Below, in pieces: positions 1-45,402 of a stretch of DNA of 45,402 nucleotides. Made by a program: the position numbers and the translations under genes. This DNA is from a virus (Duplodnaviria > Caudoviricetes): positions 1-45,402 of IMG/VR virus record IMGVR_UViG_3300046396_000018; one strand, 5' to 3'. The notes beneath the pieces were generated by a model. The model was not told the DNA's origin. It worked only from the letters and a program-made list of their open reading frames with translations, and did not search any database. Each line of letters begins with the position of its first letter. The stretch's first letter is position 1.

Positions 1-127
1 ACGGGTGCGACTGGCTCTATAGGCGCCACTGGAGCGACTGGTCCAACCGGAGCAACAGGGGCTACCGGTCCGCAAGGGGCTACAGGAACAATGGATCCCA
101 ACGCGACCTGTACGACCTTAACGATTG
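1..127. repeat. Terminal direct repeat identical to 45276-45402 (circular assembly overlap; unit length ~45,275 bp)
   Basis: Exact match ACGGGTGCGACT...AACGATTG at both ends; 127 is a common assembler k-mer length. Confidence 0.95.
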
Positions 128-420
128 GGTCAGGGACCGGGATAGCCACGATTAAAGGCGTCAAGCTTTTCACATTGACGCTATCTCCCGCATCGGTCTT
201 ATCGGGGCTCACCGGTGAACAGACCTTTACCTGTACGGGACTAGCGACCACCGACCAAATCCTCTCCGTGACCAAACCCACCGCCCAAGCCGGGCTAGGG
301 ATCGTGGGGTCCAGAGTCGTCTCTGCAAACACTATCGGGATCACCTTCGTGAATACGACCGTGCTCTCCATTCTCCCGACGGCGGCTCAAGCATATACCG
401 TTGTGGCTCTCGCCTTCTAG
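1..420 (+). CDS. 3' part of a collagen-like fibre protein that starts at 44994 and wraps the join (~233 aa total)
   Basis: Frame 1 reads [17 protein letters not shown]... (Gly-X-Y) in frame with ORF 91..420 and with ATG 44994. Confidence 0.85.
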   Translation, partial: TGATGSIGATGATGPTGATGATGPQGATGTMDPNATCTTLTIGSGTGIATIKGVKLFTLTLSPASVLSGLTGEQTFTCTGLATTDQILSVTKPTAQAGLGIVGSRVVSANTIGITFVNTTVLSILPTAAQAYTVVALAF

Positions 421-432
421 CTCCCTTTTTCT

Positions 433-3192
433 ATGACGACCAACTGGCACTGGCTGCAAATCCGACGGGCGAAGCGGTTCACGGGTCCCGTCGTGGCGAA
501 CCAAACCCTCTATGGGGTGAATACCTTCGAGCCCCCCTATCTCGCCGCGCACGCCAATGTGATCACGACGGCGCAGTCGATGGGGGTCCAGGTGATTCGC
601 ACCGGGCTTACCTGGTCGAATATGCAAACCACCGTCGGGGGGAGCATCGATTGGTCTGAGTACGATGATATTTACAGTCGGTGCGTGGCGGCGCATATCA
701 CGCCGATCTTCGTCATTGAAACGACCCCGATCGCGTACAATACCTCTCCCTACGGCTTCTTTAACGGTTCACAGACGGTCTTCGCTATTCCGACCGTCAC
801 GGACCCCAAGTTTACCCAATGGGTGAGTGACCAAGCGGCCTGGGCGGCACAAGTCGTCGTCCGGTACCCGAAGGCCCTCTTTGAGTGGTGGAATGAGTGG
901 GCGAGTGCCTCAGGCTATTGGCGTGAGAATGACGTCACGGCGAATAAACCGACGGTCTCTGCGTATGCCACCGCCTATATGGCGTGCTATTCCGCCATGA
1001 AAGCGGCCAACCCAGCCTGTACCGTGGCTGTCGGGGGGCTCACGGCCGTCACCTTCTGGAGTGGGAGTAATGCGACCACTGGCGTCAACGTAGTCCCGCT
1101 CTTGACCGGGACTGGTGGGTTTGTCACCGATGCGTGGTCGATCCATCCCTATACCCACGATTCGAGCAACCCGAACCCGGCCTTAGACAATTACCCCACT
1201 TCCAACTCCTTTGACGACATCGCCCGCTTCCAGACCGCGATGATCGCGAATGGCCAAGGGAGTAAACCCTTGTGGGTCACCGAGTGGGGCCAGTATTCCG
1301 CGGCCGCGATCGGGAGCGAGTCCCTGAAAGCTGGCTACGTCACGACGAGCTTGAACTATATCCGCACGAAGTATGGGACCGGGATCGTGGGAGCCACGAA
1401 CGCCGGAGTCAGGATTGCGACGATTTATCCCTTGATCGATTCGTCCTCGTCTCCGACGGATACCGGGTTAGTCGGTCCGGCCACGAACGGTCCCTATACC
1501 CTCCATACGAGTGGGACCTCCTATCAAGCGTTTACGCATGCGCTTCCCTCGATCACGCCCGTGGCGACGACCGTGTTTGTGGCTCCGAGTAGCTTCACGA
1601 TCAGTACGATTGGCGGCACACAGGCATTAACGGCCACGGTCTTAGACCAGTTCCGACGCGTGATGACGAGCCCGACCGTCACCTGGTCGTCCAGTAATAA
1701 CACCATTGCGACGGTCAATAGCAGTACGGGGGTCGTGACCTCCGTGGCGAATGGCTCGGCGACGATCACGGCCACCTCCGGGAGCGCGACCGGCACCAGT
1801 GCCGCGACGGTCAATACCGTGTCGTCCGTCTCCATCTTCTACAATAGCCAGCCGGCCCTCCCGATGCTCTTCCGGATCGGGTCCACCTATACCCTGGTCG
1901 CCAAAGATCAGTCTGGCAATGTCCTCTCCGGGAGTGTCGGCACCTGGAGTTCGAGCGATGCGACCAACGCCCCAATCGGCGCCTCCACCGGCATTGCCGC
2001 CCCGAATGCGAGTCTCACCGGGTCGACCTTCACGTATACCCACACGGCCAGCGGCCACACCGGCACCGCGAGCGCCACGGTCCTGCCCGCGACCACGACG
2101 ATCGTGTCGGATCAGGCGACCAACTACGCGAACGATGCCGCCTTCCGGGCCGCGATTAGTAGTGGGGTCACCACCGGGACCTATACGACCCCAGCCCCAA
2201 CGGGCGGAGGGGGATCGCTCTATACGGACGGCGTGAACGAGGCCCTCATCACCTTGGACGCCACGCGGCTCTTCATGGGCAGCAAGTCATTCCTCATGAC
2301 CTTCCCGGGTGGGGAGCAGTCCTATACGTGGCTCGCCTCGAACTTCGCCGCGGGGCATACCAATATTGCGCGGGCGTGGGCATTGGTCGTCAAACGGTAC
2401 GATAGTGGCTTCACCCCAGTCGGATCGGGTGTGGGAGGTGCAGCCTCCTACAAGGACTTCGGGATGGTCTGGGGGAATGAACCGTCCGGCGCGGGACGCA
2501 TTACCTATACCAATACCACCGATATTGATGTCTCGGCGGATGTGGTGTCGAGTGGGTCGTTAGTGGGGGGCTTCTCCGAAACGAAAGTCGGGAATGAGAC
2601 AACAGAATGGAGTAGCCAAAACTGGTTCGCGGATGTGTACCTCTACGAAGCGATTAGCGTCTCCTTGATGTCGGCCCGGCTCTGGCGGTTCTATCTGGGG
2701 AATAATCCGAATGTTTCTCCCCTCCTCAGTCCCACGGTTATCCAAGGGGCGTGTAATGCGGGGGTCACACTGGCCTTAGCCAGCGGTCTCCAACCCTTCG
2801 GGATCAACTACAACCAAACCCGGAACGTCGGCCAAATCCTCTACAAGAATATCGGGTACTACGAAGCGGTCGACGGAGTGGTCTATGGCGATCCCTACGG
2901 CCTGTTGAACGATACGAGTACTCCGACCTTGACCGGCATCTCCGGTGGTACCGTGACGCATGGCACGAATAATAATTCGATCGTGTTGACCGGAACCAAC
3001 TTCACCGTGAACTGTTGGCCAAGCTTCTCGAACGCCAAGATTTACCCGCAGTCCGTGACGGTCAATTCGACCACGCAAATCACCGTGGTGGTCAATGTGG
3101 ACGCCACGGCCACGACGGGCGCGGGGACGGTCAGTATCACGAATAACAGTTCGCAGCACACAACCTCTACCCAAGTGGTCACGGTCGTATGA
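433..3192 (+). CDS. Multidomain virion glycosidase: clan GH-A (GH5/GH39-like) TIM barrel, Big_2 Ig-like domains, a beta-sandwich/lyase-like domain and a C-terminal IPT/TIG-like domain
   Basis: Motifs FEWWNE, WSIHPY and LWVTEWG (acid/base and nucleophile Glu); VTWSSSNNTIATVNSSTGVVTSVANGSATITATS is typical Big_2. Confidence 0.8.
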   Translation: MTTNWHWLQIRRAKRFTGPVVANQTLYGVNTFEPPYLAAHANVITTAQSMGVQVIRTGLTWSNMQTTVGGSIDWSEYDDIYSRCVAAHITPIFVIETTPIAYNTSPYGFFNGSQTVFAIPTVTDPKFTQWVSDQAAWAAQVVVRYPKALFEWWNEWASASGYWRENDVTANKPTVSAYATAYMACYSAMKAANPACTVAVGGLTAVTFWSGSNATTGVNVVPLLTGTGGFVTDAWSIHPYTHDSSNPNPALDNYPTSNSFDDIARFQTAMIANGQGSKPLWVTEWGQYSAAAIGSESLKAGYVTTSLNYIRTKYGTGIVGATNAGVRIATIYPLIDSSSSPTDTGLVGPATNGPYTLHTSGTSYQAFTHALPSITPVATTVFVAPSSFTISTIGGTQALTATVLDQFRRVMTSPTVTWSSSNNTIATVNSSTGVVTSVANGSATITATSGSATGTSAATVNTVSSVSIFYNSQPALPMLFRIGSTYTLVAKDQSGNVLSGSVGTWSSSDATNAPIGASTGIAAPNASLTGSTFTYTHTASGHTGTASATVLPATTTIVSDQATNYANDAAFRAAISSGVTTGTYTTPAPTGGGGSLYTDGVNEALITLDATRLFMGSKSFLMTFPGGEQSYTWLASNFAAGHTNIARAWALVVKRYDSGFTPVGSGVGGAASYKDFGMVWGNEPSGAGRITYTNTTDIDVSADVVSSGSLVGGFSETKVGNETTEWSSQNWFADVYLYEAISVSLMSARLWRFYLGNNPNVSPLLSPTVIQGACNAGVTLALASGLQPFGINYNQTRNVGQILYKNIGYYEAVDGVVYGDPYGLLNDTSTPTLTGISGGTVTHGTNNNSIVLTGTNFTVNCWPSFSNAKIYPQSVTVNSTTQITVVVNVDATATTGAGTVSITNNSSQHTTSTQVVTVV

Positions 3193-4103
3193 GCCTAGAT
3201 CCCCTGACAACCATTCTCGCCCAGTGCACGGCCATCAACGCGAGCACGGCGGCGATCCAAGCGCAGGTGGCCGCGCTTCAAGCCGCACCAGCCCCTCCAA
3301 CCGCCCCAAGCGGCTCGACTGGCCTTTCCCCCTTCCGGATCGCTGGGGACGATTTTACGGGCTATTCCGGCCAAACAGCGAACCTTCAGAAGGTCATTAC
3401 GCCGAATATTGGCGGGACCGGGGGCGGAACCCTGCTCTACACAGATGGGGTGGCCCCGCAACTGGCATCTATCGACGCGAGTGTGCTCTATAACGGCCAT
3501 CCGACCATGAAGTACACCCAGCCGGGTGGGGGCGCTAGCACACCGGAGTTATGGGCGGGGCTTGGGAGCCAGACCTATACCCATCTCTGGCTCCGGGCGA
3601 AGATCCGCTTCTCGCCGGGCTTCACGACCACTGGCACACTCACGAATAGCGCGAACGCCTATAAGTTACTCGGCTGGGCCTGGGCGAACTACTACGGCAG
3701 CGGACGGCTGGAGATCTCGAACACCAATCAGTACCAGCTATATTGGACGGCGCTCGATAAGACCACGAGCGCGACCGTGGGAAGTGGCGCGACCGTTGGG
3801 ATTGCGGGCACTATCACGACCGAGTGGACCGACGGGGGATGGTATGATTACATCGTGGAAGTGAACTACGCCCAACCCACTGGGATCGTGCGCTTATGGA
3901 TGGACAAGGACGGACAAACACCAGTCCTTCGCACCACGATCTCCGGGACGATGCAGAATAGTCTCGCGATGCCCGCCCTCAATCAGGTGATGCTGGGGAT
4001 GAACTTCAACCAGGTCCGCACGGCAGGGCAGACGCAAGCGCTCTGGTACGGCCAATGGGAAGTGATCGATGGCAGTGCCCATCCCAACCCGTATAGCCTA
4101 TAG
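3189..4103 (+). CDS. Coiled-coil N-terminus plus ConA-like/polysaccharide-lyase-like beta-sandwich; paralog of residues ~570-830 of the upstream protein
   Basis: ATGA overlap with the upstream gene; LWLRAKIRFSPGF...YKL...W..IVEV...GIVRLWMD pattern; collinear similarity to the neighbour. Confidence 0.6.
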   Translation: MSLDPLTTILAQCTAINASTAAIQAQVAALQAAPAPPTAPSGSTGLSPFRIAGDDFTGYSGQTANLQKVITPNIGGTGGGTLLYTDGVAPQLASIDASVLYNGHPTMKYTQPGGGASTPELWAGLGSQTYTHLWLRAKIRFSPGFTTTGTLTNSANAYKLLGWAWANYYGSGRLEISNTNQYQLYWTALDKTTSATVGSGATVGIAGTITTEWTDGGWYDYIVEVNYAQPTGIVRLWMDKDGQTPVLRTTISGTMQNSLAMPALNQVMLGMNFNQVRTAGQTQALWYGQWEVIDGSAHPNPYSL

Positions 4104-4865
4104 TGGACGGGGTCGTAACCGACAGGCGACGTTGTTCACACACAGTTCCCGGAGGAGGGGGATCTTGTCGACCACCGGGAGCTTCTTAATCGTCGTATAC
4201 TCTTGCCACTCGACCGTAAACCACGGTTGGTCAGCAAGGAGCTGTTCCCATTTTCGGAGGGAGAGCTTCCCAAGTCCCGCCTCGTGGTAGGACGTTGGGG
4301 TGCCATCGTGACGATAGCGTTGGCGGACGGTGAGGACGGTGTGTTCCGAGAAGAGTAGATGCACCCACGGCACCGGCGTAAAGAAGTACATGTGTGCTCC
4401 CCAAGGGGAGTACCACGGTGGCCCGAAGGAGATGAGTACCTGTCCCTCTGGGCGCAGGATGGTATGCATGTCATGTAGGACTTGCCGGGGATCTTGGATA
4501 TGCTCAAAGCAGTCCAGGGAAATGATGACGTCCACCGGCGGCGTGATAAGCGTCGTGGTGAATGCGACTTGTGCGTCTGGATGGTCATGGGCCGCGCGAA
4601 TCCGGGCCCGATTGACCGTCTCGGGATTCACATCCACACCCGTGACAAATAAGGCGCCCTGCTCTGCTAAGGCCACCGCTTGGTAGCCGCCCCCGCACCC
4701 GAAATCCACGACGCGCTTCCCTTGGATACGCTGGATGAGGTCCGGGAAGGCCCGTTTGAGGGTGATGAGTGGATCGGTCTGTTCCCAGCGATCATCCCCA
4801 CTGGACTGATCCACCGCGTCGACAGGATGCGAGAGGGCCTTAAGGATGGAGATCCCGAGAGTCAT
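4098..4865 (-). CDS. Class I SAM-dependent methyltransferase (255 aa; start revised to ATG 4865)
   Basis: VVDFGCGGG motif I, VTGVD, DVIISLDCFEHI, LRPEG; ATGA overlap with VRR-NUC stop. Confidence 0.9.
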   Translation of the reverse strand: MTLGISILKALSHPVDAVDQSSGDDRWEQTDPLITLKRAFPDLIQRIQGKRVVDFGCGGGYQAVALAEQGALFVTGVDVNPETVNRARIRAAHDHPDAQVAFTTTLITPPVDVIISLDCFEHIQDPRQVLHDMHTILRPEGQVLISFGPPWYSPWGAHMYFFTPVPWVHLLFSEHTVLTVRQRYRHDGTPTSYHEAGLGKLSLRKWEQLLADQPWFTVEWQEYTTIKKLPVVDKIPLLRELCVNNVACRLRPRPL

Positions 4866-5275
4866 ACTGTGGCTGGGAACGGGGGCAGGGAGAGATAGGT
4901 CATTAGTGTATCTCGCGCTTCTTCCCACCCGAAACAGACCACGACTTTGTAGCCTTGCTCGATTAACCGCATATGCCATTCGCGCTGTTCCGGGGCGATG
5001 CGGCCGCCTTTCGTGCGCTTCATTTCGATCCGGAGACCATAGAATAGTCCTCGGGCCACATCCAGTCCTAAGTCCGGATAGCCTTTCTTGAGTCCTCCGG
5101 CTTTGAGTTTCCCTGCTGAGGATTTCGAGAGGAGATAGCCCCCATTGGGAATCGCATAGAGCCACGCGAGATCCGGATAGCAGACGAGACTCATCGATGC
5201 CCACGTAAACAGTCTTGCTTGCTCGACAAACTCGGTCGGGACGAGTTGCTGCCTGGCCATGGCGAGCGTGGTCAT
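4862..5275 (-). CDS. VRR-NUC domain nuclease (Holliday-junction resolvase-like)
   Basis: AIPNGG...GYPDL...IEMKR..GGR.APEQ.EW...L...GY.V.VC. Confidence 0.92.
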   Translation of the reverse strand: MTTLAMARQQLVPTEFVEQARLFTWASMSLVCYPDLAWLYAIPNGGYLLSKSSAGKLKAGGLKKGYPDLGLDVARGLFYGLRIEMKRTKGGRIAPEQREWHMRLIEQGYKVVVCFGWEEARDTLMTYLSLPPFPATV

Positions 5276-5466
5276 TCAGTCGGTTCCTGTTGCATGTACT
5301 CCACCATGAATTGCGCGTCTCCAGGATTTTGCCAGAAGCTCGCGGTGTGGTAGGCCTGTTGGTGCGTCACGGGGTCTGGGGCGCCAATGATCTGGACGTA
5401 GCCGGTGATCCGTAAGGGTCGTGGCAGGGCATCGAGGATGGCCCGGAGTTCGTCAGGGGATCTCAT
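5272..5466 (-). CDS. Hypothetical protein
   Basis: 4-bp overlaps with both neighbours. Confidence 0.6.
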   Translation of the reverse strand: MRSPDELRAILDALPRPLRITGYVQIIGAPDPVTHQQAYHTASFWQNPGDAQFMVEYMQQEPTE

Positions 5467-5738
5467 AGATCGGTGTGGGTGAGGGCGGTGATGGCATGGT
5501 CACGTTTGATCGAGCATGGTCCGCATAGATATATGCTTTTCTCCAGACCACGGCGATCGCCGCAACGAATCGCTCCGCAAGAAGTGCCACATCCTTTCAC
5601 CGCATTTTGTAACGCCGTGAGCTGCTCTCTGAGCGATACGATATGCGCTAAGTCCGACCGATAGAGGCCCTTGGTGTCCTCGTGGAGCTTGGTGAGCCAC
5701 GCGATGTAATCCACAGGCTGGCTAGCGGGCATGGTCAT
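5463..5738 (-). CDS. Hypothetical Cys-rich protein (start revised to 5738)
   Basis: ATGA coupling; Cys cluster at C-terminus. Confidence 0.55.
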   Translation of the reverse strand: MTMPASQPVDYIAWLTKLHEDTKGLYRSDLAHIVSLREQLTALQNAVKGCGTSCGAIRCGDRRGLEKSIYLCGPCSIKRDHAITALTHTDL

Positions 5739-6211
5739 GGCTGCCACCGTGGCGCTGAGGCTCCGGCGATCTGATCCAGTAGGGCCTGTCGTTCCTGCTC
5801 CAACTCTGTAACCCGATCCGAAAGCCAGACCATCGCATCTCGCCAGTTTTTCCCGTCGTCCGGCTTGCTCCAAAATCGGGCGTTCGCAATCCAGTGGGTG
5901 ACATACTCTGGCATCTCCGGCGCGGCCTGGGAGGCGGCATGGGGTTGAGGAACCATCATCACTGTGACCTGCATTGGGAATGTTGCTTTCGGTGGAACGG
6001 GATCATAATCCAATTCCTCTTCATCCCCCGCCGCGTGGGGTGGGACGGGAGACGGATTCACCAGCTCAGGGCCATACTTCGCATAGCGCGCCAGCCGCCA
6101 TGACAAGGCCCGATGTGCCTGGGCGGATTCGGAGTATTCATGCTGGGCGGCGGTGAAGGCGATCTGAGAGGCCATGGTCATGTCGGTCTTGAACTGTTCG
6201 CTAGTTTTCAT
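5735..6211 (-). CDS. Hypothetical protein (start revised to MKTSEQ, 6211)
   Basis: GAGAG RBS-like upstream; operon tiling. Confidence 0.55.
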   Translation of the reverse strand: MKTSEQFKTDMTMASQIAFTAAQHEYSESAQAHRALSWRLARYAKYGPELVNPSPVPPHAAGDEEELDYDPVPPKATFPMQVTVMMVPQPHAASQAAPEMPEYVTHWIANARFWSKPDDGKNWRDAMVWLSDRVTELEQERQALLDQIAGASAPRWQP

Positions 6212-6410
6212 GGTTCGTCTCTCTCGGGGTGGCGGCCAGTGCGAGATTTGCTTCGCGATGCTTGCTATGCCAGAGACGATCGCAGTCACGGCATTCCACG
6301 ACGGCATGGCGCTTTATGCGGCTCTTTGCAAGAACGTTGATGTGATGGCTGCAACAATCTGGACAGCGGAACAGTGGTCCGCGACGAATACCGCCGTTGT
6401 CTTTACCCAT
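6201..6410 (-). CDS. Small zinc-ribbon protein
   Basis: CPDC...CRDC; operon tiling. Confidence 0.55.
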   Translation of the reverse strand: MGKDNGGIRRGPLFRCPDCCSHHINVLAKSRIKRHAVVECRDCDRLWHSKHREANLALAATPRETNHEN

Positions 6411-6783
6411 TGCTACCTTCCGGGGTAGCGGCCATGGTGGCGTTAGGAGTGGGGAGGTCTGGAATCCGCATCCAGTGCGTTGGCACCATCTTCTCGTTGA
6501 AATCGTTTCCGCCGAGGATCTTCCAAATCTGGGCATCGGAGTCATACCACGCCACGAACGCAATCCAACTAAACGGTACGTACACTAAAACTGGGATTTG
6601 TTTCGGTGCTGTTCCGATCGGTTGCCAGTCCACCCGCCGCGTATCGGCGAGCGCGGTGCGGAGCAGTTGACAGAGCATACCAACAGTTTTGGCCCCGAAT
6701 GTATGCCCAGCACGCAAATCATCTTCAATGAGGGCTATATCCTGGAGGATGTCTGCTGGGTCCATCGGCGAGGCGTCAGGCAC
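6403..6783 (-). CDS. DUF551-like phage protein (start uncertain, 6765-6804)
   Basis: WQPIGTAPK...VLVY...PTHWMRIPDLP. Confidence 0.75.
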   Translation of the reverse strand: MPDASPMDPADILQDIALIEDDLRAGHTFGAKTVGMLCQLLRTALADTRRVDWQPIGTAPKQIPVLVYVPFSWIAFVAWYDSDAQIWKILGGNDFNEKMVPTHWMRIPDLPTPNATMAATPEGSNG

Positions 6784-7123
6784 GGATGTCCTGCAATATC
6801 TCATGCAGCATAGCGTTAAATTGAGGAGCAGGATTAGTATGGCTATAGGGGAATTGATCGATCAGCGGGATCATGTGTCGGTTCACGATTTGAGCACACC
6901 GTTCGGTCTCTGCCTGGACGAGGGCCGCGAGCCGATCATGGATGGCGGCACGGGCTTTGTGATATTGCTCCATGTCGACCTGATCCCCAGTAGCGTGATA
7001 GCGTCCGGCGTCGTGGTCTAGATCGTTGAGCAGGTCATCCAGCGCTGCCGTGTCCCCGGTGTCGGGGTGGGACGTTAATGCGATACGACGATATTCCATC
7101 GCTTGCAGTTCATCATCAGTCAT
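6776..7123 (-). CDS. Hypothetical protein
   Basis: ORF tiling; ETERCAQIV motif common in small phage proteins. Confidence 0.6.
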   Translation of the reverse strand: MTDDELQAMEYRRIALTSHPDTGDTAALDDLLNDLDHDAGRYHATGDQVDMEQYHKARAAIHDRLAALVQAETERCAQIVNRHMIPLIDQFPYSHTNPAPQFNAMLHEILQDIRA

Positions 7124-7124
7124 G

Positions 7125-7328
7125 TTAGTCCCGCGCCTTCTGAGCGCCAATGAGGGGAGAGTAAAGCGATGACCACTCAGTCATCACCGCACAGATGCTC
7201 ATGTGCTCCCCGGCGGCCTTGTCTTGGATTCTGCGCTTAAGATCAGGTGGGAGAGTGCGAAAGATTGTCAGAAGCGTGGCCGTATCTGCTTTCGTCCCTC
7301 CGACGGGCGCGGGCGGCTGGGGCGTCAT
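7125..7328 (-). CDS. Hypothetical protein, possibly ribbon-helix-helix-like
   Basis: LPPDLKRRIQDKAAGEHMSICAVM resembles RHH helices. Confidence 0.45.
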   Translation of the reverse strand: MTPQPPAPVGGTKADTATLLTIFRTLPPDLKRRIQDKAAGEHMSICAVMTEWSSLYSPLIGAQKARD

Positions 7329-7597
7329 CGTGAATACTCCCCGTTGAACCGATCCAAAGCAGTTGCGACGCGAGCGGCAAGACGATCTAAGCTCTCGATT
7401 TCCGCGACATACAGAGCGGCTAGGGCAATAAGAGCGTCTCGCTGTTGGATCACGTCACGTGGCCGATTGGCGCGGTCTTCAAACTTGCGTCGCCATTCGT
7501 TCCAATCACCATGATTGTGCTGATTATCATGCTCTGGGCCACCCCATTGAGCGTCCTGACGGTCACGTTCGGCTTGAATGTCTTCGTAGATAGTCAT
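7325..7597 (-). CDS. MazG-like all-alpha phage protein
   Basis: IQAERDRQDAQWG...HD...W...ALIALAALYVAEIESLD pattern. Confidence 0.5.
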   Translation of the reverse strand: MTIYEDIQAERDRQDAQWGGPEHDNQHNHGDWNEWRRKFEDRANRPRDVIQQRDALIALAALYVAEIESLDRLAARVATALDRFNGEYSR

Positions 7598-7842
7598 TTG
7601 CTCAAATTTCCTGGTGCCCCGTCCGGGGGGAGCGACAATCCTTTCGTCGTGGTCCGAACAAAGATATGCAACTCGTTGAGTCGCTTGATGGTGGCATTGA
7701 CGACACCTGCCGGATCATCAGTGTCTGGCGTGGTCGGATCGTGATAGACATACACCTCAGTCCTGAGCCACTCAATCGCCCTACGGCATTCTTCGAGATA
7801 CTCGGGATCGTGGAAGGATCGCCATTCTCTTGTCTCTGTCAC
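7594..7842 (-). CDS. Hypothetical protein (GTG start 7842)
   Basis: GGAG RBS; GTGA overlap with upstream stop. Confidence 0.55.
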   Translation of the reverse strand: MTETREWRSFHDPEYLEECRRAIEWLRTEVYVYHDPTTPDTDDPAGVVNATIKRLNELHIFVRTTTKGLSLPPDGAPGNLSK

Positions 7843-8003
7843 GGGGCTCTCCTGACTGGGGGAGACGAAACCTTCATTCTCGGATGGTGCTCTCGCCACG
7901 CCGCATCTCGGCAGGACCGCTCGCAGAACTTCTGCCATGACGTGCGCCATGCAAATATCCGTTTACACCGGAGACACTGTCGCTGGTGGGCTGACTTACG
8001 CAT
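7839..8003 (-). CDS. Small Cys4 zinc-binding protein (54 aa; 3' end of the listed Pro-rich ORF)
   Basis: CLRC...FCERSCR. Confidence 0.55.
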   Translation of the reverse strand: MRKSAHQRQCLRCKRIFAWRTSWQKFCERSCRDAAWREHHPRMKVSSPPVRRAP

Positions 8004-8796
8004 GGACGGGGACAGGTGAGGCCGCCAGAATCTTGAGTAGCATATCACGTTGCGCGAGGCGATGGGTTCGCCGAGCGGCGGCGTCGGCGGCGTAGGAGGC
8101 GGCGGCGTCGGCGGCGGCGGCGGCGTAGGCGGCGTCGGCGTCGGCGTAGGCGGCGGCGTAGGCGTAGGCGGCGGCGGCGGCGGCGTAGGCGGCGGCGTAG
8201 GCGGCGGCGTAGGCGGCGTCGGCGGCGTAGGAGGCGGCGTCGGCGGCGGCGTCGGCGGCGTAGGAGGCGTAGGAGGCGGCGTCGGCGGCGGCGTAGGCGG
8301 CGTCGGCGGCGGCGCGATACTCACTGCGTTCGGTCGCGCCAGTTTGATACAGCAAGACGATCGTATCCAGTGCGGCCCGTTGTTTATCAGTACGGCAATA
8401 CTGACGTACCCCATGCGTTGGATCACTCAGGAGCCAGATACAGAAGGTCGGCCAGACTTGGGAGAGATCCGCCCCCACCGGAATGGCCTCTAGGAATTGG
8501 AGAGGGAAGGCTTTCGCTTCCCCATTGGGCAGTCCTTCAAATAGACCGTCTTCAATTCTGGCGATGATCCGTGGGATCCCGAGCTGGGTTTCGTAGGCGG
8601 CATGGTCTGATCCATGGATCGTGCATCCCACCGCACAGCCCTTCCCATGTTCCCAATAAAATCCCTTCTCAATCTCATCAGCGGCCGCATGTGCCCGGAG
8701 CCGGTTGAGATACTGCTCCTTGATGGCCGGATCGCCATGGAAGGCGCGCAGTTCGGTGTGGAACAGTCCGGCCGGTGCGATGATGAGATCAGACAT
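7996..8796 (-). CDS. Phage protein with Ala/Asp/Tyr low-complexity repeat
   Basis: Globular N-terminus (AFHGDP.IK..Y...GCAVGC) followed by an AADAAY-type repeat. Confidence 0.8.
   Translation of the reverse strand: MSDLIIAPAGLFHTELRAFHGDPAIKEQYLNRLRAHAAADEIEKGFYWEHGKGCAVGCTIHGSDHAAYETQLGIPRIIARIEDGLFEGLPNGEAKAFPLQFLEAIPVGADLSQVWPTFCIWLLSDPTHGVRQYCRTDKQRAALDTIVLLYQTGATERSEYRAAADAAYAAADAASYASYAADAAADAASYAADAAYAAAYAAAYAAAAAAYAYAAAYADADAAYAAAAADAAASYAADAAARRTHRLAQRDMLLKILAASPVPVHA
8076..8314. repeat. GCC-based minisatellite (GCC GCC GAC/TAC units on the - strand) encoding the Ala-rich tract
   Basis: Run of ggc with gta/gtc/gga interruptions. Confidence 0.9.
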
Positions 8797-8814
8797 GATG
8801 AGTGAGTGAAAGAT

Positions 8815-8865
8815 GTTGCATCGTTCGTTGCATCGTCAATATGGGGCCTGTTGCGCGTTTGTCAA
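8815..8865 (-). promoter_or_regulatory. Sigma70-like promoter with GTTGC direct repeats
   Basis: - strand TTGACA (8860-8865), 16 bp, CATATT (8838-8843); GTTGCATCGT at 8815 and 8827, GTTGCGCGTT at 8850. Confidence 0.6.
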
Positions 8866-9884
8866 GGGCGGATCCCATTCGCCAGCGCCTCCCGGTCCAA
8901 CGGCGTTAAATCCCGGACCCGGCCATGGTGGACGTCGAGCATGACCCTCTTTCCTTCCCGAGCACCGTACAGCCTATGCTTCATCACGGCAATGGCCATG
9001 ATGTTGGGTTCTAGTATGTCCTTGGGTTCGACAAGGGTATCCCCTTTGTTAAACCGCTTGAGTAGGTCGATGTCGAGATCGTGGAGCTTGAGCGGCCGGT
9101 AGATTCCCAACATCCCACTGGCGATGGTTCGCTTGTAATTGCCCCATAAAACGACGTTCTCCTTTGGTGGTAGGTAACGGGTCGTCCTAGACCCGATCGT
9201 GGCTTGGAGGTTGAATTGCGTGGCCGCAAGACCCCTTAGCCCGTAGGTTTGCGTGCAGTGCAACAGGGTTTTGTTGGCTTCGACGCTTGCTTCGTACAAC
9301 GAAACACCCGTTCCTTCGACGTGGTCGATGTGGTCCACGATGAAGACGTCGGCCCCCAACTCCTTGGCATGGGCAGCCTCCCCCTCTAGCCGAAGAGATG
9401 TCAACATCCCGGCCTCCGCTACCCAAAGGGATTGTTGGTCCGTCTGGCGTTTCAGCTCGGCTTTGATCGCGGCACGGCATCCCTCGGCGTCCGGCCATGC
9501 CCGGTAAGACCCGGAGAGGAAATCCCCGACGTCGTATCCTAACGCTTTACAAGCGAAGTGCGCGCGGACGGTCTTTGGTGGCGTCTCGGTCGGGACATAG
9601 TAGACTTTCTTGCCCTGCTCAATCAACGCTAGGGCTAGGGACGTAAAGAACGCCGTCTTGCCATCCCCTGAGAATGCCCCGACGTACCAGAGATCCCCTT
9701 CGGGAATATCCCCAATGACGTCACTCAATGCCTGGAAGGGCAACCGGAGGAACTTGTCGGCTGGCTGGCTGATTGCCCGGAAGGCGGCCTCGGCTTGGAA
9801 AACGGCGGAGTGGTTCGCGTCTGGGATCTGGATGTCTGCGTCCGCTAACGAGCTGGCGACGAGTGACAAGTTCTGGCGACTCAT
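8862..9884 (-). CDS. DnaB-like (SF4) replicative helicase, C-terminal ATPase domain only
   Basis: Walker A GAFSGDGKT, Walker B VFIVDHI, ATQFN, IAVMKHR.G. Confidence 0.85.
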   Translation of the reverse strand: MSRQNLSLVASSLADADIQIPDANHSAVFQAEAAFRAISQPADKFLRLPFQALSDVIGDIPEGDLWYVGAFSGDGKTAFFTSLALALIEQGKKVYYVPTETPPKTVRAHFACKALGYDVGDFLSGSYRAWPDAEGCRAAIKAELKRQTDQQSLWVAEAGMLTSLRLEGEAAHAKELGADVFIVDHIDHVEGTGVSLYEASVEANKTLLHCTQTYGLRGLAATQFNLQATIGSRTTRYLPPKENVVLWGNYKRTIASGMLGIYRPLKLHDLDIDLLKRFNKGDTLVEPKDILEPNIMAIAVMKHRLYGAREGKRVMLDVHHGRVRDLTPLDREALANGIRP

Positions 9885-10609
9885 GCGGGCATCCCCAAGA
9901 CTTTCCGCACTGCTGCTTCATCGTCCCCGTTGATATATCGGGGCTGAGGACCGGAGTAGGTCGATGCCGCCTTGGCTAGGTTCAGGTACTTCGGGTCGGT
10001 ATCTCGGAGGGTTTGTCGCAGCCACTCGCACACCTCACCCTCGGGGTGTTTCGAGAAGAGAGGGGCAAGGGTCTTGGCGGTACCTGAGAGTGGTTCGGCG
10101 TCTGGGTAGACTTCATGCCAGACATCTCGCACTAACCCCATCCACGGCGCGGAAGCGCGGGGATGTTTAGTAGTTACAGAAGAAGAAGATAGAGAAGAAG
10201 ATAGAAGGCTTTCGTTTTGGTTATCGTTTGCTTTTGTTTCGGGAAAGCTTTTGGTTTCTTTTGGTAAACCTTTAGCTTTCTTTGGACGGCCACCTTTCTT
10301 CCCATTTTCGGAGAGTTGTGCCCGGCGTTGGGCCTGTTTCTGGCGCTCCTCTTCTAAACGTTTGTTGTAATATTTTCCATCGCGCTCCGTGAAGCAAGGC
10401 TGCAAATATTTCCAAGTGGCCAAAAGCTTCCGTTCTGTCGTTCGACACCACCGAGACAGTCGTGGCACGTCGAACTCGAAGCCTCCATCGGTCCAATCAA
10501 GACAGAGCAACAGGGTATAGATACCGACCTCATCAATCGTCGCTCGACCAACTGTTCCAGACCCCACGAAATCGGTAGGGTAGAATTGAAAAGCAGGGGC
10601 TTTTGTCAT
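9881..10609 (-). CDS. Replication initiator, DUF1376/YdaU-like
   Basis: KAPAFQFYPTDF...EVGIY.LLL...W...YYNKRL...SENGKKGGRP; directly upstream of helicase. Confidence 0.85.
   Translation of the reverse strand: MTKAPAFQFYPTDFVGSGTVGRATIDEVGIYTLLLCLDWTDGGFEFDVPRLSRWCRTTERKLLATWKYLQPCFTERDGKYYNKRLEEERQKQAQRRAQLSENGKKGGRPKKAKGLPKETKSFPETKANDNQNESLLSSSLSSSSVTTKHPRASAPWMGLVRDVWHEVYPDAEPLSGTAKTLAPLFSKHPEGEVCEWLRQTLRDTDPKYLNLAKAASTYSGPQPRYINGDDEAAVRKVLGMPA
10165..10285. other. Candidate replication origin (iteron-like repeats inside the initiator gene)
   Basis: - strand ACCAAAAG/ACAAAAGC/ACCAAAAC and AAAGC repeats followed by (TCT)-rich repeats, as in lambdoid O genes. Confidence 0.5.
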
Positions 10610-10825
10610 TTATGCGGCCCCTGATATTTGCATGTCTAGCTTATTGGCTAGCATCCTCCATAGCGGGCTCGACTCTCGGGGGATGAGGTAACATTCCTCC
10701 TGTCCGTCGGAATCGCGCGGGATGATGAGATAGACGCTATTGTCGGCGTGTACTTCCACTTCGACGTGCTCGCCAACCCGGAATCTCTGGAGGGTGGGCT
10801 CGATAAAACCGCCTTGTCTTGGCAT
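10610..10825 (-). CDS. Hypothetical protein
   Basis: GGAG RBS before MPRQGG. Confidence 0.55.
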   Translation of the reverse strand: MPRQGGFIEPTLQRFRVGEHVEVEVHADNSVYLIIPRDSDGQEECYLIPRESSPLWRMLANKLDMQISGAA

Positions 10826-10949
10826 TTGAGGTTCTCCGTGCATTGCACATTAAGGAGTGAAATAGTCTGCCCCAAGATACGGCCTCTCATCTGTTCCGGA
10901 AGAGGCGAGAATTACCGGGTGCTTTAGTTTGTGGGAAAGTAGATTGGCG

Positions 10950-11333
10950 CTAGATTCGTGACGTGCGCGGATGCCGGGTGGGATGGTCGCGCATCTCTAG
11001 GGCGTGATGATGCTCACGACAACATATGAGGAGGTCAGATGCTTCGAGTGTCCGCGACTTTGGGTAACTCAGGTGATGAGCTTCCAACTTCTCCGTTTCC
11101 CAACATCGCGTAGGAATCCTGCTCTGGTATAGATATATCGTGTGTATCATGTACTCGCACCGATTACCCGCTCTTTCCATCGCTTCTTTCCGTGCCGCTT
11201 TATACTCCGCTGAGGCGTAATGCTTTTTCAACTTGGCCACCCGTTTGCCCTTGGCTTCCGGGTTCACCTTCCGGATGGGACGAGGGGATCGCTTGAGCGG
11301 TGTTTTGCGTTGGATCGGTCCGGAGCGTTTCAC
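10950..11333 (-). CDS. HNH endonuclease with basic N-terminus
   Basis: RAGNRCE...LEAHHLSY...DLLICCREHH. Confidence 0.75.
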   Translation of the reverse strand: MKRSGPIQRKTPLKRSPRPIRKVNPEAKGKRVAKLKKHYASAEYKAARKEAMERAGNRCEYMIHTIYLYQSRIPTRCWETEKLEAHHLSYPKSRTLEASDLLICCREHHHALEMRDHPTRHPRTSRI

Positions 11334-11542
11334 TTACTGGCCTCTACCGGTAACCGGCCCGTGAAGGGGCCACCAGGGTACATAGCCGTGCGGCCTTTCG
11401 GAGATATCCAGATATGCCCCGCCCCGCCACACGCCGGGCAATCCCTAGGCCCCTCAAAGTCGCGCCCTGAATAGCCATAGTCCGACACAACGCCATGCCC
11501 CCGGCAGTTTGTGCAGCCGTCTTGTTTCCATCCGGGTTTCAT
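11330..11542 (-). CDS. DnaJ-type zinc-finger small protein
   Basis: CTNCRGHG...CPACGGAG. Confidence 0.7.
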   Translation of the reverse strand: MKPGWKQDGCTNCRGHGVVSDYGYSGRDFEGPRDCPACGGAGHIWISPKGRTAMYPGGPFTGRLPVEASK

Positions 11543-11841
11543 GTCTCCCTCTCAGGATAGGAGGGAAGGGTCCTACCGAGAATCATCACCGCGACGTCTT
11601 GTATAACACCTTTCTCTTCTTCGGTGGCGAGAATGTCTGAATACGATTCTACATACCTAGCGCACGCTTCACGCTCTTCCTCGATAAACTTCTGGACCTC
11701 TTCCTCCGTCCGTGCGGCTAGGGGGAAGAGAATAGAAGCTGCTCCCCGGTCATACTCACTATTCTCCAATGCTTCGACATAGGCCATACCGGCTTTGAAC
11801 GCTTCGCCGAGGAGGTCGTAGAGAGGTTGAAGGTCAGACAT
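11539..11841 (-). CDS. Hypothetical protein
   Basis: EREACAR motif; operon tiling. Confidence 0.6.
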   Translation of the reverse strand: MSDLQPLYDLLGEAFKAGMAYVEALENSEYDRGAASILFPLAARTEEEVQKFIEEEREACARYVESYSDILATEEEKGVIQDVAVMILGRTLPSYPERET

Positions 11842-12013
11842 AAGGACTCTCTCGTTTGGCTAGGATCGTCTTACAGGCATTGATGAGATCGACGAGCGGA
11901 ATGCTTTCTACGGCTCCCCACGACTGACTGGGGAATACCTTGGTGATATGCGCTTGTTGCGTGGCGCTATCCATCCGAATCAACAAGCCGTCTGCCTCTA
12001 GAGTGGCGATCAT
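11834..12013 (-). CDS. Hypothetical 59-aa protein (not in the ORF track)
   Basis: MIATLEADGLLIRMDS...RESPYV*; fills the gap, overlapping both neighbours. Confidence 0.55.
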   Translation of the reverse strand: MIATLEADGLLIRMDSATQQAHITKVFPSQSWGAVESIPLVDLINACKTILAKRESPYV

Positions 12014-12366
12014 CGCATCCCCCGCTGCTCCAATTCCCGCCGCCGGATATAGTGCTCGATTCTGATGTTCTTCTGGCGGTGGTACTCAGTCCGGTCTTTT
12101 TGCCCGTCATCGATATAATTCCGGTACGTTAGTCGCATCCGGGCTAAGTCATCGATCCGGGCCTCACTGATCTTCTCGCCCTTCTTGAAATACTCGTCTC
12201 GGACCGACTCGCGCGCTTCGGCGAGGATGATTTTTCGGATATGGTCCCACATCCCCCCCGGCTCATAGAGCGCCGCGAGGGGAGCAAAGGCATCTAATCC
12301 ATCATCCAGTTGCTGCTCAAGCGCATCCGTCTCGTCAGGCACGAACGATTTAGGGATCGTGCCCAT
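12010..12366 (-). CDS. Hypothetical helical protein
   Basis: Operon tiling. Confidence 0.65.
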   Translation of the reverse strand: MGTIPKSFVPDETDALEQQLDDGLDAFAPLAALYEPGGMWDHIRKIILAEARESVRDEYFKKGEKISEARIDDLARMRLTYRNYIDDGQKDRTEYHRQKNIRIEHYIRRRELEQRGMR

Positions 12367-12367
12367 G

Positions 12368-12781
12368 TTATCGCCCCCCCCGTTGGATCATGAGGGTGGC
12401 GACCGCGGCGTTCATCGCCCCAGCATCACAAGGGATGTCGCCAGCGGTCCAGATCGGGAGGACCTTATTGACGACAAACTCCAGACATTCGAGGTACATT
12501 TGCTCGACCTTCGCTTTCTGGGATAGTGTCGGGTGCGTTTCTGGCGTTGGTTGCCCCGCTAAGGCCTCTAGGTAGCCTGGTTCTTCGTTGGGCAAGAGTG
12601 GGCCAGCATTGTGGACGCGCGGCGCTTCCTGGGGCTTTTTCGGCTTCTTGGGCGGCCACACGACGCCGTCACAGTTCTTGTCTTTGCACTTCGCGTCCGG
12701 GGCGCGGGGATTGGTCTTCGATTCCCGATTATCCCACATCGGGCCACCACACTTCGGACATTCAAATTCAACGGCTGGCAT
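12368..12781 (-). CDS. Zinc-ribbon protein with PDF-like putative ssDNA-binding motif
   Basis: CPKCGGPMWDNRESKTNPRAPDAKCKDKNC; GAGGG RBS. Confidence 0.6.
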   Translation of the reverse strand: MPAVEFECPKCGGPMWDNRESKTNPRAPDAKCKDKNCDGVVWPPKKPKKPQEAPRVHNAGPLLPNEEPGYLEALAGQPTPETHPTLSQKAKVEQMYLECLEFVVNKVLPIWTAGDIPCDAGAMNAAVATLMIQRGGR

Positions 12782-12814
12782 TGTGCTTCCCTCGTAGGTA
12801 CTGCGTAATGCGCC

Positions 12815-13027
12815 TCAGTCCTGCACTCGACCCGCAACAGGCGCGCGTTGCGAGAGATAATCCTTGACCGCCTCCACACAGGGGCAATCCGGTACCCGGT
12901 GTGTCATGCAATAGAACCGTCGGTCATCCTCATAGCGGGGCAGTTCGAGAATTGTAATCGTGCTCCCATAGCCATAATAGACGGACCGGCTATTGCTCCC
13001 CTTGATCCAAACCTCGCTCATAACCAT
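12815..13027 (-). CDS. Hypothetical Cys/His protein
   Basis: CMTH..DCPC; tiling. Confidence 0.5.
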   Translation of the reverse strand: MVMSEVWIKGSNSRSVYYGYGSTITILELPRYEDDRRFYCMTHRVPDCPCVEAVKDYLSQRAPVAGRVQD

Positions 13028-13245
13028 TCCCGACTATGCCGATAGCGACGGCGTTGCACGGCTTGATTCAGTTGCATCCAGAGATCGGTGCACATCGCGG
13101 TCAGTCGGGGAGAGAGCGGCTCGTTCTCGTACAGCCACTCGGATTCCCGGTCGTGGTCCGCTTCGAGTTCGGCGCAATAGGCGTCGAAGTCCGAACGGCG
13201 GAAATCGTCGATGTCGTTGCTCTGGATTTCTGTTGAGCCAGTCAT
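13018..13245 (-). CDS. Hypothetical acidic protein (start 13245)
   Basis: GAGG RBS, ATGA coupling. Confidence 0.5.
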   Translation of the reverse strand: MTGSTEIQSNDIDDFRRSDFDAYCAELEADHDRESEWLYENEPLSPRLTAMCTDLWMQLNQAVQRRRYRHSREWL

Positions 13246-13448
13246 ACGACGCACCTCTTGATGTAATCGGCGGCGGTGTTGTAGTTGTCTTCCCACATCC
13301 GTGCGGCGGTTTGGAGGTCGCGCTCCCGTTGCTGGAGACGACGACATTCTCGGACGAGACACTGGACGGTCTCATTGAACGTTCCAAAGTGGTGCTGCTC
13401 ATACCACGTCATATCGTCCTCGCTCATCCCCTGTGTATCGGTGCTCAT
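13242..13448 (-). CDS. Hypothetical coiled-coil protein (start 13448)
   Basis: GGAGGAG RBS, ATGA coupling. Confidence 0.55.
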   Translation of the reverse strand: MSTDTQGMSEDDMTWYEQHHFGTFNETVQCLVRECRRLQQRERDLQTAARMWEDNYNTAADYIKRCVV

Positions 13449-13705
13449 TGCTCCTCCGTCTGTGAATCGTGTGTGCCGTCCCAATGCTCTTGCATCTCCT
13501 CCCAGAACTCCCCATGCGACAGATGTTGGTCTAGCTTGGCACAGGCTTTGAGGATCACCCATATGATGGCGGTGAGGATGAGCCACAAGGTGAGCAGTTG
13601 CCCCGCATGACCGGCTTTGGAGTTCGCGTAGTGGCCTGTCTTCGCAACGAATGCGCCCACTCCGATACAGCAGACAATGAGGAGCCATCCCTGAAAGACC
13701 TTCAT
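13445..13705 (-). CDS. Small two-TM membrane protein (start 13705)
   Basis: Two hydrophobic segments; GAGG RBS. Confidence 0.6.
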   Translation of the reverse strand: MKVFQGWLLIVCCIGVGAFVAKTGHYANSKAGHAGQLLTLWLILTAIIWVILKACAKLDQHLSHGEFWEEMQEHWDGTHDSQTEEQ

Positions 13706-13971
13706 CGTCCGGCTTCCTCTTGGGCGGTGTGAATGGCCCGGTCTGCTATGTCCCGCCATTCCGCACTCTGTGCGTCGAGAAAGTGGTGGTAGCGGCATCG
13801 CGTGTCTGGATTCCATCCTACGGTCCAGTTCTCCCTCGTTCCAGGATAGTCGTGGGTTTGGGGTTCGCCTGGGGTACACTCGACGGTCATCGAGACGTCC
13901 GCTTCACAGGGCTCCCCATCCTCGGTGACGTACTGGCAAGGGACGGTGACGGTAATGAGATGATCGGTCAT
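13702..13971 (-). CDS. Hypothetical protein (start 13971 or 14022)
   Basis: GGAGGG RBS before MTDHLI. Confidence 0.55.
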   Translation of the reverse strand: MTDHLITVTVPCQYVTEDGEPCEADVSMTVECTPGEPQTHDYPGTRENWTVGWNPDTRCRYHHFLDAQSAEWRDIADRAIHTAQEEAGR

Positions 13972-14018
13972 AGTTGGTCCCTCCAAGAGGGTGAAGCCGG
14001 GGATAAAAGAATGGGTGG

Positions 14019-14297
14019 TCATGCCCGCGCCAGTCCATGCACGGTGCATCGAAAATTGTGGGCCTTGGACGTGCAGCCATATCCACACGATCCATAGTGG
14101 GAGTCCTTCCCAGGCCACGAATGGAGCGTGTTGAGGCCATCCTTGAACCGCCAGATAAAGGGTGCCCGGTCGCTGCCATCATCAAAGGTCATCCAGCAGA
14201 GATTACCGTCGACACTCAGTACTGTGCCAATCTCCCGGCCTTTATACGTAACCCGGTCGCCTTTGCGTGGCGCATGATCCGCGTTTAGTACTGTCAT
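14019..14297 (-). CDS. First early gene, SH3-like N-terminus with Cys/His tail
   Basis: KGDRVTYKGREIGTVLSVDG; GGAG RBS downstream of a strong promoter. Confidence 0.6.
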   Translation of the reverse strand: MTVLNADHAPRKGDRVTYKGREIGTVLSVDGNLCWMTFDDGSDRAPFIWRFKDGLNTLHSWPGKDSHYGSCGYGCTSKAHNFRCTVHGLARA

Positions 14298-14322
14298 GGT
14301 CGTCTCCATAAGGTCTGAGAGA

Positions 14323-14351
14323 ATCATACGAAATCCTTTGCCATATGTCAA
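14323..14351 (-). promoter_or_regulatory. Near-consensus sigma70 promoter driving the leftward arm
   Basis: TTGACA (14346-14351), 17 bp, TATGAT (14323-14328). Confidence 0.85.
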
Positions 14352-14394
14352 CCCCCCAGTTTACGGCACTAGTTGCGGCCACGGAAACAGACCT

Positions 14395-14424
14395 CTTGAC
14401 AGTATATCGTCAAGGTACTACCTT
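14395..14424 (+). promoter_or_regulatory. Rightward sigma70 promoter overlapped by a palindromic operator-like site
   Basis: TTGACA (14396-14401), 17 bp, TACCTT (14419-14424); CTTGAC-N8-GTCAAG at 14395-14414. Confidence 0.7.
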
Positions 14425-14432
14425 ACAATCAC

Positions 14433-14615
14433 ATGGACTACGTGAAGATTCCGTTGAGCCCCAAACGGGCCAAACTGCGCAAACTCCTCCGGCAACACCC
14501 CGGAATGGGCGCGACCGAGCTGGCTGGGTTACTCAAATGTTCCCGGCAATTCGTCTATCAGATGGCAAAGCAAGAAGGGCTGTCATTGGGCCGGACGATG
14601 GAGGGTGAGAAGTGA
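14433..14615 (+). CDS. Small HTH DNA-binding protein (Cro-like position)
   Basis: MGATELAGLLKCSRQFVYQM helix-turn-helix. Confidence 0.8.
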   Translation: MDYVKIPLSPKRAKLRKLLRQHPGMGATELAGLLKCSRQFVYQMAKQEGLSLGRTMEGEK

Positions 14616-15004
14616 CTGACGACGTTGACGAACCGAATGGTGACGCTCGCTTCGGAGAGGCTGGGATTGATTACCCCATGGTCGAACCGCCTTCGGTGGT
14701 AGAATGTCCAGTCTGTCGCACCAAGCATATCAGCGGACACCACTTCCGCGAGTTGCCGCGTCTCACCATTGATGGTATGGTATTTAGTCAATTCAAGGAT
14801 CTTCAACGACGACAAATCATTATCCAGTGGTTGAATAGGGACCGTTACATCATCCACTTCCGAGAGCGAAATGCCGTCCTGTATACTGAAAATCAGCAGT
14901 TACAGCGCAATAATTCCTCTTTGCGGGACCAACTAGCGCAAGTCACCGAACAACGGGATGTGTACTTTCTCTCCCTGAAACACCTTGCTGCTATTGACCT
15001 ATGA
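14612..15004 (+). CDS. Hypothetical protein with CxxC and C-terminal coiled coil
   Basis: GTGA overlap; CPVC; heptad repeats. Confidence 0.6.
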   Translation: MTDDVDEPNGDARFGEAGIDYPMVEPPSVVECPVCRTKHISGHHFRELPRLTIDGMVFSQFKDLQRRQIIIQWLNRDRYIIHFRERNAVLYTENQQLQRNNSSLRDQLAQVTEQRDVYFLSLKHLAAIDL

Positions 15005-15225
15005 CCTATAGCGACATCTGCCGTGAGGCGGCCCAGGAGTTAGAGAACTTCCGCGTGGCTGACACGCTGGGCCGGGATCCGAAACCCTTGGCCTCGGCGG
15101 TCTACTTTGCTGGGCATCTTCGTTCTCTCGCTGATCTGCTAGATACTGCTAGCAATGCCTGTGTGGGAACTCGGGAGGCTGACGAGTCGATGGAACGTAT
15201 ATTTTCTCCGCTCTCCGAGCCATGA
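15001..15225 (+). CDS. Hypothetical protein
   Basis: ATGA coupling on both sides. Confidence 0.6.
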   Translation: MTYSDICREAAQELENFRVADTLGRDPKPLASAVYFAGHLRSLADLLDTASNACVGTREADESMERIFSPLSEP

Positions 15226-15713
15226 TAGAGAAACTTCCGTACTGGCCTGGTATTCCCTCACAAGAAGGTCACCCCGATCGTATGTTGTGGAAGAAGGTCA
15301 ACGAGGTCATCGAGGCGGTGAATGAGATGGATTCCATTCTTCACCAAGCTCCTGAGGAACCGCCCTCTGGTTGTGTCATCTGTCGAGATGAGGGAATTCC
15401 TCCGATTCGTGAGCCGCACGTGCATCACCCTGATGGGTCGATATTTATTCCAAAATTCCCATTCCCTGTCCAGGATGGGGATCGGGTCCAGTACACTGCT
15501 CGCTATTTAGAGTTGGTTCCTCCGCAATATCTCGATGAGATGGCCGCGCGCCGTGGGACGGTTCTCGGAGTGACTGCTCTGGGAGGTGATTCCCGTTCCA
15601 TCCTGGTGACGGTCCAGTGGGATCACGGCGATATTGGCGATGCCGATTTGGAGTATCTTATGGCCATTGGAGAAACTTCCGTCTTGCCCGATCCTCAAAA
15701 GAGCATAGATTAG
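15222..15713 (+). CDS. Hypothetical protein with C-terminal SH3-like barrel
   Basis: VQDGDRVQY...RRGTVLGV...VTVQWD. Confidence 0.6.
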   Translation: MIEKLPYWPGIPSQEGHPDRMLWKKVNEVIEAVNEMDSILHQAPEEPPSGCVICRDEGIPPIREPHVHHPDGSIFIPKFPFPVQDGDRVQYTARYLELVPPQYLDEMAARRGTVLGVTALGGDSRSILVTVQWDHGDIGDADLEYLMAIGETSVLPDPQKSID

Positions 15714-15718
15714 CGAAT

Positions 15719-15994
15719 ATGTTCGATCACGATCATTCGACTCACGAAAAGCTCGACAGTATCGCCCACGACATTCTTCACTCCCGAGATATCTTTATGG
15801 CCGCATTTTCCGAACTCCAAGCCGCCCAAGCCGCGACGGCCACTGCCCTCCAAAACCTTGCTACCCGCGTTGCTGCCAGTGTCGGCGCCACCCCAGCTCA
15901 GCTTGATACAGCTGTGGCTGCGGAACAGGCGAATACCCAGGCTGCTGACGCGATTGACCCCGCGACGTCCCCCGCTCCGGCTCCGGTCGCGTAA
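15719..15994 (+). CDS. Ala-rich coiled-coil small protein (start 15719 or 15797)
   Basis: Amphipathic Ala-rich helix, Pro-rich tail. Confidence 0.6.
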   Translation: MFDHDHSTHEKLDSIAHDILHSRDIFMAAFSELQAAQAATATALQNLATRVAASVGATPAQLDTAVAAEQANTQAADAIDPATSPAPAPVA

Positions 15995-16091
15995 AATGGC
16001 TGACTACTAATTGTAGGACGGTGGGCATACACCGTGATAGTGCGTAGGGCTGAGGGGTAGGTCAACATGCCCTCTCTCGGCATGGATAGGT

Positions 16092-16163
16092 CTGACGGTA
16101 GCTCAACTGGTAGAGCCGTGCCTGGTATGCGCGAGGTTGCGGGATCGTTCCCCGTCCGTCATA
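16092..16163 (+). tRNA. Degenerate tRNA-Thr(GGT)-like
   Basis: TGACGG/CCGTCA acceptor, GCTC/GAGC D arm, CGTGC-CTGGTAT-GCGCG anticodon arm, GCGGG/CCCGT T stem with atypical ATCGTTC loop; no CCA. Confidence 0.55.
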
Positions 16164-16260
16164 TACGCAGTGTTGGTGAAATCGGCATCCATGTATTACG
16201 TCGGGGGACGCCCCTCTATCATGATTGCCCGCTAAAAGGCCGCCACACTGCCCTCTCTCT

Positions 16261-16485
16261 ATGACTGCACACCGTAACATTGTTCTCCTCGGCATTCTCG
16301 CTGGTTTCGTATTTGGGGTTGGAACGACCCTGCTATTCTCCTCCCACCGAGTTATCCGGAAATCCCGGCAGAGTGTCGAGCATTGCGTTCCTCTCGGTCA
16401 TGGACCAGATTATCATGATGTCGAATGTCCGTCCGGCGTCTATCGTCTGTACGGCGATACCTTACGGATTAGACTTCACACATGA
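16261..16485 (+). CDS. Small protein with N-terminal TM segment
   Basis: IVLLGILAGFVFGVGTTLLF. Confidence 0.6.
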   Translation: MTAHRNIVLLGILAGFVFGVGTTLLFSSHRVIRKSRQSVEHCVPLGHGPDYHDVECPSGVYRLYGDTLRIRLHT

Positions 16486-16492
16486 GCTATCT

Positions 16493-16579
16493 GGAGGCGT
16501 GGCAGAGTCCGGCTTATTGCAGCGGTCCCGAAAACCGCAGGACAGCAATGTTCCCTGGGTTCAAATCCCCGCGCCTCTT
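16493..16579 (+). tRNA. trnS: tRNA-Ser(CGA), slightly non-canonical
   Basis: GGAGGCG/CGCCTCT acceptor, GCGGT-CCCGAAA-ACCGC anticodon arm, long variable arm, TTCAAAT T loop; C33, T-stem mismatch, no CCA. Confidence 0.8.
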
Positions 16580-16583
16580 TTGG

Positions 16584-16665
16584 AGAGAGATCGCATAATG
16601 GTATTGCAACGGCTTGCTAAGCTGTCGGCCTTACGGCTGTGTGGGTTCGAGTCCCACTCTCTCTG
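16584..16665 (+). tRNA. trnS: tRNA-Ser(GCT)
   Basis: AGAGAGA/TCTCTCT acceptor, ACGGC-TTGCTAA-GCTGT anticodon arm, long variable arm, GTGGG-TTCGAGT-CCCAC, G discriminator; no CCA. Confidence 0.9.
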
Positions 16666-16701
16666 TTCTGTCGGCGATACCCTTAGAGTGAGGTTGTATA
16701 C

Positions 16702-16914
16702 GTGATAGATAGCCCGCAATGTGAGAACTATAGAATACGGTATCTCCATCTATTGATCGAAGCGGCAGAAAAAAGCGACCAACTCGACCCCACATTACTC
16801 GACCGCATCGAGAAATTGTTGGCTATCTCCCATGTCCCAGTTTCTAGAGTAGTGACCATGCCTGGTTCTGGGACGGTCATCGGCAACGATCTCACACGAT
16901 TCACCGTCTCGTGA
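16702..16914 (+). CDS. Hypothetical protein
   Basis: GAGG RBS, GTG start. Confidence 0.55.
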   Translation: MIDSPQCENYRIRYLHLLIEAAEKSDQLDPTLLDRIEKLLAISHVPVSRVVTMPGSGTVIGNDLTRFTVS

Positions 16915-16936
16915 CCACCCTCATCGGAGTTATCCT

Positions 16937-17116
16937 GTGCTCATCTCGCTGATCGTTACGCTAGTTGTGGTTGGCGTCTGTCTCTATTTGCTGACTCTGA
17001 TACCTATGGACCCCGTCATTAAACAGGTGATCCGCGTATTAGTGATTCTCTTCGCCTTCCTCTGGGCGCTTCAGGCCTTAGGCATCTGGACGTGGCCTGG
17101 TCATCGGCTGAGCTAG
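16937..17116 (+). CDS. 59-aa two-TM membrane protein, Thivi_2564-like (not in the ORF track)
   Basis: MLISLIVTLVVVGVCLYLLTLIPMDPVIKQVIRVLVILFAFLWALQALG; GGAG RBS. Confidence 0.7.
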   Translation: MLISLIVTLVVVGVCLYLLTLIPMDPVIKQVIRVLVILFAFLWALQALGIWTWPGHRLS

Positions 17117-17118
17117 CA

Positions 17119-17328
17119 ATGGGTCCTTCCAGCTGTGACCGCTGTGGCTACCTCCAGCCCTTCCCTCGTCCTGACGACCTGACTGGCTACCGCGCCTTAG
17201 TCACCTCCAGCGCTGGCACCCTCTGCCGCGACTGTGATCGTCTCCGCGAGGAATATGAAACGTGGGGCCAATTTGATGCCTGGTTAGTCGAACGGAAGAT
17301 CCAACGTCCTGACCTATTTGCGGTCTAA
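17119..17328 (+). CDS. Small zinc-finger protein
   Basis: CDRC...CRDC; TAATG coupling to TerS. Confidence 0.55.
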   Translation: MGPSSCDRCGYLQPFPRPDDLTGYRALVTSSAGTLCRDCDRLREEYETWGQFDAWLVERKIQRPDLFAV

Positions 17329-17672
17329 TGGCTAGGCCAAAATCTCCCGGTCCATCTCCCGGATTAGTGCCGCAGCCTCACGGTGGGGCCTTACGCCGTG
17401 GTATCACAAAAAATGGTGGGGCTGGTGGTCGACCGCCTGATGAGTTTAAAGCGCTCTGTCGTCACCTCGCGTCCCGCCAGAAAACCTTCGCCGTCGTGGA
17501 GAAGATCCTCGATCATCCGGATCTTTATCCCTCTCTCTATACTGGCGCCCTGCGTTGGGCTACTGAGAATGGTTACGGGAAGCCCAAGGAAACCGTTGAT
17601 GTCAATATCGCAAAGATCAAGGATCTCTCAGACGCTGAATTAGAAGCATTGGCGAAGCGGGTTGGGTTGTGA
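17328..17672 (+). CDS. terS: Probable terminase small subunit
   Basis: Directly upstream of TerL; GGRP...GYGKPKETVD...LSDAELEAL. Confidence 0.65.
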   Translation: MARPKSPGPSPGLVPQPHGGALRRGITKNGGAGGRPPDEFKALCRHLASRQKTFAVVEKILDHPDLYPSLYTGALRWATENGYGKPKETVDVNIAKIKDLSDAELEALAKRVGL

Positions 17673-19306
17673 TTGCTACTTCCGACGTGGCTATCGCGAC
17701 CTCTATTGAATGTGAGCGCCGCCGCCGTCGTATCTCTGGCGGTCCTCGGCCTGATGATGACTACCAACACGATCCGATTGGCTGGATGGTCGACCGTATG
17801 GGCGTGAAAGAGGAAACGCTCCGATGGTCCTTGCTCCCTCAGTATAAAACCCACCGCTGGGACGGCACGCCAGACCCGCTTGTCACGATCTGCCAATCCT
17901 TAGCTGATGGTAAAGACACTGGCGCTGAGTCCGCCACCGGCACCGGGAAGACCTTTCTTGGCGCGCTCCTAGTCCTCTGGTTCCTCGCCTGTTTTGAAGA
18001 CTCTATTGTGGTCACAACTGCCCCGATTGAGAAACAGTTGACGCTCCACATCTGGAAGGAAATTGGCGGCCTCTTCCCCCAGTTCAAGAAGCGTTATCCG
18101 CAAGCCGAGCTGCTGACCCTCAAACTCCGTATGAAGCCCGGTACGGACGAACAGGAGAAATGGGCTGCTGTGGGGTTCGCCTGTGGCGTCGACGCCGGCG
18201 CTGATTCTGCCACTAGAGCCCAGGGGTTCCACGCGCAACACATGCTGATCATTACTGAGGAAACACCTGGTATTGATCCCGCCGTGATGACGGCGTTTGA
18301 GAACACCTGTACCGCTGATCATAACATCCGTTTAGCATTGGGCAATCCGGACCATCAAGCCGACGCCTTGCATAAGTTCGTCACCTCCGAGGGCGTGACC
18401 AACATCAGGATCTCCGCCTATGATCATCCTAATGTGGTAACTGGCGAGGAAGTCGTGCCTGGCGCCGTCGGCCGTAAAAGCGTCCTCAAACGTAAGAAGC
18501 AGCTCGGTGCTGAGTCCCGTCTCTACCAATCTCGCGTCCGTGGCATCAGTCCGTCAGAGGCCGTGGATGCCCTCATTAAACTATCCTGGTGCACTCATGC
18601 CAAAGGACTCCCTGCTGCCTTCCGAAGTGATCGCCATGCTCTACCGGCTCTTGGCGTTGATGTCGCCAACAGCGAGAATGGAGACCTCGGCGCGATTGCA
18701 CGCGGTGCTGGTCGAATCCTGGAGGAAGTATCCGCCTTCCCGTGCCCTAATGCCAACGCTCTTGGGCGTCGAGTTATCAGCGAGGCACAAGCTACTGACG
18801 TTGCTCCAGAGCATGTCGGCATCGACGGCGTTGGAGTAGGCGCTGGCACGGTTAACGAAGCCCGCGATTCTGGCTTCTGGGTCCAAGCCTGTAACGGCGG
18901 TGACAAGCCCGACGAAACCGCTGACGCCGAGAAGTTCAATAATAAGCGGAGTCAGATGTATTGGCAGATGCGGCTAGACTTAGAACGCGCTGATTTGGCC
19001 CTCCCTGACGACGACGAGTTGATCGAGGACCTCACCACCCCGAAGTGGCAGACCCGGAATGGGAAGATTATCGTGGAGTCCAAAGAGGACATCAAGAAAC
19101 GGATCGGACGCTCTCCCAACAAAGGCGATGCGGCCGTATATTGGAACTGGGTCCGGAACCGGGACGTGCCGTTAGTCTCCCCGCAGAAGCCCCAGGACAT
19201 GGATCTTGAGCAGTTAGCGTGGCTAGAGCAACAGAGTAGTGACCTTGAGCCGTGGAACTCGTCTACAGATGACGGCTCTGCCTATCACCAAATCCTCAAT
19301 GACTGA
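17669..19306 (+). CDS. terL: Terminase large subunit
   Basis: Walker A SATGTGKT, variant Walker B LIITEE, LGNP, nuclease motifs GVDVA, GIDGVGVG, ESKEDIKKRIGRSPNKGDA. Confidence 0.95.
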   Translation: MIATSDVAIATSIECERRRRRISGGPRPDDDYQHDPIGWMVDRMGVKEETLRWSLLPQYKTHRWDGTPDPLVTICQSLADGKDTGAESATGTGKTFLGALLVLWFLACFEDSIVVTTAPIEKQLTLHIWKEIGGLFPQFKKRYPQAELLTLKLRMKPGTDEQEKWAAVGFACGVDAGADSATRAQGFHAQHMLIITEETPGIDPAVMTAFENTCTADHNIRLALGNPDHQADALHKFVTSEGVTNIRISAYDHPNVVTGEEVVPGAVGRKSVLKRKKQLGAESRLYQSRVRGISPSEAVDALIKLSWCTHAKGLPAAFRSDRHALPALGVDVANSENGDLGAIARGAGRILEEVSAFPCPNANALGRRVISEAQATDVAPEHVGIDGVGVGAGTVNEARDSGFWVQACNGGDKPDETADAEKFNNKRSQMYWQMRLDLERADLALPDDDELIEDLTTPKWQTRNGKIIVESKEDIKKRIGRSPNKGDAAVYWNWVRNRDVPLVSPQKPQDMDLEQLAWLEQQSSDLEPWNSSTDDGSAYHQILND

Positions 19307-19520
19307 TATTACGCACGCGCCGGTTACCTCTAGCAACGTTAAATCGGTGGGATACGATCCAACGGCCAAGACGTTTGCGGTGACGTTTCACTCTGGCTCG
19401 ACCTACCATTACCACGGCGTGACGCCAGAGCAAGTCAAGGATTTCCACGCCTCAGATTCGAAGGGGCAGTGGGTTCATCAGCACCTTGTCAAGACGGGCC
19501 ACCGATTCACTAAACAATAG
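19299..19520 (+). CDS. KTSC domain protein
   Basis: PVTSSNVKSVGYD...VTFHSGSTYHYHGV...SKGQW. Confidence 0.92.
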   Translation: MTDITHAPVTSSNVKSVGYDPTAKTFAVTFHSGSTYHYHGVTPEQVKDFHASDSKGQWVHQHLVKTGHRFTKQ

Positions 19521-19528
19521 GAGCGATC

Positions 19529-19687
19529 ATGGCAAAGAAGCACATCGGGTTTAAAGGCGCACAGGCGAAAGTGGAGAAGGAGGGATACTCCAAGAAGACG
19601 GCTGGGGCGATTATCGCTGCTTCCACGCGTAACGCATCGGCGGCCGCGAAGAAGGCTAATCCTCGGTTGAAGAGGGTCAAAGGATGA
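19529..19687 (+). CDS. 52-aa highly basic protein (not in the ORF track)
   Basis: MAKKHIGFKGAQAKVEKEGYSKKTAGAIIAASTRNASAAAKKANPRLKRVKG; AGGAG RBS. Confidence 0.75.
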   Translation: MAKKHIGFKGAQAKVEKEGYSKKTAGAIIAASTRNASAAAKKANPRLKRVKG

Positions 19688-19896
19688 CTGTTCCCCCTCC
19701 GACCTCCACCTCAGGCGCTACTCCATCGTCCTCCATGGCTGGACTCATTATGTCCACCGAAAGCCGCATCCGGGCGGATATTTCCTCTCTTAGCGATACG
19801 GTCGAGTTGGCCGCTAGTCGCTTGTGGGGTACGTACGGTATCGCGAGTCTCGCCCTAGTCATTGCCGCGATTGCGCTCTTCAAGTCGTGCCACTAA
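19684..19896 (+). CDS. Small protein with C-terminal TM
   Basis: ATGA coupling; hydrophobic tail. Confidence 0.55.
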   Translation: MTVPPPTSTSGATPSSSMAGLIMSTESRIRADISSLSDTVELAASRLWGTYGIASLALVIAAIALFKSCH

Positions 19897-19897
19897 G

Positions 19898-20152
19898 ATG
19901 GTGCCACCCATCAATCCCTCAGAGACCTGCTCAGAGTACTGGGATCGACTCTCCGACGCGGATAAAGAGGAGTTGCAAGCCATCCAGAGAGACAGTGGTA
20001 TTGCCTCGATGACCCTTTGGCTCTTACGGCGTGGGTGTATGTTAGCCAATCCCCAGACTCGGCCAGTGCGGACGGCGTACGTGCCGAAGGCGCCGACGTT
20101 GAACCAGCTCCTGAACGCCAACATCCGGCGTCGGGCGGCGAGCGCTTTATGA
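19898..20152 (+). CDS. Hypothetical protein
   Basis: Operon tiling. Confidence 0.5.
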   Translation: MVPPINPSETCSEYWDRLSDADKEELQAIQRDSGIASMTLWLLRRGCMLANPQTRPVRTAYVPKAPTLNQLLNANIRRRAASAL

Positions 20153-20409
20153 CTATTCGGGCGCGAGATGGGGTCACTCGGCTATACTTCCGGGATGGCG
20201 GATTTATGGATTTTCCGGAGGAGGATTATTCCCTGATCCGCGATGCCTTTGCCAATGGTGAGCGCTTTTATCAGGGGCCGGGATTGCATGGGGGGGAAGC
20301 GATGGTCAAACTAGCCGAAGTCAACGCAGTTCGAGATTTAACCGCTGACGCGTTTCATGGCTATCTCGAAGATGAGCGCGCCGAGAAAGTGGCGGCGGAT
20401 TTTTCATGA
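20149..20409 (+). CDS. Hypothetical protein (start 20149)
   Basis: ATGA coupling. Confidence 0.55.
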   Translation: MTIRARDGVTRLYFRDGGFMDFPEEDYSLIRDAFANGERFYQGPGLHGGEAMVKLAEVNAVRDLTADAFHGYLEDERAEKVAADFS

Positions 20410-20636
20410 AATGGCCCTGTGTGAGTCGATCGGCCTATGATGTGGTTGAGGCGGCGTGGTGCCAAGAACATGACCATGTGCTGGATCTGCAAAAGCGATT
20501 CGATACCCTACTGGACAAATACCACGCCCTCAAGATCGAAGGCGCTGTCACCGTGCCTGACTACGGCCACATCGAACCCCCCTTAACGGTGGATGAACAA
20601 GACGCGCTGAGAGCGCAGGAAGATGATGGCAACTAA
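20406..20636 (+). CDS. Hypothetical protein
   Basis: ATGA coupling. Confidence 0.6.
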   Translation: MKWPCVSRSAYDVVEAAWCQEHDHVLDLQKRFDTLLDKYHALKIEGAVTVPDYGHIEPPLTVDEQDALRAQEDDGN

Positions 20637-20829
20637 ACATATGGTGCCAGATCCATCTGCGGTGGAGTGTAACTTCATCGTGCCGGCGGAGATCGAAGCC
20701 AAATGGCGCGAAGGAGATCGAGACGCCTTAGCCCAAGCGGTGACCCAGATCGCCAGAGACACGGCCACCTTCTGTGCCACGAAGTACGAGCAGAACCTGA
20801 CCGGTAACCCCAGGCCCATCACGCAGTAA
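20623..20829 (+). CDS. Hypothetical protein
   Basis: AGGA RBS; tiling. Confidence 0.55.
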   Translation: MMATKHMVPDPSAVECNFIVPAEIEAKWREGDRDALAQAVTQIARDTATFCATKYEQNLTGNPRPITQ

Positions 20830-20862
20830 ATTGTAGGATCACTATTCACCCCAGAGGTTCGT

Positions 20863-21033
20863 ATGTCCAAGCATGAAGCCGAAATGAACAAGCCGTATAA
20901 CAAGGATTTCAAGGATGTAGAAGACGTGACGGTCGATCACTCCAAGAGCCCGAATCCGACCATCGGCAGCGGCAAAGGCGGCAAGCTCCCCGAAGGACTC
21001 CGACCGAACCCAGCGCAGAACTCCACGAAGTAA
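20863..21033 (+). CDS. 56-aa hydrophilic protein (not in the ORF track)
   Basis: MSKHEAEMNKPYNKDF...; GAGG RBS. Confidence 0.6.
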   Translation: MSKHEAEMNKPYNKDFKDVEDVTVDHSKSPNPTIGSGKGGKLPEGLRPNPAQNSTK

Positions 21034-21294
21034 GTGGTGGCTGACACTCCCAAACTGGAGTCAACGTCCCTCTTCAAGCCGTTGACTCCAGTGAAGGCCA
21101 AGGTGGCCGAGTGCGTCGCGGAAGGATTGAGCTATCCCCAGATCGCGGTCCGACTGGGGTTGTCACGCAACACCGTGCAGCATTATGTCCACAGTATCGC
21201 CCAACTCATCGAGATTCGTGATCTTTACCCGATGACGCCGTATCGTCGTGTCCAAGTCTGGATGATCCGCGTGAGGGCCGGAATCGACACATAG
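21034..21294 (+). CDS. Stand-alone LuxR/GerE-type HTH regulator
   Basis: LTPVKAKVAECVAEGLSYPQIAVRLGLSRNTVQHYVHSI. Confidence 0.85.
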   Translation: MVADTPKLESTSLFKPLTPVKAKVAECVAEGLSYPQIAVRLGLSRNTVQHYVHSIAQLIEIRDLYPMTPYRRVQVWMIRVRAGIDT

Positions 21295-21323
21295 GGATCG
21301 GCATTACGTAAGAGGTCAAAAAG

Positions 21324-21350
21324 TCGGACATTAACACCCTGAATGTCCGA
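21324..21350. promoter_or_regulatory. Perfect 9-bp inverted repeat overlapping the next start codon
   Basis: TCGGACATT-N9-AATGTCCGA. Confidence 0.55.
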
Positions 21351-21615
21351 ACTATCTCTGTTAGTTGCGTCGCATGGAGAGGTCTGTACCTGCGAGTATT
21401 GCCAGGAGATTCAGAAACTCGCGCCGAAGCTCGCGCAGCCTGGATGGGTGCGGTGGATGGGCATTCCCACTGAGAAGCCGACGGTCACCGTCGAAGAACT
21501 CCGTGCCACCAAGAAAGAGCGCCTGAAAGCCGCGAAGGCGAAGCACAAAGCTACTACGCGCCTCGCGACGATCCTCTCTGGTGGGCGAGTCAGAACGACA
21601 CTGCTGGCTGCCTAG
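21343..21615 (+). CDS. Hypothetical protein with H/C cluster and basic tail
   Basis: H..VCTCEYC; abuts portal start. Confidence 0.55.
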   Translation: MSELSLLVASHGEVCTCEYCQEIQKLAPKLAQPGWVRWMGIPTEKPTVTVEELRATKKERLKAAKAKHKATTRLATILSGGRVRTTLLAA

Positions 21616-23865
21616 ATGCCGACCATCCAGACCCAGAACGTCCCCAGCCGGGATAATATGGCGGATCCGGCCGCCGCCACGCTCCACGGCCCCCCAAAGC
21701 AAAACGCCACGGATTTAGAGAAGGCCCAGTACAGTACCGCTCGCTACAACATCCAGCGGGACTACTATAGTGGCCTATACCGATTCTGGTCTCGCTCGAT
21801 CCTCTTCCTCTTAGGGAAGCAATGGTTGCTGTGGAATAAGACGACCAAGCAGTGGACGCCCGAGAAGAACGTCCCCAAATGGCGTCAGCAGCCGGTGACG
21901 AACCTCGTCTATCGGTTCTACAAAAACGCGTTAGCCAAGCTCACGAAGCAACGTCCCGCCTTTGATTGCGTGCCCCCGAGTGGCGACGCCGACGATCGCT
22001 CTGCCGCTGAGTTGGGTAACGCGCTCCTCAAATTCTGGTGGAGACGCCTCAAGCTCTCCCAATTCCTCCAACGCGCCATCGGGTGGATGCTCAGTACCGG
22101 GAACGCGTGGGCGTTGGTGGATTGGGACCCCGAAGCCGGGATGATTACCCCGCTCAAGACCGCCTATACCCGGAAGACGGGGAAGGTCGATGAATCAGGC
22201 GACGAGGAAGAAGAGACGATCGAGGATGTCCCTGCGGATAAGGACGGCGACCCAATCCTCAAAGACGATGGCACCCCGGACATGGACGCCGAGCCCCACA
22301 AGATGGCCCAAGGGGAAATCTCGGTGCGGTTGATCTCTCCCTTCTCCGTTCGGATGAACCCGGAAGCCGAGTCGGTCGAAGACGCTACGGAGTTCTATAT
22401 CGGGACGATCAAACCGTCCAACGTCTTAGAAAAGCAATGGAATCTCCCCTATAGCACCTTAGCCGGGGTGGGGAACGACGAGCAAGTCACCATCATGGAT
22501 ATCATCTCGGCGGCCAGTACGGGTACCACGGGCATCCTCGGCTTCTTCAATGGCTCGGATAACTCCATGGCGAAAGGCCAACGGAGTATGGAACTCCGGT
22601 ACTATGCCAAGCCGGACGATGATTTCCCGGAAGGGCGGCACTGGATCTCGGTGGACGGGAAGATGGTCCTTCCCGAAGAGTCCCTCCCTAACGGCTTCTG
22701 GCCTCCCTTAGTGGCCTATCAGGATCTCGCGCCGCCCGGACAAGCCATCGCCATGGGCACGATTGGCCAGTTGACGCCGATTGGCGAATCGTACAACACG
22801 ATCAATGGCAAGATCATGGAGAATAACGTCACCATGGCGATGGGCGGCAAATGGCTGCTCTCACCAGAAGACAAGTCGCTCGCCATTGATTCCGACCCCG
22901 GCCAAAAGATCGTGTCAAAAGGATACGCCGCTGGGAAACCCCCAATGCAATTGGAGCCTAAGGGACTGCCAGAACAGGTCTACGCTGAGCGTGAGCGGAT
23001 CATGCAAGACTGGCAATTCGTCTCCGGGATGAGCGAATCGGACTTAGGTGGCAAGCCCGAAGGCGTCACCTCAGGTCGTGGGTTCCTCGTCTTGCAGGAA
23101 GCAAGTGACTCTCAGTGGGGGCCGACCTTAGAGAACCAAGAGTCCTTCCTGGAAGAGGTCGGTCGGCGCATGCTCGTTATTGCGCATCGGAAGTACACCG
23201 AGGAACGCACGGTCAAGATCGGTGGCGAGAATGGAGTGTGGCAATTCCGGGCGTTTAAAGGCGCTGACTTGACCGATTCGATGGAAGTCCAAGTCCAGTC
23301 CGGATCGTCCTTCCCATGGTCCCGTGCGGCCCGGCAAGACACCGCCATGCAGCTGATCTCGTCACTCCCTGGCTTGGTCGTGAACCCGCAAAGTGGGGAA
23401 GTGGACGTACAGAAACTCGGTCGCCTCACCGATGTGGGGGGCCTCGATGCCATTAGTCGTGAGGAAGATCCCGATTCGGACGAGATCGAGCGCGAGCACG
23501 CCGAGTTTGAAGATCCGAACTCTGACCCACCCCAGATCGGTATCTGGCAAGACCACGCGAAGCATCTGATCGGCCATGGGAACTTCTTCAAGCGGGACCG
23601 CGCGCGGTTCGACCGCATGCCGAAAGAGCGGCAGCAAGCCTTCATTCAGCACTATCAGGACACGATGCAAGCGATTGCGGAAGCCGTCGCGCAGACGATG
23701 CCGAACGGTCCGCAAGGTCAACCTAATCAACCCGGTGGCGGCGGACCACCCCAGCCGGGGGGACCGCCCTTGCAGATCAATGCCCCAGGCGCGCCACCCC
23801 AAGCGGCTCCGCCCACGCCGTCCGAACTCTCCCTCACGCCGGCCGATATACGGTCAGCGGCCTAA
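21616..23865 (+). CDS. Portal protein
   Basis: Position before scaffold and capsid; helical pattern (TN.V....K..LAKLT...P...D..AAE), TSGR..L.LQE, Pro/Gln tail. Confidence 0.85.
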   Translation: MPTIQTQNVPSRDNMADPAAATLHGPPKQNATDLEKAQYSTARYNIQRDYYSGLYRFWSRSILFLLGKQWLLWNKTTKQWTPEKNVPKWRQQPVTNLVYRFYKNALAKLTKQRPAFDCVPPSGDADDRSAAELGNALLKFWWRRLKLSQFLQRAIGWMLSTGNAWALVDWDPEAGMITPLKTAYTRKTGKVDESGDEEEETIEDVPADKDGDPILKDDGTPDMDAEPHKMAQGEISVRLISPFSVRMNPEAESVEDATEFYIGTIKPSNVLEKQWNLPYSTLAGVGNDEQVTIMDIISAASTGTTGILGFFNGSDNSMAKGQRSMELRYYAKPDDDFPEGRHWISVDGKMVLPEESLPNGFWPPLVAYQDLAPPGQAIAMGTIGQLTPIGESYNTINGKIMENNVTMAMGGKWLLSPEDKSLAIDSDPGQKIVSKGYAAGKPPMQLEPKGLPEQVYAERERIMQDWQFVSGMSESDLGGKPEGVTSGRGFLVLQEASDSQWGPTLENQESFLEEVGRRMLVIAHRKYTEERTVKIGGENGVWQFRAFKGADLTDSMEVQVQSGSSFPWSRAARQDTAMQLISSLPGLVVNPQSGEVDVQKLGRLTDVGGLDAISREEDPDSDEIEREHAEFEDPNSDPPQIGIWQDHAKHLIGHGNFFKRDRARFDRMPKERQQAFIQHYQDTMQAIAEAVAQTMPNGPQGQPNQPGGGGPPQPGGPPLQINAPGAPPQAAPPTPSELSLTPADIRSAA

Positions 23866-23894
23866 CCCACCGGCCCCTTCCCTAGGACATTCCG

Positions 23895-24875
23895 ATGCCA
23901 GACACCATTGTTGATACCGCCCAGAGCGAATCGCTCTTCGATAAGCTAAACGCCTCCGTGACCGCGCTGGATACGGCATCCACTGAGACCGTAGAAGCCG
24001 AAGAGACTCCTGAGGAGACGCCAGACATAGTCGTTGAGACTGAGGACCCTGGTGAGACTCCCGAGGCGGAGGCCGAAGAGACCACGGAGGAAACGGAAGA
24101 GGTAGAAGCACCAAAGGTTGATGCCGAGTTTGTGGCCGCCCTCAAGAAGTTCGGGGTGGCGCTCGATCCTGAGGATGTCCCAGAATCCGCTCGTCCGGCG
24201 TTCGTCGAGAAGCTGAAACATATGGAGTCGGCCTTTACCAAAGCCGTCACCGAGCAACGCCAATACCGGAAAGAACAAGCCAGTTTTGAGGCGGACAAAC
24301 AACGACTCGAAAAGGAGTTCGATAAGGTCGTCGTGGATCGCCTCATGAAAGACCCCTCCTTGGTCGACAAGATCAATGAGGAAGTCGAGAAACGGAAGAA
24401 TCCGGCTTACGCGGAAGCCATTGAGTTACGCCGCGATCATGACCGGATGCAGGCTGAACGGGCGCAAGAGACCCGTCAGCAGGAGGACGCCGCGAGAGAG
24501 GCACGGGGCGAAGCGTTGACGAGTTACACGATGGGAGCCGCCAAAACGGCGGGGATTCCCTTCAAGCTCGTCGAAGAAGCCGTCGCCTTTGCCATTCTCT
24601 CGGCTGGTCAAGCCGGACGGGAATTCACGGAGGCCGAGATCGATGCGATCGTCGCGGATAAAGCCAAGGTCTATACCCAGCATACCGCCGCCATCAAAGG
24701 GGCGAAGACACGCGAATACGTGAAACAGAAAGTCGCTGACCGGAACGCGGCCAAGGCCAAAGGCGGCATCAAGAACAGCAATGGGAGCACTGCGAACCTA
24801 CCGACAGTAGACATGTCCAAGCTCTCCTTAGCCGAGAAGATTAACGCCACCTTGGACAGCTACGCCAGCGCCTAA
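23895..24875 (+). CDS. Capsid scaffolding protein
   Basis: Acidic N-terminus, coiled coil, located between portal and capsid. Confidence 0.75.
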   Translation: MPDTIVDTAQSESLFDKLNASVTALDTASTETVEAEETPEETPDIVVETEDPGETPEAEAEETTEETEEVEAPKVDAEFVAALKKFGVALDPEDVPESARPAFVEKLKHMESAFTKAVTEQRQYRKEQASFEADKQRLEKEFDKVVVDRLMKDPSLVDKINEEVEKRKNPAYAEAIELRRDHDRMQAERAQETRQQEDAAREARGEALTSYTMGAAKTAGIPFKLVEEAVAFAILSAGQAGREFTEAEIDAIVADKAKVYTQHTAAIKGAKTREYVKQKVADRNAAKAKGGIKNSNGSTANLPTVDMSKLSLAEKINATLDSYASA

Positions 24876-24945
24876 GCGATCATAGCAGGGCCGAGAGGGG
24901 CATTCTGGCCACTCCGGACACTCATTTTCAGAGGCTTGAACTACC

Positions 24946-26211
24946 ATGGCCGATTATCAGGTCACTTCCGCAACGTTCGACGCGTTGCTCAAGGAAGATT
25001 ATATCACGCAGGAAATCGTCGACGCGATCAACAAGGCGACGGTCTTCAAATCGAATCTGACCCGCACCCAGACCATTGACGGTCGTCGGGCGATCTATGC
25101 CGTGCAGGTTGCGGTGGCGCAGGGCAACGGATCCCGGGCGGAAGGCGCGGCCCTCCCGAACTACGGGGCTGGCCAGTTCCAAGACGCGATCGTGAACACC
25201 TTCTCGCACTATGCCCGGTTCATCGTGACCGGTCAGGCGGAAGTGTTCTCCTCGCGGAACGCCTTCGTCCAGTTCGTGGAACGGACGTTGAAGGACACGA
25301 AAGAGGGCTTGATGCTCAATATCGGGCGTCAGTCGTGGGGCGATGGGACGGGAACGATCTCCCTGACAAGTGGCTCGACGGCCCAAGGAGCGACCACCTT
25401 TACCGCTGGCTCAGCGTATGGCGTACTCTGGGGGTCGGTCTCGACCAATACCACCATGCTCTACCGTCCTGGAATGATCCTCCAATTCGTGAACTACACG
25501 ACCGGGGCGGTTATCACCACGAACGGCGGCCAAGGCTACACCGTCACGGGCATCACTGGTACCACGATCACCTTCTCGCCACCCTTGGATGCAACCGTCG
25601 CCGGTGGCTCGCGGGTGACCTTGGTCGGCTCCTATAACCAGGAGATGGAAGGCTGGCTCAAGATGGTGGCCACCGCCGCCTTCATGACGGGGAATACCTC
25701 GACCACGCTCAACTTGGGCACCACGGTCTACCACAACATCGACCGGAATACGGCCACAGTGTGGAACGGGAACGTGACCGATGCGAGTCAAGCGGCGCTC
25801 TCCCTGACGCTCATCCGGGCGATCAAAGACGCGCTCTTCGTGCGTGGGGGGCAAGCCGATCTCTGTATCGGGTCGACGCAGGTGGTGCGTGACTACGAAG
25901 CCTTGCTCACCCCGAACCAACGCTTTGTCCCCGCGATCAAGCTGGAAGGGGGAGCGACCGCGATCGAGCACGACGGACTGCCATTCACCAAGGATAAGGA
26001 CGCCCCAAGCCAGGCGCTCAACCTGGTCAAGACGGACGAGATCCGATGGGCACAGCGCAATGACCCGGACTTCATCCGGCAGGGCGACCAGATCCTCCAA
26101 AAGGTCACCGGCTACGACATGAAGGAAGCGGTGTTGCGCTGGTACGCCAATCTGGACACGCCAGAACCGCGCTATCAGGCGATGCTCTATAACTTGAATA
26201 TCGCTCCATAA
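24946..26211 (+). CDS. Major capsid protein
   Basis: 421 aa; GAGG RBS; strongly biased codon usage; HK97-like layout (LLKEDY...RAEGAALP...). Confidence 0.85.
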   Translation: MADYQVTSATFDALLKEDYITQEIVDAINKATVFKSNLTRTQTIDGRRAIYAVQVAVAQGNGSRAEGAALPNYGAGQFQDAIVNTFSHYARFIVTGQAEVFSSRNAFVQFVERTLKDTKEGLMLNIGRQSWGDGTGTISLTSGSTAQGATTFTAGSAYGVLWGSVSTNTTMLYRPGMILQFVNYTTGAVITTNGGQGYTVTGITGTTITFSPPLDATVAGGSRVTLVGSYNQEMEGWLKMVATAAFMTGNTSTTLNLGTTVYHNIDRNTATVWNGNVTDASQAALSLTLIRAIKDALFVRGGQADLCIGSTQVVRDYEALLTPNQRFVPAIKLEGGATAIEHDGLPFTKDKDAPSQALNLVKTDEIRWAQRNDPDFIRQGDQILQKVTGYDMKEAVLRWYANLDTPEPRYQAMLYNLNIAP

Positions 26212-26802
26212 TCACGTATGCTGTTTCGCTATCCACGCTCTGAACTTCTCGCGCCGACAGGTGCGACACTCAACACGGCCATTACTGCGCGTGTATGTGT
26301 TCTCAGGCGTTTGGGGATGTGGACAGCGGCCAGCATCGGGATTATACCGACTCTTCTTGCGAACTCCATCCGCTTGAATACCAACGTGCACGCGGCATTT
26401 GACACCCCGGTTGCTATGGCAGATCGCGCACATCCGGGTACGGTTGATCGTGCCGTTGGGCTTCCGGTTGTTCTGGTAGTAGGTCGTCTCCGGCGTGAAC
26501 TCATGGCCCCGTTTACAGTGGGTTCGCTCGCTGTGATGCAGCCGATGGTGGTCGCTGTTCAACATCGGTCGCAGATGGGCGGGATTCACACAAGGGCGAT
26601 TGTGACAGATATGATGGAGATGCAGTCCATCGGGAATAGGTCCTATGGTCATTTCGTAGGCTACTCGATGGGCCTTTCTGATATGACCTCTATCACTTAT
26701 AGCCACATGTCCTGTCGTGGACGGTTTATGGGGTGGAATCCAGCACTGAGTCGGGTCGCCTTGATAGGCAGCGAACCACGTACGAAACGGAGTCGTTGGC
26801 AT
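26212..26802 (-). CDS. Free-standing HNH homing endonuclease with two C-terminal Cys/His zinc-finger repeats
   Basis: CW...AHRVAYE..IGPIPDGLHLHHICHNRPCVNPAHL; THCKRGHEFTPE...CAIC and CPHPQTPENTY...CRTC. Confidence 0.9.
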   Translation of the reverse strand: MPTTPFRTWFAAYQGDPTQCWIPPHKPSTTGHVAISDRGHIRKAHRVAYEMTIGPIPDGLHLHHICHNRPCVNPAHLRPMLNSDHHRLHHSERTHCKRGHEFTPETTYYQNNRKPNGTINRTRMCAICHSNRGVKCRVHVGIQADGVRKKSRYNPDAGRCPHPQTPENTYTRSNGRVECRTCRREKFRAWIAKQHT

Positions 26803-26874
26803 AATAATCAATATAGTGCGCCAACGGCCAGTTGTACATATCTCCCTTCCTTTACCTATACAGAGGTATAACAC

Positions 26875-27387
26875 ATGAGTATCAATAGCGTGACCCAGAC
26901 CGCCGGGATGGTGGCGCGAGACGAGCTTCGCATCGCGCACAACCAACTGGCAATCCTGACGGCCAATGCCTCCTTCTCTAGTGCGGCGATCGCGACGGCG
27001 ACGGTGACGTCACAGGTCAAGACGACAGCCACTCTGACCTACTTGATTGATGGGGCCTTCCAGACCGCGATCACGGCCACGGACAACTTCTGGACGTTGG
27101 CTGGTACCACGGTGGCAGTCGCATCGTGGCAGAAGTATCTCCTGTTCGTGAATAGCGCTGGGGCAGCCAGCGTACTCCAAGGGACCCAGTCGACCGTGTC
27201 TGCCGCGGCGGTCGCCCTTCCGTACATGCCCCAGAGTCTGTGTTTGGTTGGGGTGTTAACGGTGGCCACCGATGCGACGCACACGTTCATTCCGGGCACG
27301 ACCTTGCTCGGCGCGGCGGGGATTACCGCGACCTACGTGAACGGCGTGGATCCCAGTTTGATTACCGTCATCAAGATTGGCCAGTAG
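26875..27387 (+). CDS. Probable capsid decoration/minor head protein
   Basis: Ala/Thr-rich beta protein following the capsid gene; GAGG RBS. Confidence 0.55.
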   Translation: MSINSVTQTAGMVARDELRIAHNQLAILTANASFSSAAIATATVTSQVKTTATLTYLIDGAFQTAITATDNFWTLAGTTVAVASWQKYLLFVNSAGAASVLQGTQSTVSAAAVALPYMPQSLCLVGVLTVATDATHTFIPGTTLLGAAGITATYVNGVDPSLITVIKIGQ

Positions 27388-27399
27388 TCTGATTCCATC

Positions 27400-27441
27400 G
27401 CTCCTGGGTGGGTCAGACCGCTCAGGGGCACTCTCTCTTCT
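27400..27441 (+). terminator. Hairpin with pyrimidine tail ending the head operon
   Basis: GCTCCTGGGTGG-loop-CCGCTCAGGGGC (with G-U pairs) followed by ACTCTCTCTTCT. Confidence 0.45.
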
Positions 27442-27984
27442 ATGAACACACTCGACGAAACACTCGCCTGGACCGGGCGCTTTAATCGCTCCGCGCCGCA
27501 AGATTGGGAATTAGAAGTCTTGCCGATCGAACTAGCCTTACAGAAGATCGATGCCCGACTCCGGATTGTCTGGAACCCGAAAGCGTTCTTGGCCTGTCCA
27601 GGAGTCCAGGATGTCTACGGCCGCATCACCAAACCGATCGAGTACGCGGGACGGTGGCAAGTGGTGGTGAAAGGGGATCTCGACGGGGAGGACACGATGA
27701 TCTTGCAGTTAGGGTCGGAGTCCGATCCGAAGAAGCCCTACCGAGCGGTGGGGTGGTGGTTGGTGGACTATTTGCAGCAAGTCGACACGGCGAATAAGCA
27801 TCAAGCCGAAATGATGCGACAGATGCTGGACGAGGAGTTTAAAGCCCAGCAGGAACGGAAAGCGGTAGAGCGGGCTGCGCGACTCGAATACCTGACCAAG
27901 TTGTACACCGATCATTGTGGCATCAAAGCGCTGCAATTCACCGGGGCGGCCTTTGCCCCCTCACCGAGTTCCTATGTTGAGTGA
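27442..27984 (+). CDS. Hypothetical morphogenesis protein
   Basis: 180-aa ORF in the structural operon. Confidence 0.65.
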   Translation: MNTLDETLAWTGRFNRSAPQDWELEVLPIELALQKIDARLRIVWNPKAFLACPGVQDVYGRITKPIEYAGRWQVVVKGDLDGEDTMILQLGSESDPKKPYRAVGWWLVDYLQQVDTANKHQAEMMRQMLDEEFKAQQERKAVERAARLEYLTKLYTDHCGIKALQFTGAAFAPSPSSYVE

Positions 27985-28123
27985 TTTTCACGTCCATATC
28001 CTGGACCCGAGCGACAAAGAGAAAGTGCAGGTCATGCCCGGCACGGCGAAAGAGTGCCAGATCTGTACGCCGGTCACCAAGCCCTATAATAAACCCGGTC
28101 CGAAGCCCAAGGAAGCCGCGTAA
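27974..28123 (+). CDS. 49-aa hypothetical protein
   Basis: CQIC, KPGPKPK; tiling. Confidence 0.5.
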   Translation: MLSDFHVHILDPSDKEKVQVMPGTAKECQICTPVTKPYNKPGPKPKEAA

Positions 28124-28127
28124 CTAG

Positions 28128-28961
28128 ATGGCACTCAACGTCACGGTGGCCCAGATCATCGACCAAGCGCGGGTGCAAGATGCGCGCTTTTTTGATGTCT
28201 CGATCCCGGATGGCGCCTTAGTCCTCGAATTGAACCGGACGCAGCGGACGTTGCTCTTGAAGTACGCCGACTCGATCCAAGGACTCTTAGACCAGAGCTT
28301 ACAGGTGGCGGCGCAAGTGAGTGGTAACCTCGTTGGGGTAGATGGATCCGGCAATCCGTACTACCTGACGACCCCAGGGACGGGATGGGCTGTCTCCAAT
28401 GCCGGTACCCCGATCGCGCCCATTCCCTACGTCGATTTCAGCCAGCCACCGATTGCGCTCGATCCCTTTGGACAGAATGGCGGCACACCGGGCTTCCCCT
28501 TACCTCCCGACATCATCAAGATCATCCATGTGGTTGGGGTCTATCAAGATGGGACCTCCTGTGACATCGATGTCATCCCCGAGAAGAGCCGCAATCTGAC
28601 GAATACGCATAATCCTGCGGCCTTCCTCAACGGGAATCGCATGGTGCCAGTCCGTGATGGGAGCCCGTTAGGTCCGACCATCTGGCAGGATCTGTGGAAC
28701 TCGATCACCTCGGTCACGATGACATGGATCGGCGTCCCAACGGTCGCACTCCTCACCGATACCATAGAAATCCCTGTGGTGCTCCACGACGCCTTAGTGA
28801 TGGCGATTGCGAGTCTGTTAGCGCAGGGAGTCTCGGATATGCCGATGGCCGAGAAGGCGGCGTGGGCGACCAAGAAAGTTGATGCGATTAACCAGATTGC
28901 CTTAGCCGGTACCGATATGCTGAACGAATTGATTCAGAACACCGTCCTCTACCGCGAATAG
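28128..28961 (+). CDS. Head-tail adaptor-like protein (copy 1)
   Basis: TVAQIIDQAR...ELNR...LPPDIIKIIHV...IPVVLHDALV. Confidence 0.6.
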   Translation: MALNVTVAQIIDQARVQDARFFDVSIPDGALVLELNRTQRTLLLKYADSIQGLLDQSLQVAAQVSGNLVGVDGSGNPYYLTTPGTGWAVSNAGTPIAPIPYVDFSQPPIALDPFGQNGGTPGFPLPPDIIKIIHVVGVYQDGTSCDIDVIPEKSRNLTNTHNPAAFLNGNRMVPVRDGSPLGPTIWQDLWNSITSVTMTWIGVPTVALLTDTIEIPVVLHDALVMAIASLLAQGVSDMPMAEKAAWATKKVDAINQIALAGTDMLNELIQNTVLYRE

Positions 28962-28964
28962 TAC

Positions 28965-31178
28965 ATGGCCACTCCTGGGAGCACTGCCGCGCCGTATCTC
29001 GCGTATACGACGAATCTGGCGTTAGCGGATCTGGACACCTGGGTGCCCACCTTCAATGTGAGGGGCTATGGCGCGAAGGTCGATGGTGTCACGAATGACA
29101 CGGCTGCGTTTGCTTCAGCCGTAGCGGCGGCCGCGGCGGTCGGAGGGGGGATCGTCCAGTTGGCGGTCGGGACCATGGTGGCCGATCCGCCGAACCCGCT
29201 CCCGGCCAATGTGACGATCCAAGGGATGGGCGCGGGCGTCTCGATCGTGCAAGCGGTCACTGTGAATGGCACATTTGCTGCGACCGATCACTCGAATATC
29301 ACGATTCGGAACCTCTCGTTTATCGGGATTGCGAACAACGGGGCGGTCCATACCAATCCCGCTGTGAGTATCCTCGCCAATACCGTCGATGTCTACAATA
29401 TCGTCGTGGACGGGTGCGCCTTCCATCAAACGATGACGGGCTCAGGCGTGGTGAACATCGTGGGGAACGGGGCCGATGGGGTGAATGCGGGCTTCTGGGT
29501 CCGGCAATGCCGTGTCACCAATTGCGTGGTTGATACCTACTACGACCAAAATCCGGCCAGTCTTGCGGTGGCGTCGTACGGCATCTTTGTGGGATACGGC
29601 GCCTCGGATACCGTCGTAAGTCGCAACACCGTCGATGGCACCTTTGGCAAGCACGGGATTGGGACCATTGGGGACAATCTCCGCATGACGGTCACGGAGA
29701 ACCATGTCTCGAACTGTGGATTCAGTGCCCCGAATACCTACTTCGGCTACGGGATCCTCTGTTATTCTGGGGTCGCGCAACCCTGTCGTGACGCAGTGGT
29801 GAACAATAACACGATCCTCTACACCAATCGGGCCGGGATCTACTTCCAGAGTGTGCAGGGCGGGACCATCCTCGGCAATAGCATCATCAACGCCGACCAA
29901 CATAGTGCAGGGCTCGGCAATATCGGGGTCGGGGCAATCGAGGTCAATAATAGTAATAACGATACCCGCCAAGGGCCGGTGACCATTACGGGGAACAATA
30001 TCGTCAATCCTGGGGTGATCGCGATCTACTTGAATTTGGCGACCTTTGAGTTGGCCGATTGTACCGTGACGGGGAATGCCTGTTATACGACGACCACGGG
30101 CGTCGATTTGCTTGGCGTGGTGCTCGCCGGGCGTGGTGCCACGATTACGGGGAACGTCTTCCGGGGGTTCAGTACGGGACTCTTCCTGTATAATACGGCC
30201 GATAATACGGTCGGGGATGTCGAGTTCTCGGGGAATGATGTCGACATGACGGGTTCAACCGCCAGCGCCGGCGTCACCATCGCGGCGACCCACCGGATGA
30301 CCGGCGTGAGTATCTGTACCAACCGGTTCAAAGGGGGCACGACGGGGATCTCCATCAATTACGCCGCCGATGCGATCCTGAGCAACAATACGTTCAATGG
30401 GATCACCGGGACGAACATCGTCCTCACCACGATCTTCGGCGTGGTGTCTGGGAACATCTCCGATGGAGGGACGGTCGGCTGTGCGCTCACTTGTTTGACC
30501 GCCACGGCGATGGCGCGTATCATTGTGGCGAGCAATGTCATGACGCCCGCAACGACCCCGTTCACCCTGACGCCGAATACCGGGCAGATTCTGACCGGGG
30601 TGAACGATTCCGGAACATTGAGTGGCACTCTCTCGACCGCGGCCCAGCCGAATATCACGTCACTGGCTGGACTCACGACGATCGGCGCGGCCCTCGGCAT
30701 GGCCGGATCCCCCACGAACGGCATCCAAACGACGTTCGGATCGAGTACGACGATCTCGGCGGTTGGCACGCGATACTCGGGTGGCGATGCCTATCTGGTG
30801 CAGAATGCCACCCAGGCGATTGGCTCGGATCTCTGGACCCAGAGCCTCACCTCGGCCGCGTCGAAGCTCTTGATCCTCCGATTAAATGGGGCGATGGAAT
30901 TCTATAGTGCGCCCAGTAGTACGGCGGCGGCGACCTTCGCCACGTTCTGGGGCACGCCGGTCTTCAGTGTGAGTGCCGCCGGTGCCCTCGTCGCAGCGGG
31001 AGGGTTCGGCGTGAATGGTGCGACCGCCCAGACGCCATTTGCCTCGGGTGGCGCGGCCCCAGCAGGTGGGGTGGGGACGGCGGCGGGGGGATGGGATACC
31101 TCGGCCCATCGTGACGCCGCGATCACCTTAATCAACAACATGCGGACCGCGTTAATCAACGCGGGGTTGATGAGTTAA
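28965..31178 (+). CDS. Tailspike with right-handed parallel beta-helix (pectate-lyase-like depolymerase)
   Basis: FNVRGYGAKVDGVTNDTAAF..A...GGGIV; many I.GN.I / N.. ladders. Confidence 0.9.
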   Translation: MATPGSTAAPYLAYTTNLALADLDTWVPTFNVRGYGAKVDGVTNDTAAFASAVAAAAAVGGGIVQLAVGTMVADPPNPLPANVTIQGMGAGVSIVQAVTVNGTFAATDHSNITIRNLSFIGIANNGAVHTNPAVSILANTVDVYNIVVDGCAFHQTMTGSGVVNIVGNGADGVNAGFWVRQCRVTNCVVDTYYDQNPASLAVASYGIFVGYGASDTVVSRNTVDGTFGKHGIGTIGDNLRMTVTENHVSNCGFSAPNTYFGYGILCYSGVAQPCRDAVVNNNTILYTNRAGIYFQSVQGGTILGNSIINADQHSAGLGNIGVGAIEVNNSNNDTRQGPVTITGNNIVNPGVIAIYLNLATFELADCTVTGNACYTTTTGVDLLGVVLAGRGATITGNVFRGFSTGLFLYNTADNTVGDVEFSGNDVDMTGSTASAGVTIAATHRMTGVSICTNRFKGGTTGISINYAADAILSNNTFNGITGTNIVLTTIFGVVSGNISDGGTVGCALTCLTATAMARIIVASNVMTPATTPFTLTPNTGQILTGVNDSGTLSGTLSTAAQPNITSLAGLTTIGAALGMAGSPTNGIQTTFGSSTTISAVGTRYSGGDAYLVQNATQAIGSDLWTQSLTSAASKLLILRLNGAMEFYSAPSSTAAATFATFWGTPVFSVSAAGALVAAGGFGVNGATAQTPFASGGAAPAGGVGTAAGGWDTSAHRDAAITLINNMRTALINAGLMS

Positions 31179-31813
31179 TGGCGATCGTTCAGGACATCGT
31201 CGAAGCGGCGTACGCTGCAAGTACGGCGAACGACCCCGGCAAACTTGCCTTAGACAATGAGTTATACAACCATCTCAATCGGTCCTTCCAGCTCCGCTAC
31301 GCCCAGTGGACCCAACCGGCTGGTGATGCGGCCCATACGCAGATTAGCCTCACCTTTAGCGGGACGCCAGCCAGCGTGACTCTCCCGACCGACATCATCG
31401 AGATCGACCGCGTGGAGATCAACGGCACAAAAGGGTATGTCATTCCGGTGCATGAGAAGGAACGGGGCTGGAACTTGGCCCCCGCGATGTACCGCCAAGG
31501 GCTCTCGCTCATCAGCCGGAACAAAGTGGGTGACCCAGTGAATGGCACACCCATTACATTGTGGATCGATGATGCCCCAGCCACGTTGTCGAGTCTATCG
31601 TCCGTGATTGATATCCGCTTCCCGGTGCGATTCCATAAGCTCTTGATTCTGGACTTAGCGCTCTATCTCGATACCAAGGATGAGGGCCGTGATCCCGCCG
31701 AACATCAGAAATTGATGGACCAATATGAGCATGAAGAAGCGATGTTTGGCGCAGTGCTCTCAATCACCGATCCGGTGAAACGGGAACAAGTGACCCGACA
31801 GAACCTCATTTGA
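31178..31813 (+). CDS. Head-tail adaptor/tail tubular A-like protein (copy 2)
   Basis: IVQDIVEAA...ELYNHLNR...LPTDIIEIDRV...FPVRFHKLLIL. Confidence 0.6.
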   Translation: MAIVQDIVEAAYAASTANDPGKLALDNELYNHLNRSFQLRYAQWTQPAGDAAHTQISLTFSGTPASVTLPTDIIEIDRVEINGTKGYVIPVHEKERGWNLAPAMYRQGLSLISRNKVGDPVNGTPITLWIDDAPATLSSLSSVIDIRFPVRFHKLLILDLALYLDTKDEGRDPAEHQKLMDQYEHEEAMFGAVLSITDPVKREQVTRQNLI

Positions 31814-31814
31814 T

Positions 31815-33845
31815 GTGTCGATTCGTTCACGACTCTGGCGCTGGCTCGCACGTCGGTTGGGGTTCCCGATGAGTGTCCTGCACGTCCCGACGTTCGGTGG
31901 TGGGGTGGTCTTGGCGGGCTCCAGCGACGCCCAAGCCAGTAACGAGATCATCCAAGGGGATAACGTCGATATCGGCTCACGCGGGCAACTGGTAACGACG
32001 GGGGGTATCTCTCCCTATGGGATGCAACTGAATGATGGCCAAGGCACCCCGCAGCCGGTCACCCAAGTGTATGGCCTCGGTCCTGCCTCCTTCGCGCAGA
32101 ACGTCCAAGCGTTTGCGGTCTCTGGGGGCCTGAATGGCAGTGCCGTGGCGCAGTATTACTGCCACGTCTTCTCGCCGGGCTTCACCGCGAATGGCATGGC
32201 GGCCACCTTAGGGTCGGTAGGGACCACGCGTAGTATCAACGGGGCCGTGGTCACGTTCGCCCCCTTCCCCTACGTCGATACGGCGGGCGTCCAGCGGCGG
32301 CCGCTCTTTTTCAATGTCGGCGCCCGGTCCATGGACCAACCCAGGACGGCGCCCGGTCTCTATGTCGCCTCCTTCTCGTTGGGCGGGGGTGGATTGTATA
32401 CGCAATCCCCCATCTCCACCTATTGTGCGCTCGGGACGGGGACGAGTGCCAATGTGACCGGCCAGCCTGGGGATTCTGGGGTGGTTGGGACCCACGGCCA
32501 ACAGCTCTTCTTCCGCGGGATCTGCGCCTACAATAACGCGCTCTTCGGCTTCGGCTTTAATAATGGCGATGCCACGAATGGGGACGGACCGAGTCACTTG
32601 ATGTTCAGTAACATCGGGAACCCTTATTTCTGGGGTAATGATAATCTCGCGGCGGTAGGCACGAATCGACTCTTTAGCGATACCGACGGCATCGATGTGG
32701 GGGCGGCGGGCGAAGTCATTACCGCGCTCTGCTCGTCCCATGGCAAGCTCTATATCGCGACCAACCGAGGATTGCACTACCTCTCGGGCTACGGCCGGGA
32801 TTCGTGGCAGACGGACGGGACGACCGGCATTGCCCAAAGCCTGGATGTGATCGGTCCCAACGCTATGATCGAAGGGCCGGATGGACTCCTCTATGGGGTT
32901 TCCTCGCGTGGGCTCTGGCGGCTGAATACGCTATCCTACTTCACTGTCCCGGTCGAGCACCTCTATCGGAAGTTGGTCAAGTTCGACGGGACGAGTCCGG
33001 GGTATTGGGATCTGATCTCGACGAATCCCACCGCGTCTCCCGGCTATCCTGGTACGACGAATAGTGACTTAGTCTGGATGTACAGTGATGTGACCAATAT
33101 GCAGGTGGGTATCGTCATCCCCTTCACGAACTTCGACGGGTCGGGGAATGGGACGGTCATCATTAAGTACCACACCGAAAGCGGGGGCTTTACTCGGCAA
33201 GTGATCTCCCCTAACAACATCTCGTTTACCGCTGGGGCGTCCTTCCGGCGGAGTCCCACCTCAGCGGCGGTCACCGTCTTTGGTGACTCGGGGAGTGGGA
33301 ATGGCTTGACAGTCCGGCAGTATCCCCCCTTGAATCCCGCGAATACCGCGACCACCGGGAATATCACCTTCGGGGAATACGCCCCATTTGGCCCAGACGG
33401 GGAAGGCGTCTGTCGGATCTGTTACTTAGTGCTCTCCTGGGTGAGTGATGCGCTCCCGATTACCGGCACGATCACCCCGTCCGTCGATCAACGCGTGTTC
33501 CCGACCGTCAATCTAACGATCAGCCCGACACAGCCTGGAAGCCCCCTAGACGGCGATTTGTGGGTCGATACCTCAGGGATGGACCCCAACCTCGGGAACG
33601 CTACGTCAGGGACGATTGTGGTGGCCTTGAATGACTATCTGGTGAAGCTCTGGAAAGCGTCGTGGAGTCAGTGGGTCATTTTACCACGCTCAGGCGGCGC
33701 GAAAGGATCCCGGAATGGCATCCCGATCGCCTTCACGGCCCAGCGTGGGACGCGGGTCAAGATCGCGTTGACCTTGAGTGCGGCGGATAAGGTCCAGGTA
33801 GAGGGGCTCGGACTTGAGCCGAGTGTGGTGAGGCAAGCCGCCTAA
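31815..33845 (+). CDS. Tail nozzle/head-stabilisation protein (beta-propeller, P22 gp10/T7 gp12-like); start may be 31869
   Basis: TFGGG N-terminus, LMFSNIGNPYFW, ITAL...KLYIATNRGL, YGVSSRGLW blades. Confidence 0.7.
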   Translation: MSIRSRLWRWLARRLGFPMSVLHVPTFGGGVVLAGSSDAQASNEIIQGDNVDIGSRGQLVTTGGISPYGMQLNDGQGTPQPVTQVYGLGPASFAQNVQAFAVSGGLNGSAVAQYYCHVFSPGFTANGMAATLGSVGTTRSINGAVVTFAPFPYVDTAGVQRRPLFFNVGARSMDQPRTAPGLYVASFSLGGGGLYTQSPISTYCALGTGTSANVTGQPGDSGVVGTHGQQLFFRGICAYNNALFGFGFNNGDATNGDGPSHLMFSNIGNPYFWGNDNLAAVGTNRLFSDTDGIDVGAAGEVITALCSSHGKLYIATNRGLHYLSGYGRDSWQTDGTTGIAQSLDVIGPNAMIEGPDGLLYGVSSRGLWRLNTLSYFTVPVEHLYRKLVKFDGTSPGYWDLISTNPTASPGYPGTTNSDLVWMYSDVTNMQVGIVIPFTNFDGSGNGTVIIKYHTESGGFTRQVISPNNISFTAGASFRRSPTSAAVTVFGDSGSGNGLTVRQYPPLNPANTATTGNITFGEYAPFGPDGEGVCRICYLVLSWVSDALPITGTITPSVDQRVFPTVNLTISPTQPGSPLDGDLWVDTSGMDPNLGNATSGTIVVALNDYLVKLWKASWSQWVILPRSGGAKGSRNGIPIAFTAQRGTRVKIALTLSAADKVQVEGLGLEPSVVRQAA

Positions 33846-34147
33846 TGGCTACCGCGCCCAGCACGATCCCTATTGGGGGGAAGATCGGTGATGATGACCA
33901 ACAGGCCTGGCAACGCACCCACCAGCACTATACGACTACCGCGGTGGGGGACGGCGCGACGGTACTCTTCCCCTTACCCAAGACGCCCTCGAATGCCTCC
34001 CAACTCATGGTCTATGTGTCTGGGCTCAGAATGACGGCCAGTAACAGGGGAACCGCAAATGACTACACGATCAAAGGCTCAACGATTGTCTTTGCGGTGG
34101 CGCCCGCCATGAGTGCGCCGATCACCTTCGACCTGATTTCGAGCTGA
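33845..34147 (+). CDS. Small tail-associated beta protein
   Basis: GDGATVLFPL...VYVSGLR...DYTI.G..IVF..AP. Confidence 0.65.
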   Translation: MATAPSTIPIGGKIGDDDQQAWQRTHQHYTTTAVGDGATVLFPLPKTPSNASQLMVYVSGLRMTASNRGTANDYTIKGSTIVFAVAPAMSAPITFDLISS

Positions 34148-34148
34148 T

Positions 34149-34859
34149 ATGGGCTGGGGATGGTTGAATCCGATTGCCGATGCCGCTGGGTTAGTCGGTG
34201 GCGTTGCTAAAGTCATCCAAGGCAATCAGACCAAGCAGCGCAATAAAGGACTGATTAGTCAAGCCTATCGCCAGAACGTCGCGCAAGCGAATCTCCAACA
34301 AGCGAACACCCGCGAAGGACTTAACGAATCGCTCAACGCGAGAGGGGTGCTCAGTCCCGGTGCGGGCAGTGTCAACCCAAGCTCTATTACACAAGCGGTT
34401 GCGGCATCCGGTGGCAAAGGCGGTGGTGGTGGTATTACTGCATATCTCCCGCCAGCGAGTGCGGGGTCGGTCGGGGCAGCGAACACGTTAGCTGGGGGCG
34501 AAAACGCCCAGATGAGCGACCAATTCGCCCTCGAAGACAAAGCTAATAAGAGTGCGGAAACAGCAGCGTTGAACGCGAACAATACGGCCTACCTTGATAC
34601 GATTGGTGGGGCAGTGGCCCAAGGCGTAGGCACCGCTGCAAACATTGCCTCAGGGATGGGGGCCGGGAATACCGCCGCGACGATTGCGGCCGCCACGCAA
34701 CAACCCGGTGCCTTACCGACTGCCAGTGGCCCGACCATCGCGGATAATAGTCAGATGACCGGAGCCTACGGAATGCCAGTCAATCATAGCTTTTTCGGTG
34801 GTGGGACCACGATCGGGAATGGCCAGCCCAATTATTCATTTTCCTCAGGGGCATCCTAA
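34149..34859 (+). CDS. Probable ejection/pilot protein 1
   Basis: Gly/Ala-rich amphipathic protein after the nozzle. Confidence 0.6.
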   Translation: MGWGWLNPIADAAGLVGGVAKVIQGNQTKQRNKGLISQAYRQNVAQANLQQANTREGLNESLNARGVLSPGAGSVNPSSITQAVAASGGKGGGGGITAYLPPASAGSVGAANTLAGGENAQMSDQFALEDKANKSAETAALNANNTAYLDTIGGAVAQGVGTAANIASGMGAGNTAATIAAATQQPGALPTASGPTIADNSQMTGAYGMPVNHSFFGGGTTIGNGQPNYSFSSGAS

Positions 34860-36188
34860 GTGCCGAATTATATTGCTCGGGATCTCGGCGGGGTGGGTGG
34901 GTCTGGGGTGTACCCGAATACGCGCCCAGAGATCAACATTGGTGATACCATCGCATCTGTGTCCGGGGCTTTCAACCAGACCAAGCAAGGCGTCTTACAA
35001 CGGGCCATGTTGCAAGCCCAGAACGCGAGAGCCCAGCAAGAGTCTTCCATTCAGGCGGCGACCGCGGCCCAGGGCGGTGTGATGCCGACGGCCGTAGCGC
35101 ACAAATACGTCACGGACTATAACACCAAGAACGCGCCGCCCGAGACCCAGGCAAGTCCGTCGGTGTTGCAGGTTCCCCCCTCGCCATCGGTACCCGGTGT
35201 CGGAGGGCTGCCATCACCAGGACGTATTCTGCCCATCAATGCGCCACCGCAGGCCCCCCCCAATACGCAGATGGCTCCCGCTTCGATCACGCCGGGTGGG
35301 GCACCCATGCAGATTCAAAGCGGCCCGATCGCGACCCCGACTGGTACGCCCGCCACGGGCACGGGTACCATCCCGAGTACGGGCGTAACGCCAGAGAGTG
35401 GCGGCACGCAGGACTGGCGGCACTACTTCGCGAAGCCGAGCAAGTTGAGTGTCATTGATCTCCCCAATGGCTATTCCGTCATCCCAGAACTCAACCCCCA
35501 ATACCAACAGCGGATGATCTCGGAAGGCCGGATCGCGGAGATGTATGGGGGACGAGAGTTAACGGCGGGGGCGCATTTGCAGGGGATCGGTATGCAACAG
35601 GAAGGAGCTGGGAACCGGGAAGCGTCCCGCGAGACCAGCCAGAAGGATCTGGTCGACGAGCGCGGGAAACTATCGCTCCAACAGATCGCGGCCCGTGGGC
35701 ATACGCAAATGAGCATCGCGCAGTATCGCGCGGGACTCAAGGCCGACCCCAAGGATATGACCCCGCTCCAGCGCGCGACCCTCTACCAGAAGATCGGTCA
35801 GATGTATGTGGGGGGCGCGAATGGCGATCCGGATGAAGCGATGGCCACCGCCCAACATGACCCTCACCTGAAAGAGTTTGGCGTCACCCCTGACCAGATT
35901 CAAGGCTACATCGGCGCAGCGGCCATGGCCGTGAAACAGAAACAGGATGCCGGAGACACCAAAGGGGCGTTACAACTCTTAGGGTCGTACGCCGCTGGCA
36001 CCCCAGAAGAGGCCGCCGCGAAAGTCAAACAGACCCACCACGCGGTCGCTGGGGAGGGCGGAGCGGCACATGGTCCTCCCGCTGGGGCGAGTGATGCCGA
36101 TGCGTGGGAGTATTATCGGGAGCATGGTATGGACGCGGCCGCCGCGACGGCCGCCGTGAAGAAACACCATCAGGGTGGTGGGACGTAA
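34860..36188 (+). CDS. Probable ejection protein 2
   Basis: Gln/Ala helical segments with Pro-rich linker; position. Confidence 0.6.
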   Translation: MPNYIARDLGGVGGSGVYPNTRPEINIGDTIASVSGAFNQTKQGVLQRAMLQAQNARAQQESSIQAATAAQGGVMPTAVAHKYVTDYNTKNAPPETQASPSVLQVPPSPSVPGVGGLPSPGRILPINAPPQAPPNTQMAPASITPGGAPMQIQSGPIATPTGTPATGTGTIPSTGVTPESGGTQDWRHYFAKPSKLSVIDLPNGYSVIPELNPQYQQRMISEGRIAEMYGGRELTAGAHLQGIGMQQEGAGNREASRETSQKDLVDERGKLSLQQIAARGHTQMSIAQYRAGLKADPKDMTPLQRATLYQKIGQMYVGGANGDPDEAMATAQHDPHLKEFGVTPDQIQGYIGAAAMAVKQKQDAGDTKGALQLLGSYAAGTPEEAAAKVKQTHHAVAGEGGAAHGPPAGASDADAWEYYREHGMDAAAATAAVKKHHQGGGT

Positions 36189-39100
36189 ATGGACCTCTCT
36201 GTCCCATCGCCACAGTACTCGGCGGATAATCCCTTTGCTCCACCCCCCGGGAAACGATACTCGCCCGATAATCCGTTTGCGGGACACGCTCTACGCCAGC
36301 CGAGTGATGATACTCGTGTTGATCATCCTGGCGCAGCACCACAGGATACCGGGATTCTCTCACGAATCGGGAGTAGTATCGTGGGTGCGGCAGAAGATAT
36401 CTATCACCATCCTTCACACCTCATTACGCAGCCCCTCGATGCCCTTGGGCGGACGTTCTTGGTGCCGGTGAAGGGTGAAGCCGTCGGTGATGTGGCACAG
36501 GGTCAGGCGGCCAATGCGGGCAATCTGGGCACCCCTGGTGGTGTTCCCATGGCGCCTAGTGCCGTGCACTCCTCGGGACAGACCCCGCAAGAGTTTCATC
36601 GGGCGGCCGCTGAGACGATCGCGAACGTTGGGGCTGGGGCTATAGGAGGGGAATTAGGGTCTCGCTTCGCTCCGACGGTTGGGAAGATTGCTGGGAAGGT
36701 GGCCGGTCGCACGGTGGCGAACGCGGCTACCGGAGCCATTTTGAATCCTACCGATCCCTTGGTCGGGGCGGCGACGAACGTGGCCACTGGGGAAGCGCTT
36801 CACCATACGGTCGGGGCGATTAAGTCTACCGGGTTTTTGGGCAATGTTAGTGATGAAGCCCGTAGTAATTATATGGCTGGGACAGTAGGGGAAGGGAATC
36901 GGATTCAAGCCTTCATTGATCCGAATACTCAAGTAGTTCACCCAAATGTAGCCGGGCATGGGATATCACTCGTCAAATCGGGAGGAGACTATTACTATGC
37001 TTCCCCCGATCCAAGTTCACCAGATACTTGGACAGTCCATGGTGTACTCAAACTCAATGCGAATAATGGGATTGAGCATCTTGCACTAAAGCCAGAATTA
37101 CAGGGTATAGGTCTCGCCCAAAGACTCCTCCAAGCAGCGACTAACGACGGCGTCACATTTGATCCGTCAAAAATGGGACCAGATATCTCCGACCAGGGGG
37201 CACGCGCCATCAATCGCTTCTTACAAGGGTCCGGAGATGGTCTCGAAGAACGCAACCTTGGCCCGCTGTCGAGTGCTACTCGTCAGAAGTTGGTCGACAT
37301 CAAGAATACCGCGCTCCACTCGCCCTTTGATCCGATTCGGGAACAATACCCCGATCTCACGGCCGCCGCCGAAGCAGCCCTCTCCGCGAAAGCGAACGCC
37401 CAGCATATTGGCCACGTCCAAACGCAATGGGTCACGGAAGGCTATAGCCCCGAGGAACAGACCGCGTTTGTCCGGCAGCTCCAAGCCGATCGCTTAAATC
37501 ACCTCGCGCAGACCGACCCGTCCGTCGCCCACAATCCCCAGTTTGCCAAGAACTTAGCCCAGATCCAATCTGAGATCCCCCCAGGTTTCGCGCAGAGTGA
37601 GGCGTTCCAGACCATGGCGGCGAAGCACAAAGCGTTGATCCTATCCCAAACGGAACCCGCCGCCGCCAATGCCGGACTCGCCCCCGATCGCTTTGCGAAT
37701 CTCCCCAATGGCTACCTCCGCTTAGTGGGCACGCAGAACGCCCCAGTAGGCACGTACGCGGAAGATGTCGGTGGGACTGGCCCTCGGCCTCTCCCAACGA
37801 CCAAAACGACCACCGCGGCCACGCCAGCGACCGGGACGGCCGATGCCTACTCACCAAGTTATGCTGATGCGGTGACGAAGGACGCCCAGGATAAGATCGT
37901 GAAGTCGGCCCAGAATCGGATCTATCAGGAAGTGGCGAAGGTCGGGACGCCGATCGACCCCACCGAAAGCGCTCCTGCGGGTCAGACGAAGATCATGTTC
38001 GATGATCGGGGAAACGTGATTGAGGACCCGAGCGCGGCGCGGATCACGTTAGCGGTGCCCGAGAAGGTGGCTATGGCTATGCGCCATGTCCAGAAGACCT
38101 TAACCGATGTCGGGCCGACCACCGAAGCCGGACTAGCGGCGAAGGCGATTGGCAAACTTGGGGCGAAAGCCGCGCTCATCGCCAATCCGGCGGCCGCGAC
38201 GACCCACATGAACACCCTCGCGAATGTCGTGGGATCCGTGCCCGAAGAAGGGAAACCGCTAAATAACTTGGTCGGGTTAGCCCCCTTTGGGACGAGTGCG
38301 AAAGGGGCGGGCGATATCGCCTCTGTGGATCGCACCGATCCTGGGACCCGGGCCTTGGAAGCCCGTCTATCGCGGATTGGCGCACTCCGGCCAGAAGATA
38401 CGAAGCCGACACCCGGTGAGTCATCCCTGCTCTCGAAACTCGGGGAGACGATCCAATCCAATATCCCCGAGGCGGTGAAAGCCCTCAACCCTCACGATCT
38501 GCTGTTTGGCGAGAATGGGGTAGATAAGCGGGCACGCCTCGCATTAGCCCAGAAGTACATCGACACCTACAAAGCCCGATTCGATGGCGCGGATCCGCCT
38601 GACGCCCAACTCCGACAGTTCGTTGTAAAAGGGGCCGGGGATTATATCAAGGGCGCGGGGGGGGCGCTGATCGATCATTTGCAGAACGCCCAGATGTCTC
38701 TCTTTGCCCGGATGGGGATTGCGCGGCTCTCGAATGCCGGACGGAAGATTGTCGGGAACTCTGGCCTCCCGGAAGCCACGGTCGGGCAAGCGATTGGGGA
38801 CCGGGCAGCGACCCTTACCCGAGGGGTCGGTGGCGCGGCCGTCGGGCTCACGTTACTCAACAACCTCTTTGCGGGGCATCCCTCGACCCAGAACGAACCC
38901 GGCCATGAGACTGACTTACAGGTCAGTACCGATAAAGACGGGAAGCCGGTGTATGTCCGAGGCGGGTTGATGTATCCGCTCGTTAATACCGCGATCAAAG
39001 GACTCGGGATCGGCTCACTCGCGCGCGGTGACGTAAAAGGTGCGGCGCGCGATCTGGTCAATACCGGCACGGGACTCGCCACGTCCGCCCCGATGCTCAA

Positions 39101-39620
39101 AGGGGCAATCGAAGGCGCGACCGGCCACCAACCATATTTCGATCGGGAAGGGAATATGGCTGCCGTGGGACACCCTGCGTTGAATGGCGGGGCCGATGTG
39201 GTCGGTCGGTTACGGACGGCGGCCACTGGGATGACGTCACTCGGACAAACCTTTGGGGACGTTGGACCGACCAAAAATCCTGGTATCCCCGCGCCTCTCA
39301 ATAAAGTGCTAGGGTTTGTCGCGCCCCCGATTACCTCGACGGCTACCCCAGGGAGCGAGGCGAGGATGGGCAAGCAGGATGTCAAGGCGTTTATGGACGA
39401 CCGGATCCAGCAGGTCTATCGGGCCGCTGGGGACAAAGCCAAGCAGGCCCAGATCATTCAGGATGCACTCGACGAAGCGCGGTCAAATAAGATGCCGATA
39501 GGCCAGTTTCAAGCCGATCTCCGACGGGCACAGGCAAAGAGCGGCAGTCCTGGCGCGATTCAGGCGGCCGCGAGACGCTACCAAGCGAAGTACGGTACGT
39601 CACCGAGCACCACGCCATGA
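36189..39620 (+). CDS. Large ejection/internal virion protein with an embedded GNAT-like module
   Basis: 1143 aa, YS.DNPFA x2 at N-terminus, Gly/Ala helices; IEHLALKPELQGIGLAQRLL GNAT motif A. Confidence 0.7.
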   Translation: MDLSVPSPQYSADNPFAPPPGKRYSPDNPFAGHALRQPSDDTRVDHPGAAPQDTGILSRIGSSIVGAAEDIYHHPSHLITQPLDALGRTFLVPVKGEAVGDVAQGQAANAGNLGTPGGVPMAPSAVHSSGQTPQEFHRAAAETIANVGAGAIGGELGSRFAPTVGKIAGKVAGRTVANAATGAILNPTDPLVGAATNVATGEALHHTVGAIKSTGFLGNVSDEARSNYMAGTVGEGNRIQAFIDPNTQVVHPNVAGHGISLVKSGGDYYYASPDPSSPDTWTVHGVLKLNANNGIEHLALKPELQGIGLAQRLLQAATNDGVTFDPSKMGPDISDQGARAINRFLQGSGDGLEERNLGPLSSATRQKLVDIKNTALHSPFDPIREQYPDLTAAAEAALSAKANAQHIGHVQTQWVTEGYSPEEQTAFVRQLQADRLNHLAQTDPSVAHNPQFAKNLAQIQSEIPPGFAQSEAFQTMAAKHKALILSQTEPAAANAGLAPDRFANLPNGYLRLVGTQNAPVGTYAEDVGGTGPRPLPTTKTTTAATPATGTADAYSPSYADAVTKDAQDKIVKSAQNRIYQEVAKVGTPIDPTESAPAGQTKIMFDDRGNVIEDPSAARITLAVPEKVAMAMRHVQKTLTDVGPTTEAGLAAKAIGKLGAKAALIANPAAATTHMNTLANVVGSVPEEGKPLNNLVGLAPFGTSAKGAGDIASVDRTDPGTRALEARLSRIGALRPEDTKPTPGESSLLSKLGETIQSNIPEAVKALNPHDLLFGENGVDKRARLALAQKYIDTYKARFDGADPPDAQLRQFVVKGAGDYIKGAGGALIDHLQNAQMSLFARMGIARLSNAGRKIVGNSGLPEATVGQAIGDRAATLTRGVGGAAVGLTLLNNLFAGHPSTQNEPGHETDLQVSTDKDGKPVYVRGGLMYPLVNTAIKGLGIGSLARGDVKGAARDLVNTGTGLATSAPMLKGAIEGATGHQPYFDREGNMAAVGHPALNGGADVVGRLRTAATGMTSLGQTFGDVGPTKNPGIPAPLNKVLGFVAPPITSTATPGSEARMGKQDVKAFMDDRIQQVYRAAGDKAKQAQIIQDALDEARSNKMPIGQFQADLRRAQAKSGSPGAIQAAARRYQAKYGTSPSTTP

Positions 39621-39740
39621 GGTCCGCATGAAGGTGGCGAGACTCGCGAGCGCTGCTTCTATGGCACCGAGCGCTCCACTGGCTGCGACCATAAGCAGTC
39701 CGCAGAGGATAAGTATGAGAATGTCATTGAGGAGCCACAT
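39600..39740 (-). CDS. 46-aa hydrophobic peptide (not in the ORF track)
   Basis: MWLLNDILILILCGLLMVAASGALGAIEAALASLATFMRTSWRGAR; GAGG lies only 1 nt from ATG, so a weak RBS. Confidence 0.45.
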   Translation of the reverse strand: MWLLNDILILILCGLLMVAASGALGAIEAALASLATFMRTSWRGAR

Positions 39741-39791
39741 ACCTCAAGTCTCGGTGCATTCCTCAAGACTGGGTAGCGAACAAAGTCCGTT

Positions 39792-39950
39792 TTATTTGGT
39801 GATCGCGCGAAATTCGTGGGTGAGCTGCCAATTTTTACGACGGATATCGGCTTCTCTCTTCGCTTGCTCAGGATCTCGCTTGGCCTTAGCTCTCTGCGCC
39901 TTCCTGATCTTCTTCCTCAACCACTCAGGTCTGTCTTTCATCCCTGCCAT
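39792..39950 (-). CDS. 52-aa Arg/Lys-rich protein (not in the ORF track)
   Basis: MAGMKDRPEWLRKKIRKAQRAKAKRDPEQAKREADIRRKNWQLTHEFRAITK; AGGAG RBS. Confidence 0.65.
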   Translation of the reverse strand: MAGMKDRPEWLRKKIRKAQRAKAKRDPEQAKREADIRRKNWQLTHEFRAITK

Positions 39951-39966
39951 CGTCTCTCCTGAACTC

Positions 39967-40178
39967 ACTTCCTTGGTGAATCCAGAAGCCGCCCCCTACC
40001 CCCAGAGGACCCTCAGCACTAGAGGGTCACCATCCAGTTCCCCAGCAGTCAGTGGCGGGACTAGGAAGGAGGGAGCGGAAGTAGCTGGTCTGGATTCACC
40101 GAAAGAAGTCATGACTTCCCCGGAGCCATCCGTCGCCGTTGCCCCACGATCTCTCGACCGTGCCCTCAATTTGGGCAC
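39967..40178. ncRNA. Putative structured RNA/DNA element
   Basis: ~20-bp stem 39967-39986/40089-40109 enclosing the GACCCTC/GAGGGTC hairpin; GAAGTCATGACTTC palindrome; GTGCCC/GGGCAC hairpin. Confidence 0.45.
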
Positions 40179-40196
40179 ACCAAAATCGCCCGTCAA

Positions 40197-40331
40197 TCGC
40201 GACAGTGATGTCGCCCAACTGGCGCCAGTGACGCCAGTATATATCTTACTGTCGCGACACCAGAAAAGCCTAAGTTATTATCATATATGGAGTTATAGAA
40301 ATCACTGGCGTTATAATGTCGCGACAGTGAC
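40197..40331. repeat. Cluster of CG(A/C)CAGT repeats in both orientations around an AT-rich core
   Basis: Copies at ~40197, 40221, 40231, 40317 (+) and ~40218, 40247, 40302 (-); AT-rich 40262-40300. Confidence 0.7.
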
Positions 40332-40343
40332 GAGGCAGTTGGT

Positions 40344-40574
40344 ATGCTAGCGGATACTGGCCAATCCCTCCCGCAGTTGGTCGTCTCCGTGGGATCACTC
40401 GTCCTCTCCAGCGGTACCCTCATGACGGCCGTCCTCCTCGCCCGACGGAAGGACGACATTTCTGGCGCGATCCAAGGCAAGGACGCCCTTCGGCAATGTG
40501 AACTCGACCGGGAGCGTTTAGAGCGCGAAAACGTGGCCTTACTGCGCCAACTCATGCAGGAGCACCACCCATGA
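40344..40574 (+). CDS. Single-TM plus coiled-coil protein (holin/antiholin-like)
   Basis: Hydrophobic N-half, charged C-half; first gene of the lysis cassette. Confidence 0.6.
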   Translation: MLADTGQSLPQLVVSVGSLVLSSGTLMTAVLLARRKDDISGAIQGKDALRQCELDRERLERENVALLRQLMQEHHP

Positions 40575-40678
40575 GCCTAATTGCCATCCTCATCGCGCTG
40601 GCCGTGGTCGCGCAAGCGGTGAGTCTCATTCTCTTGGTGCGGTTTGTTCGTCATACCACACCCCCAGAAAAGGACTAG
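40571..40678 (+). CDS. 35-aa single-TM peptide (not in the ORF track)
   Basis: MSLIAILIALAVVAQAVSLILLVRFVRHTTPPEKD; AGGAG RBS, ATGA coupling. Confidence 0.65.
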   Translation: MSLIAILIALAVVAQAVSLILLVRFVRHTTPPEKD

Positions 40679-40682
40679 CCTG

Positions 40683-41135
40683 ATGAACCACTCGAAGCCG
40701 CTCCTCCTCGTCGGGATTCTCTATGTCATCATCGTGCTCTGGCTGACCGTTGAACAACTCAGTGGCCACGTCTCGGTCATTGCGGATGATACGTACTTAC
40801 CCCGGGGCGTGGTCTACAACTGGCAAGCTATCCAAGTCTGGGGCCACTTTCTCACCGATAGCTGTCTCTGGGTCTGTAGTTGGTTGATCCCGGTCCAGCT
40901 CATGATACTATGGCGCCGGATGCCCTACACCCAAGGGATACAGCGGACCACGCTGATCGTGAGTTTCTCCGTCTTCGTCTTTGGGAGTGGGACGACGCGC
41001 GTGATGGACGTGATTAATCTCTGGGCACATTTCTACTGGGTGGATCTCTGGATCCGGTCGATTACGGCGCTCGCGGCGGTCACGACCGTCGTGATGCTCT
41101 GGCGCATTATCCCTAAGAAAGGAGCCCTCCCATGA
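40683..41135 (+). CDS. Four-TM protein homologous to the ethylene-receptor (ETR1-type) N-terminal membrane domain, metal ligands substituted
   Basis: H..TD.......IP..L, F..F...SGTTR.M....LW...YW....IR.ITA.....T...LW.IIPK..ALP. Confidence 0.75.
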   Translation: MNHSKPLLLVGILYVIIVLWLTVEQLSGHVSVIADDTYLPRGVVYNWQAIQVWGHFLTDSCLWVCSWLIPVQLMILWRRMPYTQGIQRTTLIVSFSVFVFGSGTTRVMDVINLWAHFYWVDLWIRSITALAAVTTVVMLWRIIPKKGALP

Positions 41136-41452
41136 CGCCAACGATCTGTTTAGAGATTACGTCCCTCATTTCGGTCCTCACGCTGGTCGGGATGTTGTTA
41201 TCACGGGCGATCGGGACCGGCTTCCAGCACGGCGAGTTGACGCGCTCTGTTAAAGAACTTGCGGCGGCTGTGATCGAGTTTAAGGATCTGTTTAAGGAAC
41301 ACGCCGGGCGGATCGAAGAGCACGAAGCCCGACTCGCTAAGCTAGAGTTCTGCCTCGACATCGATGGGAAGTCCATGGGTATTGTGCAGGACGTGGCCGA
41401 GATCCATCGCCGCCGTCAGCAGCGCCGACGGAATGGGGGGAACGAGTCGTGA
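41132..41452 (+). CDS. N-terminal TM plus coiled-coil protein (holin-associated)
   Basis: Hydrophobic N-terminus, RIEEHEARLAKLE. Confidence 0.65.
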   Translation: MTPTICLEITSLISVLTLVGMLLSRAIGTGFQHGELTRSVKELAAAVIEFKDLFKEHAGRIEEHEARLAKLEFCLDIDGKSMGIVQDVAEIHRRRQQRRRNGGNES

Positions 41453-41775
41453 AATGGCTGAATCTGACCGATGCGGAAGGGATGATCTTGAAGATCTTGG
41501 TAGGGTGTGTGGGGTTTCTATTAGTCGTCATCGCGGTGTGTATCTGTATGACGCGCAGTATTAAAGTCGAAGGAGGGTTTCTCTGGCCGATTATCGCTAT
41601 GATCTGTGGCTTTGCGGGGATTAGCTCTTTTGACTTCTCGCAATTCCGGAAGAGTGACTACGGCTTCGTGCGCGAGAAAGGGGAAGCGGATGCGAAAGTT
41701 GCGGCGGCGACCAAGGCGCCTACACCTTCTCCGGTCGTCCAACCCCCGGCAGCGGCCGTGGAGATCCATTCATGA
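41449..41775 (+). CDS. Two-TM holin candidate
   Basis: Two TM segments and a charged C-tail, upstream of endolysin. Confidence 0.6.
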   Translation: MKWLNLTDAEGMILKILVGCVGFLLVVIAVCICMTRSIKVEGGFLWPIIAMICGFAGISSFDFSQFRKSDYGFVREKGEADAKVAAATKAPTPSPVVQPPAAAVEIHS

Positions 41776-41784
41776 GGCCGAGCG

Positions 41785-42207
41785 ATGGACCAAGTCAGTT
41801 GGCGCGAGTACGTCGATGCCCGGTGCGATGCAATCGAGAAACGGATCGAGGCCGCCATGTTAGCTAATCGCGACCGGATTATCGCGACTGACAAAGCCAT
41901 CGACGCGGTCTTTGCCTCGATCAAGGAATCGGTGGCCAAGAAGGAGCAAGCCGACGACCGCCGCTTCGAGTCGGTGAACGAGTTTCGGTCGACCTTGTCG
42001 GACAGCGCCCGACTCGTTATGCCCCGGATCGAATCCGAGCGGATGCACCAATCCACGCACGAGAAGATCGAGGAATTGACCAAGCGCATGATCCGCTTCG
42101 AGGAACAAGGACGAGGCAGTCACCAAAGTTGGCAAACGATTGTGGCAGCGGCCGGGGTGATTATCCCCATTCTTTCGCTGATCTACCTCCTCACCAAATC
42201 ACACTGA
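41785..42207 (+). CDS. Coiled-coil protein with C-terminal TM (lysis-associated)
   Basis: REYVDAR...RFESVNEFR..L.D...; terminal hydrophobic segment. Confidence 0.65.
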   Translation: MDQVSWREYVDARCDAIEKRIEAAMLANRDRIIATDKAIDAVFASIKESVAKKEQADDRRFESVNEFRSTLSDSARLVMPRIESERMHQSTHEKIEELTKRMIRFEEQGRGSHQSWQTIVAAAGVIIPILSLIYLLTKSH

Positions 42208-42214
42208 GCGCCGT

Positions 42215-42625
42215 ATGAGCCTTACATGGGATTGTTCCGACGCGGATCTTGAGCCGCAATTCAAAGCCGATGTGGTCGACTTACTGACTAATAGCCCGTA
42301 TGACTGGCACATCGAGTACGGCTACCGCACCATCGCGGAGCAGACCAAGCTCTATGAAGCGCATCTCGCCGGTGGCCCGTTAGCCGCTCCGCCGGGGCAT
42401 TCGGCGCACAACTTCGGTCTCGCGGTCGACGTGCAATTGATCGTGGGCGGTGTGGCCGACTGGGATACCTCGCATCCGGGCTGGCAGTGGTTGTTTGCGG
42501 CAGTGCTCGCGGCCCCGAGACTGCACTCGGGACGCGGATTTGGCGACGACGATCATATTGAACGCGTCAACTGGCATCTGTACGAGCACTGGAACGATAC
42601 ACCGCCGACTCCGGTGGCAACATGA
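42215..42625 (+). CDS. Endolysin, peptidase M15 family
   Basis: GYRTIAEQTKLY...APPGHSAHNFGLAVD...DDDHIE zinc-peptidase motifs. Confidence 0.9.
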   Translation: MSLTWDCSDADLEPQFKADVVDLLTNSPYDWHIEYGYRTIAEQTKLYEAHLAGGPLAAPPGHSAHNFGLAVDVQLIVGGVADWDTSHPGWQWLFAAVLAAPRLHSGRGFGDDDHIERVNWHLYEHWNDTPPTPVAT

Positions 42626-43134
42626 CCGCCCTCTTGCTCCTCTTGAAGCCACACGCTGTGCTGATCGGTTCGTGTGTGATGCTCGCCGCGGGTAGTTTCT
42701 GGATTGGCTACGATCTCGGGAAACCCAAGACGCCACTCACCGTCCAGCAAGCCCAGCAGCAAGTAAAGCTGATGCACGACACGGTCAGTAAGACGGATAC
42801 ACTCGTCAAGCTCAAGACCAAAATACTGGCCCACACCGATACGACTTACCAACAGGTCCGCGACACCGTACTCAGGTACATCCACGATACCACGGTCGTG
42901 AAGCAATTCGTGCAAGCGTGCGATTCGCTCAAGTCGTCCTGTGATGCCTTCCGTACCGCTGCCCAATCCAAGTTCCACGCCGATAGCGGACTGGTTGCCG
43001 CACTGACGCAAGAAAACGTCGCGTGGAAGGCGTCTCGACCGTCCAGATTGCACACTGTGGCGACCACCATGCTGTATGCGGCGGTAGGTTTTGGACTCTG
43101 CAAAGCCGCTCCCTCGATTCCCTTCCTGCATTAA
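42622..43134 (+). CDS. Spanin-like protein
   Basis: N-terminal TM, coiled coil, C-terminal hydrophobic segment; directly after endolysin. Confidence 0.55.
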   Translation: MTALLLLLKPHAVLIGSCVMLAAGSFWIGYDLGKPKTPLTVQQAQQQVKLMHDTVSKTDTLVKLKTKILAHTDTTYQQVRDTVLRYIHDTTVVKQFVQACDSLKSSCDAFRTAAQSKFHADSGLVAALTQENVAWKASRPSRLHTVATTMLYAAVGFGLCKAAPSIPFLH

Positions 43135-43154
43135 CCTTTCACTCCGACCTCCTT

Positions 43155-44681
43155 ATGTTCACCAAATCCATTACGGCCTCCGGTCAGCAGGTCATCACGG
43201 ACGGGAATGACCAATTTTCCAGCTCGGTCACGATCCAAGTCCAAGGCTTGACCGCAGACTCTGGGGTGATGATGCCGCAGACTCGGGCCATCGTGAAGCT
43301 ACCGGCTGGCACCGCAGCCCCCTGGGTTAATACGACCTATACGAACCAAGCCACCGGGGCGGAAGTGGCCGCTGGGACCGCGATTACGGCGGATGGTATC
43401 TACAACATCGCCACCAATGGCTGTACACTGGGCATGAATGTGACGACCATCACGGCGGGCTGGAACGTCTTCGTGAGCCAGACTATCGGTGGTGGTGCTG
43501 GGGCTGGTGGTGGGGTGTCTGGCGGTTCCGTGAGCGTCTCCAACTTCCCTGCGACGCAAACCGTGACGCAAGCCACTGGTTCGTCGATCAAAGTGACCGA
43601 TGGGACGAATACGGCGACGGTGAAAGCGGCGAGCACCGAACCGATTGCCACGGATACAGCCGTGGTCGTGTCCCTCTCCCCCAATAGTGCCCCGGTCGAA
43701 CTGTCGGACGGGACGACAGAAGGCACCTTTAAGCCAGCGAGTACCCCTGCCCTAGCGACGGATACGGCGCTCGTCGTCGATCAAAGGCCGGGTACTACAG
43801 TCGCGGTCTCGGGGACCGTCGCTGTCTCGGGGACGACCACTATTGCGGGAAGTGCCTCGGATAACTCCACCGATTCCACCGCCAAGCTCCCAGTCATTCC
43901 CGCGGTGGCCAATGCGGCCGCGCCGACGTGGACCGAAGCGAATCAGGTCCCAATCTCCGTTGACTTAGCTGGGAATACCCGAATCATCGACGAGACACCG
44001 ACCCCCACGACCCCACTCCCGGTCAGTTGGAATGATTCGACCGGCACCAATATCGCTAGTGTGAAGGCGGCCAATACGGCGCCCGTTGCCGCGGATACCG
44101 CTGGGGTCGTCGCCATCTCGCCGAATAACTGGGTCGCGAACAATTCCACAGGGGCGAACGCCTCGCTCGCCCTCCCAGTGTATTCGGTCACCACGGGCCA
44201 GAATAGTGGTGTCCAGGCTCCTATCGCAACAGCGGGACGTGTTGGCGCCGGTGGGACAGGGAATACCAGTCTCTCGGTGGGTTCGATCCGGTCCAACGGC
44301 ACGACGTGGGACCCCGAGACCAACAATACCGGCGTTTCGCTCTTAGCGAGTGCGGCTAGGACAACGACCCAAACATCGGCCGATCTTATCAACTACAACG
44401 CGCGCGGTATTCACCTGATTCTGAATGTCACGTCGGCGGGGACGGGATCCATTACGATTAACATCAACGGGAAAGACCCGGCCTCGAATGCGTATTACAC
44501 GATTCTGACCGGGGCGGCCGTCGTGACCAACTCGTTGAATATCTACCGCGTCTTCCCCGGCCTCACGGCCGTCGCTAACGCGACCGTCAACGATGTGATT
44601 CCGCGCACGTTCCAGATTGTCGTGACCGCGAACAATGCGAACTCTGTCACGTATTCAGTCGGTTACCTCCTCATCGTATAG
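43155..44681 (+). CDS. Thr/Ala-rich virion fibre-type protein with a triple internal repeat (start revised to 43155)
   Basis: VKAASTEPIATDTAVVVSLSPN / FKPASTPALATDTALVV / VKAANTAPVAADTAGVVAISPN; beta-rich termini. Confidence 0.65.
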   Translation: MFTKSITASGQQVITDGNDQFSSSVTIQVQGLTADSGVMMPQTRAIVKLPAGTAAPWVNTTYTNQATGAEVAAGTAITADGIYNIATNGCTLGMNVTTITAGWNVFVSQTIGGGAGAGGGVSGGSVSVSNFPATQTVTQATGSSIKVTDGTNTATVKAASTEPIATDTAVVVSLSPNSAPVELSDGTTEGTFKPASTPALATDTALVVDQRPGTTVAVSGTVAVSGTTTIAGSASDNSTDSTAKLPVIPAVANAAAPTWTEANQVPISVDLAGNTRIIDETPTPTTPLPVSWNDSTGTNIASVKAANTAPVAADTAGVVAISPNNWVANNSTGANASLALPVYSVTTGQNSGVQAPIATAGRVGAGGTGNTSLSVGSIRSNGTTWDPETNNTGVSLLASAARTTTQTSADLINYNARGIHLILNVTSAGTGSITININGKDPASNAYYTILTGAAVVTNSLNIYRVFPGLTAVANATVNDVIPRTFQIVVTANNANSVTYSVGYLLIV

Positions 44682-44715
44682 TCCTTTCTTCCCTTTGCTA
44701 CAGAGTTCTCCTATT

Positions 44716-44988
44716 ATGATGCCGATCAAAATTACCGCCGTGGCCAATACCGCTGGCCTCTTACTCTCTGCGAACCTCTTTCGGAATGGCGCCCGGGTCG
44801 AGAATCCGTTGTCCGCCCCGATCTACGTGGGTGTCTCCTCTGATCCTTCCTTGGGTCCTCCGAGCCTCTACGTTCCTCCCGCCAATGCGATGGGCGACCC
44901 CGGAAGTTACGTCTTTGATGGGACATGCTTGGAAGCGTGGTACTACAAGACTACGGGATCCGGGGACTTCACCGTGCATACCTGGTAA
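44716..44988 (+). CDS. Small beta-sandwich structural protein
   Basis: R.GARVEN..SAPIYVG pattern; tiling. Confidence 0.55.
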
Positions 44989-44993
44989 TCGAT

Positions 44994-45402
<409 letters not shown>

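What the first reader, a model, noticed from the sequence alone, without database searches (positions are those of the whole stretch)
40683..41135. Stand-alone, metal-less ethylene-receptor-like domain embedded in the lysis cassette
Seen: a 150-aa four-TM protein, coupled among holin-like genes upstream of an M15 endolysin. From recalled family knowledge, its last three TMs align collinearly with the ETR1-type ethylene-binding domain of plant receptors and bacterial sensor kinases (consensus-like FMPHGHCYLW...H..SD.....AY.SIP...F..FI..CG.TH....TLW...YW....K..TA..S..TA..L...IP...ALP). In Arabidopsis ETR1 numbering D25, I35, P36, F58, F61, G66, T68, T94, T101 and P110 appear kept. The Cu(I) ligands are replaced (C65 to S, H69 to R: SGTTR), as are Y32 (S), K91 (R) and the PHGHCY motif (PRGVVY). 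No GAF or kinase output domain is attached. Inference: a captured sensor domain repurposed as a holin/antiholin or lysis-timing regulator, or a dominant-negative decoy that dimerises with host sensor kinases. I know of no described phage example.
Basis: partly seen in the sequence, partly recalled or inferred. Interest (0 to 1): 0.85.

Follow-up and report, generated by a model that had tools for sequence, protein, structure and literature searches.

The report
Phage ethylene-receptor domain lacking copper site
A soil phage carries, among its host-bursting genes, a small free-standing membrane protein that is a true copy of the sensing domain of plant and bacterial ethylene receptors but has lost the residues that hold copper, so it likely works as a signal-blind partner in the lysis machinery, while relatives in other phages keep the site and might time lysis by a signal.

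Summary
Confirmed. Window 40683-41135 encodes a 150-aa, four-helix membrane protein of Pfam ETR1_N (E 2e-17, 63.6 bits, cut-off 27). It has no output domain and lies in a tightly coupled run of small membrane genes 1.1 kb upstream of an M15 endolysin. It has lost the copper-site residues (C102S, H106R, Y66S) and the His/Cys of the PHGxC motif. All 160 homologs ranked by likeness to it keep the His, and its closest relative keeps all five, while 17 of 19 other near-invariant positions are unchanged. K91-to-R is not a loss, and 'metal-less' is predicted, not shown. Of 23 viral contigs with the domain, 22 carry it stand-alone, all keep CxxxH, and 10 of 22 (6 of 14 lineages) have an endolysin within 1.7 kb. 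Some bacteria encode the domain separately, just before a membrane kinase. Best reading (0.5): a signal-blind variant of a phage lysis-cassette membrane subunit. Rivals: slow decay, a pore itself, a host-kinase decoy. Function is untested. No paper found; this scan noted the family before on other DNA (8 notes). New here: the concerted loss of the ligands.

The parts
40683..41135 (+). Stand-alone ETR1_N protein, 150 aa: one extra N-terminal TM helix plus the three ETR1 helices; predicted N-in/C-in; Cu-site residues and PHGxC His/Cys replaced (H41R, C44V, Y66S, C102S, H106R); D59 and R125 kept
   Evidence: topology inferred from charges
40344..40574 (+). 76-aa protein, one N-terminal TM and a charged, likely coiled-coil tail; first gene of the membrane cluster
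   Evidence: only a weak match to phrog_11860 (unknown function), E 0.013
40571..40678 (+). 35-aa single-TM peptide; overlaps the previous stop and ends 4 nt before the ETR1_N start
   Evidence: no family match
41132..41452 (+). 106-aa protein, one N-terminal TM and a charged, likely coiled-coil tail; ATGA overlap with the ETR1_N stop; candidate partner
   Evidence: weak phrog_1009 (E 0.023) and phrog_1193 'hemolysin' (E 0.076)
41449..41775 (+). 108-aa two-TM protein; best holin candidate by shape
   Evidence: no holin family match
41785..42207 (+). 140-aa likely coiled-coil protein with a C-terminal TM
   Evidence: weak phrog_2990, E 0.0096
42215..42625 (+). M15-family zinc peptidase endolysin, 136 aa
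   Evidence: Pfam VanY E 4.1e-6, over its cut-off; phrog_465 endolysin E 6.2e-9
42622..43134 (+). 170-aa protein with an N-terminal TM and helical body; possibly spanin-like (by shape and place only)
   Evidence: no family match of note
40197..40330 (.). Intergenic stretch before the cluster: AT-rich, one sigma-70-like site, two copies of a 10-bp palindrome (40250, 40317); possible promoter/operator of the cassette
   Evidence: promoter count (1) is not above chance (mean 1.7)

Best explanation
The gene encodes a real, stand-alone ETR1_N membrane domain with its copper-site residues replaced, and it likely serves as a signal-blind membrane subunit of the phage's lysis-control module. Shown: the homology, the missing output domain, tight coupling to small TM genes and an endolysin, the same setting in unrelated phages, and loss of the five ligand-type residues with the scaffold kept. 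Inferred: phages took the sensing domain of bacterial ETR1-type kinases and use it in trans on a neighbouring membrane protein (a holin or a one-TM holin regulator), much as some bacteria encode the domain separately just before a membrane kinase. In relatives with CxxxH, a Cu(I)-bound ligand (ethylene, another small gas, or copper itself) would shift lysis timing. In this phage the site is gone, so the protein would be fixed in one state, like the dominant Cu-less etr1-1 receptor, and would act as a constant partner (antiholin-like brake or assembly factor). R106 might pair with the kept D59 in place of the metal; this was not measured.
For: Pfam ETR1_N over cut-off; four-helix model. Coupling by 4-nt gaps and overlaps, GC3 like core genes. 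Of 24 columns at least 95% conserved in the 149 homologs, 7 are changed: the five ligand-type residues plus two conservative swaps (I99V, S132A). Chance p is 5e-4 for all five (grouping partly after the fact) and 0.017 for the a priori trio Y/C/H. H106 is kept in 160 of 160 homologs, though 149 of them were ranked by likeness to this protein. Against its sister P0002 the excess change falls below p 0.05 for 6 of 7 outgroups once the five columns are removed. Viral survey: 22 of 23 contigs stand-alone; endolysin within 1.7 kb in 10 of 22, 6 of 14 lineages, binomial p 8e-4 at a 9% base rate and 0.044 at 20%. One-TM charged proteins flank the gene in most loci. Four of 80 bacterial copies are stand-alone, each just before a two-TM histidine kinase. 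One-TM plus multi-TM pairs control lysis in mycobacteriophages (PMC13056207). Cu-less ETR1 C65Y is dominant (PMC10266040).
Against: No function was tested and no binding partner was shown. No ligand-less relative was found, so selection on this variant could not be measured by dN/dS. The branch to this protein is longer than its sister's (0.88 against 0.38); with all columns the excess is significant for 4 of 7 outgroups. Five stand-alone viral contigs (L010, L021, L026, L045, L059) showed no endolysin among the neighbours scanned, five are cut short by contig ends, and two have only a probable one. Membrane genes of all kinds gather in late regions, so the random-placement null is generous. 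The one-TM neighbours are not detectably homologous to each other or to this window's. None of the window's TM genes matches a holin family.
Confidence: 0.5

Rival explanations
1. A decaying gene: the ancestor was a working copper sensor in the cassette, the function became useless in this lineage, and the protein is drifting towards loss.
For: All 22 distinct viral homologs and the sister P0002 keep CxxxH, so this copy is the odd one. Branch 0.88 against 0.38; 15-20 against 5-11 private changes. Scaffold score ranks 9th or 18th of 26, depending on the reference set, below its sister in both. An open frame is weak evidence: 20-40 random base changes leave it open in 28-50% of trials.
Against: Losses fall on ligand-type residues, while 17 of the other 19 near-invariant columns are unchanged and the two others are conservative. 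Three of the five codons (CGG, GTC, AGT at 41, 44, 66) are at least two base changes from the family residue, so the loss is old, yet start signal, overlap and GC3 are intact.
Confidence: 0.25
2. The protein is itself the pore or depolarising element (a holin or pinholin built on the ETR1 helix bundle); the copper site is irrelevant to that role and so could be lost.
For: Four TM helices with a basic C-terminal tail, predicted N-in/C-in. Rice OsERS1 was reported to be a cation channel whose activity does not need Cys65 (PMC13261662, abstract and section 8).
Against: The cassette has a more typical two-TM candidate (41449) and several one-TM proteins. No holin family match. The rice channel activity needs Cys4/Cys6, which have no counterpart here, and rests on one paper. 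Relatives keep the ligands strictly, which a plain pore would not need.
Confidence: 0.13
3. A dominant-negative decoy that pairs with a host ETR1-type sensor kinase and blocks or fixes its signalling.
For: Stand-alone ETR1_N beside kinases in Maricaulis and Sericytochromatia genomes suggests the domain can act in trans on kinases. ETR1-type kinases are common in soil bacteria. Cu-less ETR1 is dominant in plants. Some phage copies sit with stand-alone PAS domains (L013, L016), and one 279-kb phage has a full ETR1_N-HWE kinase (L042).
Against: The gene lies in the late region, overlapping lysis-type genes. Plant heterodimers are thought to form through GAF (PMC4479046), absent here. The host is unknown (one search found no prophage relative). 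The repeated link to endolysins is unexplained.
Confidence: 0.1

Closest known systems
Ethylene-binding domain (Pfam PF25487 ETR1_N) of Arabidopsis ETR1, Synechocystis SynEtr1 and Azospirillum AzoEtr1
   Same: Three collinear TM helices, Asp25 equivalent, IP motif, FxxF, GxT, W/Y, basic residue at Lys91, TA and P motifs.
   Different: No GAF, PAS or kinase; Cys65, His69 and Tyr32 equivalents replaced, as are the His and Cys of the bacterial PHGxC motif; one extra N-terminal TM; viral, in a lysis cassette.
Stand-alone bacterial ETR1_N genes directly before two-TM histidine kinases (Maricaulis, Ca. Sericytochromatia; seen here in L068, L071, L130, L139)
   Same: Free-standing domain placed next to another membrane protein.
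   Different: They keep all ligands and the neighbour is a kinase. This phage has no kinase, receiver or PAS match among the 66 proteins scanned.
Multi-gene lysis cassettes with a one-TM regulator (LysF1a/LysF1b of mycobacteriophages Girr and NormanBulbieJr, PMC13056207)
   Same: Several coupled TM genes beside an endolysin, including one-TM proteins with charged tails.
   Different: No sequence match found to those families (no DUF2746 hit); LysF1a has two TMs and no sensor ancestry; their function was shown by deletion, this one's is not.
etr1-1 (Cys65Tyr), the copper-less dominant ethylene receptor mutant
   Same: Scaffold kept, Cu ligand lost, so blind to the signal (PMC10266040).
   Different: A laboratory point mutant of a full receptor with output domains; here a natural protein with five replacements and no output.

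Membership tests
Pfam PF25487 ETR1_N domain | Profile score above the curated cut-off over most of the model | tested here: met
   63.6 bits against 27; model positions 3-93 of 97
Pfam PF25487 ETR1_N domain | Three collinear transmembrane helices | tested here: met
   Model helices 49-79, 86-114, 118-146, pLDDT 78-95 in those blocks; alignments
Pfam PF25487 ETR1_N domain | Fold match to a solved ethylene-binding domain | tested here: inconclusive
   No relative among solved structures by sequence or profile; fold searches gave only generic helical bundles
Functional ethylene receptors (ETR1, SynEtr1, AzoEtr1) | Cys and His copper ligands in helix II (CxxxH) | tested here: not met
   S102 and R106
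Functional ethylene receptors (ETR1, SynEtr1, AzoEtr1) | Asp in helix I (D25) and basic partner in helix III (K91) | tested here: met
   D59 and R125; K91R is tolerated in ETR1
Functional ethylene receptors (ETR1, SynEtr1, AzoEtr1) | Tyr in helix I (Y32; its need for binding is recalled, not found in the papers read) | tested here: not met
   S66; Tyr in 159 of 160 homologs
Functional ethylene receptors (ETR1, SynEtr1, AzoEtr1) | Attached output domain (GAF, PAS, histidine kinase) | tested here: not met
   Stop at residue 150; next gene is a one-TM protein; no kinase in the genome
Functional ethylene receptors (ETR1, SynEtr1, AzoEtr1) | Cu(I) and ethylene binding | not testable with these tools
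   needs a bench assay
Functional ethylene receptors (ETR1, SynEtr1, AzoEtr1) | Homodimer | not tested
Holins and antiholins | Small membrane protein encoded in a cassette with an endolysin | tested here: met
Holins and antiholins | Match to a described holin family | tested here: not met
   only ETR1_N in Pfam at E up to 1 and nothing in PHROGs at E up to 0.1
Holins and antiholins | Timed membrane lesion, or delay of one, triggered by energy poisons | not testable with these tools
   needs a lysis assay

The most novel reading that the evidence does not exclude
Many unrelated soil and freshwater phages have built the copper-containing sensor of ethylene receptors into their lysis cassettes as a separate subunit, so that a small gas or metal signal sets the time of lysis directly in the membrane, without a kinase or transcription. 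This phage carries a naturally locked form in which the whole metal site was removed and the scaffold kept, which shows that the domain has a lysis role separable from sensing and gives a ready-made control for testing it.
Probability: 0.3. Interest if true: 0.88.

Novelty: new variant of a known kind. Interest (0 to 1): 0.62.

Why it matters
If true, phages would tune lysis through a ligand-binding membrane domain taken from two-component signalling, a kind of lysis control I found no paper on. It would tie ethylene or copper sensing in soil to phage life cycles. The natural pair (ligand-intact P0002, L015 or L024 against this ligand-less protein) makes the question testable. The joint loss of the PHGxC His/Cys with CxxxH and Tyr also suggests that the bacterial PHGxC motif belongs to the same metal-handling function, a lead for work on bacterial ethylene receptors.

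Tried and rejected
No close relative of the protein was found: word-index searches at similar and longer lengths, viral scans with the protein, its sister, or their alignment, and a metagenome scan with the protein; the second metagenome scan returned 5 loci, read as cellular kinase loci in the four whose gene was printed or whose neighbours showed it. Annotated phages: only chance matches or none with three queries. Solved structures: nothing by sequence; Foldseek had no match at E 0.001; VIA-align's best Z of 9.2 is within the noise for helical bundles. One predicted viral structure matched (A0A8E4UZR7, 289 aa, TM 0.65, E 3.7e-3, unnamed) and could not be traced. Host: no prophage relative of the capsid protein in 185,579 genomes. 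One related phage contig (L060, 77-82% nucleotide identity) does not reach the cassette, and no relative of the endolysin was found. No RNA holder was listed; a third run covered only short pieces outside the gene. Rejected: assembly error (identical in two other assemblies, though possibly the same source); a split or frameshifted kinase (next gene unrelated, no kinase in the genome); K91R as a loss; C61 and C65 as a likely replacement site (about 200 and 240 degrees from D59 on an ideal helix, in columns that are aliphatic or A/S in the family), though that is not excluded. Five of 15 stretches from the ligand-blind pattern scan were chance matches and were dropped. One search's counts (73 of 73 short proteins with C and H) are biased towards intact sequences and were not used as support.

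Full report
Setting. The window is a whole virus record of 45,402 bases with direct terminal repeats (127 bp). It is a tailed phage with terminase, P22-like portal, major head protein, SU10-type adaptors and three tRNAs. The two runs that hold the region are labelled soil metagenome, and both may be the source of this DNA. The host is unknown.

The ORF 40683-41135 gives 150 aa and matches Pfam ETR1_N at E 2.1e-17, 63.6 bits against a cut-off of 27. It aligns with AzoEtr1 of Azospirillum brasilense Sp7, which I identified by its D35, C75, H79 and K98, at 31% over 115 residues. ETR1 numbers below come through that mapping; Arabidopsis ETR1 was not fetched, and the identity of its residues other than D25, C65, T68, H69 and K91 is recalled. 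An AlphaFold2 model from 126 sequences has four long helices (pLDDT 82.6). Charge distribution suggests N-in/C-in with the PRGVV loop outside, the ETR1 orientation; plant subfamily 2 receptors also have four TM regions (PMC4479046, passages). The protein stops where the domain ends. No kinase, receiver or PAS domain was found among 66 window proteins scanned (11, 55). The gene is coupled on both sides within a run of five other small TM genes that leads to an M15 endolysin 1.08 kb downstream. None of those TM genes matches a holin family.

What was lost. Against 149 homologs ranked by likeness to this protein (the best 150 of 2,647 hits) and 11 viral ones, it alone has replaced H41, C44, Y66, C102 and H106. 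H106 is kept in 160 of 160, and no other sequence lacks more than three of the five. Of 24 columns at least 95% conserved in the 149, 7 are changed: those five and two conservative swaps. The chance is 5e-4 for all five, a grouping made partly after the fact, and 0.017 for the a priori trio. At the looser 80% level, 14 of 34 columns are changed, 4 of 4 His/Cys against 10 of 30 others (p 0.022). The closest relative, P0002 (147 aa, 43% identity, same extra helix, support 0.95 in the tree), keeps all five. Its genomic context is not available. R125 is not a loss. 'Metal-less' remains a prediction: ETR1 C65S;H69A keeps some D25-dependent copper binding (PMC10266040, passages), and D59 and H55 remain.

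Selection or decay. The branch to this protein is 0.88 against 0.38 for P0002. Relative-rate tests are significant for 4 of 7 outgroups with all columns and for 1 of 7 (p 0.0495) without the five ligand columns. Its scaffold score lies within the range of intact viral homologs, 9th or 18th of 26 by reference set, and below its sister in both. An open frame alone proves little. The pattern fits a targeted loss of metal binding with a kept scaffold better than even decay, but decay is not excluded, and no sister gene was found for dN/dS.

The viral family. Three scans gave 23 IMG/VR contigs with the domain (L013 and L014 carry the same gene). Twenty-two have it stand-alone (114-222 aa); one, a 279-kb phage, has a full ETR1_N-HWE kinase. 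All 22 distinct sequences keep CxxxH. Two scans used patterns with ligand residues and so favour intact copies. The pattern did not: 10 of its 15 stretches were true, all intact. An endolysin lies within 1.7 kb in 10 of 22 contigs: lysozymes in L015 and L016, M15 in L024, phrog_315 in L052, GH108 in L053-L057, and a glucosaminidase-like protein in L012 by language-model features only. Two more have a probable one (DUF5675 in L048, phrog_3108 in L025; their lytic role is recalled, not shown). Five are cut by contig ends (L011, L013, L014, L017, L058). Five showed none among the neighbours scanned, which were a subset chosen near the gene (L010, L021, L026, L045, L059). By lineage this is 6 of 14 (p 8e-4 at a 9% base rate, 0.044 at 20%), with different endolysin classes, which argues for repeated recruitment or retention. 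The null is generous, since membrane genes gather in late regions. One-TM charged proteins flank most copies but are not detectably homologous as a group. Stand-alone PAS domains follow in L013 and L016. The ESM Atlas lists clusters of short ETR1_N proteins that are mostly viral.

A cellular precedent. Of 80 bacterial loci kept from 140, 75 have the domain fused to a long tail, one is cut by a contig end and four are stand-alone. Those four, in Maricaulis and Ca. Sericytochromatia, each lie just before a two-TM histidine kinase. All 80 keep Y, C and H (the scan pattern favoured the PHGxC residues). So the domain occurs as a separate gene beside a membrane partner; that it binds the partner is inferred.

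Mechanism. Shown: homology, no output domain, cassette position, family-wide link to endolysins, lineage-specific ligand loss. Inferred: the domain binds a neighbouring TM protein and affects holin triggering. One-TM regulators acting with multi-TM proteins are documented in mycobacteriophages (PMC13056207, abstract and passages). With CxxxH the effect would depend on a copper-bound ligand. Without it the protein would be fixed, as the copper-less etr1-1 receptor is. I put this at 0.5, decay at 0.25, a pore role at 0.13 (a rice receptor was reported to conduct cations independently of Cys65; PMC13261662, abstract and section 8) and a host decoy at 0.1. No complex prediction was available, so binding is open.

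Novelty. The domain is known. Searches for a phage example found nothing relevant (listings only, and the library lacks most subscription papers; no supplements were read). Annotated phage genomes gave no hit. Eight earlier notes of this scan describe stand-alone or holin-fused ETR1_N in other phages, one with the copper site lost; they are unchecked leads, and none covers this genome or sequence. This protein is a member of the ETR1_N family by sequence but fails the tests for a working ethylene receptor. I rate it a new variant of a known kind, interest 0.62.

Noticed in passing
L042:4956-6071 (279-kb viral contig): A jumbo phage encodes a full ETR1_N-HWE histidine kinase with all ligands, sister to AzoEtr1 in the tree (support 0.96); a possible intermediate in capture of the domain.
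   Followed up: partly
L068:5980-7861, L071:5977-8245, L130:5947-8081, L139:2001-4111: Stand-alone ETR1_N genes directly before two-TM histidine kinases in Ca. Sericytochromatia and Maricaulis: possible split ethylene-type receptors.
   Followed up: partly
L013:6431-7535; L016:5531-5989: Stand-alone PAS-domain genes right after the stand-alone ETR1_N in phage late regions, with no kinase among the neighbours scanned.
   Followed up: no
window 40197-40330: Two exact copies of a 10-bp palindrome 67 nt apart flank an AT-rich stretch before the cassette; the only such matches in the window even at one mismatch, though two matches at that level are expected by chance. Possible operator.
   Followed up: partly
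window 40863-40877 (codons 61 and 65): Two new cysteines, CxxxC, in helix I, on a face away from D59; could form an inter-subunit link or another metal site.
   Followed up: partly
L015:5639-6067: The lysozyme next to the ETR1_N gene reads as two short ORFs, both matching phrog_7.
   Followed up: no
L021 (350-kb viral contig): Stand-alone ETR1_N in a jumbo phage among RF-1, DUF72, DUF3309, glycine-zipper lipoproteins and a GH1 gene, not a lysis cassette.
   Followed up: no
window 16091-16665: Three tRNA genes (Thr-GGT, Ser-CGA, Ser-GCT) before the terminase.
   Followed up: no
window 4098-4865 (-): SAM-dependent methyltransferase at the end of the early operon.
   Followed up: no
BFVD A0A8E4UZR7: An unnamed 289-aa viral protein matches the model (TM 0.65, E 3.7e-3); possibly a fused ETR1_N in a deposited virus.
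   Followed up: no
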